Position numbers and translations under genes: made by a program. A stretch of 64,000 nucleotides of DNA from the IMG/VR virus record IMGVR_UViG_3300038468_000223, positions 1 through 64,000 of that record. One strand, written 5' to 3'. Source of the stretch: a virus. How positions within the stretch are numbered: the stretch's first letter is position 1; every line of letters starts with the position of its first letter. Below the pieces are notes generated by a model that was not told where the DNA came from, did no database searches, and saw nothing but the letters and a program-made list of their open reading frames with translations. Positions 1-64,000 of the stretch are shown one piece after another.

Positions 1-477
1 CCCGACCTGCCGAGCGTGCTCGACGCGGAGGAGGGCGACGGGCGCCCCGGCATCGAGATCGTCACCGCCTGCAGGGCGTGGCTCGACGTGGTCGCGGCGG
101 CCGAGCACCGGACGCCGATCGTCTACACGGGTAGCGGATTCTGGGACCAGCTCCCCTCTTCTGACGTCCCCTCGACGTCGTCCTTGTGGACCGCCAACTG
201 GACGCAGGGTTGCCCCCTCATGCCGGCCGGCTGGGACGCGTGGGAGTTCTGGCAGTACAGCAGCAAGGGCAGCGTGCCGGGCATCGGCACCGCGGTGGAT
301 CTCGACCGCTTCAACGGCTCGCTCGAGGAGCTGCGCGCGTTCGCCGGCACCACGTTCACCGGCGCGCCGACCTCGCCCACCATCGCTGCGGCCTCCGCGT
401 GGCCCGTCGCACTAGCGGGGCTCGGCGCCCTCGGGACCCTCGGCGCCGTCCTCTGGAGCCGGCGTCGCGCGCGGTGA
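1..477 (+). CDS. GH25 muramidase (lysozyme M1-like), 5'-truncated, with C-terminal transmembrane anchor
   Basis: LDAE (DxE) motif, IVYTG, LWTANW, WEFWQYSSKGSVPGI and VDLDRFNGS are GH25 hallmarks; hydrophobic C-terminal helix followed by RRRAR. Confidence 0.85.
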   Translation, partial: PDLPSVLDAEEGDGRPGIEIVTACRAWLDVVAAAEHRTPIVYTGSGFWDQLPSSDVPSTSSLWTANWTQGCPLMPAGWDAWEFWQYSSKGSVPGIGTAVDLDRFNGSLEELRAFAGTTFTGAPTSPTIAAASAWPVALAGLGALGTLGAVLWSRRRAR

Positions 478-485
478 GGCACATT

Positions 486-971
486 TCATCGACGGCAGAT
501 CTCGAGTGGATGCACACGCATCATCTCTGCGGGAATGATGTGATCAATGAGCCCGCTATCCGGTGAGATTTCTGTAAACCAACTCAACGGAATGTTGTTG
601 ATTTCTAGCAACACGAGAGGCGCTTTGGCTAGAAAGTGTGGATAGCAAGCAATGGTAATAGCGTCTTCGTAGGAAAAGATGATGCCGGTACCCCTAACGT
701 ATGTTCGCTTATACCCACCACTGTTTGTGTGAACAACTGATGGATGGATTGATCTGTTCGGATCCAGACCGAATCGTAGGATGGATCTTAGTGAGGCCCG
801 ACTGGTTACGTGATATCCCGCATCGATTTTATGTGACAGTAGCGTCGGGTTGATCTCGTTCCTAAACACGGGATAGATCGCGTTCCATCCAAGCTTCTTG
901 GTAGGAAACTTACGTCGTGTCTGGCGCACTATTGGGAGCAGCACACGACGATGCAACTCCGCGTAGTTCAT
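486..971 (-). CDS. Low-GC hypothetical protein, possible ADP-ribosyltransferase fold
   Basis: ATG at 971; YHVTSRASLRSILRFGL resembles the H-x-T...SI..GL ART/Tpt1/DarT N-terminal motif; visibly AT-richer than its flanks. Confidence 0.5.
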   Translation of the reverse strand: MNYAELHRRVLLPIVRQTRRKFPTKKLGWNAIYPVFRNEINPTLLSHKIDAGYHVTSRASLRSILRFGLDPNRSIHPSVVHTNSGGYKRTYVRGTGIIFSYEDAITIACYPHFLAKAPLVLLEINNIPLSWFTEISPDSGLIDHIIPAEMMRVHPLEICRR

Positions 972-1162
972 CAGACCTCGAGAACCTCTGGGTTCTGCGG
1001 CACGAACGACGGCTGCTGCTGCTGCTGTGGCGGCACCGGCGGCAACGCGCTCGGCGCCGGAGCCGGCGACGCCGCGGGTGCGGTGAGGGTCTTGTAGAGC
1101 AGGCACGCACCGAAGCCGATGAGGACGCCGGCGCCGAGCGTGATCAGGTTGACGTTCTTCAT
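971..1162 (-). CDS. Small membrane protein
   Basis: N-terminal hydrophobic helix and P/Q-rich tail; translationally coupled to both neighbours. Confidence 0.6.
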   Translation of the reverse strand: MKNVNLITLGAGVLIGFGACLLYKTLTAPAASPAPAPSALPPVPPQQQQQPSFVPQNPEVLEV

Positions 1163-1701
1163 CGTTTCTTTCCCTTCAGCCACATCACGAGGAACCCCGC
1201 AGCGAAGCCGCCGACGACGATGAGGGCGTACTTGATGCCGGAGGCGGCCGCCGGCGAGACGACCCGCTGCACGAGCGTCGGCGCCCAGCGCACGACGGCG
1301 GCCTCCTGCAGCAGGGGGTAGGGGTTCACCGCGTCGCCGCCGTCCGGGTGGACCTCGAAGTGCAGGTGGTTGATGCCGGTCTGCGCGGCGTTGCCGGTCA
1401 TCCCCACGTAGCCGATCACGTCGCCGGCCTTCACCGCACGAGCCTTGCCCTCGAACCCGTTCAGGTGCGCGTAGTAGTAGCGCGTGCGGTCGGGAGCGTT
1501 GAGGGTGGCGACGTTGCCGCCGAGCGGGTCGGTGCCGAACTTCACCGCCCCGTCGTCGACGGCGACGACCGGGGTCCCCTCGTCGGCCAAGATGTCGGTC
1601 CCCTTGTGCGTGCGTCCGCCGCTGCGCGGGGCGCCCCACGTGTCCGAGTAGCTCGGGGAGCCCTTGGGCGTCGAGACGACGGGGAAGACCTGCATCGGCA
1701 T
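1159..1701 (-). CDS. M23 family peptidoglycan endopeptidase with C-terminal TM anchor
   Basis: HKGTD, YYYAHL and HLHFEV zinc motifs; C-terminal hydrophobic helix followed by KGKKR. Confidence 0.9.
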   Translation of the reverse strand: MPMQVFPVVSTPKGSPSYSDTWGAPRSGGRTHKGTDILADEGTPVVAVDDGAVKFGTDPLGGNVATLNAPDRTRYYYAHLNGFEGKARAVKAGDVIGYVGMTGNAAQTGINHLHFEVHPDGGDAVNPYPLLQEAAVVRWAPTLVQRVVSPAAASGIKYALIVVGGFAAGFLVMWLKGKKR

Positions 1702-1742
1702 GGGTCTACTCTACCCGATCCGTGCGGCGCGGGCGCGCGCCG

Positions 1743-2493
1743 TCACGCGCGGAGCCGCGCGACCAGCTTGTCGAACTCGGTCTTGTCCTTCTCCACGACG
1801 ACGAACCGTCGTCCGAGCTTGCGCGCCGCCGCCGCCGTGGTCCCCGAGCCCGCGAACGGGTCGAGCACCCACTCCCCGGGCTCCATGTGCACCTCGATCG
1901 GGATCTCGCAGACCCGCTCGGGCTTCTGCGCCTCGTGGATCTTGCCCTTCAAGATCTCGGTGACGTCGGTCCAGACGTTGGACCTGCGGAGGTACTTGCT
2001 CTTGGCCGGGTACTTCGCGTTGAACCCGGCGTAGCCGCGCTCCTCCTCGAGCAGCGGCACGACGAACCGACGCGGCTCCTTCGGATCGCCGAGGACGAAG
2101 TACGCCAGCTCCTCGCGCGTGAAGAGGTAGCCCCACTGGATGCCGTACCCGCGGCGCTTCTTCCAGGTGATGAGCGTCGAGAGCTGGAAGGGCGTGAGGC
2201 GCTCCACCACCGATAGGTAGCGAAAGAACGGCCGAAAGGTTGGCCTGCCGATGCCGCCCCAGACGTAGAGCGCGCCGCCCGGCAACGTCAGCTTGCTCAG
2301 GCAGATCGTCCAGTCGACCATCCACCCGATCGTCGACGTCGATGTCGTCCCAAGCCGCGGACACGATGTTGCCGTAGGGAGGGTCGGCGATGACGAGGGG
2401 GAAGCTTGGTTGCCTCGCGCAGATCGCCAGCACTCCCGGGCTCGGGAAGGTCCCGCGGATGGCAATGCCGTCGGGGAAGGTGACGGTCTTCAC
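1743..2493 (-). pseudogene. N6/N4 DNA methyltransferase split by a frameshift near 2330
   Basis: IADPPY motif lies in one frame; SNVW..HEAQKP and VLDPFAGSGTT lie in another. Confidence 0.8.
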
Positions 2494-2870
2494 TTCGGCA
2501 CGCAGATGTTGGCCGCCTCGTAGCAGCAACGCGCCGCCGGACACGGGCACCAGATCAGGACGTCACCGGCGAGTTCGACCTGCACCTTCTGGTAGTACTC
2601 GAGCGTCGCCGGACAGACGGCCCCGCCGGCGTCGCGGGCGTCGGGCACGTCGACGTCGCGAGCGTCGGGGGCGCCGGCATCGGTAGGGGGCGGCGGCACC
2701 GAACCGTCGGCGCCGTCCGGTGACACGCCCGCGTCCTCGCCGCCGGCGTCGCGCCCGAGGCCGGCGCCGCCCTCCGGCCCGTCGAAGAGACCCTCGGTGA
2801 ACGGGGACCCACTGCACCCCGCGAGGCCCAGGAGCCCGACGACCAACACCCAGTGCACCCCGACGTTCAT
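2490..2870 (-). CDS. Cys-rich lipoprotein (paralog of 20011-20337)
   Basis: Lipobox LAGC, DAG-rich linker, C-terminal CPAT.EYYQ...WCPCP..CCY...C motif. Confidence 0.75.
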   Translation of the reverse strand: MNVGVHWVLVVGLLGLAGCSGSPFTEGLFDGPEGGAGLGRDAGGEDAGVSPDGADGSVPPPPTDAGAPDARDVDVPDARDAGGAVCPATLEYYQKVQVELAGDVLIWCPCPAARCCYEAANICVPK

Positions 2871-3026
2871 CTCGAAGTCCCTTCCGTTCGAACCTTGATC
2901 AGCATCTCGATCGCTTCCGGCGTCATCGTTCGGGCGCACCGAAGACACTCCGAGTACGACCAGCCGGTTCGCTCTTGAAGCGCTCGCGTCTGCTTCTTCT
3001 CTTTGCTCTTCATCGTCATGATGAGT

Positions 3027-3371
3027 CTACCTCGGTACTCTTGTGAGAAGTTCGACGAACTCGCTACAGTCGGGTGGTTTCGTACTGTGATGGTCTTCAC
3101 GAAGATGACCGCAACGCGAACAAAGTTCGGTGGCGAAGACCTCCATGCGTGTTCGATACTCTTGGTCACCTCGCGAACCGTATCCGCCTTCGTCGGCCTC
3201 CCATGATCTTCCGCGTGCTTTGCAGCGCGAACCGCATCGAGGACATGCGACCTCGTTCAGCTCACATTGTGTCGGCACACGAACGTCAAAGACCAGCCCA
3301 CCGAGATCGGCCGATGACTTCGGAGGATGGAAGCAAGAGTGACATTCGAACGAGTACCAGTGATCACTCAT
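3027..3371 (-). CDS. Zn-finger hypothetical protein
   Basis: Several CxxC pairs. Confidence 0.55.
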   Translation of the reverse strand: MSDHWYSFECHSCFHPPKSSADLGGLVFDVRVPTQCELNEVACPRCGSRCKARGRSWEADEGGYGSRGDQEYRTRMEVFATELCSRCGHLREDHHSTKPPDCSEFVELLTRVPR

Positions 3372-3395
3372 GAACGTCGAGGCCCCACAGGGTGT

Positions 3396-3707
3396 TTACG
3401 CGAACGGCTCAAGGAAGGTGAGATCCTTGCCGAGTTCGGCGGCGCGGGCGATGCCGCGGCGGGTGGTCTCGCCGATGTAGCCGTTGTAGTTGACGACGAA
3501 GACCTCGCCGGCGAGCGCGACCTTCGCGAGCATCAGCTCGTCGAGCATCTCCTTCTGCACGCTGGTGATCGGCACCATGTCGACGTGGTGGAAGAAGCCC
3601 GCGACCAGCACGATCTTGCCCTTGAGGGTCTCGCGCTGCGCGATGCCAAGGTGGAACTGCTTGAACCTGGTGGAGCCGATGATCGCGACGATCGTGGGCC
3701 TGGGCAT
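3396..3707 (-). CDS. Hypothetical Rossmann-like phage protein
   Basis: IIGSTRF...VFVVNYNGYIGETT pattern, typical of DUF4406 / deoxyribosyltransferase-like proteins. Confidence 0.6.
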   Translation of the reverse strand: MPRPTIVAIIGSTRFKQFHLGIAQRETLKGKIVLVAGFFHHVDMVPITSVQKEMLDELMLAKVALAGEVFVVNYNGYIGETTRRGIARAAELGKDLTFLEPFA

Positions 3708-3895
3708 CAGGCACCTCCTTCGAGTCGCGCTTGCACGTGCGTGATCGTGGCGGACCGCACCTCGAGCCCCGCGAGCATGCGGGTGATCGTCGAGTGGGAG
3801 ATGCCGAGCTTCTTCGAGCTGTTCCTCAGCCCTTCCCTGTCGACGAGGGCTCGGAGCTTGATCTGCAGGGCCTTGGGTGTGATCGCGTCGCTCAT
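3707..3895 (-). CDS. Small helix-turn-helix regulator divergent from the cas gene
   Basis: GLRNSSKKLGISHSTITRMLAG HTH pattern. Confidence 0.7.
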   Translation of the reverse strand: MSDAITPKALQIKLRALVDREGLRNSSKKLGISHSTITRMLAGLEVRSATITHVQARLEGGA

Positions 3896-3907
3896 GTCGA
3901 TCGGAGC

Positions 3908-3950
3908 TTGACACCGTTCGTTCTAGGAGTCAACATCCGAACCGTTGACA
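3908..3950. promoter_or_regulatory. Divergent promoter/operator region
   Basis: TTGACA at 3908 and 3945; inverted repeat TTGAC-N16-GTCAA (3908-3933); CAACAT lies 17 nt after the first TTGACA. Confidence 0.5.
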
Positions 3951-3959
3951 GTCGCCGCG

Positions 3960-4135
3960 AACAAAAATCGTCTGTTGGAGGAGCCATGTCTCTGCGTACC
4001 GGGTCGACTCCACGACCTGTAGGCGAATCAGTCGAAGGACACAGCGGAGGATCTGCCGCGGAAGAGAGCCCCTCGACGCTCGCCAATCGCCCCTCTGGGG
4101 CCACTCCAACTGCCTCCCCGCAAGGGGAGTGCGGA
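3960..4135 (+). ncRNA. Candidate tracrRNA
   Basis: ACTCCAACTGCCT (4103-4115) can form 13 contiguous pairs (3 G:U) with repeat segment GGGTGGTTGGAGT and runs into a CTCCCC-GCAA-GGGGAG hairpin; hairpin GGTCG-ACTCCA-CGACC (4002-4017) has a loop complementary to repeat TGGAG; boundaries approximate. Confidence 0.6.
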
Positions 4136-5668
4136 GACGTGGCTCCTTCAGCAGACGATGAAGTCATCTGCGCCAAGTGCGGCAAGCCGCAGGTCCACAA
4201 GGACGACGGCAAGAAGCAGGAGGTCTGCTCCTGCATCAAGATCGTCCGGGCTACGACGCGGTTCCAGATCGACCTGACGTCGCTCAGCCCCAAGGCCCCG
4301 CCGGGGGCCAAGCGGCCGCTGTCGCCGGCGGAGAAGGCGCTGCGCGACGCGCTGCAGGACGTCGCCGTGCTCGCGACGACGGCGCGCAACGTCGCGATGC
4401 GCGCGAACTACGGCGCCGACTCCAAGAGCCTCGACGACTACCTCCTCGAGCACGGCGAGATGCCGCGGAAGTCTGCGGACTGGTGCACGACGAAGCTCTA
4501 CTCGTACCCGAAGATCCGCGCGGCGGTCCCTCGGCTCTCGAGCAACATCGCCGCCACGCTGCAGCGCGAGATCGATCGGAAGTGGTCGCAGGTCCGCTTC
4601 GACGTCCTCATCCGCCAGATCGACTCGTGCCCGCACTTCCGCGTCGGCCAGCCGGTGCCGGTCCCCGCATCCTCGCTCAGGATGCGCAAGCGCGAGGACG
4701 GCGCGCTCGTCCTGTCCTTCTCGCTCTACTCCGGGGCCCACGACGGCGTGAAGAGCGTCGAGGTCCCGATGATCGCGCGCGACGACCACCAGCGGGAGCT
4801 GCTGGAGAAGATCGCGACGGGCGAGTACAAGTACGGGCAGGCGATGATCGAGCGCGATCGGCTGCGGCCGTCGCGGTGGTACCTGCGCCTGGCGTACACG
4901 CGCAAGGTCCCCAAGCGCACCGAGGGGATCGTGGCCGGCGTGCATCGCGGCATCAAGACGTTCCTCTGCGCCGTCACCGCCGACGGCGAGCAGTGGCTCT
5001 ACGACGGCTACGACATCGAGGCGTACCTGAAGCAGGTGCAGCGCCGCCGGCGTCGGATCCAGAACAGCGTCGTCGCGAGCGCACGCGTCGGCCACGGGCG
5101 ACGCCGCGTGCTCACGCCGATCTCGCATCTGCAGGACAAGGCGGCGCGGTGGCGCGCGACGCGGTGCCAGGTGATCGCGCGGCGCCTGGCGCAGTGGCTC
5201 TCGGACCGCAACGTGCGGCGCGTCTACCTCGACGACTTCGTCGGCATCCGCAACGGGCTGCCCGAGCAGCTCGAGGGGGGCCAGACGACCTGGCAGCGGA
5301 TCCAGGAGTGGCCCTTCTACGAGATGCAGATGCGCTTGATCGCGTGCCTGCAGGAGTACGGCATCGAGACCGTCGTCCGGCCCGCGGCGTACATCTCGCA
5401 GCGGTGCCCCCGCTGCGGTCACGTCGCGCAGGAGAACGTCGACCTGAAGTTCTGGTGCGTGCGCTGCACGAAGTGCCGGTTCAAGAAGCACCTCGACATC
5501 AGCGCCGGCATGAACCTCATCGCGAGCGGCGAGGCGGCGTCGAAGGGCGAGCCTAGTGATTTCCTGCGGATGCAGGAGAAGATAGAGGAGGTCCGGAGGG
5601 GCGCTCGCAGAGCGAGTCGCAAGAGCACGAAATCAAAGGAGGCCGACGCGCGGGGGCGGAAGGCGTGA
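3986..5668 (+). CDS. cas12f: Cas12f-like (type V, TnpB-derived) effector with altered RuvC catalytic residues; start may be GTG 4139
   Basis: GHGRRRVLTPISHLQDKAARWR and WPFYEMQ..GIETVVRPAAYISQRCPRCG..CTKC..HLDISAGMNL match the Cas12f/TnpB layout; RuvC-I is GVHRG (D to H) and RuvC-II is YLDDF (E to D); directly abuts a CRISPR array. Confidence 0.85.
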   Translation: MSLRTGSTPRPVGESVEGHSGGSAAEESPSTLANRPSGATPTASPQGECGDVAPSADDEVICAKCGKPQVHKDDGKKQEVCSCIKIVRATTRFQIDLTSLSPKAPPGAKRPLSPAEKALRDALQDVAVLATTARNVAMRANYGADSKSLDDYLLEHGEMPRKSADWCTTKLYSYPKIRAAVPRLSSNIAATLQREIDRKWSQVRFDVLIRQIDSCPHFRVGQPVPVPASSLRMRKREDGALVLSFSLYSGAHDGVKSVEVPMIARDDHQRELLEKIATGEYKYGQAMIERDRLRPSRWYLRLAYTRKVPKRTEGIVAGVHRGIKTFLCAVTADGEQWLYDGYDIEAYLKQVQRRRRRIQNSVVASARVGHGRRRVLTPISHLQDKAARWRATRCQVIARRLAQWLSDRNVRRVYLDDFVGIRNGLPEQLEGGQTTWQRIQEWPFYEMQMRLIACLQEYGIETVVRPAAYISQRCPRCGHVAQENVDLKFWCVRCTKCRFKKHLDISAGMNLIASGEAASKGEPSDFLRMQEKIEEVRRGARRASRKSTKSKEADARGRKA

Positions 5669-7074
5669 GCGGGTGGTTGGAGTTTGGAGGCGCTGCGTGG
5701 TGGACCTCACGATCGATCCAAGGACCGGCGGAAGGCGTGAGCGGGTGGTTGGAGTTTGGAGGCCGGCGAGCGTCCAGCGGCGCGCGCTCGCGGCACGACC
5801 CCAGGCGGAAGGCGTGAGCGGGTGGTTGGAGTTTGGAGGCGTCACGAGGCGCCGCAACGTCTCATCACTGGCGCGGGGGCGGAAGGCGTGAGCGGGTGGT
5901 TGGAGTTTGGAGGGGAAACTAGGAGGTCCCCCCCGAACGGAGGCGGAAGGCGTGAGCGGGTGGTTGGAGTTTGGGAGGTGGTGCGCGAGCCGAAAGAACG
6001 CTTCGCTGACGTGCGGCGGAAGGCGTGAGCGGGTGGTTGGAGTTTGGAGGCACTTGCTCGTGAGCGCGTCGACGAGCCCTTCCGGGCGGAAGGCGTGAGC
6101 GGGTGGTTGGAGTTTGGAGGCAGGCGTCTTGGCCGCACTGGGACTCTTGGCGGAAGGCGTGAGCGGGGTGGTTGGAGTTTGGAGGATGGCGTACACCGAC
6201 GAGGAACTGAGCGAGATCTAGGCGGAAGGCGTGAGCGGGTGGTTGGAGCTTGGAGGATCGCCCGCGTCCGCGCGCGGCGGAAGGCGTGAGCGGGTGGTTG
6301 GAGTTTGGAGGGACTGACGCCGCATCACCGCTCTGGGGTTGTGGCGCAGACGGAAAGCGGGAAGGCGTGAGCGGGTGGTTGGAGTTTGGAGGGTCGAGAA
6401 GCTCCCTGCGTTCTATGTGAACCCGACGAGACGGAAGGCGTTGGAGTTTGGAGGATGGCCAAGGGAAAGAACCAGCACGTCGTCCCCCAGACGGAAGGCG
6501 TGAGCGGGTGGTTGGAGTTTGGAGGTCTTTGCGCGTCCGCCCGAGCACATGTCGATGGCCGAGACGGAAGGCGTGAGCGGGTGGTTGGAGTTTGGAGGAA
6601 CTCCTCGCGGCGCCGTGCAAGCTCGGCCGGCGTGAACGGGTGGTTGGAGGTTTGGAGGGCCGCCGGGCGCTATGCGTCGCGCTCGCGACGTCCGAGCCGG
6701 CGAAGGGCGTGAGCGGGTGGTTGGAGTTGGGAGGATGTGGATCCTCCGACGACGGCGGGGTGGCGTTCATCCGCGCCCGCGCCGGGCGGAAGTCGTGGTT
6801 GGAGTTTGGAGTGGAGTGGAGGATCGCCTTCGTGCGATGGCGTAAGTGGGGGAGTTTGCTTGGCGGAGGGAGGGAACGTTGGAGCTGGAGGAGCGTGACG
6901 GCGTCGACGCCGCAGTGGAGGGCGGGTGGTTGGAGTTTGAAGGCACGGTGGCGTTCATCCGCGCCCGCGCCGGGCGGAAGGCGTGAGTGGGTGGTTGGAG
7001 TTGGAGGCTCGACGACGGATGGCTGCCGAAGCACCCGCGGCGGAAGGCGTGAGCGGGTGGTTGGAGTTTGGAGG
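5655..7074 (+). CRISPR. CRISPR array, repeat GGCGGAAGGCGTGAGCGGGTGGTTGGAGTTTGGAGG (36 bp), about 20-22 repeats
   Basis: Near-exact repeats start at 5655, 5727, 5804, 5878, 5942, 6015, 6085, 6149, 6221, 6276, 6490, 6563, 6973 and 7039; degenerate or deleted copies near 6357, 6430 and 6625-6945; unique spacers of about 19-50 nt. Confidence 0.95.
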
Positions 7075-7139
7075 TACGTCCGGAGACGCATCAAGCGGAC
7101 TCTCGGCTCTCGCAAGAAGAAGCCGTCGCCCCACGTCGA

Positions 7140-7433
7140 ATGAGCGAGAACATGCGTACTACATGGGTCGCCAGAGACGTGCAGGCCGGTTGCTTCGCCT
7201 GCTACGGCTTCGAGGCGCACTGGTTTGGTGGAAACGCACAAGGTGTCGCAGCTCGCCACCATGATGCAACCGGCCATGAGACTTGGTGCGATGTCGCAAT
7301 GTCGATCCGATATGGTGGCGACGGCTCAACCGCCTCACACCAAGAAGCGCCCCCGGGATCGCGCCCCACGTTGAACAAGGTGAACCGCAGATCGACCGGC
7401 CGGAGCGGAAGTAAGAGAACGACGCGTGTATAA
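7140..7433 (+). CDS. Hypothetical protein
   Basis: ATG at 7140; CxxC and HH..GH pattern. Confidence 0.55.
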   Translation: MSENMRTTWVARDVQAGCFACYGFEAHWFGGNAQGVAARHHDATGHETWCDVAMSIRYGGDGSTASHQEAPPGSRPTLNKVNRRSTGRSGSKRTTRV

Positions 7434-7482
7434 TACACGTCGCCGCAGTTGGAGGGAGGCGGAGGTTCCGCGTGCCCCAGGA

Positions 7483-7510
7483 GGTGGGGCTAATGTATAT
7501 TAGAGGTCGA
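7483..7510 (+). other. dif-like recombination site
   Basis: GGTGGGGCTAA-TGTATA-TTAGAGGTCGA compared with E. coli dif GGTGCGCATAA-TGTATA-TTATGTTAAAT; 17 bp upstream of a tyrosine recombinase. Confidence 0.55.
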
Positions 7511-7527
7511 AAGGAAGTGCTCGCACG

Positions 7528-8520
7528 ATGAAGCCCGCCGATCTCGCCCTCGCCGCCCTCTCCGGACCCGAGGCTCCGCTCGCGCCGCTCGAGGCGACGC
7601 GCGCGGACCAGAACCCGGTCTTGGTCTACCTGGCCGGCCGCAAGAGCGAGCGCACGCGCCAGACCATGCGCCAGGGCCTCGAGCGGCTCGCGCGCGCCGG
7701 CGGTTGGGCGAAGTACCCCGTCGAGGCCATCCCCTGGCACCAGATGACGTTCGCGCACACCGACGCGCTGCGAGCGGCGCTCACCCGGCAGGTCTCGCAG
7801 TCGACCGTGGCGCTGTCGCTCGCGGCGCTGCGCGGCGTGTCCAAGACCGCCTGGAAGCTCGGCCTCGTGACCTACGAGCAGCACGCGCGCGCGACGGCGT
7901 GGGACCTCGGTGGGACCCCAGACCGCCTCCCTGCCGGACGCGAGATCTCGCCGCCGGAGATCGTCAAGCTCCAGGCCTACTGCACGGCACAGCCGACGCC
8001 GTACGGCGAATTTCTCAGCGGGATCTTCGCGGTGCTCTTCGGCGCCGGCATGCGCGCGCACGAGCCCGGAGGGCTCACGATCGACGCCTACGATCCGGAT
8101 GAGCACTCGGTGCGCTTCGTGCGCAAGGGGCGCAAGCAGGCCGAGATCCCGCTGGGCGGCGCCGAGGCGGCCGCGCTCGAGGCCTGGATCGCGGTCCGCC
8201 GCACGCTCGACGTGCCCGCGACGTGGCTCTTCCCGCGCGTGCAGCGCAACGGCATCGTGCGCGCCCAGCCGATCACGAACAAGGGGCTCTGGCACCTCTG
8301 CAAGGCGATCGGCGAGGCGGCGAGCATCCGCGAGTTCAGCCCGCACGACACGCGCCGAACGTACTGCACGCGCCTGCTCAGCTCGGGGCTCGACCTGGCG
8401 ACGGCGCAGCGCCTCATGAGCCACTCGAGCCCGGCGACCACGGTCCGCTACGACAAGCGGCAGGCGCGCGCCGACGCCGAAGCGCGGCAGCGCGTGACGA
8501 TCTGGGGAGGTGAAGGATGA
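7528..8520 (+). CDS. Tyrosine recombinase (Xer/Cre-like resolvase or integrase)
   Basis: Catalytic R (GMRAHE), K (RKG), HDTRR, MSH and Y (TTVRYD). Confidence 0.92.
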   Translation: MKPADLALAALSGPEAPLAPLEATRADQNPVLVYLAGRKSERTRQTMRQGLERLARAGGWAKYPVEAIPWHQMTFAHTDALRAALTRQVSQSTVALSLAALRGVSKTAWKLGLVTYEQHARATAWDLGGTPDRLPAGREISPPEIVKLQAYCTAQPTPYGEFLSGIFAVLFGAGMRAHEPGGLTIDAYDPDEHSVRFVRKGRKQAEIPLGGAEAAALEAWIAVRRTLDVPATWLFPRVQRNGIVRAQPITNKGLWHLCKAIGEAASIREFSPHDTRRTYCTRLLSSGLDLATAQRLMSHSSPATTVRYDKRQARADAEARQRVTIWGGEG

Positions 8521-9197
8521 ACTGTCCGATCTGGAAACGGACGGCGGATGGTGCGACCGTCAGTCGATGCTGCCTACGCCTGCCCGACGGCAAGACGTGC
8601 CCTCGACATGGCGACGTTTCCGCCGCCGTCGAGACGTTCAGCCAGACAGGTCAGTTGACCGAGGAGGGGACGCTCAACAAGAGCGTCGAGGCGGCGATCC
8701 ACCTCGTCATGGGCTACGGTGGTCCGTTCGAAAAGACTGCAATCGCCGGGCTTCGCAGCCTCATCGGCTCCAACAACTCCAGCTTCGTCGCCCGGCTCAA
8801 AGAACAACTTCGACCCCACGGCATCGAAATCATCACAGCCACACTGGGGCGCGTTGAAGGGCGACAGGCGTGGGTGCTCTCGATGAAGCTCCCGAACGGT
8901 CACGTCACGACGATCGACGCCGTACTCGAGCCGGCCAAGGACCCGTTTTCTTGCGACGCCGAGATCGCCGATCGCGTCGTGATGCACGTGCTCGGCCGCA
9001 GGCGTTCCGCGCCAACGCACGGTGTCCCGTCGGACGCGATCCACCTCGAGCTGTCGCCCGTCGAAGCCGCCACGCTCCGCGCGGCGCTCGACATGATGCA
9101 GCGCCACCCATTTTCACGGGATTTCAGAGTTCTGGTCGACGATCACGGCCCCAACATCCTGGCGCGGATCGCCGGGCGCCTCCGAAGCCGGTCATGA
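8517..9197 (+). CDS. Hypothetical protein
   Basis: Coupled to the recombinase stop (ATGA overlap). Confidence 0.6.
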   Translation: MNCPIWKRTADGATVSRCCLRLPDGKTCPRHGDVSAAVETFSQTGQLTEEGTLNKSVEAAIHLVMGYGGPFEKTAIAGLRSLIGSNNSSFVARLKEQLRPHGIEIITATLGRVEGRQAWVLSMKLPNGHVTTIDAVLEPAKDPFSCDAEIADRVVMHVLGRRRSAPTHGVPSDAIHLELSPVEAATLRAALDMMQRHPFSRDFRVLVDDHGPNILARIAGRLRSRS

Positions 9198-9792
9198 CCG
9201 CACTCGCGTTCTACGTCGCCGGCGTGGGCCTCTCGCTGGCGTTTCTCCTCGCACGCTACCGCGAGGCGCCGTGGGTCGGCGCGCTCCTGGCACTGGTCTG
9301 GCCGCTGACGCTGGCGTTAGGCTTGATCGTCGTGATGGGCAACGACCGGCGGAACGACGAGGGGCACTGATGGCGGGGACCGCGGGCCCCACGATTCCGT
9401 GGGGGCTGCATTTGGAATGGGGGGCGACGGTCCAGCCGTTCGGGACGACGGCGGGAACGGCGACGATCTACGTCTATCAGGCCTCGCGGCAACGGCTCGG
9501 CGACGAATTCGATCGGCTCCTCAGCGACTTCGACCGGGCCGTCGAGCGATCACTGCCGGCGCGCCGGCGCCGCGATCCGCTGACGCACCAGGCGGTTTCG
9601 GAGCCGACGTGCGGGCCGCCGATCGTGCCGCACTCCGTGGTCCCCGTCGCACTCTGCGACGCCCGGCTCGATCCGCGGCCCGCGGCGCCGCGGGAGCGGC
9701 CCGCAGACCGCTTCGCCAGGCTCGCTCGCCCCCACGGGCGCGAGCGTCGACCCGAGCGCGGGACGCGGCGCCTTCGCGCCGTCGCCCGCTAG

Positions 9793-9860
9793 CCTCGCGG
9801 CCCGCGGCCGGCGCTCGCCTCGCGGCCCGCGGCCGGCGCTCGCCTCGCGACCCGCCGGCG
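9793..9860. repeat. Short tandem repeat, about 25-bp unit (gcctcgcggcccgcggccggcgctc)
   Basis: Two full copies plus one partial copy. Confidence 0.7.
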
Positions 9861-10599
9861 CCCGGCACTACCAGTGGACCCCCGACGTTCGTCGGTCCAC
9901 ATTGGTGCGCGTTCGTGCGTTTCGCTCACGACCGTCGACAGTGGCTTTTTGAGGCCTTTCCTAGATAGTTCTGAGCGTGATCTGACATGCATCTAAGCCC
10001 CCTTTCGTGCGACGCCTACCGCGATTACCCGCGAACGCCTTCCGGTATGGGGCGCGTCGAAAGGGTCCGGGTCACCTGATCGGGCACATCCAAACCCTTC
10101 CAGTAGAATCCGCACCAAGCGGCCTCATCAATAGATTGCGCTACGGTAGAGCTTGGCGCCCGGCCGCGCGGGCGCGCCGGGGGGCGCCCGGACGCCCCCA
10201 CGGCGGCGCTAGGACGCCCCAGGATGCGCCCGGGGCGCCGAGTACAGGCGCCCGGGCGTCCGGGCGCCCCCTCGCCCGTCCTAGCCCGTCCAGCCGCTAA
10301 CTACGCGGAATCATTGAGCTTTTTTGGTGCGTACTTGGGTGCGCTAGGGCGCGTAAGGACCTACGCGGTCGTGATCTAATGATTTCGCGTACTTAGCGGA
10401 TCGCGCCCGCGTAGACCCTTGCGCACCCTAGCGTAACCCCGCGAAACTACACGCGCCCCACGTTGGCGCGCCGCCTGCAACGGCGGGGGTTGCGCTGGCA
10501 AATAGCCGGCGCTTCCAGGGCCCCGCGGTCGCACGCGGGCGCGCCACCCTGGCGACCGGCGGGAACCGCGCACAAGCGCGCGGACGGGCCCGCACTAGA

Positions 10600-11335
10600 C
10601 CGGCCCACCTGAGAGGGCGACGAGAGAAGTAGCGCTCGCACGCACAAGGAATCGGACGATCTCCGACGGAAATTAGACGCGCGAAACCGGCGCGTCGAAA
10701 GTACGGGATCCCAAGGGATAGACGTACACCGCGGAGTGAGCGGCACCGAAACTGAGGACAAGGATCGTGCTCCGCACGATCGAAGTCTAAGCGACTAGGT
10801 CAAGCACGTTGAACGCGTGCGGATCGATCGCGAGGCGAGTAGAGCGCGAAATCATCTCGGAATGTCGCTGAGCCTTCATAGGGCGATGAAGCTTGAACGC
10901 GCTGGGTAGGGTGCGAGGCCGGAGAGATCGATCGTCAACGTTTACGCCAGGATCGATCCAAAGCTAGGGGAGTTCTCCCTGAAAGCTTCACGAAGCGAGA
11001 TATGAAACGTTCGTGTCACCTTGGCAAGGGCTGCGACCGTTACAAGTCGTATAGAACGAACGCGGAGTATCTCAGCGCTGTTGAGCGGCAAGCCTACGAC
11101 CTAAACTCTAGGCTTGTTCGTGGCGAAGGAAGGGATTGTAAACTCTGCGAATCCGTGCGAGTAGTCGTTCATCTAGATCGTCCCTGGTAGGGTCCGATAG
11201 AGTTTGGACGGCGAAACCGCGGCGAGAAGCAACGCAAGACACTTGAGCCGAATCGTCCGTGTATGCGCGACGGTTCGGCTCGTGTCGAGCGATGCGAGAA
11301 GCGGCCGATGCTATCGACCGCTTCTCGCATCGTTC
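10600..11335 (+). ncRNA. Putative large structured ncRNA
   Basis: No credible ORF; more than 15 back-to-back stems; ends in a ~23-bp near-perfect hairpin (11287-11335); boundaries approximate. Confidence 0.5.
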
Positions 11336-11753
11336 AGTCGGTGTGAAAGGGGAACCTAGTCACGCATCGTTCTAGAGCGGCTCGTATGCCGCGAGAACGA
11401 TCGATAGGTAACAGTCGGATACGGGAAAGCAAATCATCCGGAAAATGCACGGGATGACGCCCGAAACGCGGTCGACGCCTCGGCACTGGAGACGTCCTTC
11501 GACGTCGCGGCGACGATCGCGGCGCTCGAAGCGTCGATCGACGCCATCCGCAGGGGCGACGGCTCGAAGGCGGCCGATCGCGCGGGCGAGGCGTTCGCGC
11601 GCCTCGCGTTCTTTCACCGCTAGCCCTCCGGGCGAGCCGTGAGGCTCGCCCGTCGAAAAGGGCCCTCGACTTGAGCATCCACACCTCGCGCGGCTCACGC
11701 GGGGATTCATTGTGGAAGGGTCGAGGGCCCTTTTCGACGAAAGGGGAACACAC

Positions 11754-12392
11754 ATGGATATCAAGTGCGTTCGCTGTGGCGAGCCGTGGGACGCCTACGG
11801 CGTCGCCCACGGCGACATGCTGCCGTGGGAGGCTGCGCTGTTCAAGCGAGGGGCGGGCTGCCCCTCGTGCGAGGGCAAGTCGAACGGTTGGGAGCCCCAG
11901 ACGATCGACGACGTCGAGAACGGCGACGGCGATCCCATGGAGCGTATCGCCGCACACGAGAATGGCGCCGCCATCGCGTGGAAGCGCCCGGCGGATCCCG
12001 TGCACTGGACGTGCGACGGGTGTGGCGTCGAGGTAGTCACGGACCTCGACACGAACGAGCTAGAGTACCGCGTGCCGTTCGGTGCGAAGTGCCGCCAGTG
12101 GTACGCGTCACACCGATTCGACCGCGGCGCTCCGGAGAAAGAGCCGGCGCACGTATTCGGCGAGTGGAAGGTGTGCGAGTTCTGCCTGGATCGGTGTGCC
12201 GATTGCGGGACCGAGATCTCGACTCACCTGGAGTTCGGCGATCCGTACGCCGACGGGTATGCTTTTCCGCAGCCCGGCTCCTACACCGACTCGGTGTGCA
12301 CCGACTGCTTCGAGCAGTATTGCTCGGAATGCGAATCGCGCGAGTGCTCGTGCGGCTCGTGCCTTGCGGCCGACGACGACGACGCAGACTGA
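11754..12392 (+). CDS. Cys-rich (multi Zn-finger) hypothetical protein
   Basis: Strong RBS; CVRCGEPWD and many CxxC pairs. Confidence 0.75.
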   Translation: MDIKCVRCGEPWDAYGVAHGDMLPWEAALFKRGAGCPSCEGKSNGWEPQTIDDVENGDGDPMERIAAHENGAAIAWKRPADPVHWTCDGCGVEVVTDLDTNELEYRVPFGAKCRQWYASHRFDRGAPEKEPAHVFGEWKVCEFCLDRCADCGTEISTHLEFGDPYADGYAFPQPGSYTDSVCTDCFEQYCSECESRECSCGSCLAADDDDAD

Positions 12393-12551
12393 TCACTTGG
12401 GCGAGGCGAGTCACGAGGCTCGCCCGTCGAAGGCGGGACACGAGAGATGACGTTCGTCGATCCGAGCTACGACGCGAGACGTTCTAGCTCCGCACGAAGC
12501 GAACCTCTCACATTCTCTCGTGTCTCGCCTTCGGCGAAAGGGGAATGAACC

Positions 12552-12677
12552 ATGCTCAAGTTCAAGCGCAAGCTGGCGTTCAAGCTGGTGTGCAAGTGCG
12601 GCACGTGTGGCCACAAGGTCGGCCGCAAGCGCGGTCAGTGCCGCGACCCGTTCGACTGCTTGGGGGCGTCGTCGTGA
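12552..12677 (+). CDS. Small basic Cys-containing peptide
   Basis: MLKFKRKLAFKLVCKCGTCGHK... follows an AAAGGGG RBS. Confidence 0.5.
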   Translation: MLKFKRKLAFKLVCKCGTCGHKVGRKRGQCRDPFDCLGASS

Positions 12678-12982
12678 GACGGAACAACCACGTCGAGCGC
12701 GACAACGAGACCTTCAGCGCGGAGGCGTACACCGTCCGCCGTCACGGCGGCGTCGCGTGGCGCGTGCTCGGTTGGGAAACCGAGCCCGACGAGGACACCG
12801 AATGGTCGGGCGTCGAGAATCGAACCGGCCGCGTCGTCGCGCACATGGTCGGCGATGACGCGCGCTTCACGTTCGATCCGGAGGACCTCACGCCGATCAA
12901 GCGCGAGGACTACTGCGGCGAGTGTGGCCAGATCGGGTGCACGCACGACGGCCTCGATCGCGACGACGACGACGAGACCTAG
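12674..12982 (+). CDS. Hypothetical phage protein
   Basis: GTG overlaps the upstream stop; MVGDD..EDYCGECGQIGC. Confidence 0.65.
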   Translation: MRRNNHVERDNETFSAEAYTVRRHGGVAWRVLGWETEPDEDTEWSGVENRTGRVVAHMVGDDARFTFDPEDLTPIKREDYCGECGQIGCTHDGLDRDDDDET

Positions 12983-13089
12983 ACCGACGGCGAGGGCCCC
13001 CAAGCCCTCGCCCGTCGAAAGAGTCTCGCGAGCTAGACCAAACGCCTCGGGGCGGGCTCGCGGGTCTCTTTCGACGAAAGGGGAACATC

Positions 13090-13362
13090 ATGTCGAAAGA
13101 AGAGAGGCACGAGGTCTCGCCGGAAAACGCCGCGAAGTTTCGCGATTGGATCGCGAGGCGCGGAGGCGTCGCCGTCTGGCATAGTATCAACCTGTCCAAC
13201 ATCGGCGCGTCGTGGAGCACCCCCGCCCTCCGAGAGGACGGGACCCCCACGCCCAAGCCGACGTGGGAGGCCGACGACAAGCCGGCGAATCCTGGCGCAG
13301 CCGAACGGCGGGATCTCCGACGTCGGGCGCGCGTCGTTCGACGAAGTCCTCGCGGCGACTGA
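13090..13362 (+). CDS. Hypothetical protein, probably truncated by deletion
   Basis: Strong RBS; 3' part runs into an out-of-frame fragment of another gene. Confidence 0.55.
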   Translation: MSKEERHEVSPENAAKFRDWIARRGGVAVWHSINLSNIGASWSTPALREDGTPTPKPTWEADDKPANPGAAERRDLRRRARVVRRSPRGD

Positions 13363-13606
13363 GGAGCTACACGCGGAGCCCGGCTCGGGGCGTCTGATCG
13401 CCGCGGTGCTCGACGCGTACGAGAACGCGCCGGGCGCGCGCGCGGGGACGGCCTACGGGCTGATCCAAGGCGTCACCTATTACGAGACGCACCTCCGCGG
13501 CCGCTCGGCGGCTGATCGCTACGTCAACCGCCTGACCGCCGTCAAGGACGACGCGCTCTTGATCGAGACGGTGCTCGACGAGCTGAAGATCAGCCGCGCC
13601 GCGTGA
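13285..13606 (+). pseudogene. C-terminal fragment of a DUF932/DUF945-like protein
   Basis: GTAYGLIQGVTYYETH resembles the DUF932 GTAWG..NAVT.Y..H motif; no proper start. Confidence 0.5.
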
Positions 13607-13725
13607 CGTTCCGCCGGGCGAGCCGCGAGGGCTCGCCCGTCGAAACAGGCTTCCGAGCGTGACGCGAGTCACGTTCCACCCTCTAGCGCCGCTCGGGGGC
13701 CTATTTCGACGAAAGGGGAACGAGC

Positions 13726-13962
13726 ATGATGGCTCTTTTGCGAGAATTGCGAGAACTCTACTCGGTGGTGTACAGCAACACCGAGTCGTTCGAGGTCGAC
13801 GACATCGGAGCCGACCTAGCGTATCTGATGGGCGCCATCGTCTCCGACGACGTCTGCACCTGGCCGGCCGATCGGCCGTTGGTCTTGATTCTCAAGGCGC
13901 ATTTCCAGCCGAGCCACGAGGTGTGGCGGTACGTGCGCCTCGAAGGAGGAGAACCAAAATGA
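13726..13962 (+). CDS. Hypothetical protein
   Basis: Follows a repeat element and RBS. Confidence 0.65.
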   Translation: MMALLRELRELYSVVYSNTESFEVDDIGADLAYLMGAIVSDDVCTWPADRPLVLILKAHFQPSHEVWRYVRLEGGEPK

Positions 13963-14339
13963 AGGTCACGATCGAAAGCACGGTCGATCCGACTTGGATC
14001 GACTACCTCCTCAAGAGGCCCGATATCTTCGGGGCCCCCTACCACGCCGGCTACTGGCTCGGCGCGATCCTCTACCACCCCGACAGGGGGTGGCTGGTGT
14101 GAGAGCACGAGGACCGGCGCGTCGACCGCACCGATCGGCGCCACCGAGCCGCGATCAAGGCCTGGGAGGCGGGCGAGCCCCTTCCGAAGGGCTACTACCG
14201 CCTCGACGAAGCTGCGGCCGCCCGCGCGTGGGTGGAGGGCGTCAAGCGGTGGGGGGAGTCGTGGTACGTCGACGGCGACGGGCCGCGCTACGACGTCGCC
14301 GTCCAGCTCGCCCTGCTCGGCGAGGAGCGCTACGGGTGA
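13959..14339 (+). pseudogene. Hypothetical gene with in-frame TGA at 14100-14102
   Basis: Coding-like sequence continues in frame (GWLV*EHEDRR...LLGEERYG). Confidence 0.6.
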
Positions 14340-14536
14340 ACCGCCGGGCGAGCCGAGAGGGCTCGCCCGTCGAAGGCGGGACACGAGAGCTGAACGTCGA
14401 GGCTTCACTGTTGGTGCTCCGAGCCAGCGGGCTCGGGGGCCCTAGCGACCCTCGGGGCGGCGGCCGTCCGGCCCTCGTTCCCTCCTCCCCGCCGCCGCGG
14501 GGGTCGCTAGGGCTCTTCAAACCAAAGGGGACGACA

Positions 14537-15133
14537 ATGAAACGAGAGCGAATCAAGAACCTGTCGTGTGCCTCGATCGACGTGAAGCCGATCGACTACG
14601 ACTGGTCCGACGAGAACCACCCGTACGGCGAGGCGTGGGACTTCTGGGAGGCCGGGGACTGCACGAAGTGCGGCAAGTACGCCGTGGTCTCCTCGTCCGA
14701 CGAGACGCACTCCGACGTCGATGACGAGTCGGAGTGCGACGGGACCATCCAGGCGAACGTCGACGGCCCCATGAATAGCTACTACTACCCGCTCCCCGGC
14801 CTCGTCCGCGACGACGCGCTCAAGATCGCGCACCTCCCGCTCTGCATCGTCGAGGTCGACGGCGAGACGGGTCTCGCCCTCACCGGCGGCGGGATGGACC
14901 TCTCGTGGGAGATCTGCGAGGCGTTCATGCTCCTCGGCGAACTCCCGCCGCTGCACTTCGCGGACCTGCCCGGGATGGCGGGGCGCGGGACGTCCGAGCG
15001 CGATCGATGGATCATCGCCGGGTGCCTCCAGTCGTGCGCCGTCGCGGTGGGGTGGGCGCGGTCGCGGGCGAAGCGACTGCGCGAGACGGCCAAGCACGCG
15101 CGCGAGGCTCTCCAGAAGAAAGGGAAGGCTTGA
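14537..15133 (+). CDS. Hypothetical phage protein
   Basis: RBS AAAGGGG; LALTGGGMDLSWEICEAF. Confidence 0.7.
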   Translation: MKRERIKNLSCASIDVKPIDYDWSDENHPYGEAWDFWEAGDCTKCGKYAVVSSSDETHSDVDDESECDGTIQANVDGPMNSYYYPLPGLVRDDALKIAHLPLCIVEVDGETGLALTGGGMDLSWEICEAFMLLGELPPLHFADLPGMAGRGTSERDRWIIAGCLQSCAVAVGWARSRAKRLRETAKHAREALQKKGKA

Positions 15134-15134
15134 G

Positions 15135-15572
15135 ATGAGAACCATCCTCGTCAGCATCACCAAGACCGTCGCCGTCGAAGTGCCCGACGAGTCGTGGGTC
15201 ACCGCCAGCTTGATCGCGCGCATCGCGCGGTGGAAGCTCGACGACACGACGGACGGCCGTCGGCCGTTCTCGACGGAGTTGATCGAGGATGGGGTGTCGC
15301 GTGGCGTGGACTACGCCGTCGACGAGACGGTGTTCCACCTGATAGCGAACCTGCCGAGGTACCGTCGAGGTCGAGGTGAGAACCTCGACGAGCGCAACGC
15401 CCTGGTCGAGAAGGAATGCGCTGCGATCAAGCGGCGGCCGATCTACGGCCTGGAGATCCGCGCCTTCGACGGCGTCGGCGACGAAGGGATCTGCCGCGCG
15501 TGCGGCATGCTGTCGCGCACCGAGCCGGCGGACGACGGTCTGGTACGCTGCAATCAGTGCGGGATGCACTGA
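15135..15572 (+). CDS. Hypothetical protein
   Basis: Operon context; C-terminal CxxC pairs. Confidence 0.6.
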   Translation: MRTILVSITKTVAVEVPDESWVTASLIARIARWKLDDTTDGRRPFSTELIEDGVSRGVDYAVDETVFHLIANLPRYRRGRGENLDERNALVEKECAAIKRRPIYGLEIRAFDGVGDEGICRACGMLSRTEPADDGLVRCNQCGMH

Positions 15573-15849
15573 GGGGGACCTCATGGGCAAGGAGACCAAG
15601 GAAATGGAAACGGTCAAGGATCGGTTCAACGTCATCCAAATTACGAACGGCGGGCTCGTCGACCACGGGTCGCGCCCCGGACGCGAGCAGCCGGACTGGT
15701 CGATCCACACGTAGCCCTCGTCAGGCGAGCCGCGAGGCTCGCCCGTCGAAGAGGCCCCGTGAACGCTTGCGAGCCGCGCGGTCGTTCCCCCCGCGCGCGG
15801 CCCGCTTGCCCGAGCGCTCACGAGGCCTCTTCGACGAAGGAGGTAGGGC

Positions 15850-16335
15850 ATGGACAACGAGAAGGACATTCAAGCCGCCAAAACCCGGCTGGAGGACGCC
15901 GTGAGCGCCGTCGCCACGGCGGCGCAGTGTCTCCAACAGATCGAGGGGGTGCGCATCAAAGAGGGCGCGCTCGTCGACCTGGAGGACTGGAAGGAGCTTC
16001 AGGAGGCGCTGGCCGAGTGGCGCGCCGCTACGCAGCACTTCCTCGCGACCGCGTTGGAGGCCGGCCGCGGGCCCGAGATCGGAGACATCATCGCCGTACG
16101 TCGTCGAGCTGGTCTCGTCGCCGCCCATGGTGGGCAGAAGTTCTACGTCTCCTGCGGCGGCGACCCGAGTGTGGGCATCCCCGGTCAACAGGCCGAGGTG
16201 CTCCTCTGGGTCGACCCTCACGACTCGGAGGCGATTCCCTTCGTGAAGGAGCAGCTCGCCTCGGCGTTCACGGCGATCTGGGACGAACGCGTGATGGTGC
16301 TGACCGAAGAGGAATTCAAGGCCGACATCGCGTAG
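15850..16335 (+). CDS. Hypothetical protein
   Basis: RBS AAGGAGG after repeat element 6. Confidence 0.7.
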   Translation: MDNEKDIQAAKTRLEDAVSAVATAAQCLQQIEGVRIKEGALVDLEDWKELQEALAEWRAATQHFLATALEAGRGPEIGDIIAVRRRAGLVAAHGGQKFYVSCGGDPSVGIPGQQAEVLLWVDPHDSEAIPFVKEQLASAFTAIWDERVMVLTEEEFKADIA

Positions 16336-16346
16336 CGACGTCGCGG

Positions 16347-16380
16347 GCCGCCCCCGTCCCACGAAAGGGACGGGGGCGGC
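16347..16380 (+). terminator. GC-rich hairpin (terminator or processing stem)
   Basis: GCCGCCCCCGTCCC / GGGACGGGGGCGGC; no U-tract; a similar hairpin lies at about 17495-17524. Confidence 0.4.
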
Positions 16381-16438
16381 ACGGGATGCCGGTGCATCTC
16401 GGAGGAGCGACACGGAGTCGCACCTCGAAAGGATCACG

Positions 16439-17482
16439 ATGGAACAACTGAAGATCGTCTGCGACGTCCCCAAGGACGTCGCGGCGCGAGCCGGTAGCTC
16501 GCGATACGGGACGGTGACCTTCGCCGTCGAGGACGCACACCTGGCCGAGCTGTCGGCCGACGAGCGCGCCGCCTTGTGCAGGTTCACCAGCTACTCGCCG
16601 CTGGCGATCCCCCAGTGCAAGGGGTCCCCCCTCGACTGGGAGACGGTGCGCGACGCGCTGCGGGCGACCCTCGCGACGGACGAGGAGCGCCGCTCGCGCG
16701 AGAAGCGCGAGAACGAGGAGCGCCGCGAGCGCGCGGTGACCAAGGCGCTCGCCAAGCCCCTCGGGGACTGGATCGGGCGCGGAAGTCGGGACTTCGTCCT
16801 CCACAACGGACAGTACGCCGAGACCGGCGTCCGGGAGTGGGAGCCCGAACTCAAAGACTTCCCCGGTTGGGAAGGCGACGACGCCGTCAAAAGCGACCCG
16901 CGCATCAAGGCGCGGCGCGCCGAGCTGGAGCCCGCGTTCCGCGAGCTTCACTCCGCGTGGGAGAAGCGGTACGCCGCGTGGGAGGCGGCGGTCGCGGAGG
17001 CCCGCGCCGAGGTCCAGGCCAGGACCGAGCGCTACGCGCGGCTCTGCCGCGAGTACGTCATCGGGCACGTTGACGAGTACAAGCGCGCGGCGTGCCTCGG
17101 CAAGAAGGTCAACGCCGTGGCCGAGCGGCACGCGACCAAGGCGCTCAACGAGCGCCTGCTGGTCGTGCAGCAGAGGCGCCTGCCGGACGTCGACCGGCTG
17201 CCGCTCCACGGCTCGGAGGAGGAGCAGCCCGCGCCACACCAGACGGCGTACGAGGTCTACGACGAGGTGTCGCAGGCGCTCAGGCACTTCGAGTGCCCCC
17301 TCATCGCAGGCTGGTCGGCGAGCATCATCCGGCGTCGCAACAGGTCCCGCACGCGGACGTGCGTGCAGGTCGAGATCCGGTGGGTCGACGACGAGGTGTC
17401 ACACTTGTGGGTCTACGCCGACGCGGCGCCGCCGCCCGATCGGTTCTTCGACGAACCGGCCGACGTCGACGACGACGAGTAG
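16439..17482 (+). CDS. Hypothetical coiled-coil protein
   Basis: 347-aa ORF with typical codon usage. Confidence 0.7.
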   Translation: MEQLKIVCDVPKDVAARAGSSRYGTVTFAVEDAHLAELSADERAALCRFTSYSPLAIPQCKGSPLDWETVRDALRATLATDEERRSREKRENEERRERAVTKALAKPLGDWIGRGSRDFVLHNGQYAETGVREWEPELKDFPGWEGDDAVKSDPRIKARRAELEPAFRELHSAWEKRYAAWEAAVAEARAEVQARTERYARLCREYVIGHVDEYKRAACLGKKVNAVAERHATKALNERLLVVQQRRLPDVDRLPLHGSEEEQPAPHQTAYEVYDEVSQALRHFECPLIAGWSASIIRRRNRSRTRTCVQVEIRWVDDEVSHLWVYADAAPPPDRFFDEPADVDDDE

Positions 17483-17556
17483 CGACCTCGCGGTCCGCCC
17501 CCTCCCGGAGCAGGGAGGGGGCGGGACGAGTGGCCGGTACAAAGGAGGATGACAAG

Positions 17557-17826
17557 ATGCGGAAGACCATGACCTGGGGCGTGATGCCCTCACGCGAGGA
17601 GTTCGACGAGGCGTGGGATGCCCAGTGCGACGAGCGGTTCGCCTTCGGTAACGATCCGCGACTCGGAACGTGCGCCCTGTCGCAGGACGAACTCTGGGAG
17701 GAGCTTTTGAAGGCCCATGCCGAGAGCCAAGCCGTCGACGGTTCCTCTGACGACGGAGGGGCACCGGAGCGCGCGGGCGACTGGTGTTCGGCCGTTCTGT
17801 ACTGCCTCGGCTTCGAGTGGGTCTGA
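17557..17826 (+). CDS. Hypothetical protein
   Basis: RBS GGAGG. Confidence 0.6.
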   Translation: MRKTMTWGVMPSREEFDEAWDAQCDERFAFGNDPRLGTCALSQDELWEELLKAHAESQAVDGSSDDGGAPERAGDWCSAVLYCLGFEWV

Positions 17827-17843
17827 CGCCAAAGGAGGAGAGG

Positions 17844-18251
17844 ATGAAAAAGATCGAGGTGCTCAAGGTGGACTTGAGTGGTGTCACGCTGCTCGGGGGA
17901 CACGAGGCCCGCGTGACGTGGCCCGCGCTTCGCGCGGCGGCCTACCAGGCCGACGACGACCTGGCCGTTCCGTACGCCGTCGCGCTGCTCGACGCGCTCG
18001 AGCGCGTCTACCGCGGGCCCGAGGAGGCCCTGCGTGCCGGTCAGGACTGGCTGGAGTGGCACCACATGAGGGTGCAGCCCTATTGTGGACCAGAGATGGC
18101 CGACGCCGGGTACGGACCCGCGGCGCGTGCCGCCGAGCGCAGGCGGGTCGAGACCGACATCCACGCCGAGCTAGTCGCGGTGGCTCCGGTGATCCGTCGG
18201 GTGAGGGAGCTGGCGGCGGCTGTCCGCCGCGCGGCGGAGGTGCGATCGTGA
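17844..18251 (+). CDS. Hypothetical protein
   Basis: RBS AGGAGG. Confidence 0.6.
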   Translation: MKKIEVLKVDLSGVTLLGGHEARVTWPALRAAAYQADDDLAVPYAVALLDALERVYRGPEEALRAGQDWLEWHHMRVQPYCGPEMADAGYGPAARAAERRRVETDIHAELVAVAPVIRRVRELAAAVRRAAEVRS

Positions 18252-18431
18252 TCATGAACTACTACACCAAGGGCTGCACGCCGTACGGCGCCGACATGGG
18301 TCGGCGAAGCGACCTGCCGCGCGACACGAAGGGCCCGCTGCGCGTGTGCCGCGTGCCCCTCGACGAGGGCGGCTACGATCCCGGCGGCGCGTACGCGGCG
18401 CCGTGGAGGTCTGGACCAAGAGGGAGACGTC

Positions 18432-19172
18432 ATGAACAAGTCCATGTCGAATGACGAGTATACGGCCCTGATCCGAGCCACGCGCGACGACACTCGCGCC
18501 GGATGCGTCGCCGCGCTCCGCAAGCTCGGAATCACGAGCGAGGCGGCAACGCTGCTCGCTAACGTCTCCGGTCTGCATCGGCACGAGCGCAGGGTGTTGC
18601 GGGTGCTCGACCTCGCCGCCGATCTCGATGGCGGTGAAACGGAGCTGTTCTGGCTCTGCCTCTTCGAGGGCGGCGGCAGCGGCGGGCGTGCCGGCCTGGG
18701 CGGCCCCCTCGGCCGCTCGACGACGCGCCTTGCGATCTTCGGGTCACTCGGTACGGGGCGCCAACACGCGTCCGATGGCGGAGCGTGGGACGCCGCGATC
18801 CGCGATGCCGCACGCGAGCTGATGCCGCGCGTCCTGGGTGACGGGCGGTGCGGCGGTCAACTGATCCCGACGCACGCTGAGGGCGCGCCGGACGACGGAG
18901 TCGTGGACTCCGTCGTCACCGATCCATACGACGGGAGCCGGCGCCGGACCGGCTCGTACGGCGTCGACGCGCTCGTGCGCTGGGGCGGGCGCGCTGCGGT
19001 AGCGTGGTGCGGCCGCGTGCTGTGTCGTGCTGCGGGCACGGCAGGGGCGCCCGCGCCACACAATCAGTGGTTCGGCGACTGGACGACCGAGATGTGCGAT
19101 CTCGACGTGCACGGGTGGACGCGCGTCTATGAGACGGCCGTTGCAGTCCTCGGGGAGTGCGACCTGACATGA
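18432..19172 (+). CDS. Hypothetical protein
   Basis: ORF with RBS. Confidence 0.55.
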   Translation: MNKSMSNDEYTALIRATRDDTRAGCVAALRKLGITSEAATLLANVSGLHRHERRVLRVLDLAADLDGGETELFWLCLFEGGGSGGRAGLGGPLGRSTTRLAIFGSLGTGRQHASDGGAWDAAIRDAARELMPRVLGDGRCGGQLIPTHAEGAPDDGVVDSVVTDPYDGSRRRTGSYGVDALVRWGGRAAVAWCGRVLCRAAGTAGAPAPHNQWFGDWTTEMCDLDVHGWTRVYETAVAVLGECDLT

Positions 19173-20014
19173 ACCACACACCGTCTCACGACATCTTCGT
19201 CGCCGGCGCCGCCGACAGAGGTGAGTGGCGAGAGCGCCACCGCGGTGGCGTCGACTCGCGGCGGATGCGCAGCCAGTGGCGTCGCGCGAAGAGCATGACG
19301 GCCCGGCTTCACGGTGCCGTGCGCGCCTCGCGCCAACGCTTTAGCCTGATCGAGAGGCCGACGCAGTCGAGCATCGCCGAGTACCTCCGGTACACCCGCG
19401 CACTGTACGGCGGCCGCGAGACGCCGATCTTCCACGTGTCCCTCTTCCGCGACCGGCTCCCTCTGGCCGTCGTCGACCGCCCACCCGAGAACGACACGGC
19501 CGAGCCGCGCGCCGAGATCATCCAGTTCCCGCGCACGGAGCAGCGCCGCAAGAGCGCGTACGATCTCTACGTGCAGGCGAGCGCCCTCGACGAGGACAGC
19601 ACGGCTTTCAACAAGACCGAGGCGCTCTACCGACGCGCGATTGCGCTCGATCCCAACCTCGCCATCGCCTACACCAACCTGGGCAACATCCGCTTCCGCC
19701 GCGGCGACGAGCTGGGCGCCCTCGCGCTCTACAAGCAGGCGCTGCAGCTCGACGAGACGCAGCCCGAGGCGCACTACAACATCGGCTACGTGATGCTAGA
19801 GCGCGGCGAGTTCAAGACGGCGAGGAGCTGCTTCGAGCGCGCGCTGCGGTACGATCCGCGCTTTGCCGACGCGCACTTCAACCTCGCGACGACCCTCGAG
19901 CAGCTCGGGGAGGCGCGCAAGGCGCGCCCGCACTGGAAACGCTACCTAGAGTTCAATCCGCGCGGCGTCTGGGCCGACGACGCGCGCCAACACCTCGGAA
20001 AGGCCGACCGATGA
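19169..20014 (+). CDS. Tetratricopeptide repeat protein
   Basis: Clear TPR units (AYTNLGNI, AHYNIGYV, AHFNLATT). Confidence 0.88.
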   Translation: MNHTPSHDIFVAGAADRGEWRERHRGGVDSRRMRSQWRRAKSMTARLHGAVRASRQRFSLIERPTQSSIAEYLRYTRALYGGRETPIFHVSLFRDRLPLAVVDRPPENDTAEPRAEIIQFPRTEQRRKSAYDLYVQASALDEDSTAFNKTEALYRRAIALDPNLAIAYTNLGNIRFRRGDELGALALYKQALQLDETQPEAHYNIGYVMLERGEFKTARSCFERALRYDPRFADAHFNLATTLEQLGEARKARPHWKRYLEFNPRGVWADDARQHLGKADR

Positions 20015-20337
20015 AGATCACCATCCTCTCCGCTCTCCTCCTCTGCGCCTGCGGCGCCCCGTTCGAGGCCTCGCCCGGCGACGGCTCGCCCAGTGAGCCC
20101 CCGAGCCACGAGGCCTCGACTCGCGAGGCGCGCGACGAGGCGCCGAGCGCCGTCGCACCGACGCTCGACGCCGGCGCGAACCCCACGGCGCCCGACGCCG
20201 GCGGCGAGGCCTGCCCCGCGACGCCGGAGTACTATCAGCGCGCCCAGAGCGAGCTGACCAAGTCGTCGGGCCCGACGTGGTGCCCGTGCCCGAGCACGTC
20301 GTGCTGCTACGACGGGCTCGTCTGCGTCGCGAAGTAG
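20011..20337 (+). CDS. Cys-rich lipoprotein (paralog of 2490-2870)
   Basis: Lipobox LCAC; CPATPEYYQ...WCPCPSTSCCYDGLVC. Confidence 0.75.
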   Translation: MKITILSALLLCACGAPFEASPGDGSPSEPPSHEASTREARDEAPSAVAPTLDAGANPTAPDAGGEACPATPEYYQRAQSELTKSSGPTWCPCPSTSCCYDGLVCVAK

Positions 20338-20345
20338 GAGGAGAC

Positions 20346-20723
20346 ATGGACCGAGCAAGCTTCGAGAAGCTGTCGCTCTTTGACCAGGCAGAGCACCTCC
20401 TCGGTAGCCTCGGCAGCGGATTGAAACTGCCACTCAGCGTGGCGGCGGTCAGCGCCGACAGGCTGACGTGGTGCGAGGACGGCGTTCTGAGGTGCGCGGA
20501 CGGCGTCCTGATCGACGACTCCATCCGAGTCGTCAAGGACGACAGCCTCCCCGGCTACGTGGTGACGTACGAGAGCCGTTCCGGCGTGGTCGAGATCGCG
20601 GCGGAGCACTGCGCCGCCTCCGCCTTGGTGGAGGCGTTCACCGCCGCCTTCCGAGAGCGGCTCCGCAAGGCGGTCGAGGACCTCGTCGAGCCCCCTCCGC
20701 CCCCCAGTGAGCCCTCGACGTAA
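20346..20723 (+). CDS. Hypothetical protein
   Basis: RBS GGAGG. Confidence 0.55.
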   Translation: MDRASFEKLSLFDQAEHLLGSLGSGLKLPLSVAAVSADRLTWCEDGVLRCADGVLIDDSIRVVKDDSLPGYVVTYESRSGVVEIAAEHCAASALVEAFTAAFRERLRKAVEDLVEPPPPPSEPST

Positions 20724-21752
20724 GGAGGATCGACGTTCGAAAGCAGCACACGAGCGGACCTTGTGCGAGTCCAGGACGGGCAAGCGGTTCGGGGTCATGC
20801 CCGCACACGTGTCGCGCCGCACGCTCGTGCGCTGCTTCCGAACGTCGACGAGGAGGAGAAGATGACGATCAACATCCGGGAGTGCGAGCCCGATTGGGTC
20901 GAGGTGCAGTGATCATGAAAGAGAAGCTCGATCGCATCGTTGCTGTGGGTCCTCTCGTCAGCGAAAAGCGACGTCTCGTTCTTCGCGAGACCGAGACCGG
21001 CTTGAGCACCGGGACGCTCGGTCCGGTCCAACAAGGCAAACCGATGGTCGAGGGCGCCGAGCTTCTCGACATCGACTACAAGACCGGCTGCGTGACGGTG
21101 CTCTACCGCCACGGGCCCGCGCAGGTCGCCACCAAGGCGTACCGCAACGGTTGGGATGCCGTCTTCGGCAAGGAGAAGGAATGACGACCTCCAAGTGCCC
21201 GCACGGCCGCACCGTCGGTAAGACCGACGGCGGCACGTTCGTGTGTCTCAAGTGCCTCGGTGTCGACGAGGAGCGTCGCCGCGTCGCCGGCGTGCTCGAC
21301 GCCGCGAAGCGCCTCCTCCTCGCCGCGAAGGTCCGCGGCAACCGCGTGGAGGTGCCCGGCGAGAACCTCAACGCGCTCGTGACCGCGATCAAGACGTACG
21401 AGGCCCCGCCCGAACGTCGGGGTCCCACCGAGGGTGGCGGGTGAGGCTCGCGGGCCTGGTCGCGGCCGACTTCTCGATCAAGATCAAGTTCAAGCCGGCG
21501 GCGGGTCTCTCCGTCGCCGACATCAGGGCTTTGATCCGAGTACGTGCGGCACAAGAAAGCAAGGGCCGGCCGATGCCGTTCGAGCTGGTCGTGCTATGCA
21601 CGTCGGCTCGAGAGACGCCTGTCAAGACCTGGGAGAGTCTCGTCCGTCGAAAGTTGTTGACGGGAAGCCGATCCGTTCGGCTCACCAGGAAGGGCCGCAA
21701 AAAGCTCGACGAAGTTCTCGGGGTGCTCGTCAGTGGTTGAACCATGCACCCC

Positions 21753-21781
21753 TTGACAAGTGATAGACACATGTCTATCAT
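21753..21781 (+). promoter_or_regulatory. Sigma70-type promoter with overlapping palindromic operator
   Basis: TTGACA-17 nt-TATCAT; TGATAGACA-CA-TGTCTATCA palindrome at 21761-21780. Confidence 0.75.
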
Positions 21782-21815
21782 CGACACGCCATCGCACCGA
21801 AAAAGGGAGAAGACC

Positions 21816-22328
21816 ATGACGACCAAGAGGAAGAAGACCAGCAGCGGCGGCAACAAGAAGGCCGCCCCGCGGCGCCCGGCGCGCGCGAAGGCCGCCCACG
21901 AGGCCCCCGTCGCCGCCAACCCGTACTGCAAGAAGATCCAGCACCACGTCGACGCCGTGTACCGGCGCCTCGGGCGGCAGATCGCCAAGCTGCGCGCCTT
22001 CGGCCTGACCGACGAGGAGGGCGGCGTCGTCGCCACGGCGGCCGCGGCCTGCGCCGGCGTGCTCAAGACCAGCCAGCTCCTGGCCGGCGTGCCGGAGGAC
22101 TGGAAGCCCGCCCGCGGCTCGATCACGACGGCCCCCATCGACGTCGGTGCGGTCGTCACCTTCAAGGAGAAGGTGGCCGCGAAGTACGCGAAGCTCATCG
22201 ACAACGGCGCCACCGTCATCGTCTCGAGCATCGTCGACGGCCAGCTCCACTGCCGGACCATGTCGGCCGGCACGACGACCTCGATCCTGATCCCGCGCTC
22301 CCACGTCGTCCGGGCCTCCGCCGCGTAG
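21816..22328 (+). CDS. Hypothetical protein with basic K/R/A-rich N-terminus
   Basis: Lies downstream of the promoter and an RBS. Confidence 0.7.
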   Translation: MTTKRKKTSSGGNKKAAPRRPARAKAAHEAPVAANPYCKKIQHHVDAVYRRLGRQIAKLRAFGLTDEEGGVVATAAAACAGVLKTSQLLAGVPEDWKPARGSITTAPIDVGAVVTFKEKVAAKYAKLIDNGATVIVSSIVDGQLHCRTMSAGTTTSILIPRSHVVRASAA

Positions 22329-22349
22329 TCGGAGTGGTACACTCCGGCC

Positions 22350-22850
22350 ATGCTCTTCCTACACGCGAACACCCGAGCGCTCACCTGGCACCGCGAGGGC
22401 GGTGGCGGGTCCTTCGTCCCCTCCGGCAAGCGCACCTACTTCGGTGACCGCGCGGTCCTCGACTACAGGCGCAACCCCGTCCGCTGGGACTCCACCGAGA
22501 CCCACGCGGCACGGCTCATCGTCGGCTTCAACGTCGGCGGCGAGCCGCGCTGGTCGGTCGAGGACGTGATCCCGATCGTGGCCGCGGTCCGCAAGGATCA
22601 AGGTGACAAGCAGGGCGCGACCTTCCTCTACCAGAAGGGTCTCTACCGTCACCACGTGAGCGGCCAGCTCGTCGAGGAGAACGGCGCCCAGGTCGTCATC
22701 ATCGACGTCTGGGGAACGCCGCGCGAGGCGTTCCACACCGAGATGATGACGCTCGCGGAGACGCTCGCCGCGCGCCTCGAACAGGAGGAGGTCATCCTCG
22801 AGTTCCAGGTCAACGGCGTGACCACGAGCACGCTCGGCGTCTACGCATGA
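22350..22850 (+). CDS. Hypothetical protein, possible SAM-lyase/DUF3574-like fold
   Basis: RLIVGFN...GATF...KGLY...E.GAQV...LAETLAARLEQEEVI pattern. Confidence 0.4.
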   Translation: MLFLHANTRALTWHREGGGGSFVPSGKRTYFGDRAVLDYRRNPVRWDSTETHAARLIVGFNVGGEPRWSVEDVIPIVAAVRKDQGDKQGATFLYQKGLYRHHVSGQLVEENGAQVVIIDVWGTPREAFHTEMMTLAETLAARLEQEEVILEFQVNGVTTSTLGVYA

Positions 22851-23203
22851 TCGGCACGACCGACACCGCGAAGCGCCTCTTGCCCTTCTTCGAGGGGCTC
22901 GCGCGCCACGCGAACATCGGTTCGAGTCGGGTCAAGCTCCACGTCTCGAAGAAGCAGGTCGCGCCCGAGGCGGTGGGCGACACCATTCGCCTGCCGGACC
23001 TCTCGGACGAGCCCCGGCTCTTCGTCCGCAGCTTCCTTCACGAGCTTCGTCACGTGCGCGACGTGCTCGACGGGTTCGCCCTCCAGCTCTCGGAAGAGGA
23101 GATGGAGGCGCGCGCGCGTCGAGCAGAACGAACCATCTCACCGGCCGCCGTGGACATGCTGCTCAAGCGCCACGCCGCCCTCTTCCAGAAGGACGCGTCA
23201 TGA
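22847..23203 (+). CDS. Small HExxH (zincin-like) protein
   Basis: SFLHELRH motif with a downstream E. Confidence 0.5.
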   Translation: MIGTTDTAKRLLPFFEGLARHANIGSSRVKLHVSKKQVAPEAVGDTIRLPDLSDEPRLFVRSFLHELRHVRDVLDGFALQLSEEEMEARARRAERTISPAAVDMLLKRHAALFQKDAS

Positions 23204-23580
23204 GCGAGGACAAGGATCAGGACCAGGCCGAGGCAGCCGAGGAGACGCAGACCATGCCGCTCGGGCTGCCGAAGGGGTTCAACCCCAAGGCCCAGGCCCT
23301 GGCCGAGAGCAACTGGGCGATGCACCTGGCGCAGCAGTCGATCGACATCGACCGGCGCAAGTCGTGGTTCTTCGTCGCCGAGGAGACCCTCGTGGAGTGG
23401 GTCGAGGGCCTCGGTGACAAGGCACCGGATGCGACGCTGTCGATGGAGGCGCTCGCCCGCCGGCGCGCCGGGGTTCCCGCCGAGACGCCCGTCAGGCGCG
23501 GCGTCAACATGACCGGGCGGGTCATGTACGCCGTGTGGACGGGGCCGACGGCGGAGCCCACGTTCGACCCGGAGTTCTGA
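23200..23580 (+). CDS. Hypothetical protein
   Basis: Coupled ORF. Confidence 0.6.
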   Translation: MSEDKDQDQAEAAEETQTMPLGLPKGFNPKAQALAESNWAMHLAQQSIDIDRRKSWFFVAEETLVEWVEGLGDKAPDATLSMEALARRRAGVPAETPVRRGVNMTGRVMYAVWTGPTAEPTFDPEF

Positions 23581-23582
23581 GC

Positions 23583-23834
23583 ATGGCCTACTCGACCTTC
23601 GGGGCGCTCTACACCCTCGACAAGACCAGAGCGATCGAGCTGGCGGTCGACACGATCAACAAGCACGAGGGCGACCTGACCGCATCGGCGCGCGCGCTCC
23701 GCATCGGGCGCAACACGCTCCTGCGGTTCATCGCCAAGAGCGAGACGCTGCGGTCGGCGGTGAAAGCCGTCCGCGAGGCGCATGGCTGGCGGCAGGTCAA
23801 CGGCCGGTGGTACATGCCAGGAGCAGTGGGATGA
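23583..23834 (+). CDS. Fis-type HTH protein
   Basis: HEGDLTASARALRIGRNTLLR. Confidence 0.75.
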   Translation: MAYSTFGALYTLDKTRAIELAVDTINKHEGDLTASARALRIGRNTLLRFIAKSETLRSAVKAVREAHGWRQVNGRWYMPGAVG

Positions 23835-24115
23835 GCGGCCGACTACTGGACCTCGTCAAGCAGGAGAAGTTCCTCGCGCTCGAGCAGTACATCAAGACGA
23901 AGCTCGCGGCGACGTGGATGGAGATCCTCGCGTACCGCAAGGTCGCCGGCGTCGACATCGACGAGAGCGAGCAGTTCGCGCTCTTGCTCCTCATCGACTT
24001 CGTGATCGAGACCATGCACGACATGGACATGTCGCGCGAGGAGATGCTCGCCGCCGTCACCACGGCGTTCGACGACCTGAAGAAGAAGGAGGAGGAAGAA
24101 GACACCGTCGAGTAA
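23831..24115 (+). CDS. Hypothetical protein
   Basis: Coupled ORF. Confidence 0.6.
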   Translation: MSGRLLDLVKQEKFLALEQYIKTKLAATWMEILAYRKVAGVDIDESEQFALLLLIDFVIETMHDMDMSREEMLAAVTTAFDDLKKKEEEEDTVE

Positions 24116-24121
24116 GAGTGA

Positions 24122-24476
<355 letters not shown>

Positions 24477-24493
24477 ACGAAAGGGGAAAGTAC

Positions 24494-24664
24494 ATGGAGT
24501 GGTTCACCGTCGACAAGGAGGGGCTCGCCCAGCTCCTCGCTCGCAGGGGGAAGGTCTTCGCCCTCTACGAGCTGATCCAGAACGCGTGGGACACGAACGC
24601 CAAGCACGTCTGCGTGGATCTTCATCCGAGCGCGGGCCGCCCCCTGGTGGAGGTAGAGGCATGA
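24494..24664 (+). pseudogene. N-terminal fragment of a GHKL (HSP90/MORC-like) ATPase
   Basis: ALYELIQNAWD N-box, then a stop after 56 aa. Confidence 0.6.
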
Positions 24665-24984
24665 TCCTCAAGTTCACCACCAAAGACACCGCGCAGCACT
24701 GCGTCGCCTGCACCGAAGAGACACCGTGCGGCTGGTGCGCCGACCGGCGCAGCAAGGCCGGCCAGGAGATCGTGATCGTCGCCGGAGTCGGCGTGAACGC
24801 ACACCGCGCGTTCGAGCACGCCTGCGCGCACTTCGGCATGTCGCAACGATCCGACTTCGACGTCGTTCAGTTGCCGTCGCTCGAGGGGGTCACGTGCGAG
24901 GTGATCGACCTCACCAGACACGGCAACGATTTCTTGCACGGCGGAACCATGCGCGGCGTGCACTACAAGGCGAAGAAGCGATGA
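24661..24984 (+). CDS. Hypothetical protein
   Basis: Coupled ORF with CxxC pairs. Confidence 0.55.
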   Translation: MILKFTTKDTAQHCVACTEETPCGWCADRRSKAGQEIVIVAGVGVNAHRAFEHACAHFGMSQRSDFDVVQLPSLEGVTCEVIDLTRHGNDFLHGGTMRGVHYKAKKR

Positions 24985-25526
24985 ACGTCGAGGCTCCCAC
25001 TGGTTGGGCGGACGTCTCGCGGCACCTGCGGGTCTGGCCGGGTACCAAGGTGGTGGTGGACAACCACGCGGGGCTCTCGCTCGTCAAGAACTTCCTGGTG
25101 ACGCTGGACACGGACGTCACCATCCTCATCGCGCTCGGGCGAGGAACCCTGCGAGGGGGCTTCTCCAAGCCGAAGCCCAGATCCACTTGCCCGCGGCATC
25201 TCCCGATCCCGCCCGACGTCTGGGTCGAGTACATCGATCGCGAGGCAAAATGGGCGACCCCGAAACCGCAGCTCGCCATCCACTGGCACGTCCCGATGCA
25301 CGCGCCGACCCGCGACGAGGCCGACACCTATCGTAAGGCGTTCCTCAACGCCGCGTTCAAGCAGGTCGCGAAGGACGGCCAGATCTTGATGCGTGCGCCG
25401 TTGTCGTGGCTCGCCGATCGAGAGCTGCACACCGCGCGCCCCGCCGAGCTTTTCATCTGCCGGGATCTCGAGCACGCGTGGTTCCTCTGGGACCGCTCGC
25501 GCGCCCCGACCTGGCACCTACTGTGA
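24981..25526 (+). CDS. Hypothetical protein, degenerate methyltransferase-like
   Basis: C-terminal FL.AA..GQILM..PLSWL...HAWFLW pattern; no NPPY motif. Confidence 0.45.
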   Translation: MNVEAPTGWADVSRHLRVWPGTKVVVDNHAGLSLVKNFLVTLDTDVTILIALGRGTLRGGFSKPKPRSTCPRHLPIPPDVWVEYIDREAKWATPKPQLAIHWHVPMHAPTRDEADTYRKAFLNAAFKQVAKDGQILMRAPLSWLADRELHTARPAELFICRDLEHAWFLWDRSRAPTWHLL

Positions 25527-25558
25527 CCCCCAACGTTCAGAAGGAGCCGTGAAAGCAC

Positions 25559-25756
25559 ATGCCGCTCGTGGAATACATCGCCTCTCTCGTCCTCGACCTG
25601 CGTCGCAACAAGAACAAGCCGGACAAGCTGCGCCTGGTGCAGGACGAGGTCATTCGTCAGGCGCTCAGGCGCACCGAGGGCAACAAGAGCGCCGCGGCGC
25701 GCCTCCTCGGCATGGAGCGCAAGGCGTTCTGCCGCAAGGCGGACAAGATCCGCTAG
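25559..25756 (+). CDS. Fis-type HTH protein
   Basis: ALRRTEGNKSAAARLLGMERKAF. Confidence 0.8.
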   Translation: MPLVEYIASLVLDLRRNKNKPDKLRLVQDEVIRQALRRTEGNKSAAARLLGMERKAFCRKADKIR

Positions 25757-26061
25757 TGCGCCATGCACACCCTCGTCCGCTACCAGTGCGAGATCTGCCT
25801 GGGTACCTACGACGATCCCGCCGCCGCCCGCGCGTGCGAGGCGCAGGGGCTGCCCGCGCCGGTTCCGTGGCTCCCGCTGGCGGACCCGCCGCCGAGGTGG
25901 CGCTACGTGTACGCCGTGTTGGCGCCGGGGCCCGCGTTCAAACGGGAACTCGCGCGCAACGAGCAGCCGCCAAGCTCGCCGAGGCGGCGCTCGTCGACGA
26001 GCCGCTGCCGAAGTCGGCGCGGACCACCAAGCCGCGCCGCGCGATCAGGGGGGAAGAAGTG

Positions 26062-26424
26062 ATGGCGGCGAAGAAGTCGACCAGGCCCTCCGAGATGGAG
26101 GTGGGCCTCGCTCAGAACCGCATCGAGCCGTTCCTCGGAGCTGAAGCGATGCCTAGCGTAGAGTTGGATCCGTTTGTGATCCGTGTGGTCCGTGCCATCG
26201 GCGAAGGGCTGGCCCGCGTGGGCGTTCGGTCTGCCAACGTGGACTACAAGAAGGTGCGCGGAACGAAGCTCTATCGCTTCATCGTGGTGTCCAAGAAATT
26301 CAAGTCGATGGACTTCTCCGAACGGCAGCACGTTGTATGGCGAATCGTCGAGCGGGACCTGCCGCCACGGGATACGCAGCGGATCAGCATGATCCTCACG
26401 CTAACGCCGGACGAGGCGCTTTAG
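26062..26424 (+). CDS. BolA-like hypothetical protein
   Basis: FIVVSKKFKSMDFSERQHVVW. Confidence 0.45.
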   Translation: MAAKKSTRPSEMEVGLAQNRIEPFLGAEAMPSVELDPFVIRVVRAIGEGLARVGVRSANVDYKKVRGTKLYRFIVVSKKFKSMDFSERQHVVWRIVERDLPPRDTQRISMILTLTPDEAL

Positions 26425-26457
26425 CGCTGCGTGCGTGGTCACGTCGGCACTTGACGA

Positions 26458-26778
26458 CTACCCGCGTTTGCTGCGCGCACCACACTCCGCGACGAGACGC
26501 GACAAGATCGGTAGGGGCTTCGTTGGGCGCCCCGCCCGGCGCTTCTCAACACGCTCCGGAGAGACGAACAACTCGTGCACGTCCGTCTCGAACGCGTTCG
26601 CGAGCGCAACGAGCGTTCTGACCGTCACGTTGCGGTGCCCTCCTTCGATCGCCTGGTAGTCACGAAGGAGCACGCCGAGTCGCTCCGCCGCGTCGGCCTG
26701 CGTCCAAGAGCGGGCGCGTCGTAGCTCGCGGAGGCGCATGCCGAGAGCGTCTAGGACACGTGCGAGCGTCTGGCGCAC
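26458..26778 (-). CDS. XRE/Cro-C1 HTH regulator
   Basis: LRELRRARSWTQADAAERLGV..YQAIEGGHRNVTVRTL. Confidence 0.85.
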   Translation of the reverse strand: MRQTLARVLDALGMRLRELRRARSWTQADAAERLGVLLRDYQAIEGGHRNVTVRTLVALANAFETDVHELFVSPERVEKRRAGRPTKPLPILSRLVAECGARSKRG

Positions 26779-27599
26779 CGACCCGACGATGGGCGTTGCA
26801 CCCCCTTTGATAAAACGCGACGATGATCACGTTATTTGGAGGTTCGCGATGACGCGATCATGCTCTCGCGCGGCCGGCGCCGCCGCCCTGGTGGCCGCGG
26901 TGGCTCTCATTGCCGTCGACCTTCCCTCGCTCGGTTGCGGCGGCGAGTTCACCGGGCTCGTCGATGTAGCTAACGAAGGTGGCGCTAGCATCGACGGCCG
27001 GCGGTCCTGGCGGGCGCCCAGTGCGCGTCGTCGTCTCCACCGGGATGCCTCGTCGCGCAGTGCCGAGCGAAGCCACACTCCCTCACCCTGTGGAAGCCTC
27101 GTCGTTCCGCTCGAACGACGAGGCTTCCACGGGTGTGAGGACCGCTCGGGACCGCGCCGGCTGAGAAACGCCGTCTGACGCCACCAGCCCATCGATCGCT
27201 CGTCCTGGCGGCGGCCAGGCCCGTTAGACGAGCCCACGAGCGCGTCGTAGAGTCGAAGGGCACAAACACGAACGGCCGAGCGGTGGGCGCCCGGCCGTCG
27301 TGCCTCCCGGCAAGGAGTTCGTTCTGGTGACAAGAAACGTAATCCCGTTCCCGCGGGCGGTCCAGCGCGCGTCGAGAAAACGCGCGCTGGACCGCGCGAC
27401 GCCGGGCGAGGCTCACCCCGCAGGGCTCGACCCTCTCACGGCGCTGGAGGCCATCACGGCGCGACCCGAGCGCGTCCACGAGGTGTTCGCGGCCCTCGAT
27501 ACCGCCAGTCCCGAGGAGGAGGACGGCGCGGGCGTCACCAGCGGTGGAGCGGCGATGGTGGACTGGCCCTACCCGCCGGGCCGGGGCAAGGTCGGGTGG

Positions 27600-27960
27600 T
27601 CGTGGCGGCGAAACGCCTCGACGGGCGCGATGCAGTGGCACGCCACCGTCACGCCGCCGGACGAGGCGCGCTCCAACTGGCAGCCTCTCGATCCCGCCAT
27701 CCCCGAACGTGACGCCGCACGCGCCGAGGCGGACGCGCGCGCGCTGGTTGACGAGTCGGCGGGCGCGGCGCTCGTCGCAGCGGCGCGGGCGCCACGGCAG
27801 TCGACCGAAACCGTCGATGCGCGGACGCCGGTCGCAAGTGGCGCGAGGGCACGTGGGGTGGCCGCTGGGGCAAGTGGATCTCGCCAGTGCTCGGCACCAA
27901 GCCCGTCACGAGCATCACGCGCGACGACATCGAGGACGTGCGCGAGACCGTGGCGCCGCG
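27600..27960 (+). pseudogene. Remnant of the N-terminal (arm/core-binding) part of a tyrosine integrase
   Basis: Frameshifted pieces WQPLDPAIP..D.ARA and RWGKWISPVLGTKPVTSITRDDIEDVRE; no catalytic domain. Confidence 0.45.
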
Positions 27961-28108
27961 GCTCATGAAGTGCGCGCACTTCGCACACTTCAAGCCGGTC
28001 CTGCGCTGGGAGGGCCCGGGCGGCGAGGTCAAGACCACCGAGGAGCTGCTGGCTTCTCTCCCCTAGTAGACCTCGACCACGAGGTCTGCTAGACAGGTGT
28101 CTAACAAC

Positions 28109-28555
28109 ATGACGACCATCAACGACGTGGCCGAGGCCATGCAGGGCGCGAACGTGTCGATCGACGAGCTGATCGAGGTCTTGCGCGCGGCGCCCTACAA
28201 CACCCCCGCGTTCTTCGGGCCGCACGACCCCACCGCCCGCGGGCTGCAGAAGCTCGGACTGCTCGAGGAGTGCCCGAGCACCCCCGGTCTCTTCCGCCAG
28301 ACCTGGGCCGGGCAGGAGCTGGCGGCCAAGGCCGGCGAGCCTCACGCCGCGGCGGCGGCGCCGAAGCCGAACCTGTCCCTCCAGGACGTCGCCCACGGTA
28401 TCCTGGCGCTCCCCGTCAAGGGCTCCAGGCTCGACGCGGCGGCGGGCGCGGTCAAGGAGGCCGTGGCGCGGGCCGCGGGCAACAAGTCGAAGGCGGCCGC
28501 GCTCCTCGGCGTCGACCGCAAGGCGTTCGCCCGCCGCCTCAAGAAGGCCCGCTGA
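28109..28555 (+). CDS. Protein with C-terminal Fis-type HTH
   Basis: AAGNKSKAAALLGVDRKAFARRL; preceded by a TAGACA-GG-TGTCTA palindrome. Confidence 0.75.
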   Translation: MTTINDVAEAMQGANVSIDELIEVLRAAPYNTPAFFGPHDPTARGLQKLGLLEECPSTPGLFRQTWAGQELAAKAGEPHAAAAAPKPNLSLQDVAHGILALPVKGSRLDAAAGAVKEAVARAAGNKSKAAALLGVDRKAFARRLKKAR

Positions 28556-29361
28556 TGTTCGCCGAGCCCTTCCTCCGCTGGGCGGGCGGCAAGCGCAAGC
28601 TGGTCCCGCAGATCCAGGCGCTCCTGCCGAAGCGGTACGGCACCTACCACGAGCCCTTCCTCGGCGGCGGGGCTCTGTTCTTCGCGCTGCAGCCGCAGCG
28701 AGCGCGCCTGAACGACATCAACGCGCCGCTCATGACCACGTACCGCACCGTCCGCGACGACGTCGAGGGGCTCATCAAGCTCCTCCGGCGGTACTCGCGC
28801 AACGAGGAGGAGTTCCTCCGCGTCCGGAAGTTCAACTTCGGTCGCGGCTCCGCCGCGCGGAAGGCCGCCGACTTCATCTACGTCAACAAGTGCTGCTTCA
28901 ACGGACTCTATCGTGTCAACCAGAGTGGGCGATTCAACGTCCCCTTCGATGGCACCAAGACCGATCGGAACGTCATCTGCGACGCAGAGCTGCTTCGTGC
29001 GGTGAGCGCGGCGCTGCAGAATGCGCGCTTCTCGCGCGCGCCATTCGACTCGACGACGGTCACCGCGCGGATCTCCAAGGGGGACCTCGTCTACTTCGAT
29101 CCGCCGTACCACCCGCTCACCAAGACGAGCAACTTCACCGCGTTCCACCAGAACGGCTTCGACGGGGAGGATCAGAGGCGTCTGCGCGACGTCGCACTCG
29201 AGCTGAAGAAGCGTGGTGCCTTCGTCGTCATCAGCAACAGCAACGCCCAACTGATCAGGGAGCTGTACGCCCACTTCAAGATCGAGGAGGTGATGGCCGC
29301 ACGGTCGATCAACTCCGACGCGGAGGGGCGCGGCAAGATCAAGGAGCTGCTGATCACATGA
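28555..29361 (+). CDS. dam: Dam-family DNA adenine methyltransferase
   Basis: FLRWAGGK, EPFLGGG, FNGLYRVN..G.FNVP, YFDPPY, KELLI. Confidence 0.93.
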   Translation: MFAEPFLRWAGGKRKLVPQIQALLPKRYGTYHEPFLGGGALFFALQPQRARLNDINAPLMTTYRTVRDDVEGLIKLLRRYSRNEEEFLRVRKFNFGRGSAARKAADFIYVNKCCFNGLYRVNQSGRFNVPFDGTKTDRNVICDAELLRAVSAALQNARFSRAPFDSTTVTARISKGDLVYFDPPYHPLTKTSNFTAFHQNGFDGEDQRRLRDVALELKKRGAFVVISNSNAQLIRELYAHFKIEEVMAARSINSDAEGRGKIKELLIT

Positions 29362-29852
29362 ACTGCAGAACGTGCGACAAGCCTTGTGGCGATCTGTTCA
29401 CGTGCACCGACTGCTGGGAGGTCGAGCGCCGCCTCGACGACTACGTCCGCTCTCCGAAGGGTAGGGCGCGCGTGGCGGAGGCCCTGCGCAACGCCACGCA
29501 GGATCAGGTCCTCCGCTTCATCTGTCCCGTGTGCCAGGCGCAGCACGATCGCGGGTTCGTCAACGGCGTCGACGTGTATCGGTGCCTGCGGTGCGGGTAT
29601 ACCGGCACCGACAACGAGGCAAGACGTGAGTAAACGGAATCGAGGGCGCAAATGCAGGTCGCCGCGCTGGACGACGAATTCCAGCCCCGTTCGCGCTATC
29701 GCCAGCGTCGATGCGCACGGGACGAAGTGGCTGACTTGCGGCCATCCGGCGGAGGGGCGACCGCTGGGGCAGGACAAGAAGAGCTACTTCTGCTCCCGGT
29801 GCGCCAATGCCGCACGGACCGAGCGGCTCCGTCGACAGGTGACACATGAGCG

Positions 29853-30788
29853 ATGACTTCTACACGTCAAAGTGACACGACGGAGGCGACGATGAACAAG
29901 AGCGTGGTGGTCAGCGCGGGACGGGATGAGATCGAGCTGCGGTGGGCGCGCGACGGCGTGTACGTCCACCGGTGCCGACCCGATCAGCCTGCCTTCCTCG
30001 ACATCACGGCGGCGGCATGGCTGCACCACGAACTCGGCGAGTGGCTGCTCGAGCGGGCGCGGAGCGACGAGCGCTGGCGTGACGCGATCGGCTCGACGAT
30101 GACGGCGATGTGCCGGCGGATGCCGCTCTTCAAATTCGTCGGAAGCCCGAGCCGGGAGCATATCTCCGGCGCGCGCGCCGCGATCTTGTCCTTCAGCAAC
30201 GCGCTGATTCACGCCGGGGAGGGACGGCGCCTCGAAGTGTGGCTGCAGTTCCTGCTCAAGGAGCTTCGGACGTACGGTAACAGCAGCGAACATGCAGCGG
30301 CGACCGCCAGTGCGGAGATCGAGCAGGCGAAGCAGGCCTGGGAGGCCGAGGCCGTCGTGCACGACGCCACGGCGAAGACGCCACCGCCGACCGAGGCGGT
30401 GCCCGCCGCGCCAGTGGAAAAACTCGAGGAGATTCGGGAGATCGAGCAAATTCGAGCGCTCGTCGACCTGGAAGAGGAGTTCGGCCCCATCGTCCCCGGC
30501 GGCGCGCAGGGGGGCGTCGTCGCCAAGCACCGCCGCGCCGCTGCCGCAGCGGAGGCGGCGAAGAAGACACCGCTCCAGGACCTGTTCGCACACGTCGAAG
30601 CAGCAGAACAAGCCCTGGCGCGCGTTGGTCGAGCGCGAGAAGCCCTCGAGAAGGCGTGGGACATCGTCACGTGGGTGGCCAATCACGTTCCCGCGCCAAG
30701 CGACTGGGCTTGTGCCGAGTGCAACCTGAAGCCGGGCTTCAAATGCGCCGTACACCAGGCACGCGCGCTCACGGCGAAAGAGAAATGA
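29853..30788 (+). CDS. Hypothetical protein (paralog of 33751-34539)
   Basis: Shares long identical nucleotide tracts with its paralog. Confidence 0.6.
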   Translation: MTSTRQSDTTEATMNKSVVVSAGRDEIELRWARDGVYVHRCRPDQPAFLDITAAAWLHHELGEWLLERARSDERWRDAIGSTMTAMCRRMPLFKFVGSPSREHISGARAAILSFSNALIHAGEGRRLEVWLQFLLKELRTYGNSSEHAAATASAEIEQAKQAWEAEAVVHDATAKTPPPTEAVPAAPVEKLEEIREIEQIRALVDLEEEFGPIVPGGAQGGVVAKHRRAAAAAEAAKKTPLQDLFAHVEAAEQALARVGRAREALEKAWDIVTWVANHVPAPSDWACAECNLKPGFKCAVHQARALTAKEK

Positions 30789-30981
30789 GCACGCAGATCT
30801 GCACCGAGTGCGGCGTCACCCTGGACTACGAAGGGGAGGTGCCCGACGACGAGGACGACATCCTCTGCCAGGGGTGCTTCGAGGATCGGACGGACAAGAT
30901 CATCAAGGCCCTCATCGCCCGCGCCGAGGCGGCGGAGCGAGAGCGGGACGAGATCCGGAAGCGGCTGGAGGAGATGACGGG

Positions 30982-31620
30982 ATGAACGCCGATGAGATCC
31001 GCTGGACGATCCTAGAACGCCGCCCGTGCAGCGAGGGACGCGAGTGGCTCGCCACACAGCCCGCCGACGCGGCACCCGAGACGCTCTGGCTTACGTGTCC
31101 GCGGGGCGACTGGTTGATGTGGGCTCTCGTGCCGTACGCGTCGAAACACCGTCCGCTGCTCGTGGCGATGATCCTCGCGTCCGCGAGGATTGCGAGGACA
31201 AGGCTGCATCTCATTCCGGAGCACCACCGCACGCCCTGCGAGCGCGCGCTCGACCTGACCGAGCGCTGGTGCGCGGGAGAGGACATGCCGGCGAGCGCGT
31301 TGCGAGCCGCCGCCAACGCCGCCGCCAACGCCGCCGCCAACGCCGCCGCCAACGCCGCCGCCAACGCCGCCGCCAACGCCGCCGCCAACGCCGCCAACGC
31401 CGCCGCCAACGCCGCCGCCAACGCCGCCGACTACGCCGCCGCCGTCCACGCCGCCTACGCCGCCAACAACGCCGCCTACGCCGCCGCCGCCTACGCCGCC
31501 GACGCCGCCAACGCCGCCGCCAACGCCGCCGGCTACCTCACCGCCGATCTCGCGATCGTCCACGAGGCGACCCCGTGGCAGCTCGTCGCGTACGCCATCG
31601 AAACCGCGGAGAACCAATGA
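30982..31620 (+). CDS. Phage protein with Ala-rich (AAAN)n repeat
   Basis: PCSEGREW..RGDWLMW N-terminus; GCCGCCGCCAAC tandem repeat at about 31306-31530. Confidence 0.7.
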   Translation: MNADEIRWTILERRPCSEGREWLATQPADAAPETLWLTCPRGDWLMWALVPYASKHRPLLVAMILASARIARTRLHLIPEHHRTPCERALDLTERWCAGEDMPASALRAAANAAANAAANAAANAAANAAANAAANAANAAANAAANAADYAAAVHAAYAANNAAYAAAAYAADAANAAANAAGYLTADLAIVHEATPWQLVAYAIETAENQ

Positions 31621-32349
31621 ACGACGGGGCTCCCACTGGGTGGCGGGCGCTGCGCCTCGACAGGGTCTACCGGGGCCACCTGCTGAAGGTCTACCTGGCG
31701 CCGGAGGGGCGGCGCTGGCGGTGGTCGACTGAGAAGCTGGCCCGGCGCACGCGACTCCTGAACGTTCGCTGGGAGCGGGCGGGCGGGTACCGCGCGACGA
31801 GCAAGCAGGCCATGGAGTCGGCGGAGAGGGCGACCGACGAGATCGTAGACGGAAAGGGCGGTGAGTGATGAACCGACGGGCCCGCAAGAAACTCCACTAC
31901 GCCGAGAAGGCGTACCTGCACGCGAACGGCTGGACGTTGGGGGCGGACGGGAGATGGTCCAACAAGGTCCTCCGCCGGGACAGCCTCGACGAAGGGCATG
32001 CCGTGAACGTTCAGAAGCAGCGCGACCGATGGAGCGAAGCGGATCGGCGCCGGCGTGTCAACGAAGGCCCCCTGCTCGTGCACGCGCTCCGGCACCCGGT
32101 GAAGCTCCTTCGACGCTTCGCCGCGCGGCTCTGGGCGGCGCCGCGGAGCACGAGCGTCGCGGACTTCATGGAGGACATCGACCGGGCCGCGCTCGGCGAC
32201 GACTGGGGGGACCAATGAATGGCACCAACAAGTGCTTCGCCTGCGATTCCACTCTCGGCTGCGCGGTGAACTGGCTCCGCGAGACAGGCTACTCGCTGCC
32301 GCTGCCCTTTCACTCTTCACTGGATGTGAGCTTGAAGTAGACTCACCCC

Positions 32350-33003
32350 ATGAGCCTCGACGCAGACACCTTCCCCACCCTGATCCGACTCGGCCAGGAG
32401 ACCGGCATCGAGCCTGAGTACCTCCTGCTCGTCGCCTACCTCGAGTCCCGCTTCACCCCCGAGATCCACCGCTCGGGGACCGGCTACTACGGCCTGACGC
32501 AGATCAGCGGTACGTGGCTCAAGGCCCACGGCATCGACCCCACCGACTTCCTCACCTGGCCGGCCAGCCACCAGTTCGCTCGAGCGACGGTGCCCTACTT
32601 CCTCGAGCAGATGAAGGCGTACAAGATCCCCGGCGTCCGCTCCGCGGGGGTCCTGCAGGCCATCAACCTCGCGCCGGCGCGCGTGCGTGACGGCGCCCCG
32701 GGCAACGTCCTGTACCCCCCGCCGCAGAACTACTACGACGCCAACAAGGGCGTCGACGTCAACAAGGACGGCCAGATCACGATCGGCGACCTCGACGCCC
32801 TCGCCGACGCCCTCGCGAGGCAGCAGACCTTCCAGGTGGAGCTGGCGAAGCTGCGCGCGCTCAGGGGCGCGAAGGCGGTGGGTGCGGCGGCTAAGGCGGC
32901 CGAGCCGTCCCTGCTCGGCGCGTCACTCGGCGGGCTCGCCGTCGGGGCGGTGGGGTACGCCGCGTACGAGTGGTGGAAGAAGATGAGAGGAGTGTCCCGA
33001 TGA
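32350..33003 (+). CDS. Lytic transglycosylase-like protein with EF-hand-like motif and C-terminal TM anchor
   Basis: LESRFTP...YYGLTQI; NKGVDVNKDGQITIGDL; hydrophobic tail followed by KK. Confidence 0.75.
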   Translation: MSLDADTFPTLIRLGQETGIEPEYLLLVAYLESRFTPEIHRSGTGYYGLTQISGTWLKAHGIDPTDFLTWPASHQFARATVPYFLEQMKAYKIPGVRSAGVLQAINLAPARVRDGAPGNVLYPPPQNYYDANKGVDVNKDGQITIGDLDALADALARQQTFQVELAKLRALRGAKAVGAAAKAAEPSLLGASLGGLAVGAVGYAAYEWWKKMRGVSR

Positions 33004-33319
33004 CCGACGCCCACGAAGAGATCGAGAAGCTCGTCGAGAAGGTCGGCGAGGTCCAAGAATCCCTCGACGACTTGCTAGGCGCGCAGGTCGGCTTCTACAT
33101 GCGCGCCGACAAGCTCGTTCGGCTGCTCACGAGGGAAACGGTGGGCGAGATCATGGAGCGCCGGCGTCGTTCCGCGACGAGTTCGTGCGGTTCGCCCGTG
33201 AGGTCTACGCGCCGGTCGGACCGCGCCTCACGGTCGCCGGACCGCCGCTGCCGGAGGCGTGCTTGGAGGCTCTCAGGACGTGGCTCGCCGCGCATGACGA
33301 CGCGTGAACGGAGGACAGG

Positions 33320-33754
33320 ATGAGCGATCGGTCGAAAACGGTGGTGGGGGCGATGTTCGACATGTTGGACTTGGAGGCTTTGCGGACGCAAGCTCAGCAT
33401 GCATCGCAAGAGGCGGAACGAAGTCGCCTCGCGCGCGAGATCTTCTTGCACTGCGCGCTCATGGCCGACAACGGAGGCGAGCGATTCGAACAGCTCGCGC
33501 AACGCGCCTTCGAGGCGGCCGACGCCTTCTTGAGCGTCGAGGCGGGGAACGCACAGACGCAGCCCGAGGTGAGTGCGCTGCAAACTGCCGCCGACGTGCT
33601 CGAGCAGCTCGAATGGTCGCCATTCACCTCCGTCCACTTGTTGAACGACGAAACGAGCGAGGGATGGTGTCCCATCTGTAGGAACCCGATGATGAAGGTG
33701 CACGCCGCAGACTGCAAGCTCGAGGCGGTCTTGAAGGCTGCGGGGAGGCGATGA
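33320..33754 (+). CDS. Hypothetical protein
   Basis: C-terminal CPIC..H..DC. Confidence 0.55.
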   Translation: MSDRSKTVVGAMFDMLDLEALRTQAQHASQEAERSRLAREIFLHCALMADNGGERFEQLAQRAFEAADAFLSVEAGNAQTQPEVSALQTAADVLEQLEWSPFTSVHLLNDETSEGWCPICRNPMMKVHAADCKLEAVLKAAGRR

Positions 33755-34539
33755 TGGGTGACAACGACGTGGTGGTCAGCGTTGGGAAGGGTGAGATCGA
33801 GCTGCGGTGGTCGTACGACGGCGTGTTCGTCCACCTCGTTCAGCGATCCGATCAGCCCGCCTTCCTCGACATCGCGGCGGCGTCGACGCTGCATCGCGAA
33901 CTCGGCGAGTGGCTGCTCGAGCGGGCGCGGAGCGACGAGCGCTGGCGTGACGCGATCGGCTCGACGATGGCAGCGATGTTCGGGATGGTACCACTCGTCT
34001 TCCATCTCGTCGGGGGCCAGACCCCCAGCAAAGAGAGCGTCTCCGGCGCGCGCGCCACGATCATGTCGTTCGGGCGCGCGTTGATCCGTGCGGGGGAGGG
34101 GGCACGCTTGCGGCGCCTCTTGTGGACCCTGATCAGGGAAGAAGGCGCCGACTTCGAGACGAAGACGTTGCCGCCTACCGAAGATGTTGAGCGGTTTCGT
34201 CAGATCGTCGACCTGGAGGAGGAGCTTGGCCCCATCGTCCCCGGCGGCGCGCAGGGGGGCGTCGTCGCCAAGCATCGGCGGGAGGCGACGTGGACCTGTC
34301 CAGCTTGCACCGAAACGCTCGACGGTGTCGAGCCGTGTCCCGTTGGAGCAAAGCGTGGCGCCGCGCCGATCCCGGAAGGCGAGTGCTGCCCGGGCTGCGG
34401 AGCGCAGCGCGTTGCGCTCTCTCGACCCGGACGCTGCACGAAGTGCAACGTCTTCACTGTCTGGGCCTTTATCTGCAACGGCGTAGGGTCGTGGTACGTG
34501 TGCGTCGACTGCGCTCACCGGTGCATGACAGCCCCATGA
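33751..34539 (+). CDS. Hypothetical protein (paralog of 29853-30788) with Cys-rich C-terminus
   Basis: Shared N-terminal domain with its paralog. Confidence 0.6.
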   Translation: MMGDNDVVVSVGKGEIELRWSYDGVFVHLVQRSDQPAFLDIAAASTLHRELGEWLLERARSDERWRDAIGSTMAAMFGMVPLVFHLVGGQTPSKESVSGARATIMSFGRALIRAGEGARLRRLLWTLIREEGADFETKTLPPTEDVERFRQIVDLEEELGPIVPGGAQGGVVAKHRREATWTCPACTETLDGVEPCPVGAKRGAAPIPEGECCPGCGAQRVALSRPGRCTKCNVFTVWAFICNGVGSWYVCVDCAHRCMTAP

Positions 34540-36116
34540 TCCTCGCCAAGGCATTCCTCTCCGGCCGCGGTCGGTGGGCGCTCCGCTGCGCCTACGACGA
34601 GCAGGTCACCGAGCAGTGCCACAAGCTACCCGGCATGCACTTCGACCGCGAGGCCCGCGCCTGGGTCGGCTACCTCGACGCCCTCAAGCCGCTCATCCGG
34701 CGCCTCGAGAAGCACCGCATCGCCAAGGTCCGCATCCTCACCCCACCAGTGCAAGCCCCGTCGTTCTTCGAGGACGACGACCGCCTGCGCCCGTACCAGA
34801 AGGAGGGCGCCGACTTCATCGTCGACCACGCCGACGAGGGGGTCCTGCTCGCCGACGACCTCGGACTCGGCAAGACCCGCACGATCCTGTGCGCGCTGTC
34901 GGAACTCGAGCTGCCCGCCGTGGTCGTCTGCCCCGCCGGCGTCAAGCGGTCGTGGGTCAGCGAAGGCGAGAAGGTCGGCGTCAAAGTCAAGATGATTAGC
35001 GGCGGCAAAGTAGAGGACTTCGACCTCGACGGTGTCGTGGTGATCAACTACGACATCCTGCCGACGTGGTTGCCCTTCCTCAAGTCGGCCCAGACGGTCG
35101 TCTTCGACGAGGCTCACTACCTCATCAACGAGCGCAGTCGACGCAGTCGACTGTGCAAGGAACTCGCCGCGGGGTGTTCGTATCGAATCGCCGCCACCGC
35201 GACGCCGTTCACGAACAAGCCGCGGAACTTGTGGAACGTAGTCGACACGATCAGCCCCGGCCGTTTCGGCAAGTTCTTCTACTTCGCGAAGCGTTACTGC
35301 GACGCGCACAACGAGACGATCGAGCTGCGGGACGGCGACACCAAGACCATCCTGAAATGCGACGGTGCGACGCACCTCAAGGAGCTGTCGAACCGCCTGA
35401 AGCAGTTCACCATCCGCCGCATGAAGGCGGACGTTCAGCTCGAGCTGCCCCCGCAAATCCGCCAGATCGTCGAGGTCGACGTGGCGAGCGACTCGCTCGC
35501 CTACGAGTGGTCCCTCAAGAACACTAAGGAGGCGCGCATCGCGCTGAGTGCGGCCGCGAAGACCAAGATCCCACACGCCGTGGAGATGGCCGACGAGGTC
35601 GTCGCCGGCGGCGGTCACGTCGTCGTCTTCTGCCACGAGAAGCGCGTGGTGCGCGAGACGGTCAGGGCGCTCGAGGAGCGCCACGTGCCGGTGTTCTGGG
35701 CGACCGGGGAGCTGTCACCCGAGCGGCGCGAGAAGGCCGCCGCCGAAGCCGCCAGGGCCCCCTCGGCGCTCGTCGTCACCACCCACTCGATGGGCGTCGG
35801 CATCAACTATCTCACCTACGCCGACCACGCCATCTTCCTCGAGTTGGACTACGAGCCGCACTGGTTGATCCAGGCTGCCGGGCGCCTGCATCGTCAGGGG
35901 CAGCGCAAGACGGTCCACGTCCGCTACCTCGTCGCCATCGGCACGATCGACGAGGCGATCCGGGACGCGGTCCTGAACAAGATGGACGTGTTCGAGCGGA
36001 CGTTCGGCTCCACCGAGGCCGGCTTCGTCGACGACCTGCGCGGGGGCTCGGAGGAGGACTCCCTCGCCGCCGTGCGCGACTACCTGCACGAGATGGGCAA
36101 GACGTACTTCACCTAG
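34536..36116 (+). CDS. SNF2/SMARCAL1-like helicase
   Basis: LRPYQ, LLADDLGLGKT, FDEAH, TATP, QAAGRLHRQGQ. Confidence 0.92.
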   Translation: MILAKAFLSGRGRWALRCAYDEQVTEQCHKLPGMHFDREARAWVGYLDALKPLIRRLEKHRIAKVRILTPPVQAPSFFEDDDRLRPYQKEGADFIVDHADEGVLLADDLGLGKTRTILCALSELELPAVVVCPAGVKRSWVSEGEKVGVKVKMISGGKVEDFDLDGVVVINYDILPTWLPFLKSAQTVVFDEAHYLINERSRRSRLCKELAAGCSYRIAATATPFTNKPRNLWNVVDTISPGRFGKFFYFAKRYCDAHNETIELRDGDTKTILKCDGATHLKELSNRLKQFTIRRMKADVQLELPPQIRQIVEVDVASDSLAYEWSLKNTKEARIALSAAAKTKIPHAVEMADEVVAGGGHVVVFCHEKRVVRETVRALEERHVPVFWATGELSPERREKAAAEAARAPSALVVTTHSMGVGINYLTYADHAIFLELDYEPHWLIQAAGRLHRQGQRKTVHVRYLVAIGTIDEAIRDAVLNKMDVFERTFGSTEAGFVDDLRGGSEEDSLAAVRDYLHEMGKTYFT

Positions 36117-36559
36117 ACCGGAACTTGTGGGGGCGCCGGGAACGAGCGCACGACACCGGCACCGGCCTCCACCGTGGCGGTCCCGCCCGCGTCGCAGCGC
36201 GCGACCACGGAGACTTGATGACTACCAGTAGAGAGTGGATCCGAACGGAAGGTGCGCGTGAGCAGGACCTTCTTGGCGGCCGCCAGGGTCACGGTGAAGA
36301 CGTCGACCGGGACGCCGTCGACGTAGATGCCGAACTGGAAGGCGGCCTGGTCGGCTTCGCCGTTCTGCACGTAGGCGCTGACGTCGATGGCCAGCGCGTA
36401 GCCGGCGGCGACCACGATGGGTGCTGTCGCGATGAAGGCGACCGCATCGGGGGTGATGTTCACCGGATCGGTGTTCTGCGCGAACCCGAGCTGCGGCGTC
36501 GGCTTCGGCTGCGGGTAGGGCACCGCGGCGATGCTTGCCAGAACATAGCGGCTCAACAT
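36113..36559 (-). CDS. Beta-rich hypothetical protein, possibly structural
   Basis: Beta-sandwich-like composition. Confidence 0.55.
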   Translation of the reverse strand: MLSRYVLASIAAVPYPQPKPTPQLGFAQNTDPVNITPDAVAFIATAPIVVAAGYALAIDVSAYVQNGEADQAAFQFGIYVDGVPVDVFTVTLAAAKKVLLTRTFRSDPLSTGSHQVSVVARCDAGGTATVEAGAGVVRSFPAPPQVPV

Positions 36560-36630
36560 GGGTGGATTGTACAGGATCTAGTCAGGAAGACTAGCGCGAC
36601 ACGTTCAGAGTGCTTACGGAGGATGAGACC

Positions 36631-36828
36631 ATGACCGAATCGACCGAGACCAAGAAGCCGAAGGGGTTCGCTGCCATGACGAAGGAGCAGCGCGCCGAGA
36701 TCTCTCGCAAGGGCGGCCGCGCGGCGCACGCGCGCGGTACCGCGCACGAGTTCACCGCCGAGGAGGCGCGCAGGGCGGGCCGCAAGGGGGGCCTGGCGAC
36801 CCACGCGAAGCACCAGGACGGGGGCTGA
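36631..36828 (+). CDS. KGG-motif general stress protein (YciG/GsiB-like)
   Basis: GFAAM..EQRAEISRKGG..AHEFT.EEARRAGRKGG. Confidence 0.9.
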   Translation: MTESTETKKPKGFAAMTKEQRAEISRKGGRAAHARGTAHEFTAEEARRAGRKGGLATHAKHQDGG

Positions 36829-36843
36829 TGCTACGCTAGTGGC

Positions 36844-38307
36844 ATGCCCGATCGCAGCTACTGGCAGAAGCTCGTCGACGACTACACCGAGGCGTTCAAG
36901 CGCCTCGGGCTGACCCCCACCAAGCACGCGCTGCTCCTCGCCGCCACGCCCGGCGAGTTCGAGACCAACAGCGGCAGGGCGTGGCCCGGCACGTACAACG
37001 TCGGCGCCGTGCAGGGCCGAGCGCTCACACAAGAGGAGCAGGCGAAGCTCGCCTCGGGTGAGCTGCGACCCGGCGCGCGCATCGCCGGCGACCCGGGCTA
37101 CGTGCTCCAGTACGACACGAACCCGGACAAGGGCGGCGCGAAGTACCCCGTCTGGTTCGTCGCCTTTCCCACCCAGCTCGACGGCATCCTCTACTACCTG
37201 CGCGTCCTGCTCGGCAAGGCGAAGTCGGTGGTCGTCGACCCCGCCGGGACCTTGCGCCAGCTCGCGACGGCGATGTACCTCGGCGGCTACTACCAGGGCC
37301 GTCACGCCGGCGCGCGCCCCTACTACAAGCGCGCGCTGCCGCTCACGGTGCCGGAGCAGGCCAACGTCGACGACTACACCAAGGCGCTCGAGGGGGTCTA
37401 CGCTCAGACCATCGAGCCCAACATGGGCCCCCTCATCCAAGAGGAGAAGTCTCCGATGCCGGATCCGACGCCCGCTCCCGCCCCCACCGCCTTCGCCAAG
37501 CGCCTCGCCGAGATCGCACTGGCCCACGCGCCGTGCTCCGCGCACGACCGACAGGACGTGTACGTCGACATCATCGTGCGCCCGAGCGACCGCACCGAGG
37601 CGCGGTTGCCGTACTACATCGGCAACAAGCCGCCCAGCACCTGCGGCCTGCTCGTCGAGGGCGCCCTACGCCTCGACGGGCTCACCGACCCCGAACTCGT
37701 CGACCCGTACAAGACCCCGCCCGGAGCCGTGGCGGACCTCCAGACGGTCGCCAAGCGGCACGGCGTCCTCGAGTACGGGACCCCTACGAAGCCGCCCTGC
37801 TGCGGAGACGCGATCATCATCGACGAGGTCCTCGTCGACAAGGACGGCAAGGAATACGACAACGCCCACGTGATCCTGTGCACCAGTGACGCGGCGGTCA
37901 GCGACGACGGGCTGACGTGGGCGTACGCGTCGGTCCAGGGGGGACAGTACAACCCCAGCGACAAGACCGGCGGGAGCAGCGCCGTCATGTCGTTCCCGAC
38001 GAGCACCCTCGTCAAGAAGAACGGCAGGTGGTACGCGGGCGCCGGGACGCGGTACGTGATCGCGATCTGCCGCTTCAGCCGGCTCGACTTCCCCGTCTCG
38101 CAGCAGGTCCCCGTCGCCAAGCCGGCGGAGCCGCCCGAGGAGCCGACCAAGGAGCCGGAGCCCGCGCGCGAGCCGGCGGCCGCCCCCCAGCCGAACGACG
38201 GGGCTCCCACAGGGGGGGTGAAGAAGAACGTGGTGGGCCTGGCGGCGGGGGCGTCGCTGTTCGCGCTGGTGGCGGGGGTGGTGGCGTGGGTCTGGGAGAA
38301 GTGCTGA
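36844..38307 (+). CDS. Multi-domain peptidoglycan hydrolase candidate (GH73-like plus Cys/His amidase-like) with C-terminal TM anchor
   Basis: ET..G...NVGAVQ...F.AF....DG..YY...GGYY; STCGL...HVIL; P/E-rich linker and TM helix. Confidence 0.55.
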   Translation: MPDRSYWQKLVDDYTEAFKRLGLTPTKHALLLAATPGEFETNSGRAWPGTYNVGAVQGRALTQEEQAKLASGELRPGARIAGDPGYVLQYDTNPDKGGAKYPVWFVAFPTQLDGILYYLRVLLGKAKSVVVDPAGTLRQLATAMYLGGYYQGRHAGARPYYKRALPLTVPEQANVDDYTKALEGVYAQTIEPNMGPLIQEEKSPMPDPTPAPAPTAFAKRLAEIALAHAPCSAHDRQDVYVDIIVRPSDRTEARLPYYIGNKPPSTCGLLVEGALRLDGLTDPELVDPYKTPPGAVADLQTVAKRHGVLEYGTPTKPPCCGDAIIIDEVLVDKDGKEYDNAHVILCTSDAAVSDDGLTWAYASVQGGQYNPSDKTGGSSAVMSFPTSTLVKKNGRWYAGAGTRYVIAICRFSRLDFPVSQQVPVAKPAEPPEEPTKEPEPAREPAAAPQPNDGAPTGGVKKNVVGLAAGASLFALVAGVVAWVWEKC

Positions 38308-38553
38308 GGGGCCTAGACAGCAAGAGGGGTCGTGGGCATCATCGGTCCCGATGATGATTCGACGCCGCTCGGGGCGGGCTGGGTTCGGGACCCGGCACCG
38401 TTCCATCTAGCGGGTGCGACGCACGAACCAGACGCGATAGCGATGATTGACGGCGGCGGATAGCCGCGAGCGCGAAAGCACGCGAGGCGCCACCAGAAGC
38501 GGCGCGAAGCACACGGGAGGCTGCGGGCAGGGTGCCCGCGGCCTTCGGTGTTT

Positions 38554-47117: not shown

Positions 47118-48265
47118 TTCGGCACGATCTCCCGAAGCTCCTGCCTGGTGTCCTTCTCGATGCACCCGCGCGACCGCAGGTCGGCGATGAGCTGCTGCCC
47201 GTCGACGCGACCGAGCGCGCGCTCGATCGAAGCCTTCGAGAGGTTGTCGCGCTGGCTCTCGACGATGGCCAGCTCCTTGCCGTTGCTCAGCTCGATCGGA
47301 CCGTTCATCTGGACCCACCGCATGATGCGCTGGCGCCGCTTCTCGAGCGCCTTGTCGAGCGCGCGGGAGATCTCGTAGACGCGGCGCACGCTCTCGCTGC
47401 TGTTCGCGTCGCTGAGGACGTCATCCATCCCCGTGGGGCCGACGATGGCGGGGCAGATCTCGTTGGCCGGGCAGTACTTGCAGTGCGCGCCGGGCCGCAT
47501 CGCCGGCGTCTTGGAGTAGACCCGTACGAGCGCCTGCTTCAGGTGCCTGCGGTGCTTCGCCCACCGCTCCGCCCCGACCTCCGCGACGTCGGGCTCGATG
47601 AACTCGTCGTCGACGCGGAAGATCGCGTTCACGCTGCGCCCGTCCCGCGCGTCCCAGACGCGCGAGAGGCCGAGCGACAGCGTGTCGAGCTGCTTGTTGG
47701 TCTTGGCCTCGTAGACGCTGCTGCCCGTCTTCCAGTCCGCGGTGAACAGGAGGCTCCCCTCGTTGACGACCGCCGCCATGTCGAGCTGCCCCGGGATCTC
47801 GGTCGCCCGGCGCGCGGAGTAGTCGCGCGAGCCCGTCCCTTCGAGGAAGCGCGCCTCGTCCCTGAAGGGGTCGTAGGCGAGCTTCTTCTCGGTGACGAGC
47901 GGGATCCCATCCCAGCCGCGGTCCGCGAGGAACCCGCGCAGGAACTCCGTCGCCCTGCGGTAGTAGTCGTAGAGCCGGCCGGGCTCCACCCGGTGACCGA
48001 CCGCGATCTTCTCGATGGCCGATCGCCTGAGCCTCCCGTAGGCCGCGAACCCGCCCGCCACGTGCCGCTCCATCGCGAGGTGGAACGCCACGCCGAAGCG
48101 CGGCGCGTCGGCCAGGAGCTTCGGGTCGCGGGTGCCGAGCGGGTCGTTGGGATCAGGAGGGATCTTGACGTCGGGCCCTGCCCACCACTGGCACTCGAGC
48201 AGGAGGTCCGTCTTGCTGGCGCTTGCGTGATGCCGCGGGACGGTACCCGCCACCGTTGGTTTCAT
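47114..48265 (-). CDS. PD-(D/E)XK exonuclease (RecB/Cas4-like recombination nuclease)
   Basis: SAS, GVAFH, GQLD, DWKTG, CKYCP...CP. Confidence 0.85.
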   Translation of the reverse strand: MKPTVAGTVPRHHASASKTDLLLECQWWAGPDVKIPPDPNDPLGTRDPKLLADAPRFGVAFHLAMERHVAGGFAAYGRLRRSAIEKIAVGHRVEPGRLYDYYRRATEFLRGFLADRGWDGIPLVTEKKLAYDPFRDEARFLEGTGSRDYSARRATEIPGQLDMAAVVNEGSLLFTADWKTGSSVYEAKTNKQLDTLSLGLSRVWDARDGRSVNAIFRVDDEFIEPDVAEVGAERWAKHRRHLKQALVRVYSKTPAMRPGAHCKYCPANEICPAIVGPTGMDDVLSDANSSESVRRVYEISRALDKALEKRRQRIMRWVQMNGPIELSNGKELAIVESQRDNLSKASIERALGRVDGQQLIADLRSRGCIEKDTRQELREIVPK

Positions 48266-48596
48266 CTTTCCCCTTTTGTGTGACTGCTGCGACTGCTACT
48301 GCGCGGACCCAGACGCTCGGCAGCACCTTCTCCTCCGCCGCGGCGCGCTGGATGAAGTCGGCTTCCTCGGGCGCGAAGCGGATGGAGAGGGGCTTGCCCA
48401 AGCCGTGGGCTGTGTCGTAATGCAGAGGTGGACATGCCGCGCCCCTCAGCACCCGACCGGCACGCAGCATCACCGTCTCGCGGATCCAGGCGGAGACGGT
48501 GAGCCCGTCTTGGGCAGCGCGCATGGTAACCGCGCTCAGGTCTTCAGGCTTGAACCTGATGTTCGGTTTCCAGGGGGCGGCGGGGGTGGCACTCAT
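48153..48596 (-). CDS. Tandem ribbon-helix-helix-like regulator
   Basis: Two IRF.PE....AA...SAW(I/V)R units. Confidence 0.55.
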   Translation of the reverse strand: MSATPAAPWKPNIRFKPEDLSAVTMRAAQDGLTVSAWIRETVMLRAGRVLRGAACPPLHYDTAHGLGKPLSIRFAPEEADFIQRAAAEEKVLPSVWVRAVAVAAVTQKGKDETNGGGYRPAASRKRQQDGPPARVPVVGRARRQDPS

Positions 48597-48637
48597 CTGT
48601 TGGACGGCAGTCTAGCAAGATACCGCAGCGAGGGGAA

Positions 48638-49705
48638 ATGGATAAGGTCACACCCATCAGGCGCACCGACGGCCCCGTGATCGGCAAGTCGAAGGCGCAG
48701 ATGCAGACGTCGTACGTCGAGGCTTACACAGTGGAGGGAGGGTCGCTCCTCGGGGCCTCCACCGAGTGCGAGTTCCTCGTGGCGGGGGCGCTCCCGGTCG
48801 GCAACTTGGTCCTCATGTCCGGCGAGAGTGGCGGCGGCAAGTCCTGGTGCGCCTACGACCTCGCGCGCGCGGTGGCGACGGGCACGAAGTGGCTCCACCG
48901 CAGCAAGTCGGTGCAGGGTGCACAGCGCGTCCTGATCCTCAACTACGACAACCCGACGCCCACGCTCCAATCACGCCTGGTCCGACTCGGCTTCACCGCA
49001 GAGATGCCGTTCCGTGTGATGACGCTCGGCCACACCAAGCCGATCGACGGCCTCCCGGAGATCCTCACGCTCCCGTCGAACCGCCGGCACCTGCGCCACA
49101 TCGTTCACGGCTACCAACCGGCGCTCATCCTGGTCGACTCGTTCCGGCAGCTCCACGAGCTGGACGAGAACGACAGCAAGGAGATGAAGGCGATCATGTC
49201 CACCCTGAAGGAGTGGACCACGGTCAACAAGTGCGTCGTCGTGATCATCCACCACACGAGCAAGAGCGGCGGCGGTCGATGGGAAGCGCAAGCGCGCGGC
49301 TCCGGCGAGATCATCAGCTCGGCGGGCGTCGTGATCGAGGTGCGCAAGGCCGAGGCGAAGAACATCTCCGGCGTCGCCGGCACCCTGCACTGGAGCAAGC
49401 ACCAGGCTTGGGCCATCGGCCAGACGCGCGAATGTGCCTTCGAGATCATCGACGAGGACGATCGCGAGGGCAGCCACACGATCGTGCGCGCGACCTCCGC
49501 GCTGCCCGGCGAGATCGACATGATCCAAGAGGAGAAGATCCACAAGGCCATCGTCGAAGCCGGACGTCCCGTCACGCGAGAGCAGCTCTACATCATCCTG
49601 AAGGGCACGCCCAAACCGGTCGTGAACCGCGCGCTCAACAAGCTACTGGCACGACAGGAGCTGGTCTACCGACACAAGCCGAGTCGAACGTACGCAGTTC
49701 GATGA
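48638..49705 (+). CDS. RepA/AAA_25-type replicative helicase
   Basis: GESGGGKS Walker A, ILVDSF, DENDS, IHHTSK, RGSG. Confidence 0.85.
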   Translation: MDKVTPIRRTDGPVIGKSKAQMQTSYVEAYTVEGGSLLGASTECEFLVAGALPVGNLVLMSGESGGGKSWCAYDLARAVATGTKWLHRSKSVQGAQRVLILNYDNPTPTLQSRLVRLGFTAEMPFRVMTLGHTKPIDGLPEILTLPSNRRHLRHIVHGYQPALILVDSFRQLHELDENDSKEMKAIMSTLKEWTTVNKCVVVIIHHTSKSGGGRWEAQARGSGEIISSAGVVIEVRKAEAKNISGVAGTLHWSKHQAWAIGQTRECAFEIIDEDDREGSHTIVRATSALPGEIDMIQEEKIHKAIVEAGRPVTREQLYIILKGTPKPVVNRALNKLLARQELVYRHKPSRTYAVR

Positions 49706-50199
49706 GGACATGGCAGCAGCTCCTCTACGCGTCGAGATTGGAAGACATCGAGCGTCTCTCCCGCTTCGTCGGCGTGTCGCACACGACACCCAAACACGGT
49801 GAGTCCTACTCGGCCTACAAGCATCGAGTGATCCAGAAGCTCCTGCGCTTCATGTCGGCCGAACGCCGACGAGAGGCTAAACTCGAGGCATGCAAGACGC
49901 CGAAGACCCGCCCACCCACCGAGACTCCGGCTCACTCTCGGTCTTCGAGAACACCGCCGCCGAAGCGCTGACCACCCTCGAAGAGTTCTCCCTCGACGAG
50001 GAGGGCCACGAGCTGATGCACGAGGCGCGGGAGCTGGCCACCATCTTCGCCGCGTGGCGCTCGCTCCCCCCGAGCCCGGAGGACCGGACCGTCGCCATCA
50101 CGCGCGTGATGACCCTGCACCGCAGCGTGGGCGAGTACGTCGTGCGGCGGCGCGCTCGACTCACCCACCAGTGACCCCCGTCGTTCGGCGGTGCCACTA

Positions 50200-50830
50200 C
50201 GCAAATAGTTCAAGATCGGCCCCTCAAACTCGATGCAGACTGCACCGGATCACGTGCAGGCTGCACGGATGCAGCATGCACGCACGTCGCGGTTGACATG
50301 CGCGATCTCCGCGAAAATCGCGGGGTGAGCGGCTGCATGTTGCATCCATTCGCGTGCGTGATGCACGAAGAACTGGTCGAGTAACTTGAGTAAGGGTGCG
50401 ATCTACTCTCATGCCTACATTTCCCCCCCAAAATTCGGGAAAAAGCATGCAGAGTGCACGACAGTGATCTCGCGTACTTAGGGCGCCAAAAAAGCGTGCA
50501 CTATGCAGCACCCCATTTCTCGCGATCGGGACCCGATTCGGCTGCCCCTCGCGAGATCGTTCGACTTTTTCACTGAAGCGCAGTTCAGTGGTCGGGGTCG
50601 CGGAGGGGGGGTCCGACCCACGAAACCCACTTTTGCCCGAGAAAAGCTGGGTGCGGCAGATCGCTAAACCCGGCCCAAATGCCGCTTTTCCAGACCCCCC
50701 TGCACCCTCACCGAACCTCTTTATTTCTGCTGGATCGGTTGCCTCAAACCCTGGTGCTTCCTCACCCCCGGGCCCCCCCTATAAGGGGGCCCGTGGGAGC
50801 CCGGATGGACCACCTGGTTGCCTGGGGATG
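50200..50830. other. Non-coding region, candidate replication origin
   Basis: About a dozen TGCA motifs in 50230-50510, A/T runs and palindromes, located between replication genes. Confidence 0.45.
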
Positions 50831-50894
50831 CTTTTGCTATGCCGGGCTTGACGCTGCCAACTGCGCTCTGCAACGGCGCGCTCGGTGCGACTCG

Positions 50895-50939
50895 GCCCCC
50901 GCGACCTCCTTCCCCTTGGTCGCGGGGGCTTCTTTCTTT
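50895..50939 (+). terminator. Intrinsic terminator
   Basis: GCCCCCGCGACC / GGTCGCGGGGGC stem followed by TTCTTTCTTT. Confidence 0.7.
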
Positions 50940-51040
50940 GTTGGACGCCTGTCCAGCAAAGAAGGTTGACCTGCTCCGCGGTCGGGCGTAGAAGCGGGTG
51001 ATGGACTCCGGGTCGCGTCCCGGATGAAAGGGGAAAACTG

Positions 51041-51793
51041 ATGCCGTACTCGGTCGCGGACATCCGCGCTCGGCAGTTCTTGCTTCGGATGCTCCTCGTG
51101 GCGCCGCCGAAGCAGGGCAAGAGCACGTGCGCGATCTCGACGTGCCCGAAGCCCTGCTTCGTCCTGAACACGGACGGCAAGGGCGCCTTCGACTACGCCG
51201 TGCTCGCCGGCAAGGTCCAGGAGGGGGAGATGGACGTCGAGGACCTGACGAGCGTCAAGGGGTTCAAGAGAGGTCTTGCGCACGTGCGCGCGAACCCCGA
51301 CAAGTACAAGACGGTGGTCCTCGACAACCTCACCTTCTTCGCCGGGATCGTGGAGGAGGAGGTGCGTCGCGAGACCAAGGGGGAGGACGGGCGCCAGGTC
51401 TACCCGAAGATCGAGCGCATCCTCCTCACCTGCCTGAACGACCTCATCTCGCTCCCGCACCACGTGATCGTGATCGGCCACGTCGATCCGAGCGAGGAGA
51501 AGAAGGCGGCCGGATCGTTCGGACACATCCTGTCCATCTCCGGCAAGGCCAAGATCAAGGTGCCCAGTCTCATGCAGGACTGGGTGTGGCTAGAGGTCTC
51601 GATCGACGAAGATACGGGTCTCGCCAAATACGAGTTCTTGCTCGCTCCAGAAGGACACTGGAAGCAGGCAGTGCGATCGATCAAGACGGATACGAAGCGA
51701 ATGGCTGCGGATGTTTCCAAGTTCATTCGCCTCGCATCGAAACGCGCAGCACCGAAGGCAGCCAAAGAAGCCAATTCGAAGGAGTCGCAATGA
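51041..51793 (+). CDS. AAA_24 / Sak4-like ATPase (single-strand annealing)
   Basis: APPKQGKS, TVVLDNLT, VIVIGH. Confidence 0.8.
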   Translation: MPYSVADIRARQFLLRMLLVAPPKQGKSTCAISTCPKPCFVLNTDGKGAFDYAVLAGKVQEGEMDVEDLTSVKGFKRGLAHVRANPDKYKTVVLDNLTFFAGIVEEEVRRETKGEDGRQVYPKIERILLTCLNDLISLPHHVIVIGHVDPSEEKKAAGSFGHILSISGKAKIKVPSLMQDWVWLEVSIDEDTGLAKYEFLLAPEGHWKQAVRSIKTDTKRMAADVSKFIRLASKRAAPKAAKEANSKESQ

Positions 51794-52602
51794 GCTACGA
51801 CGAGCACGAGGACTACACCGAGGAGATGAACTGGGACGAGGTCGGTACGGTCGTCCCAGAAGGGAAGTACACGCTCGAAGTCGAGAAGGCGTCGTACAAG
51901 CCCACCAAAGACAAGAAGCACATGGCGGTCGTACAGTTCAACATCGTCGCCGCCTACGATCCGGAGAACGAGAAGTACGTCGGCAAGAAGGTGTTCGAGA
52001 ACTTCGTGTTCACGATGACCGCCGCGTTCACCGTGAAGAAGTTCATGCGCGCCGCGCAGCTCGAACAGCCGAAGGTCATCTCGAAGAAGTTTCTCGAGGA
52101 CACGTGGTGTGACGAGGTCCTCGGCGTGCAGGTCGACGCGGAGCTGAAACACGAGACCTTCCAGGGCGACACGCGCGCCAAGGTCAAGCAGTACTTCCCC
52201 GCCGGCACCGCCGAGGAGGAGGTCGACGACGAGGCCGACGACGACAAGGAGAAGAAGAAGTCGAAGCCGGCCGCGCCGACTTCGACGAAGAAGAAGAAGG
52301 AGAAGGAGGAGAAGCCCGCGCCCGAGCCGGAGGACGACGAGGACGACGACGAGGAGGAGGACGACGAGGAGGACGACGAGGAGGACGACGACGAGGAGGA
52401 CGACGACGAGGAGGACGACGACGAGGAGGACGACGAGGAGGAGGAGGAGCCCGCGCCGAAGGCCGCGACCAAGCCGGCGCCCAAGACCGCCAAGAAGTCG
52501 GAGGCGGCGGCGGCGGCACCGCCACCGAAGGCGGCGCCGAAGTCGTCGCCACCGAAGGCGGCGACGAAGAAGGGGGCGAAGACGACGAAGAAGGGGAAGT
52601 GA
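51790..52602 (+). CDS. DUF669-like SSB with long D/E tract and K/A/P-rich tail
   Basis: VPEGKY..V.K......K..M..V.F.I...VFENF; acidic run; AAPK-type repeats. Confidence 0.7.
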   Translation: MSYDEHEDYTEEMNWDEVGTVVPEGKYTLEVEKASYKPTKDKKHMAVVQFNIVAAYDPENEKYVGKKVFENFVFTMTAAFTVKKFMRAAQLEQPKVISKKFLEDTWCDEVLGVQVDAELKHETFQGDTRAKVKQYFPAGTAEEEVDDEADDDKEKKKSKPAAPTSTKKKKEKEEKPAPEPEDDEDDDEEEDDEEDDEEDDDEEDDDEEDDDEEDDEEEEEPAPKAATKPAPKTAKKSEAAAAAPPPKAAPKSSPPKAATKKGAKTTKKGK

Positions 52603-52605
52603 GCC

Positions 52606-53757
52606 ATGGCGTCCGCGGCAGCCCGCTATCTCGACCTCGGTTGGAACGTGATCCCCGTCGACGGCACGACGAAGAAGCCGCTCATCGGCACCTGGAAGGA
52701 GTTCCAGACGCGCCGGGCGGCGCCGGACGAGATCGAGTCGTGGTCGCGGCGGTTCCCCAGCGGGGGGATCGCCGTCATCTGCGGCAAGATCTCCGGCCTG
52801 CTCGTGCTCGACGCCGACGGGGCCGAGGGTGTCGCCGAGGCCGAGAGACGCGGGCTGCCCAAGACGCCCATGGTCAAGACGCCGGGGGGCGGGATGCACA
52901 TCTACTTCAAGCTCCCGCACGGCTTCAACTCTCCCAGCTCCTGCAAGGTCGGCGACAGCCGCAGGCTCGACGTCCGCGGCGACGGCTCGTACGTCGCCGC
53001 GCCGCACACGAAGCGGTCGGACGGCCGGCGCTACGAGTGGGTCGTCAAGCCGTCGACGAAGCTCGCCGACGCGCCAGAGTGGTGGAGGAAGCTGCTCAAG
53101 CAGCGGGACGGCGGCGAGTTGGAGAGGCGGAGGCAGAAGGTTGAAGCTCGAACGTCGGGGCTCCCACTGGTGGGGGCGGGGTTCGAGCGCCTCGACCCCG
53201 TCGTGCGGGGGTGGATCGAGAACGGGCACGACCTCGAGCGGTTCCCGAGCCGCAGCGAGTGCGACTTCGCGGCGGTGATGGCGCTGCTCGCGATCGGGAT
53301 GGAGGACGACGAGATCGAGCGGGTCTTCGCGACCTACCCGATCGGGGAGCGGTACCGCGAGCCGGGGACGGGGGGACCGCGCTACCTCGAGCTGACCATC
53401 CGGACCGCGCGCCGGAAGCTCAAGGCGGTGCGCATCAAGTACGCGGACCTCACGGACTACGAGGCCGACGGCCGCAAGAGCGGGTGCCGGCGCCTGCACC
53501 TCGCGCTCGTCGTCGAGGACGGCGACGACGTCGGGCGGTGGATCAGGACGGGGATCACGGTCCCCAGCGACGGCCGGGAGGCGTGCGCGGCGCGCTGGCA
53601 GCGCCTGTTCGAGGCGCTCGGCGTGCCGCCCATCCCTCCGGGGGAGGTCACGCCGCGCAGCTTCAGCGGCCTGGTCGGACGCACGCTCGTCGTGGAGGTC
53701 GACCGCTCGCGGCAGCAGAACCAGGTGGTCGCGTTTCACAAGGGGAGGTGGCAGTGA
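52606..53757 (+). CDS. Bifunctional primase-polymerase (Prim-Pol)
   Basis: GWNVIPV, KKP, G..SGLLVLDAD, TPGGGMHIYF, DVRGDGSYVAAP; SRSE.DF C-terminal domain. Confidence 0.9.
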   Translation: MASAAARYLDLGWNVIPVDGTTKKPLIGTWKEFQTRRAAPDEIESWSRRFPSGGIAVICGKISGLLVLDADGAEGVAEAERRGLPKTPMVKTPGGGMHIYFKLPHGFNSPSSCKVGDSRRLDVRGDGSYVAAPHTKRSDGRRYEWVVKPSTKLADAPEWWRKLLKQRDGGELERRRQKVEARTSGLPLVGAGFERLDPVVRGWIENGHDLERFPSRSECDFAAVMALLAIGMEDDEIERVFATYPIGERYREPGTGGPRYLELTIRTARRKLKAVRIKYADLTDYEADGRKSGCRRLHLALVVEDGDDVGRWIRTGITVPSDGREACAARWQRLFEALGVPPIPPGEVTPRSFSGLVGRTLVVEVDRSRQQNQVVAFHKGRWQ

Positions 53758-54337
53758 TCGACGTGGTGGTCCTCGACCCCGCCCACCGCGAGATCCTCGT
53801 GCGGGTGATGTGGCGCAAGGGCCTGCGCTTCCTCGAGCTGGCGATCTCGGGCTCCTTCCCCGAGCCGACCAAGGCGGTGTCGGAGAGCACCATCAGGGCC
53901 GCGATGGGCGGCGAGGCGATCGAAAGCCTCGCGGCGGAGAAGATCGCCTACTTCATCAAGGAGCGCGCCGAGCGGACGTAGGTTGGAGTGGAGGAAGTGG
54001 AGGGTGACGCGTGGTGTGGTGCAAGGGGCACCCACAGTGACGAGAAGAAGAAGAAGAAGGAGTGATGGAGGCCCAGCATGGGCTCGCGTCCTCGTACTGA
54101 GTTCGAGTATCGCTGGCATGGTGCGCCGGTGGTGTGGGTCGAGAGCGAGCTGACCATGGTGCACGCCGTTCCCGAGGCGCTCGCTAACGTGACGCCTCTG
54201 CGCGACGTGCACGCAATTTGCGGCAGCTTCATGCGCGGCGAGGTGTCGCTTCGGGATCGATGTTGGGGGATGCCCGTGGAGCCGTGGACGATCATGTGCT
54301 GTGGCCGGTGCGAACGAATGGTGAGGAGGAGGAAGAG

Positions 54338-54961
54338 ATGCTGAACAGCAGCGAGATCAAGACGCTCTGCGAGGAGTCGCACCGCATCGCCGAGGAGCAC
54401 GGCTGGCTCGACACGCCGCGCCCCTTCGGCACCATCATGGCGCTCCTGCACTCGGAGCTGAGCGAGGCGCTCGAGGAGTTCCGCGCCCACCGCGGGCTCG
54501 CCGAGATCTACTACGAGACTACAAAGGGTGAGTGCTCCGAGGCGGAGGCGCCGGAACGTCTCGCGCAGGGCTACAAGTTGAAGCCCTGTGGCATCCCCAT
54601 CGAGCTGGCCGACTTCCTGATCCGCATCGCGCAGGAGATCGAGACGGCCGACTTCACCGGGCGCTTCTGCTCGCTCTTCAACGGGCCGTCGGGCGTGTCG
54701 GTCGGCAAGGGGCTGTACCTCGGGCAGCACGAGTTCGATGCCGGGTTCGACGCGGACCTCCTCCCGAACCTGCACCGGCTCGTGTCGAAGGCCTACGACG
54801 AGGGCAGCTTCAACGTCATCGCGGCGGCCTACCTGCATACCGCCTTCGTGCTCACGGTCCTGTACTGCGACCGCTTCGAGATCGACATCCGCCGCGCGCT
54901 CGAGATCAAGGCGGCGTACAACGAGAAGCGCCCCTACCGCCACGGCGGCAAGGCCTGCTAG
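54338..54961 (+). CDS. MazG-like NTP pyrophosphohydrolase
   Basis: LLHSELSEALEEFR, ELADFLIR, K..YN..RPYRHGGK. Confidence 0.8.
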   Translation: MLNSSEIKTLCEESHRIAEEHGWLDTPRPFGTIMALLHSELSEALEEFRAHRGLAEIYYETTKGECSEAEAPERLAQGYKLKPCGIPIELADFLIRIAQEIETADFTGRFCSLFNGPSGVSVGKGLYLGQHEFDAGFDADLLPNLHRLVSKAYDEGSFNVIAAAYLHTAFVLTVLYCDRFEIDIRRALEIKAAYNEKRPYRHGGKAC

Positions 54962-55529
54962 CCGTGGGGCGCTGGACGCTCATCGCCGAGGCGGCCTACG
55001 AGGCGTTCTGCAAGCGCCTCGATCTAGAGCAGCACGGCCCGGGAGAGGAGTGGTCCGTCCTCCCCCCGGGCGTCCAGGCTGCCTGGGAGGCGGCGGTGGA
55101 GGCCGCCGCCGTCGCGACGAGCAAGGCCGTCCTGCCGCGTTCGAAGTCGAACGCCGTCCTCGAGCGAGCCGTCAAGCGCCTCACCATCTCGCAGCGCAAC
55201 CACGTCTACGCCCTCGCCGTCCGGACCTCGTGGCACACCAGCAGTGTGCCCCGTCGTTCGACTCTGAATGCGCTGCGGCTGCTCGGCTTCGTCTACGTCC
55301 ACAACGACCGCGCGATGTTGACGGCGAAGGGGAGGGCGGCGCACGAACTGCTCAAGAAGACGGATCACTACCCGTCCGTTCGCGCCAGGAGGATGGCGGG
55401 CCAGCCGATCGTCGTCGCGCAACCCGTCGCCGGCTGCGACGGGTCCGGCGAGTACTTCGACGATCCGACTCGAGAAGATGGGCGCGGGGCGAAGAGGCCG
55501 GTGCGATGCCCGGGCTGCCGCGCGTGTTC

Positions 55530-56081
55530 ATGATCCAAGCCACGGAGGAAGCGATGGACAGCAGCAAAGACAACAGCGAACAGGCCAAGCTCGTGACCCG
55601 CCCGGTCGTGTGGGACGGTGCCGTGCGCGTCGTCATCGACGAGCACGCGCTTCAGACGTACACGGCGAGGGGGTGGGTCCTGCTCGATCGCTACGAAGCC
55701 CCCGTGACCGAGCACACGCCGGTGACCGGCGACCGCTACGGAAGCGTCAGCGTCAACGTCGTTTCGAAAACGTACTTCTTGCTCGGCCAAGATCGCGAGA
55801 GCACGATGCGGGCGCTCGCCGACGCCAACGAGGAGCTGCGCCGCGCGGCGAATGCACACAACGGTCGAGCACGCGAAGCCGAGGCGAAGCTCGCAGCCGC
55901 CGAAAAGGCGTTTCAAGAGGAAAAGGCGAGACACCACCGTCTCTTGCAAGACGCCGAGCAAGCGCGACAGATCGCCGTAGAGGAGCGCAAGCGCTCGTGC
56001 AAGATGGAACTCGATCTCGCGAAGGTGCGCGCGCACTTCGGCGAGAAGGCGATGAACGAGGCGTTGGCGGGGAAGAAGTAA
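55530..56081 (+). CDS. Coiled-coil hypothetical protein
   Basis: Coupled ORF. Confidence 0.55.
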   Translation: MIQATEEAMDSSKDNSEQAKLVTRPVVWDGAVRVVIDEHALQTYTARGWVLLDRYEAPVTEHTPVTGDRYGSVSVNVVSKTYFLLGQDRESTMRALADANEELRRAANAHNGRAREAEAKLAAAEKAFQEEKARHHRLLQDAEQARQIAVEERKRSCKMELDLAKVRAHFGEKAMNEALAGKK

Positions 56082-56086
56082 CGGCC

Positions 56087-56629
56087 ATGCGCTTCATCTC
56101 CGTGGACGTCGAGACCGACGGGCCGCTCGTCGGCCGGAACTCGCTGCTCTCCGTCGGGGCCGTGGCGTTTTGCACGGAACACGGCGAACTCGCGTCGTTC
56201 AAGGTCAACCTGAAACGAGCCGGACGGCCGGATCCCGACACGATGAAGTTCTGGGCGGCGCACCCGGTCGCCTTCATTCGCGCGACGTCGGATCAGGAGG
56301 CCCCGCGGACCGCGATGAGGAAGTTCGCGGCCTGGTCGTCCCGCTTCCCCGACGCCGCGTTCGCCGCGTGGCCGGTCGCGTTCGACTACGCGTTCTGCCA
56401 CGCCTACTTCCTGAAGTACCTCGGAGCCGACCCGTTCGGGTACGGCCAGCGAACGATCGACATCTCCTCGTACGCGATGGCGGTGACCGGGCTGCCTCGG
56501 TCCGAGGTCGGGGAGTGGCTCGAGAAGCTGTACCCGATGAAGAACACCCACGACGCGCTCGAGGACGCGCGCGAGCAGGGTCGGGCCTTCCTGCGCCTGC
56601 TCGAGCGCGCGAAGACGGTGGTGCGATGA
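56087..56629 (+). CDS. DEDD 3'-5' exonuclease (Rv2179c-like)
   Basis: SVDVETDG, AFD, THDALEDAREQ. Confidence 0.85.
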   Translation: MRFISVDVETDGPLVGRNSLLSVGAVAFCTEHGELASFKVNLKRAGRPDPDTMKFWAAHPVAFIRATSDQEAPRTAMRKFAAWSSRFPDAAFAAWPVAFDYAFCHAYFLKYLGADPFGYGQRTIDISSYAMAVTGLPRSEVGEWLEKLYPMKNTHDALEDAREQGRAFLRLLERAKTVVR

Positions 56630-56898
56630 ACGACCTGTTCGACGAAGACGACGACCTGTACGCGACGCTCTTCGCGTTGACGTACACCCAGCACGTTGCC
56701 GGCAAGCTGCCGCTCCCCGGGCTTCGTGATCGGATGGGGCGTCTCGAGGCCGCGATCTGCGCCGATCTGCAAGAGCGCAATCGCAGAAAAGGGCTCTGTA
56801 CGTGCCCCTGTCACCTGTCGCCGGGCATGAAGCACGTCGTGCCGTGCTGCGACGGCGGCGGTTTCGGTCGGCCTGGTCGTTCCAAGTAGGAGGTCATC

Positions 56899-57111
56899 AT
56901 GGAAGAAGATCGCATGCTCAAGTGGTTCGCGGTGCCGGCGGCGCCGGAGGGTGTCCTGCCGCAGCCGTTGCTGGACCTATCGCGCACGTTCTCGACGGTC
57001 GCGCATCACCTCTGCAAGGAGATCCGGCCGGGCCCCGAGCGCACCGTCATGCTGCGCAAGCTGCTCGAGGCGAAGGACGCCGCCGTTCGTGCGATGGTGG
57101 ACCCCGGATGA
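56899..57111 (+). CDS. Small phage protein
   Basis: GPERTVMLRKLLEAKDAAVRA, a widespread phage motif. Confidence 0.7.
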   Translation: MEEDRMLKWFAVPAAPEGVLPQPLLDLSRTFSTVAHHLCKEIRPGPERTVMLRKLLEAKDAAVRAMVDPG

Positions 57112-57332
57112 CGTTCGAGTGCGATCACTGCGGTGGACCGGCCTACGACGGCGACCTGAGCGACGCCGTCGAGGGCGCCACGCGACCGTGCCTGTCGTGC
57201 GGGTTCCCTGGACGGCTCGTGTGGGACGCGGAGACGCCTGCCGAGTGGTCTACCAACCATGACCTGCACGCCGTCTGCTTCGACGGCGACTGCGTGCAGT
57301 GTAGACGCGACAGCGAACAGGAAGGTCCGAAG

Positions 57333-64000: not shown

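Follow-up and report, generated by a model that had tools for sequence, protein, structure and literature searches.

A virus-borne, Cas12f-derived CRISPR unit with an altered RuvC site that probably silences by binding

Introduction

Cas12f1 effectors of type V-F (AsCas12f, SpCas12f1, OsCas12f, and Un1Cas12f1) are the described systems closest, in both sequence and fold, to the clade considered here. The two have in common a WED/REC/RuvC/TNB zinc-ribbon core of ~430 residues, a dual guide composed of tracrRNA and crRNA, an adjacent array, and 36-nt repeats.

Natural type V effectors that bind only are already known in the form of Cas12m, with HDD, NDD, or NED at the catalytic site (PMC10442227, PMC11013384). 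Cas12m proteins with HDD, NDD, or DED bind without cutting and protect against phages and plasmids (PMC11013384), and in Cas12m2 a single Mg2+ and the non-target strand are both held at the HDD site (PMC10442227). One survey mentions branches of Cas12f whose catalytic sites are altered, and also V-U24, a TnpB-like group linked to CRISPR in which RuvC-I is non-canonical and an HTH protein is encoded nearby (PMC10691335); a literature search found no experimental follow-up of V-U24. Phages, too, carry type V systems: the arrays of Cas12r target competing integrative elements, and Cas12r interference needs RuvC (bioRxiv 10.64898/2026.04.20.719267).

The viral locus and its effector

The locus lies in a window of 64,000 nt (the whole stretch of DNA analysed), which opens IMG/VR record IMGVR_UViG_3300038468_000223. 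This virus record, from a wetland source, is 105,511 bp long and complete, with direct terminal repeats; phage replication genes, an integrase, and an endolysin make up the viral context, and there are two relatives in IMG/VR. As originally predicted, the system is of type V, is carried by a virus, and has an effector resembling Cas12f; the terminal repeats, the phage genes, and the combination of effector, tracrRNA, and array bear this out (Table 1). The array, expected to hold about 20 repeats, comprises 20–21 units adjoining the effector gene. The expected absence of cas1 and cas2, and of any Tn7 or sigma-factor partner, extends to the whole 105,511-bp record, in which no Cas1, Cas2, Cas4, Sigma70_r2, or TniQ was found; nor does a transposase feature among the leading Pfam or PHROG families of the window.

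Table 1. Features of the locus (window positions)
Feature	Position	Strand	Details
Small divergent HTH-like gene	3707–3895	-	62 aa
Divergent intergenic region	3896–3985		Two TTGACA boxes (3908–3913, 3945–3950); GGAGGA before ATG 3986
Cas12f-derived effector gene	3986–5668	+	560 aa; ATG preceded by GGAGGA ribosome-binding site
tracrRNA-like structured RNA	3999–4130	+	Inside 5′ end of effector ORF
tracrRNA stem 1	4001–4018	+	
tracrRNA long-range helix	4022–4026 with 4080–4084	+	GGCGA with TCGCC, around variable hairpin
tracrRNA hairpin	4090–4100	+	
tracrRNA anti-repeat	4101–4117	+	Core ACTCCAAC (4103–4110), complementary to repeat nt 22–29
tracrRNA terminal GNRA hairpin	about 4113–4129	+	
Alternative effector start (GTG)	4139	+	Product 509 aa
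RuvC-I position	4943–4945	+	His320 (CAT) for Cas12f catalytic Asp; residue-by-residue alignment to AsCas12f
RuvC-II position	5231–5233	+	Asp416 (GAC) for Cas12f Glu; alignment to AsCas12f
TNB zinc ribbon, CxxC...CxxC	5405–5476	+	C474, C477, C494, C497; kept in at least 90% of homologues
RuvC-III position	5495–5497	+	Asp504 retained; alignment to AsCas12f; D in 48/48 close homologues
CRISPR array	5655–7074	+	20–21 units; purine-rich 36-nt repeat ending GGAGG; co-oriented with gene
Tyrosine integrase	7528–8520	+	Pfam Phage_integrase, E 8e-26; context (temperate virus), outside CRISPR system

The effector is Cas12f-like, combining a TnpB-like RuvC with a TNB zinc ribbon, and its nearest relatives are Cas12f1 proteins. 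It matches the Pfam family Cas12f1-like_TNB at 36.9 bits, over the cut-off, as well as OrfB_IS605, and its length of 560 aa (or 509 aa) agrees with the Cas12f-like ORF of 510–560 aa that had been anticipated. AsCas12f is the closest solved relative in a single-sequence comparison (E 1e-29), and a profile, compared with solved structures, matches AsCas12f at 1e-52 and SpCas12f1 at 5e-52. The AlphaFold2 model (mean pLDDT 82) also has AsCas12f as its top Foldseek match (E 1e-29, TM 0.66), and predicts an AsCas12f-like core size with no evident REC2 insertion. Profile, tree, and fold, which bear on the placement against known families that had been called for, all put the effector beside Cas12f. 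With curated NCBIfam models it scores under the cut-offs, reaching 20 bits against 450 for CRISPR_Cas12f2 and 91.7 against 100 for guided_TnpB. Residues 1–76 are predicted to be disordered and overlap the tracrRNA element.

Ancestral loss of the RuvC-I aspartate

Alignment to AsCas12f gives the window effector a RuvC triad of H320/D416/D504 rather than the intact D-E-D of Cas12f, exactly as had been read from the letters (RuvC-I His, RuvC-II Asp, RuvC-III intact); His320 is followed by Arg, as in most members of the clade. The H320 and D416 substitutions are neither error nor recent decay. Sequencing error, against which a check of the reads had been advised, is excluded because two wetland metagenome runs yielded contigs that show no difference across the gene, the H320 codon being covered by both runs and D416 by one only.

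In a tree of 170 proteins (140 clade relatives and 30 D-E-D Cas12f), a single branch with 100% support splits the non-Asp proteins from classic Cas12f, which forms the D-E-D sister group. Asp is found at RuvC-I in 0/140 clade members, its place being taken by N (101), H (19), T (9), or R (7), and the residue that follows is R or K in 111/140, where the outgroup has L or M. RuvC-II is E in 103 and D in 19 (E or D in 122/140), RuvC-III is D in 134/140, and purifying selection on the family is clear. Judging by this tree, the RuvC-I Asp was already lost in the ancestor of the clade, which numbers at least 140 protein clusters, and the counts mark the change from Glu to Asp at RuvC-II as a minor, conservative variant.

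His and Asp at these sites are therefore no peculiarity of this phage. Homologues with D/E would have counted against the original prediction; at RuvC-I the opposite emerged, with Asp missing throughout the clade, and at RuvC-II 103 of the 140 relatives keep Glu.

Clade proteins have a median length of 541 aa, compared with 438 aa for classic Cas12f, and these ~100 additional residues are largely due to the N-terminal tail overlapping the tracrRNA. The clade is found mostly on viral contigs and is missed by standard annotation, its members being labelled 'transposase' or left unnamed in the sources.

A tracrRNA within the effector gene

A structured RNA that occupies the 5′ part of the ORF across related loci is newly found in the present analysis. 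RNAalifold, applied to 19 loci, gives 24 pairs, with compensatory changes in 18 of them; 93.9% of cells are paired, compared with 72.2% in shuffles (0/500 reach 93.9%) and 31%–43% with a slid partner. Against a covariance model, R1, the window element reaches 96.2 bits (E 1e-22), and 36 of the 38 related loci, some of them outside the model-building set, each contain a single strong match on the same strand as the gene. No Rfam family matches the element.

The anti-repeat co-varies with its cognate repeat. Across nine loci, the longest exact complement averages 8.9 nt to the cognate repeat and 5.6 nt to non-cognate ones, and in eight of these the site is constant, with tail offset 16–22 facing repeat nt 17–30. 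By virtue of covariation, anti-repeat pairing, and one match per locus, the structured RNA at 3999–4130 is a tracrRNA, and the candidate proposed originally is thus confirmed in substance. In most loci the element is in frame and would be read as the disordered N-terminal tail of the effector.

Array, spacers, and neighbouring genes

The first repeat contains the effector stop codon, and the array thus begins within the last codons of the gene. The last repeat is perfect, as are the first eight; several of those within 6360–6950 are truncated or degenerate, and the array is partly decayed. Spacers range from 19 to 48 nt, and one is duplicated. Repeat architecture is shared with related loci, most of which (where downstream DNA is available) also have the array adjoining the gene, and near-identical loci differ in spacer content. 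A search for protospacers found none for any spacer, and comparison of the spacers with the virus's own 105.5-kb genome gave nothing beyond chance, the best matches being 13–18 nt.

Neighbours in related loci match 106 PHROG families. Across 38 loci there is no conserved neighbour gene, the commonest family occurring in at most six and having no Pfam match; no sigma factor is present in these related neighbourhoods, and integrases recur near some relatives.

The divergent gene is plausible as an HTH gene, but all of its Pfam HTH matches (E 0.002–0.07), among them HTH_1, HTH_50, MarR, and HTH_3 (E 0.002–0.02), are under cut-off. The upstream genes of 28 related loci include no recurrent HTH family, and on this survey the gene is locus-specific and no family-wide partner. 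It had been predicted together with a palindromic operator: the gene survives as plausible, but the operator is weak, the support for it being a 6-bp inverted repeat (GTCAAC at 3929–3934 and GTTGAC at 3944–3949). In the intergenic region, a repeat finder returned no inverted repeat of at least 8 nt, and a consensus promoter scan returned nothing.

Proposed mechanism and alternatives

Given the non-canonical triad, a binding-only (CRISPRi-like) mode is the best reading of the window system from its sequence. The explanation that we favour, with moderate confidence, is a complete, adaptation-less type V unit on a temperate-type virus that belongs to the RuvC-I-altered Cas12f clade and silences by binding without cutting; by analogy with Cas12m, the family as a whole probably relies on DNA binding, not cleavage, for silencing. 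The clade split from canonical Cas12f1 and replaced the first RuvC Asp, mostly by Asn or His with an Arg or Lys next to it; the zinc ribbon and the other two acidic positions were kept. The layout is apparently that of one transcription unit, running from tracrRNA through effector mRNA to crRNA array. Most likely, the tracrRNA:crRNA duplex guides the protein to matching PAM-adjacent DNA, where the bound protein would remain without making a double-strand break and would stand in the way of transcription or replication, whether of host genes or of competing mobile elements, as has been shown for Cas12m. Through the retained Asp/Glu residues, one metal ion would be coordinated and the displaced strand clamped, as described for Cas12m2. 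Within this scheme we infer the loss of cleavage, the roadblock silencing, the co-transcription, and the identity of targets.

A further reading is put forward only tentatively. A mainly virus-spread, Cas12f-derived lineage may have converged on Cas12m-like cleavage-free binding, with its guide machinery in a single transcript in which the tracrRNA also serves, in frame, as the first part of the effector's coding sequence at its 5′ end; the mRNA would go either to translation or into use as scaffold, and the array would silence genes of the host or of rival elements. The choice between translation and scaffold for each mRNA would provide built-in autoregulation, the tracrRNA in the effector mRNA would mirror, at the opposite end of the gene, the omega RNA that TnpB derives from its own mRNA, and some spacers might be aimed at start codons.

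It is unlikely that the altered site is still catalytic, through a one-metal or general-acid route, and supports nuclease-based interference by nicking, ssDNA/RNA cutting, or pre-crRNA processing. The strong constraint on RuvC-II and RuvC-III and the non-random replacement at RuvC-I (N or H in 120/140, then R or K) could equally reflect a remodelled site of this kind, and conserved, specific site alterations may retain nuclease activity with changed specificity (PMC10691335). However, Cas12m with the same triads shows no dsDNA cleavage and its pre-crRNA processing is RuvC-independent (PMC11013384), reversion of the Cas12m2 HDD site to DED did not restore cutting (PMC10442227), and some sub-branches of the clade have lost the RuvC-II acid as well (triads CSD, SGD, TAD, RPD, and HPD), which fits a relaxed catalytic need.

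Recruitment of a partner (integrase, transposase, polymerase, or sigma factor), supplied by the host or by a gene outside the locus, for guided integration or activation, comparable to Cas12k and dCas12f-sigmaE, is improbable. The integrase 450 nt downstream of the array, the integrases near some relatives, and the association of inactivated TnpB with tyrosine recombinases (PMC10691335) point towards it; against it, no gene family recurs in more than 6/38 neighbourhoods, the genome is without sigma factor and TniQ, and long multi-spacer arrays differ from the short homing arrays of transposon systems.

Still less credence attaches to the array programming the virus's own gene regulation, such as a lysis–lysogeny switch: the divergent HTH gene and the integrase do flank the gene in the usual position for lysogeny control, but the chance-level matches of the spacers to the viral genome disfavour it. 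Least probable of all is a decaying relic without function in the virus, since the truncated repeats, irregular spacers, and duplicated spacer are countered by an intact ORF identical in two runs, a tracrRNA scoring 96 bits, nine perfect repeats, and the purifying selection on the family.

Significance

If silencing by binding is indeed the mode of this clade, array-programmed type V interference without cleavage would have arisen a second time, independently, and the Asn/His-Glu/Asp-Asp site would be an end-point that evolution reaches repeatedly, not an oddity of Cas12m. Because the clade is large, missed by annotation, and mostly viral, it bears on phage–phage and phage–host conflict without DNA breakage. 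The in-frame tracrRNA is a specific example in which the use of one coding region for both RNA and protein can be tested, and the N termini given by gene finders for the family are corrected. A natural, compact dual-RNA DNA binder, with a ~430-residue core on the well-engineered Cas12f scaffold, is also a candidate from which tools for base editing or repression could be built.

Comparison with known systems

Unlike Cas12f1, the clade lacks the RuvC-I Asp, has an N-terminal tail overlapping the tracrRNA and an array starting from the stop codon, and is found mostly on viral contigs without cas1, cas2, or cas4. The Cas12r systems of Thermus Lalka phages (bioRxiv 10.64898/2026.04.20.719267) and the Cas12m of myxophage MV-1 (10.64898/2026.09.14.751636) are likewise virus-borne, compact, and free of adaptation genes; both, however, have an intact D-E-D and use crRNA only. 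V-U24, going by its published description (PMC10691335), would fit the window in its non-canonical RuvC-I and HTH gene; the HTH association is limited to the window and is not seen across related loci.

Cas12k of type V-K transposons is rejected on the absence of TniQ, the lack of a transposase among the top families of the window, and the long array. TldR is likewise rejected, since the window has an array and a 5′ tracrRNA, whereas TldR uses a 3′ guide of omega-RNA type without a CRISPR array. The dCas12f-sigmaE system of Flagellimonas taeanensis (PMC13472631, PDB 9n9c) is, like the clade, a Cas12f derivative, and dCas12f is naturally nuclease-deficient; it forms a branch distant from the clade (profile E 6e-9), with a C-terminal truncation, RuvC-III lost, a sigmaE partner, and single guide RNAs, and it activates transcription. 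The window system retains RuvC-III (D504) and the zinc ribbon, has no Sigma70_r2 in its genome, and carries a ~20-unit array, and membership of this type is therefore rejected.

Cas12m (V-M: MmCas12m2 and GoCas12m) and the clade are alike in their triads (HDD, NDD, and NED; PMC10442227, PMC11013384), in size (about 600 aa for Cas12m), in their 36-nt repeats, and in being borne on mobile elements without adaptation genes. Their relation is no closer than the level of the TnpB superfamily: the profile search did not return Mm or Go Cas12m and matched UnCas12m4a at only E 1e-3, over the C terminus only, and Foldseek matches of the model to Cas12m (E about 1e-12, TM 0.33–0.40) fall far behind those to Cas12f. 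Cas12m is also guided by crRNA alone, whereas in the clade a tracrRNA is conserved. With sequence and fold nearer to Cas12f and a tracrRNA present, membership of V-M is rejected, and the likeness in triad is best seen as convergent because sequence and fold place the clade with Cas12f. Since Cas12m is not a close relative, its biochemistry transfers by analogy only; on that footing, its binding-based silencing would make it the best functional analogue of the clade.

Catalytic residues of the effector

The effector matches the Pfam family Cas12f1-like_TNB above cut-off and OrfB_IS605 slightly under it, scores below both curated cut-offs of the NCBIfam models guided_TnpB and Cas12f2, and falls in the protein atlas only among generic TnpB/Cas12f-like clusters. 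The best solved relative is AsCas12f (E 1e-29), and residue-by-residue alignment with this protein places His320 at the RuvC-I Asp, Asp416 at the RuvC-II Glu, and Asp504 at the RuvC-III Asp. The original prediction of a His in RuvC-I and an Asp in RuvC-II beside an intact RuvC-III is thereby confirmed. The region is present in two wetland-metagenome runs, whose contigs are letter-identical across the gene (the His320 codon is covered by both, that of Asp416 by only one); thus, the noncanonical residues are not sequencing error. Among the public runs listed as containing the region, none is an RNA run. The effector ORF begins with an ATG six bases 3′ of a GGAGGA ribosome-binding site, and an alternative GTG start at 4139, the gene call of the sequence collection, yields a protein of 509 aa.

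Features of the Cas12f-like locus in the window
Feature	Position	Strand	Remarks
Gene of about 100 aa	3396–3706	-	follows the HTH gene; stop/start overlap TGATG at about 3701–3709; no family match
HTH-like gene	3707–3895	-	62 aa; divergent from effector
Effector ORF	3986–5668	+	560 codons
tracrRNA element	3999 to about 4130	+	covariance model and covariation
Anti-repeat core ACTCCAAC	4103–4110	+	within tracrRNA element
Terminal GNRA hairpin of element	about 4113–4129	+	
His320 codon CAT	4943–4945	+	RuvC-I
Asp416 codon GAC	5231–5233	+	RuvC-II
Asp504 codon GAC	5495–5497	+	RuvC-III
CRISPR array	5655–7074	+	20–21 copies of a purine-rich 36-nt repeat ending GGAGG
Cys/His-rich ORF, about 95 aa (CFACYG...HHDATGHETWC)	7140–7425	+	between array and integrase

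A clade without the first catalytic aspartate

None of 48 homologs (35%–56% identity) possesses the RuvC-I Asp, the position being occupied by N in 34, H in 6, T in 4, C in 2, and S and A in one each; RuvC-II is E in 29 and D in 14 of the same proteins, and the RuvC-III Asp is present in all 48. An exhaustive profile-free search adds about 100 cluster representatives at E <1e-46, below which there is a clear gap and then ordinary Cas12f of 400–450 aa. In a tree of 170 sequences, a branch with 100% local support separates 140 members without the RuvC-I Asp from 30 classic Cas12f, 28 of which are D-E-D. Within the 140-member clade, RuvC-I is N in 101, H in 19, T in 9, and R in 7; RuvC-II is E in 103 and D in 19; and RuvC-III is D in 134. 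In 111 of the 140, R or K follows the RuvC-I position, as opposed to L or M in the outgroup, and some terminal sub-branches have decayed further (CSD, SGD, TAD, RPD, and HPD).

Among the members sampled, only the window protein is H-D-D, and it is nested within an N-E-D subclade (29 rows, 98% support). Since it is so placed, and all non-Asp members lie on one side of a fully supported branch, the first catalytic Asp was lost long ago and the loss has been maintained, with the RuvC-II change from E to D a minor variant. The question of whether homologs keep the two substitutions therefore receives a split answer: a non-Asp residue at RuvC-I is family-wide, but Asp at RuvC-II is not. Placement by profile, fold, and tree groups the effector beside Cas12f, and the catalytic-site finding is real and more general than was originally held.

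A tracrRNA at the 5′ end of the gene

AlphaFold2 predicts disorder in the region of the N-terminal peptide conserved in the family, GH..EE.SP..LAN. The codons of this peptide are kept down to the nucleotide, among them GAA, AAA, and AAT, three codons that these GC-rich genomes seldom use. This codon-level conservation was the clue leading to a structured RNA. Alignment of the 300 nt upstream of the first core β-strand (IVRAT motif) from 22 loci reveals a conserved element of about 120–140 nt with obvious compensatory changes. RNAalifold assigns it 24 pairs, 18 of them with double compensatory changes, and 93.9% of cells are paired, compared with 72.2% in column shuffles (0/500 as high) and 31%–43% when partners are slid. 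A covariance model built on 19 loci, with three loci starting inside the gene left out of the assessment, was searched in the 38 related loci and finds one strong match (50–108 bits; 35 bits in L002) in each of 36, non-training loci included. Matches are always on the gene strand and at or overlapping the gene 5′ end in nearly all loci; those elsewhere are weak (<17 bits). No Rfam family matches the element.

A segment that complements the cognate repeat follows downstream of the fourth hairpin. Between tail and repeat, the longest exact complement averages 8.9 nt for cognate and 5.6 nt for noncognate pairs, and occupies the same place in both RNAs in eight of nine loci (tail offset 16–22 with repeat nt 17–30). 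Exact-complement lengths were used because a duplex-energy matrix of tracrRNA tails and repeats was rejected as uninformative, the G-rich repeats binding any C-rich tail. A hunt for the anti-repeat by RNAduplex energy scan returned noise and degenerate terminal repeats only, and the ORF 3′ end with the first repeat is not unusual in structure (z −0.41). The covariation, recurrence, and cognate pairing bear out the candidate tracrRNA of the original prediction and indicate that the element is a tracrRNA, consistent with a clade descended from tracrRNA-dependent Cas12f.

The element also appears to be coding. Measured from the conserved GCTCGC motif of the RNA, the first core codon lies at a distance of 1 modulo 3 in 18 of 22 loci, even though the distance takes 13 different values (70–232 nt), and in several loci the sole in-frame start lies upstream of the element. 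The kept phase suggests genuine dual coding and, together with the upstream-only starts, that most members would translate the element as a disordered N-terminal tail; the L005 and L032/L034 lineages contain an in-frame stop and so must start downstream. The 'conserved N-terminal motif' is really the RNA read in frame. Gene finders run ORFs of the family through the tracrRNA (window 3986–4240; gene 5′ ends in L001–L037).

Arrays and spacers

The array of about 20 repeats read beside the effector gene is present, and the effector stop codon lies inside its first repeat. Perfect repeats make up the first eight units and the final one; several units between 6360 and 6950 are truncated. Spacer length varies from 19 to 48 nt, and one spacer is present twice. 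A spacer-like stretch of about 30–40 nt recurs at 6751–6790 and 6939–6972, within the degraded distal section, suggesting that the array underwent internal duplication or recombination. The assembler collapsed the array in the run contigs, leaving between-sample spacer variation unreadable there.

In most related loci with downstream DNA, the array begins 0–175 nt past the stop codon; repeats are 36 nt with a common architecture (5′ G[TG]CG[CG]AACGG.TGA-like start and 3′ GG(A/C)AGG end), and spacers are usually 35–39 nt. One or two whole spacers, in some cases internal, distinguish near-identical loci from different samples (L010–L013; L032 and L034); thus, arrays gain or lose spacers though no cas1 or cas2 is nearby. 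In L028, a lower-GC relative, the array (3160–3817) is upstream of the tracrRNA (3974–4095) and gene, so the unit can be permuted. In several relatives, the first array is followed a few kb downstream by another whose repeat differs (L021:8981–9817, L022:10691–11196, L024:12608–13424, and L025:11216–11748).

Against the virus's own genome, the spacers match no better than chance; they have no match in GenBank phages and none in the 38 related loci except spacers common to near-identical arrays. Three window spacers searched against IMG/VR and one degenerate spacer pattern against GTDB genomes gave no match, nor did spacers against two related IMG/VR genomes or the array of those genomes against this one. 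An ATG stands at the exact start of three of 19 window spacers (6186–6220, 6455–6491, and 6735–6794); these read like protein N-termini (MAYTDEELSEI, MAKGKNQHVVP), with no database match. Family-wide, 5 of 116 unique spacers begin with ATG against about 1.8 expected, a weak hint that spacers might be aimed at start codons.

Viral genome and neighbouring genes

The assembly is a single virus record of 105,511 bp with direct terminal repeats. A module of phage type in the window serves replication and nucleotide metabolism (PrimPol, SNF2 and UvrD helicases, DNA methyltransferases, dNMP kinase, ThyX, and a Sak4-like protein); an M23 endolysin-type peptidase and a tyrosine integrase are encoded there as well. 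In the remainder (G000 64001–105511; L039–L041), a family-A-like DNA polymerase is encoded and matches to HNH endonucleases are numerous, with no terminase, portal, capsid, or other recognisable virion family among the PHROG matches listed. The absence of cas1 and cas2 noted for the window extends to the whole record, which also lacks Cas4, and the absence of a Tn7 or sigma partner likewise holds there for TniQ and Sigma70_r2.

The divergent HTH gene of the original prediction is present, with all Pfam matches below cut-off, and its palindromic 'operator' amounts to a 6-bp inverted repeat. An HTH protein as family-wide partner was rejected, no HTH gene recurring upstream in the related loci. 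A scan for consensus promoters and terminators yielded nothing useful.

Two related loci come from IMG/VR and 36 from metagenomes; a pattern scan of GTDB representative genomes, of limited sensitivity, found no relative. No gene family occurs in more than six of the 38 neighbourhoods, and those that recur lack any Cas-related Pfam match. Neighbours match 106 PHROG families, including integrases, endolysins, baseplate hub, thymidylate kinase, PAPS reductase, and QueC-like proteins. Diverse phages are the main carriers of the effector family, which has no constant protein partner.

Proposed mechanism

The evidence best supports a DNA binder that is guided by tracrRNA:crRNA and deficient in cleavage, and with which the virus would silence other mobile elements or host genes. 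The tracrRNA would be cut from, or co-transcribed with, the 5′ part of the effector mRNA, the array would form the 3′ part of the same transcription unit, and the retained acidic residues could mediate strand clamping through metal.

The main rival is a catalytic site that is remodelled but active. Recruitment of an unlinked partner is less likely given that no neighbour gene is conserved, as is self-regulation of virus genes, for which the spacers offer no self-targets. Decay is also less likely, because the ORF, tracrRNA, and leader-proximal repeats are intact.

Comparison with known systems

Profile matches rank AsCas12f (1e-52), SpCas12f1 (5e-52), OsCas12f (5e-42), Un1Cas12f1 (4e-25), CnCas12f1 (4e-23), σE-dCas12f (6e-9), and UnCas12m4a (1e-3, C-terminus only), with Mm and Go Cas12m absent; comparison by fold gives the same order, with Cas12m at E about 1e-12. 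Cas12m uses crRNA only, whereas the present clade has a tracrRNA, yet the clade mirrors Cas12m triads: MmCas12m2 is H-D-D, and other Cas12m clades are N-D-D, N-E-D, or D-E-D. All Cas12m tested bind PAM-adjacent DNA but do not cut it, and they act as transcriptional repressors and defend against plasmids and phages; in Cas12m2, a single Mg2+ and the displaced strand are bound at the HDD site (PMC10442227, PMC11013384). The σE-linked dCas12f, which activates transcription, belongs to another Cas12f branch and is truncated (PMC13472631). Phage Cas12r and myxophage Cas12m keep D-E-D (bioRxiv 10.64898/2026.04.20.719267; 10.64898/2026.09.14.751636).

Altae-Tran and colleagues mention large branches of Cas12f whose catalytic sites are altered, as well as a V-U24 group that has a noncanonical RuvC-I and an HTH neighbour (PMC10691335). 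The clade may be one of these branches or V-U24, on which no functional study was found in the literature. The finding has more precedent than was originally held, because type V effectors that naturally only bind DNA are known with the same triads; its new elements are an origin by convergence out of Cas12f, the distribution in viruses, and a tracrRNA that lies in frame, with a probable single-unit layout.

What the first reader, a model, noticed from the sequence alone, without database searches (positions are those of the whole stretch)
6186..6489. Spacers that start exactly at ATG and read like N-termini of defence-island genes
Seen: spacer 6186-6220 translates as MAYTDEELSEI and spacer 6455-6489 as MAKGKNQHVVP; the spacer at 6735 also starts with ATG. 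Several others read as plausible sense coding sequence (VEKLPAFYVNPT, LDDGWLPKHP). From recall, not searched: MAK.KNQHVVP is the typical start of DUF2188 proteins, often found in defence and CBASS neighbourhoods, and MAYTDEEL resembles the start of some small HNH nucleases. Inference: guides place a dead effector at host gene starts on the template strand, the geometry that favours dCas12 repression, so this may be programmable silencing of anti-phage genes. I saw no self-match within the window.
Basis: partly seen in the sequence, partly recalled or inferred. Interest (0 to 1): 0.82.

Follow-up and report, generated by a model that had tools for sequence, protein, structure and literature searches.

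The report
Phage dead-Cas12f guide at defence-gene start
A 105-kb wetland phage carries a CRISPR array served by a Cas12f-like protein that has probably lost DNA cutting, and one guide copies the first 35 bases of a DUF2188 gene, a small gene that in other bacteria leads anti-phage (CBASS, Thoeris) operons; the wider claim that the guides aim at gene starts is not borne out.

Summary
The sequence facts hold. The array runs 5655-7074 (36-nt repeat, about 21 repeats, about 19 spacers). Spacers at 6186, 6455 and 6735 start with ATG.

Spacer 6455-6489 encodes MAKGKNQHVVP(H/Q). This is the exact N-terminus of 75-77-aa DUF2188 proteins (Pfam PF09954, PADLOC candidate PDC-S16). In five loci I examined, this gene sits at the head of CBASS, Thoeris or Fic genes, mostly inside type I R-M islands.

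The effector (3986-5668) is Cas12f-like with RuvC-I Asp replaced by His. All 33 aligned relatives also lack that Asp.

No true protospacer was found for any spacer: none in the phage's 105 kb, and none in the collections each spacer was run against. MAYTDEELSEI could not be identified, and the HNH recollection is untested.

The "readable" spacers have an ordinary cause. Spacer 5' ends are locked to codon phase (25 of 43, P = 7e-4), as an A/T-containing 5' PAM on high-GC coding DNA predicts. Both strands are hit (10 sense, 9 antisense).

ATG at position 1 is nominally enriched here (P about 0.001-0.01). It is absent from about 30 spacers of three sister arrays.

Best reading: a CRISPRi-like phage system with at least one plausible anti-defence guide, not a rule of targeting gene starts. 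This scan has already seen phage dead-Cas12f arrays on other DNA.

The parts
3986..5668 (+). Cas12f-like effector gene, 560 aa from ATG 3986 (the public gene call is 509 aa). RuvC-I reads GVHRG (Asp to His), RuvC-II reads YLDDF (Glu to Asp), RuvC-III reads HLDISA (Asp kept). The zinc-ribbon TNB domain is present.
   Evidence: Pfam PF07282 and PF01385. PDB AsCas12f 8j12/7wju at E = 1e-29, with a residue alignment. PADLOC Cas12u3/Cas12f at E = 1e-47. Motif table for 33 relatives.
5655..7074 (+). CRISPR array: 36-nt repeat GGCGGAAGGCGTGAGCGGGTGGTTGGAGTTTGGAGG, about 21 repeats and about 19 spacers of 19-50 nt. The first repeat overlaps the effector's stop codon. Repeats between 6350 and 7010 are degenerate or truncated.
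   Evidence: The repeat 3' end TTGGAGG is shared with three sister arrays.
6455..6489 (+). Spacer S12: sense copy of codons 1-12 of a DUF2188/PDC-S16 gene (MAKGKNQHVVP + CA).
   Evidence: Of its last 20 nt, 19 are identical to a Mesorhizobium plasmid DUF2188 gene.
6186..6220 (+). Spacer S8: ATG-first, with a strong in-frame coding signal (MAYTDEELSEI + TA). The target family is unknown.
   Evidence: score 9.1 bits, margin 7.8. No match.
6735..6784 (+). 50-nt ATG-first unit S16. It is chimeric: its last 26 nt repeat those of spacer 6944-6972, and its middle resembles spacer 7008-7038.
   Evidence: family D5; a contig loops 6946 to 6759.
6393..6430 (+). Spacer S11: sense coding in frame 1 (VEKLPAFYVNPT), not ATG-first.
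   Evidence: No match in IMG/VR.
7008..7038 (+). Spacer S20: sense coding in frame 1 (LDDGWLPKHP), not ATG-first.
   Evidence: No match in IMG/VR.
7528..8520 (+). Tyrosine integrase gene next to the array (context: a temperate or mobile module).
   Evidence: Pfam PF00589 at E = 8e-26.

Best explanation
The locus is a phage-borne type V-F-like CRISPR module. The Cas12f-like protein has lost the first RuvC catalytic Asp, so it most likely binds DNA without cutting and blocks transcription (inferred).

The array is read on the + strand as repeat-spacer crRNAs. This is inferred from the gene orientation and from the conserved repeat 3' end.

The spacers come mostly from protein-coding DNA of unidentified high-GC targets, on both strands. 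Their 5' ends are locked to codon phase because the effector or the acquisition step needs an A/T-containing 5' PAM of the TTN type (inferred from statistics).

One guide, S12, copies the first 35 nt of a DUF2188/PDC-S16 gene (shown at peptide level). In other bacteria this small gene is the first gene of CBASS, Thoeris and R-M-embedded defence operons (shown). Parked there on the template strand, the complex would block RNA polymerase at the entrance of the operon and silence the genes downstream (inferred).

ATG at spacer position 1 is best read as a PAM lying directly before a start codon, plus small numbers. It is not a design rule of the array.
For: - Effector identity and the RuvC-I substitution. 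Loss of that Asp across the family (N, H, T or C in 33 of 33).
- No Cas1, Cas2 or sigma factor in the genome.
- The repeat 3' end TTGGAGG is conserved in arrays next to relatives (L023, L117, L053).
- Codon-phase lock: GC is highest at spacer phase 3 in 25 of 43 spacers (P = 7e-4). The control anchored at the 3' end gives 13.5 of 43.
- Simulation on this genome: WWN PAMs give 61-63% phase-3 maxima, CCN gives 28%.
- Frame calls: 12 of 31 are sense with the codon starting at position 1, and 6 of 31 are antisense with position 1 at codon position 2. These are the two classes a TTN PAM predicts.
- S12 equals a DUF2188 N-terminus.
- DUF2188 matches PDC-S16.
- DUF2188 heads defence operons in L011, L013, L015, L022 and in a Mesorhizobium plasmid, where an ImmA/IrrE gene and an HTH gene lie divergent from DUF2188-CapV-nucleotidyltransferase.
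- Literature links DUF2188 to defence.
- DUF2188 is rare in phage records (23 of 50,697) and commoner on plasmids (471 of 72,556).
- A template-strand crRNA is the effective geometry for DNase-dead Cas12a: PMC5460296.
- CRISPR-linked dCas12f with promoter-directed guides has been noted before: PMC13472631.
Against: - No protospacer was found for any spacer. The array as a whole was compared with the genome's own 105 kb, two related phage genomes, INPHARED phages, PLSDB plasmids and the contigs of the two wetland runs that hold the phage. S12 alone was scanned against GTDB and JGI metagenomes, where the best match was 30 of 35 in low-GC genomes. Wobble patterns for S8, S11, S12 and S20 were scanned against IMG/VR.
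- Host, PAM, expression, crRNA processing and tracrRNA are all unknown.
- The evidence for an anti-defence role rests on one spacer out of about 19.
- Under a PAM-only null, a single spacer landing on a likely gene start has P of about 0.02-0.03 per array, and about 0.1 across the four arrays.
- His at RuvC-I, with Asp at RuvC-II and RuvC-III, does not formally exclude residual catalysis.
- The 3' half of the array is scrambled, which fits decay.
Confidence: 0.5

Rival explanations
1. The array is a dedicated, programmable silencer of host anti-phage genes, and its guides are systematically placed at gene starts on the template strand.
For: - S12 sits on a DUF2188 start codon in the template-strand geometry.
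- ATG at position 1 occurs in 3 of 19 spacers, against 0.9-2.5% expected.
- ATG within the first 5 nt occurs in 10 of 51 spacers across four arrays (Fisher P = 0.003). PAM-only models give about 1.0-1.3% per position.
Against: - Nine of 19 spacers score as antisense, and most spacers look internal to genes.
- The intact sister arrays show 0 of about 30 with ATG at position 1.
- The first-5-nt enrichment falls to about P = 0.04-0.09 when doubtful units are dropped (my estimate from the counts).
- TTG starts four spacers but GTG only one, which does not fit start-codon usage in high-GC genomes.
- S8 is unidentified and S16 is chimeric.
- No host or protospacer is known.
Confidence: 0.15
2. Ordinary warfare between mobile elements. 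The spacers target rival phages, prophages or plasmids, and DUF2188 is simply cargo on such an element. The dead effector blocks the rival's transcription or replication, and the start-codon coincidences are chance combined with the PAM effect.
For: - DUF2188 is also a phage protein family (phrog_3220).
- It occurs in 23 prophage-like phage records and 471 plasmids.
- Phage-encoded arrays are known to target competing phages (PMC7162821).
- Most spacers look like ordinary coding DNA on both strands.
Against: - No spacer matches IMG/VR (four spacers tested by wobble pattern), INPHARED or PLSDB.
- The related phages G001 and G002 carry no targets and no DUF2188 gene.
- DUF2188 is present in only 0.05% of phage records.
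Confidence: 0.25
3. A decaying relic. The array is no longer used, and the patterns reflect history only.
For: - Repeats are degenerate or truncated, one spacer is duplicated, and spacer lengths range from 19 to 50 nt in the 3' half.
- There is no adaptation module.
- No targets were found.
Against: - Eight repeats are perfect, including the last one.
- The effector ORF is intact, and 48 relatives keep the same architecture.
- Sister phages keep clean arrays.
Confidence: 0.08
4. RNA-guided transcription activation, as in the dCas12f-sigmaE systems, with guides placed at gene starts to fire transcription.
For: A related principle exists for dead Cas12f (PMC13472631).
Against: - No sigma-70 or ECF sigma gene lies next to the locus or anywhere in the genome.
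- The effector keeps a full C-terminal TNB domain and a classical multi-spacer array, unlike the sigmaE-linked forms described in that paper.
Confidence: 0.02

Closest known systems
CRISPR-array-associated nuclease-dead Cas12f cluster (Hoffmann, Wiegand et al., Nature 2026, PMC13472631, Extended Data Fig. 1)
   Same: A Cas12f-like protein with an inactivating RuvC change, encoded beside a CRISPR array. Its guides are suggested to repress genes by binding near promoters.
   Different: That cluster is described from bacterial genomes (a Chitinophagaceae MAG, with a target before an efflux operon) and only by bioinformatics. Here the system is on a 105-kb high-GC phage, has about 19 spacers, and the one identified target family is a defence-operon leader gene. 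Whether the two are the same clade was not tested.
Type V-F1 Cas12f1 nucleases (AsCas12f, PDB 8j12/7wju; Un1Cas12f 7l48)
   Same: Best sequence match (E = 1e-29). The domain order, zinc-ribbon TNB domain and RuvC-III Asp are the same, and the array follows the gene.
   Different: RuvC-I Asp is His and RuvC-II Glu is Asp. There is an N-terminal extension of about 150 aa. The repeat is purine-rich and unstructured, and no clear tracrRNA was found.
TldR, phage-encoded TnpB-like nuclease-dead repressors (bioRxiv 10.1101/2023.11.30.569447; PMC13418256)
   Same: A phage-borne, nuclease-dead, TnpB-derived RNA-guided DNA binder that silences a host gene by sitting at its promoter or 5' end.
   Different: TldR uses one fixed omega-RNA guide against flagellin or transporter genes. 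Here a multi-spacer CRISPR array offers many guides.
Cas12m (type V-M) and Cas12c, natural DNA-binding interference without cutting (my own knowledge, not checked here)
   Same: Type V effectors that protect by blocking transcription rather than cleaving the target.
   Different: Those keep an active RuvC for crRNA processing and are cellular or plasmid defence systems. Here the RuvC-I Asp is lost and the carrier is a phage.
CRISPR arrays of huge phages with spacers against host genes and rival phages (Al-Shayeb et al. 2020, PMC7162821)
   Same: A phage-encoded array without an adaptation module, proposed to redirect host functions or fight competitors.
   Different: Those effectors (CasPhi and others) are active nucleases.

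Membership tests
CRISPR array | Several near-identical direct repeats of 23-50 nt, separated by unique spacers of similar size | tested here: met
   About 21 copies of a 36-nt repeat. Spacers are unique apart from one 26-nt duplication.
CRISPR array | An adaptation module (cas1, cas2) in the same genome | tested here: not met
   No PF01867 or PF09827 match in the 105,511-bp genome. This is usual for phage-borne arrays and does not exclude membership.
Cas12f (type V-F) | Sequence similarity over the WED/REC/RuvC/TNB architecture, including the zinc ribbon | tested here: met
   PF07282 and PF01385. AsCas12f at E = 1e-29 over residues 150-512. PADLOC Cas12u3/Cas12f at E = 1e-47.
Cas12f (type V-F) | An intact RuvC D-E-D catalytic triad | tested here: not met
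   GIDLG in AsCas12f aligns with GVHRG here, and MEDL aligns with LDDF. All 33 relatives lack the first Asp. It is therefore filed as a dead Cas12f-like protein, not as a Cas12f nuclease.
Cas12f (type V-F) | A tracrRNA with an anti-repeat | tested here: inconclusive
   No strong anti-repeat lies within 5 kb. Duplex energies do not rise above the GC-rich background. A short CTCCAAC...CCTCC match at about 4100-4117, inside the ORF's 5' part, is only a lead.
Cas12f (type V-F) | A T-rich PAM 5' of the protospacer | tested here: inconclusive
   No protospacers are known. The codon-phase lock of spacer 5' ends fits WWN/TTN and not CCN, which is indirect evidence.
dCas12f-sigmaE RNA-guided transcription systems | An adjacent rpoE (ECF sigma) gene and single chimeric gRNAs | tested here: not met
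   The neighbouring ORFs contain no sigma domain, and the genome has no PF04542 match. A classical array is present instead.
DUF2188 / PADLOC PDC-S16 as the source of spacer 6455 | The spacer, translated from its first base, equals the family's N-terminus | tested here: met
   21 loci encode MAKGKNQHVVP at the start of a 75-77-aa PF09954 protein. 4 of 120 database members start with MAKGKNQHVVPH.
DUF2188 / PADLOC PDC-S16 as the source of spacer 6455 | A near-identical protospacer (33 of 35 or better) with a flanking PAM in a real genome | tested here: not met
   The best match is 30 of 35, in low-GC genomes. A Mesorhizobium plasmid gene matches 19 of 20 over the 3' part. No match in IMG/VR.
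Defence-island gene (the claim about the target family) | Recurrent placement inside or at the head of known defence systems | tested here: met
   Five of five loci examined: CBASS (L011, L022, L151), Thoeris ThsB (L015), and Fic within type I R-M (L013). Papers agree. A defence function for DUF2188 itself has not been tested.
Phage anti-defence by silencing host genes | The target lies in the host genome, and silencing helps the phage | not testable with these tools
   The host is unknown. Relatives cannot be drawn for a virus record.

The most novel reading that the evidence does not exclude
Phage-encoded dead-Cas12f arrays are programmable anti-defence devices. Guides park the protein on the first codons of small leader genes such as DUF2188, and so switch off whole CBASS or Thoeris operons by a polar transcription block. 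The phage would in effect carry a heritable, updatable list of host immune operons to silence.
Probability: 0.22. Interest if true: 0.85.

Novelty: new variant of a known kind. Interest (0 to 1): 0.55.

Why it matters
Known phage counter-defences are proteins or small RNA decoys, each aimed at one system. A phage-borne, non-cutting CRISPR effector whose guide sits on the leader gene of CBASS/Thoeris-type operons would be a programmable counter-defence. It would also be a natural CRISPRi example with a defined, testable target.

The result also gives DUF2188, a very widespread small gene of unknown role, a position worth testing: it is the first gene of many signalling defence operons.

The codon-phase analysis offers a way to infer PAM type for high-GC targets when no protospacer can be found. 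It also explains why such spacers read like protein.

Tried and rejected
Spacer searches that found no target:
- All spacers by BLAST against the 105-kb genome: nothing above 18 nt.
- The whole array against INPHARED phages and PLSDB plasmids: only chance-level hits.
- S12 and S8 alone against plasmids. S12 gave partial DUF2188 matches; S8 gave noise.
- Wobble-degenerate patterns in IMG/VR for S12, S8, S11 and S20: 0 hits each.
- The related phages G001 and G002 hold no targets and no DUF2188 gene. The L023 spacers do not hit this phage.

Laying contigs of the two wetland runs on the array:
- The array is collapsed in the assembly.
- The only candidates are weak matches: 30 of 33 to the PAM-distal part of S15, running 3 nt into the repeat, and 32 of 37 to part of S16. 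I treat both as chance.

Searches for more arrays:
- A repeat-tail pattern scan gave mostly chance hits, plus L117 and L053.
- A second profile of distant relatives found no more viral loci.

Other dead ends:
- Short-peptide tblastn of all spacer frames against the fetched loci gave only low-complexity noise.
- The search for an anti-repeat or tracrRNA by alignment and by duplex energy was inconclusive.
- The weak PF09954 hit inside ORF 8517-9197 (E = 0.005, below the cut-off) is treated as noise.
- The Paracoccus plasmid hit to S12 lies inside an unrelated ORF and is chance.
- No paper mentions PDC-S16.
Full report
**What is there**

The window is the first 64 kb of a 105,511-bp IMG/VR virus record with direct terminal repeats. 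It is also held by two wetland metagenome runs.

A CRISPR array occupies 5655-7074. Its 36-nt repeat is GGCGGAAGGCGTGAGCGGGTGGTTGGAGTTTGGAGG, in about 21 copies with about 19 spacers. The first repeat overlaps the stop codon of the upstream gene. Eight repeats are perfect. Between about 6350 and 7010 the repeats are truncated or degenerate, spacer lengths run from 19 to 50 nt, and 26 nt are shared by the units at 6735 and 6944.

**The effector**

The upstream gene (3986-5668) is Cas12f-like:
- Pfam TNB and OrfB domains.
- AsCas12f at E = 1e-29.
- PADLOC Cas12u3/Cas12f at E = 1e-47.

In the residue alignment with AsCas12f, the RuvC-I Asp is His (GVHRG), the RuvC-II Glu is Asp, and the RuvC-III Asp is kept. 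A database search gave 48 relatives at 35-56% identity, many on contigs of 60-125 kb. All 33 that I aligned lack the RuvC-I Asp, carrying N, H, T or C instead.

The genome has no Cas1, Cas2 or sigma-70-family gene. A tyrosine integrase follows the array.

**Checking the observation**

All quoted translations are correct. No spacer matches the phage's own 105 kb.

The key recollection passed a direct test. A wobble-degenerate DNA pattern for MAKGKNQHVVP found 8 loci in 185,579 GTDB species genomes and 13 in JGI metagenomes. In every one the match is the start codon region of a 75-77-aa ORF. These ORFs are:
- Pfam DUF2188 at E = 1e-25.
- PADLOC candidate defence gene PDC-S16 at E = 1e-40 over the full length.
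- phrog_3220.

In 101 of the 120 closest database members, the motif KNQHVVPH begins 3-5 residues from the N-terminus, and four begin MAKGKNQHVVPH exactly. The spacer's last two bases (CA) fit the next residue, His or Gln. Spacer 6455-6489 is therefore a sense copy of the first 35 nt of a DUF2188 gene from a GC-richer genome than any hit. The best nucleotide identity is 30 of 35, with all differences at wobble sites. A Mesorhizobium plasmid DUF2188 gene matches 19 of the last 20 nt.

**Is DUF2188 a defence-island gene?**

Yes, in every case I looked at:
- L011: DUF2188, 2TM effector, CD-NTase.
- L022: HsdM, HsdS, DUF2188, SMODS cyclase, SLATT effector, HsdR.
- L015: HsdM, PDC-S05, HsdS, DUF2188, two ThsB TIR genes.
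- L013: HsdS, DUF2188, Fic/SoFic-like, a Schlafen-type protein.
- Mesorhizobium ciceri plasmid: an ImmA/IrrE peptidase and an HTH regulator lie divergent from DUF2188, CBASS cGAMP-activated phospholipase and nucleotidyltransferase.

The last arrangement is the CapH/CapP-regulated layout described by Lau et al., who also list DUF2188-led operons. DUF2188 also lies beside the Pa011 CBASS and is listed as a putative Thoeris effector.

The family is rare in phage records (23 of 50,697, mostly streptococcal prophages) and commoner on plasmids (471 of 72,556). In all five loci the gene lies directly upstream of defence genes on the same strand, and in L151 it is the first gene after the divergent regulator pair. 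A block at its start would therefore be polar on them.

**What could not be shown**

No real protospacer was found for any spacer. Host, PAM and target replicon are therefore unknown.

MAYTDEELSEI has a strong in-frame coding signal but could not be assigned. The HNH idea remains a recollection.

The unit at 6735 is chimeric and is weak evidence.

**Why so many spacers read like protein**

In this array and three sister arrays next to relatives of the effector (L023, L117, L053), G+C is highest at every third base counted from the spacer's 5' end. This holds in 25 of 43 spacers (P = 7e-4). Counting from the 3' end gives 13.5 of 43.

On this genome, taken as a stand-in for high-GC DNA, sites after a WWN motif such as TTN give 61-63% phase-3 maxima, while CCN gives 28%.

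Codon-usage scoring puts 12 of 31 spacers in 'sense, codon starts at base 1' and 6 of 31 in 'antisense, base 1 is codon position 2'. These are exactly the two classes a TTN-type PAM predicts.

The readable frame-1 spacers therefore follow from an A/T-containing 5' PAM acting on GC-rich coding DNA. Both strands are used: 10 sense and 9 antisense in this array. The shared repeat end TTGGAGG and the phase lock at the 5' end also support reading the array on the + strand as repeat-spacer.

**Is ATG at base 1 more than chance?**

In this array it is nominally so:
- 3 of 19, against 0.9% for any site, 1.8% after TTN and 2.5% after NTTR. These give P of about 8e-4, 5e-3 and 1e-2.
- Without the chimeric unit, 2 of 18 gives P of about 0.04.

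The intact sister arrays show none in about 30 spacers.

Across all four arrays, an ATG starts within the first five bases in 10 of 51 spacers (Fisher P = 0.003 against later positions). PAM-only models give 1.0-1.3% per position. This weakens to about P = 0.04-0.09 when doubtful units are removed.

Under the PAM-only null, the chance that a given spacer starts on a likely gene start is about 0.1-0.16%. One such case has P of about 0.02-0.03 per array, or about 0.1 over the four arrays.

I conclude that S12 truly lies on a start codon. A general rule of targeting gene starts is not established.

**Mechanism**

The most likely reading (confidence about 0.5) has four steps:
1. The phage expresses a DNA-binding, non-cutting Cas12f-like protein with crRNAs from the array.
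2. The complexes bind PAM-flanked matches and block RNA polymerase.
3. The S12 guide pairs with the template strand at codons 1-12 of a DUF2188 gene. This is the orientation found most effective for DNase-dead Cas12a (PMC5460296).
4. That would shut off the defence genes behind it.

Shown: the effector family and its lost Asp, the identity of the S12 source family, that family's position in defence operons, and the phase lock. Inferred: binding without cutting, the transcribed strand, the PAM, the host location of the target, and any benefit to the phage.

**Comparison with the known**

- Dead Cas12f proteins beside CRISPR arrays, with guides near promoters, were noted bioinformatically by Hoffmann et al. 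(PMC13472631).
- Phage-borne dead TnpB repressors (TldR) silence host genes with one fixed guide.
- Huge phages carry arrays with spacers against host genes (PMC7162821).
- This scan has already reported phage dead-Cas12f arrays on other DNA. In a TIGR-TasA case, it judged a similar 'start-codon' pattern to be chance.

What is new here is the identified target family of one guide, the leader gene of CBASS/Thoeris-type operons. I rate it a new variant of a known kind and moderately interesting. The anti-defence reading is worth a bench test.

**Limits**

The GTDB and JGI scans were each limited to one pattern.

Noticed in passing
window 5655-5668: The first CRISPR repeat overlaps the last codons and the TGA of the effector gene. 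There is no leader between gene and array, so the array is probably co-transcribed with the effector.
   Followed up: partly
window 6350-7010: This part of the array is scrambled. Repeats are truncated at about 6432-6454 and 6785-6811. There is an odd GGAGTGGAGTGGAGG insertion at about 6806-6822. A 26-nt duplication links 6759-6784 and 6947-6972. Three consecutive repeats begin GACGG instead of GGCGG.
   Followed up: partly
window 4096-4117: Inside the 5' coding part of the effector gene there is a short stretch (CCACTCCAACTGCCTCC) partly complementary to the repeat 3' end. Earlier notes of this scan place a tracrRNA inside the start of related dead-Cas12f genes. The protein N-terminus (E.SP.ALAN) is oddly conserved in relatives.
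   Followed up: partly
L151 (Mesorhizobium ciceri plasmid NZ_CP088148.1) 2658-6430; L011 1803-3978; L022 7250-9453; L015 5320-7597: DUF2188 sits directly upstream of CBASS or Thoeris genes on the same strand, downstream of a CapH/CapP-like pair in L151 and of hsdS in L022 and L015. Its role as a leader gene appears unstudied.
   Followed up: partly
L023 7469-9400; L117 856-1667; L053 14379-14890: Three sister arrays in IMG/VR phages have different repeats, but all end in TTGGAGG. Spacer lengths vary from 34 to 42 nt within one array, which is unusual for Cas1-Cas2 acquisition. Four spacers start with TTG.
   Followed up: partly
window 6669-6701: A 1,128-nt contig in run X2 and a 159-nt contig in run X1 match 30 of 33 nt of the PAM-distal part of spacer 6659-6698, plus 3 nt of the next repeat. 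This is probably chance GC-rich similarity.
   Followed up: no
window 8702-8776 (ORF 8517-9197): A weak, sub-threshold DUF2188 profile hit (E = 0.005, 14 bits) lies in the 226-aa ORF after the integrase. It is probably noise.
   Followed up: no
window 5654 to 7039: The Logan contig of run X1 joins the first and last repeats and skips 1,384 bp. This is an assembly collapse of the array, not evidence of a deletion variant.
   Followed up: no

Follow-up and report, generated by a model that had tools for sequence, protein, structure and literature searches.

A repeated two-hairpin element between putative early genes of an uncultivated wetland phage: a candidate cis-RNA family

The early region of phage T7 contains a series of RNase III signals, R0.3, R0.5, R1, R1.1 and R1.3. 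These sites have an internal loop in which a single strand is cut, and the upstream message keeps a hairpin at its 3′ end. Integron attC sites are served by the IntI integrase; they have R''/R' boxes (RYYYAAC ... GTTRRRY) at their ends and, once the strand is folded, conserved extrahelical bases together with a central spacer that stays unpaired. Host REP and BIME elements occur in hundreds of copies over the host chromosome. The five signals of T7 lie within an early precursor of ~7000 nt, and the ideal substrate of the E. coli enzyme is 22 bp (PMC3867540). In the Cluster K mycobacteriophages a 13-bp sequence termed SAS (GGGATAGGAGCCC) is found at gene starts, and the associated ESAS consists of 17-bp conserved inverted repeats with a spacer of 4–13 bp (PMC3203893, PMC12699233). 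The promoter-early stem-loops (PeSLs) of T4-type phages combine a strong sigma-70 promoter with an effective terminator (PMC2839356, PMC4122927).

We have analysed a repeated element in an uncultivated wetland phage of 105 kb and 67% GC, using a window of 64,000 nucleotides together with the remainder of the genome. Between 11.6 and 15.9 kb the + strand carries five complete copies and one chimeric copy of a two-hairpin element. A first-pass annotation had placed six copies here, and there are indeed six sites at the positions it gave, all on the + strand; five are complete, and the remaining one (copy 5) is a chimera that has only the first hairpin and the 5′ arm of the second. The order of the module is a stop codon, a conserved GC-rich hairpin of 8–9 bp (hairpin 1) that lies 6–11 nt past it, an abutting long helix, a Shine-Dalgarno (SD) sequence and an ATG. 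All the copies are intergenic and on the gene strand, at fixed distances from the stop codon, the SD and the ATG. The array follows a non-coding leader of ~2 kb, and long hairpins with large tops are confined to 9.6–21 kb of the 105-kb genome. Judged from their position, the genes of the array are plausibly of early type.

The long helix has a lower stem of 20–23 bp that is in register across five copies. Its base is an invariant 7 bp (CGTCGAA/TTCGACG) in every complete copy, above which lie a compensating interior and a variable top. Mismatches in the lower stems are absent or limited to one or two isolated ones, at positions that differ between the copies, and there are no bulges, the first break in the helix being the variable top. 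The arms are separated by spacers of 22–66 nt. The SD is unpaired and of consensus sequence, and the spacing on the ATG side of the helix end is fixed at 13–15 nt. The core GCTCGCCCGTCGAA occurs 11 times with up to two mismatches against 3.35 expected, and TTCGACGAAAGGGGAA six times against 0.36 expected.

Copy 1 (11630–11756; coordinates are on the + strand throughout) gives 139.8 bits with the covariance model and a folding z of −9.8. Its hairpin 1 (11630–11651) has a GTGA loop, and the long hairpin (11651–11739) has a lower stem of about 22 bp and a structured top; the SD (11740–11749) leads to the ATG at 11754 of a 212-aa Cys-rich protein. In copy 2 (12404–12554; 110.7 bits, z −7.4) the loop of hairpin 1 is ACGA and its stem includes a U:G pair; there follow a long hairpin at 12425–12536 with a 23-bp lower stem, and an SD leading to the ATG at 12552 of a 41-aa ORF, which a 102-aa ORF then overlaps via GTGA. 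The arms quoted for these two copies in the first-pass annotation are exact: those at 11651–11670 and 11720–11739 are 20 nt and 100% complementary, and those at 12425–12447 and 12514–12536 are 23 nt and 91% complementary. In copy 3 (12990–13092; 79.3 bits, z −6.1) hairpin 1 has a CCCCAA loop and an upper stem inverted by compensating changes, GGC/GCC replacing CC/GG, and the long hairpin (13013–13076) precedes an SD and the ATG at 13090. Copy 4 (13616–13728; 113.3 bits, z −6.0) comprises a hairpin 1 with a 5-nt loop, a long hairpin at 13638–13711, an SD and the ATG at 13726. Copy 6 (15723–15852; 107.6 bits, z −8.2) has a GCGA loop in hairpin 1, a long hairpin at 15744–15836, a variant SD (GAAGGAGG) and the ATG at 15850. 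The loops had been described as often GNRA; this is strictly so in two copies (GTGA and GCGA), two others being 5-nt GNRAG loops, one ACGA and one CCCCAA.

Two further hairpins are related to the array. An orphan at 11287–11355, at the end of the non-coding leader, is a 23-bp hairpin followed by GAAAGGGGAAC with no start codon behind it. A distant seventh long hairpin (20730–20864) scores weakly with the covariance model (15.1 bits; folding z −4.7). It has a 27-bp stem with 65 nt between the arms, lies straight after a stop codon and abuts an SD (GAGGAGGAG), and it has no hairpin 1.

The fold is well supported. The complete copies have folding z values of −6.0 to −9.8, with none of 200 shuffles as good, and RNAalifold independently arrives at this pair of helices. 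Pairing in the lower stem of the long hairpin extends to 96.7% of cells, compared with 34–52% when the partner is slid, and eight of the 18 aligned pairs are changed on both sides; the fixed ends and compensating interiors proposed in the earlier reading are thus borne out. The covariation set comprises five sequences from one genome, so that the signal partly reflects how the copies were acquired. The non-Watson-Crick pairs of the + strand are nine G:U against three C.A and one U.U (one-sided p about 0.07). The bias to G:U noted at first reading is therefore real but weak; copy 6 folds better on the − strand, and the seventh hairpin goes the opposite way, with A.C mismatches on the + strand.

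Hairpin 1 covaries too, with two flipped pairs in copy 3 and the U:G pair in copy 2 that would break a DNA palindrome. These changes bear on whether the element carries signals for transcription, with hairpin 1 acting as a terminator or attenuator lacking a U-tract or as a promoter (of the hairpin type or for a phage polymerase), or the palindromes serving as repressor operators. Hairpin 1 is GC-rich, 8–9 bp long and directly past each stop codon, and is a near-perfect palindrome of operator size. However, the substitutions in copies 3 and 2 keep the pairing while altering or breaking the DNA half-sites, hairpin 1 is not followed by a run of T residues, and it is not among the calls of a terminator scan. 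No T7-type polymerase was found in the phage, and it has no giant ORF of the N4 type, its largest ORF being a 1076-aa DNA polymerase. We regard a role of this kind as very unlikely.

A search of Rfam over the whole window at the gathering score returned a tmRNA and two tRNAs, with no match to the element among families that include ribozymes and REP- or terminator-like entries, in keeping with what the first-pass annotation had expected; the best of the weak hits within 10500–16500 are unrelated and far below threshold. The covariance model finds only the six copies in this genome and none in its relatives. Taken together, the covariation, the fixed orientation, the fixed spacing to the ribosome site and the absence of an Rfam match support the existence of a real, uncatalogued cis-RNA family, as far as can be judged from sequence, although one of a general kind already known. 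If the processing reading given below is right, its fixed stem base with a freely varying interior would make it a ready candidate for a new family. It would overturn nothing: hairpin punctuation of early operons is known from T7, and repeated motifs that are associated with starts or that bound cassettes are known from mycobacteriophages and T4-type phages.

The RNase III signals of T7 resemble the element in being repeated hairpins between the cistrons of an early operon, after a leader and just upstream of a ribosome site, with a helix of about two turns (here 20–23 bp), though the polycistronic transcript is presumed here. They differ in having no sequence relation to it. Here the helices are perfect, with a large structured top and no internal loop; an extra conserved hairpin comes first, the stem base is invariant and its interior variable, and cleavage is a proposal. 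We give about an even chance to the reading that we favour, in which the element punctuates a polycistronic transcript as an intercistronic RNA module, providing an RNase III-type cut site, a 3′ protective hairpin and an exposed ribosome site. The host polymerase would most likely transcribe the accessory and probably early operon into a single long + strand RNA, within which each module folds into two abutting helices, as the folding and covariation show. The long helix, uninterrupted over two A-form turns, is a candidate substrate, of ideal size, for the double-strand-specific RNase III of the host. A cut in this helix would yield messages that each carry one to three genes. The upstream message would then finish at its 3′ side with hairpin 1, which could block exonucleases, and the downstream message would start a few bases ahead of the unpaired consensus SD.

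No sigma-70-like promoter was found in 9500–17000, either within or between the copies, using a consensus that may not be that of the host. This, together with the top of copy 3 being just 22 nt, fits a single long transcript. Neither a phage T7-type RNA polymerase gene nor an RNase III gene was found in the phage, so it is the host enzymes that would act. If the reading is correct, the element would be a modular punctuation of a long early message, made up of stop codon, protective hairpin, two-turn cutting helix and exposed ribosome site. It might also find use as a natural 'insulator' part.

The element might alternatively control or insulate translation without being cut, in the manner of SAS and ESAS, the rigid helix next to the SD keeping the ribosome site open in a message of 67% GC, or binding a phage or host factor that sets the translation of all the array genes together. 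In both systems a conserved block that includes the SD sits at the start codon, and just upstream of it are inverted repeats separated by a spacer of variable length, in a single orientation in the non-structural half of a high-GC phage and with a lineage-specific sequence; the ESAS repeats, just upstream of the SD-containing repeat, also differ between subclusters (PMC3203893). The fixed spacing of helix, SD and ATG is consistent with such a role, the invariant junction and stem base suggest sequence-specific recognition, and in two relatives (L062 and L085) there are SD-like bases within the 3′ arm of the hairpin. By contrast with ESAS, however, the arms here are 20–23 bp with just 7 bp fixed and the rest covarying, and the spacer is 22–66 nt. 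The SAS consensus GGGATAGGAGCCC is absent here, the block being GAAAGGGGAAC. This is the usual SD of the phage rather than a part specific to the element, and it serves without the element at 24479, 51026 and 68673. Thus the annotation was right that a ribosome-binding site directly follows each element, but the site is not a special one. Nor is the SD sequestered in this phage; a hairpin placed after a stop codon has no obvious role in initiation, and ESAS are themselves without known function. We therefore consider translational control without cutting to be unlikely.

There is evidence from the sequences that the elements sit at recombination boundaries, namely the chimeric copy 5, the orphan hairpin with its SD and three damaged ORFs nearby. 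Copy 5 (14346–14539) scores 27.5 bits, for its 5′ part only. It retains hairpin 1 together with the 5′ arm of the long hairpin. The 3′ arm is missing, and two other hairpins, one small and one of 25 bp (14439–14513), occupy its place ahead of an SD and the ATG at 14537. Its hairpin 1 with 5 nt of flank is of the copy-4 type (97% over 34 nt) and its long-hairpin arm of the copy-2 type (97% over 34 nt), with the crossover falling in a shared invariant 14-mer. Breakpoints lie at block edges, at the orphan SD at 11345 and in the arm of copy 5. Truncated and fused gene remnants had been reported among the copies, and this holds for three ORFs. Before copy 1 there is a remnant (11405–11623, + strand) with a strong third-position GC signal and no in-frame ATG, GTG or TTG start. 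The fused remnant (13090–13606, +) has an N-terminal ORF from the ATG at 13090 joined to a DUF932-type C-terminal tail, which occupies the +1 frame from ~13289 and has no separate start. The interrupted gene (13959–14339, +) has 126 codons with an in-frame TGA at 14100–14102, a position occupied by Trp or Tyr in full-length homologues.

Such traces raise the possibility that the element is primarily a PeSL-like regulatory cassette or recombination linker, a portable DNA-level boundary at which homologous recombination from copy to copy would swap small unrelated genes, and whose RNA fold would be a by-product of a terminator or attenuator. PeSLs do exactly this in T4-type phages, as repeated intergenic stem-loops that flank ORFans in a plastic region and act as crossover points, with chimeric copies marking the exchanges (PMC2839356, PMC4122927). 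Just one of the ~12 array genes is common to any relative, and L062 and L085 hold the shared genes in another order, each bordered by its own repeat. The defining part of a PeSL is, however, its promoter, and the present element has no promoter-like site. Recombination would require conserved blocks only, leaving unexplained the compensation over 15 stem positions, the constant length of 20–23 bp and the U:G pairs; and no variant arrangement of the array was seen in two metagenome runs containing the phage. As the principal function we find this unlikely. On the processing model favoured above, exchange could be a by-product or a secondary role. The invariant cores GCTCGCCCGTCGAA and TTCGACGAAAGGGGAAC would then form short patches of homology at which gene cassettes are exchanged, duplicated and truncated; the chimeric copy 5 and the position of the breakpoints at the edges of blocks point to this. 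If so, the same short conserved blocks would serve both RNA function and cassette exchange in a plastic, ORFan-rich part of the genome.

The first-pass annotation compared the copies with integron attC sites. Like the copies, attC sites are imperfect palindromes in which conserved ends enclose a variable interior of comparable length (here 64–112 nt), and they lie between promoterless cassettes of one orientation, here ORFans. The copies might then be folded single-stranded DNA sites of an integron-like capture system, served by a Xer-like tyrosine recombinase (7528–8520) encoded 3 kb upstream on the same strand, and the chimeric site and gene remnants within the array would be in keeping with this. 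Membership of attC was rejected, however: the CGTCGAA/TTCGACG ends depart from the RYYYAAC/GTTRRRY consensus, the lower stems have no conserved extrahelical bases, and there is no IntI. Against TIGR02249 the recombinase scores 37.2 bits where the cut-off is 265, and against NF011946 it scores 33 bits where the cut-off is 435, far below what is required of an integron integrase; its best matches are XerC/XerD models. Moreover, the conserved unit here takes in hairpin 1 and the SD, neither of which attC sites have, and the relatives keep no recombinase next to their arrays. We judge an integron-like system extremely improbable; what stands of the original interpretation is an uncatalogued cis-RNA family, with evidence for recombination boundaries, and the analogy with attC is unsupported.

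RNase III does not require a conserved stem base, so the invariant 7-bp base and the invariant junction have to be accounted for in some other way, for instance by gene conversion or by a factor that recognizes the sequence. A decidedly unlikely proposal is that the invariant junction (the 3′ arm of hairpin 1, the 7-bp base and the SD) is more than a generic dsRNA substrate and is the site of a dedicated sequence- and structure-specific factor, acting on either RNA or folded DNA. As RNA, it may be the target of a phage-encoded nuclease or RNA-binding protein through which all the genes of the array are turned on or off in concert. As DNA, it may undergo structure-specific recombination for the capture and shuffling of cassettes, making a phage gene-capture platform unrelated to integrons.

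The relatives of the phage carry different but analogous repeats. These are other long hairpins, placed directly ahead of the homologous gene or of their early genes.

The element is a two-hairpin repeat lying between small genes at 11.6-15.9 kb. In a complete copy a stop codon is followed after 6-11 nt by hairpin 1 (GGCGAGCC-loop-GGCTCGCC, 8-9 bp), and the long hairpin abuts this with zero bases between them. The long hairpin is 64-112 nt in length, beginning with CGTCGAA and ending with TTCGACG, and has a lower stem of 20-23 bp that is in register between copies. Next comes GAAAGGGGAAC, with the ATG lying 13-15 nt past the helix. A Shine-Dalgarno (SD) block of this GAAAGGGGAAC type is the general ribosome site of the phage, being found also after the tmRNA, before the genes at 51026 and 68673, and elsewhere. 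Six + strand sites carry the core GCTCGCCCGTCGAA, at 11644, 12418, 13006 (with one mismatch), 13631, 14361 and 15737 (copies 1 to 6 respectively), and at five of the six the 3′ end is TTCGACGAAAGGGGAA or a near match to it. A seventh exact match to GCTCGCCCGTCGAA, at 39007, lies inside coding sequence without a hairpin, and is a chance occurrence.

The structure is well supported by covariation. When the five complete copies (i.e. all except copy 5) are aligned with MAFFT, 96.7% of the cells are paired, compared with 34-52% when the partners are slid, and 8 of 18 pairs are changed on both sides. The covariation score observed for these five copies was reached by none of 500 shuffles. RNAalifold recovers both helices unaided, and the folds of the complete copies are all better than those of dinucleotide shuffles, by 6 to 9.8 standard deviations. 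Positions 1-7, 11, 18 and 19 of the lower stem are invariant, while the changes at positions 8-10, 12-14, 16, 17 and 20-22 are compensated; pairing is kept across 15 variable positions, and the helix has a constant length of about two turns. Hairpin 1 has two pairs flipped and one added in copy 3, and a U:G pair in copy 2 where the opposite strand would have A.C; these differences show that hairpin 1 is, to judge from its sequence, structurally conserved too. An operator reading was rejected because copies 2 and 3 differ from the others in ways that preserve pairing and not half-site sequence.

An RNA element acting on a polycistronic message predicts that pairing is kept in a two-turn helix of fixed orientation and spacing, with a weak wobble bias and with neither promoter nor terminator. 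The wobble-pair bias is indeed weak, 9 to 3 in favour of the gene strand. The units have a fixed orientation and a fixed spacing to the stop codon, SD and ATG; neither their junction nor their stem base varies, and no promoter-like or terminator-like signals were found in them. A promoter within the top of the hairpin was rejected: the 5′ arm has a word resembling TGA[AC][CG] at its upper end, but the copies lack a consistent -10 and copy 3 has too short a top. A terminator is rejected because the element has no T-run. The first-pass annotation had drawn an analogy with integron attC sites. This is not supported, since the element differs from attC in its ends and lacks the extrahelical bases, the integrase is of another type, and no recombinase is kept alongside the arrays of the relatives. 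Nor is there a small ORF conserved across hairpin 1, where the reading frames differ among copies, and no spacer of the phage's own CRISPR array matches the element as a target.

All six sites are recovered, with scores of 27-140 bits, by a covariance model made from the five complete copies, which gives nothing above about 15 bits in the rest of the genome, where the best match is at 20730-20848. In an Rfam search of the window no family matched the element at the gathering score, and the matches below threshold were noise. Scanning IMG/VR for exact 15-mers and 17-mers gave single chance matches or zero, and a gapped scan with both stem ends gave seven loci, a number that chance could give, none of which scored above 17 bits with the model. 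When the covariance model was run on the whole records of three relatives there were zero significant matches. The element is a real, well-defined and uncatalogued structured repeat, confined to one uncultivated phage as far as is visible.

Copy 5 is an incomplete member of the family. It shares 97% identity with copy 4 over hairpin 1 and 5 nt of flank, and 97% with copy 2 over the 5′ arm. It diverges past GAGAG into a small hairpin and then an unrelated 25-bp hairpin that ends shortly 5′ of an SD and start codon. The crossover in copy 5 lies inside a shared 14-mer, and together with breakpoints at block edges this indicates that exchange between copies has probably happened. Such exchange at shared cores would be the point of likeness to PeSL (PMC2839356, PMC4122927).

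Nowhere in the genome outside 9.6-21 kb are there long hairpins with large tops. The leader ends (11287-11355) with an orphan 23-bp hairpin and then an SD block without a start codon, and the distant relative at 20730-20848 is a 27-bp hairpin lacking hairpin 1 that comes directly after a stop codon and directly before an SD. The ATG behind the latter hairpin and its strong SD opens an ORF of just 16 codons (20862-20912), which could encode a leader peptide or be one more remnant; the next clear gene is at about 21151.

The principle behind the element is already known from T7, the Cluster K mycobacteriophages and T4-type phages. For bacterial RNase III the textbook substrate is a perfect 22-bp helix, and the T7 early precursor is cut at five such RNase III signals (PMC3867540). 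We suggest that the long helix would be a cutting site of the RNase III type, leaving hairpin 1 on the upstream message as a block to exonuclease and an exposed SD that would begin the downstream message. No phage gene for RNase III or a T7-type RNA polymerase was found (the polymerase blank is weak, as control genomes gave no signal either), so that host enzymes would probably act on the element. RNase III does not need the invariant cores; these could be due to a sequence-specific factor, or to gene conversion or exchange between copies.

The gene behind copy 1 (11754-12392) encodes a 212-aa protein with about 17 conserved Cys arranged in CxxC pairs. It has at least 65 metagenome homologues, in phage-like contigs of 29-66% GC where the gene is often the first after a hairpin. 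There is no Pfam family for this protein, and GenBank phages contain no match either to it or to the DUF932 tail described below. It is a widespread, uncharacterised phage protein of the zinc-finger type. The closest relatives are the contigs of P0002 (77% identity) and P0105. The element was not found in any relative scanned; these were more distant loci with a 212-aa homologue from viral, metagenome and genome collections. When about 18 window proteins were tested against these loci, counterparts were limited to the 212-aa protein, plus a 198-aa protein at one locus, and the array is therefore highly mosaic.

Several relatives bear their own analogous repeat before small genes. In locus L062 GCTGTAACCATG lies ahead of four gene starts (7290-9700), at two of which it is the 3′ base of a hairpin whose interiors differ and compensate. 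A 41-nt hairpin occurs three times in locus L085 (3186-4290), ending 2 nt before the ATG. In both loci the hairpin carries SD-like bases in its 3′ arm, and the two loci have three genes in common, in a different order and each bounded by the repeat of its own phage. Locus L061 has the short motif TGAAGGGGTCGCCGCG in three copies after stop codons (6878, 7927 and 12521), and in a relative of 35% GC a hairpin of about 30 bp abuts AGGAGG ahead of the gene for the 212-aa homologue.

Third-position GC gives clear reading frames in the array. The truncated and fused remnants reported between the copies are real: there is damage to three ORFs out of roughly a dozen, and the assembly depth at these places is 42 with zero variants. 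One is a start-less ORF that ends at 11623. The second (13090-13606) is a fused remnant, with a +1 frame switch near 13289 behind an unrelated 66-codon N-terminal ORF; a tRNA reading a four-base codon does not account for the switch, as CTAA is absent there. Its DUF932 tail (13289-13606) has no start of its own and is 70% identical to P0066, a stand-alone 114-aa protein; an earlier search for longer homologues gave none, but exhaustive HMMER aligned it with the last 60-80 residues of DUF932 proteins of 300-380 aa. The third is a gene at 13959-14339 with an in-frame TGA at 14100-14102, a position occupied by Trp or Tyr in its eleven full-length homologues (128-143 aa). Elsewhere in the array TGA acts as an ordinary stop, and this one is either a fresh nonsense mutation or a site of local read-through. 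The gap separating the 145-aa gene from copy 6 is filled by a 43-codon ORF (15583-15714), which has GAGGGGGA as an SD of its own and whose coding status is backed by third-position GC.

The phage was found in a wetland metagenome. Its IMG/VR record is of 105,511 bp with 67% GC and direct terminal repeats, the window being the first 64 kb, and most of its proteins lack PHROG or Pfam matches. An IMG/VR search for close relatives with the phage integrase found none. MAG matches of the 212-aa family are scattered (Phycisphaerae, Chloroflexi, Kiloniellales and others) and do not single out a host. Among the runs on record none of RNA contains the phage, and two of DNA do: one is probably the source sample, and in the other, also from a wetland, the identical phage is present at low depth. 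Neither has variants or joints at the elements. Recognisable genes include a Xer-like tyrosine recombinase (7528-8520), a Cas12f/TnpB-like protein, SNF2 and UvrD helicases, a D12 methylase, a primase-polymerase, ThyX and a family A DNA polymerase; the RNA genes are one tmRNA and two tRNAs.

The element region is preceded by a hairpin-rich non-coding leader of about 2 kb. At its start a 25-nt repeat (CGCT[AC]GCCTCGCGGCCCGCGGCCGG) occurs three times in tandem (9787-9861), with nested GC palindromes 3′ of it (10155-10285); both may be regulatory or origin-like sites. Downstream of copy 6 there are 14-bp, very GC-rich hairpins without T-runs (16336-16391 and 17479-17540), which are another kind of punctuation within the operon. 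A consensus SD GAAAGGGGAA and ATG (24479-24496) lie 3 nt past the 3′ end of the tmRNA gene, and the tmRNA may be co-transcribed with mRNA and cut out of it.
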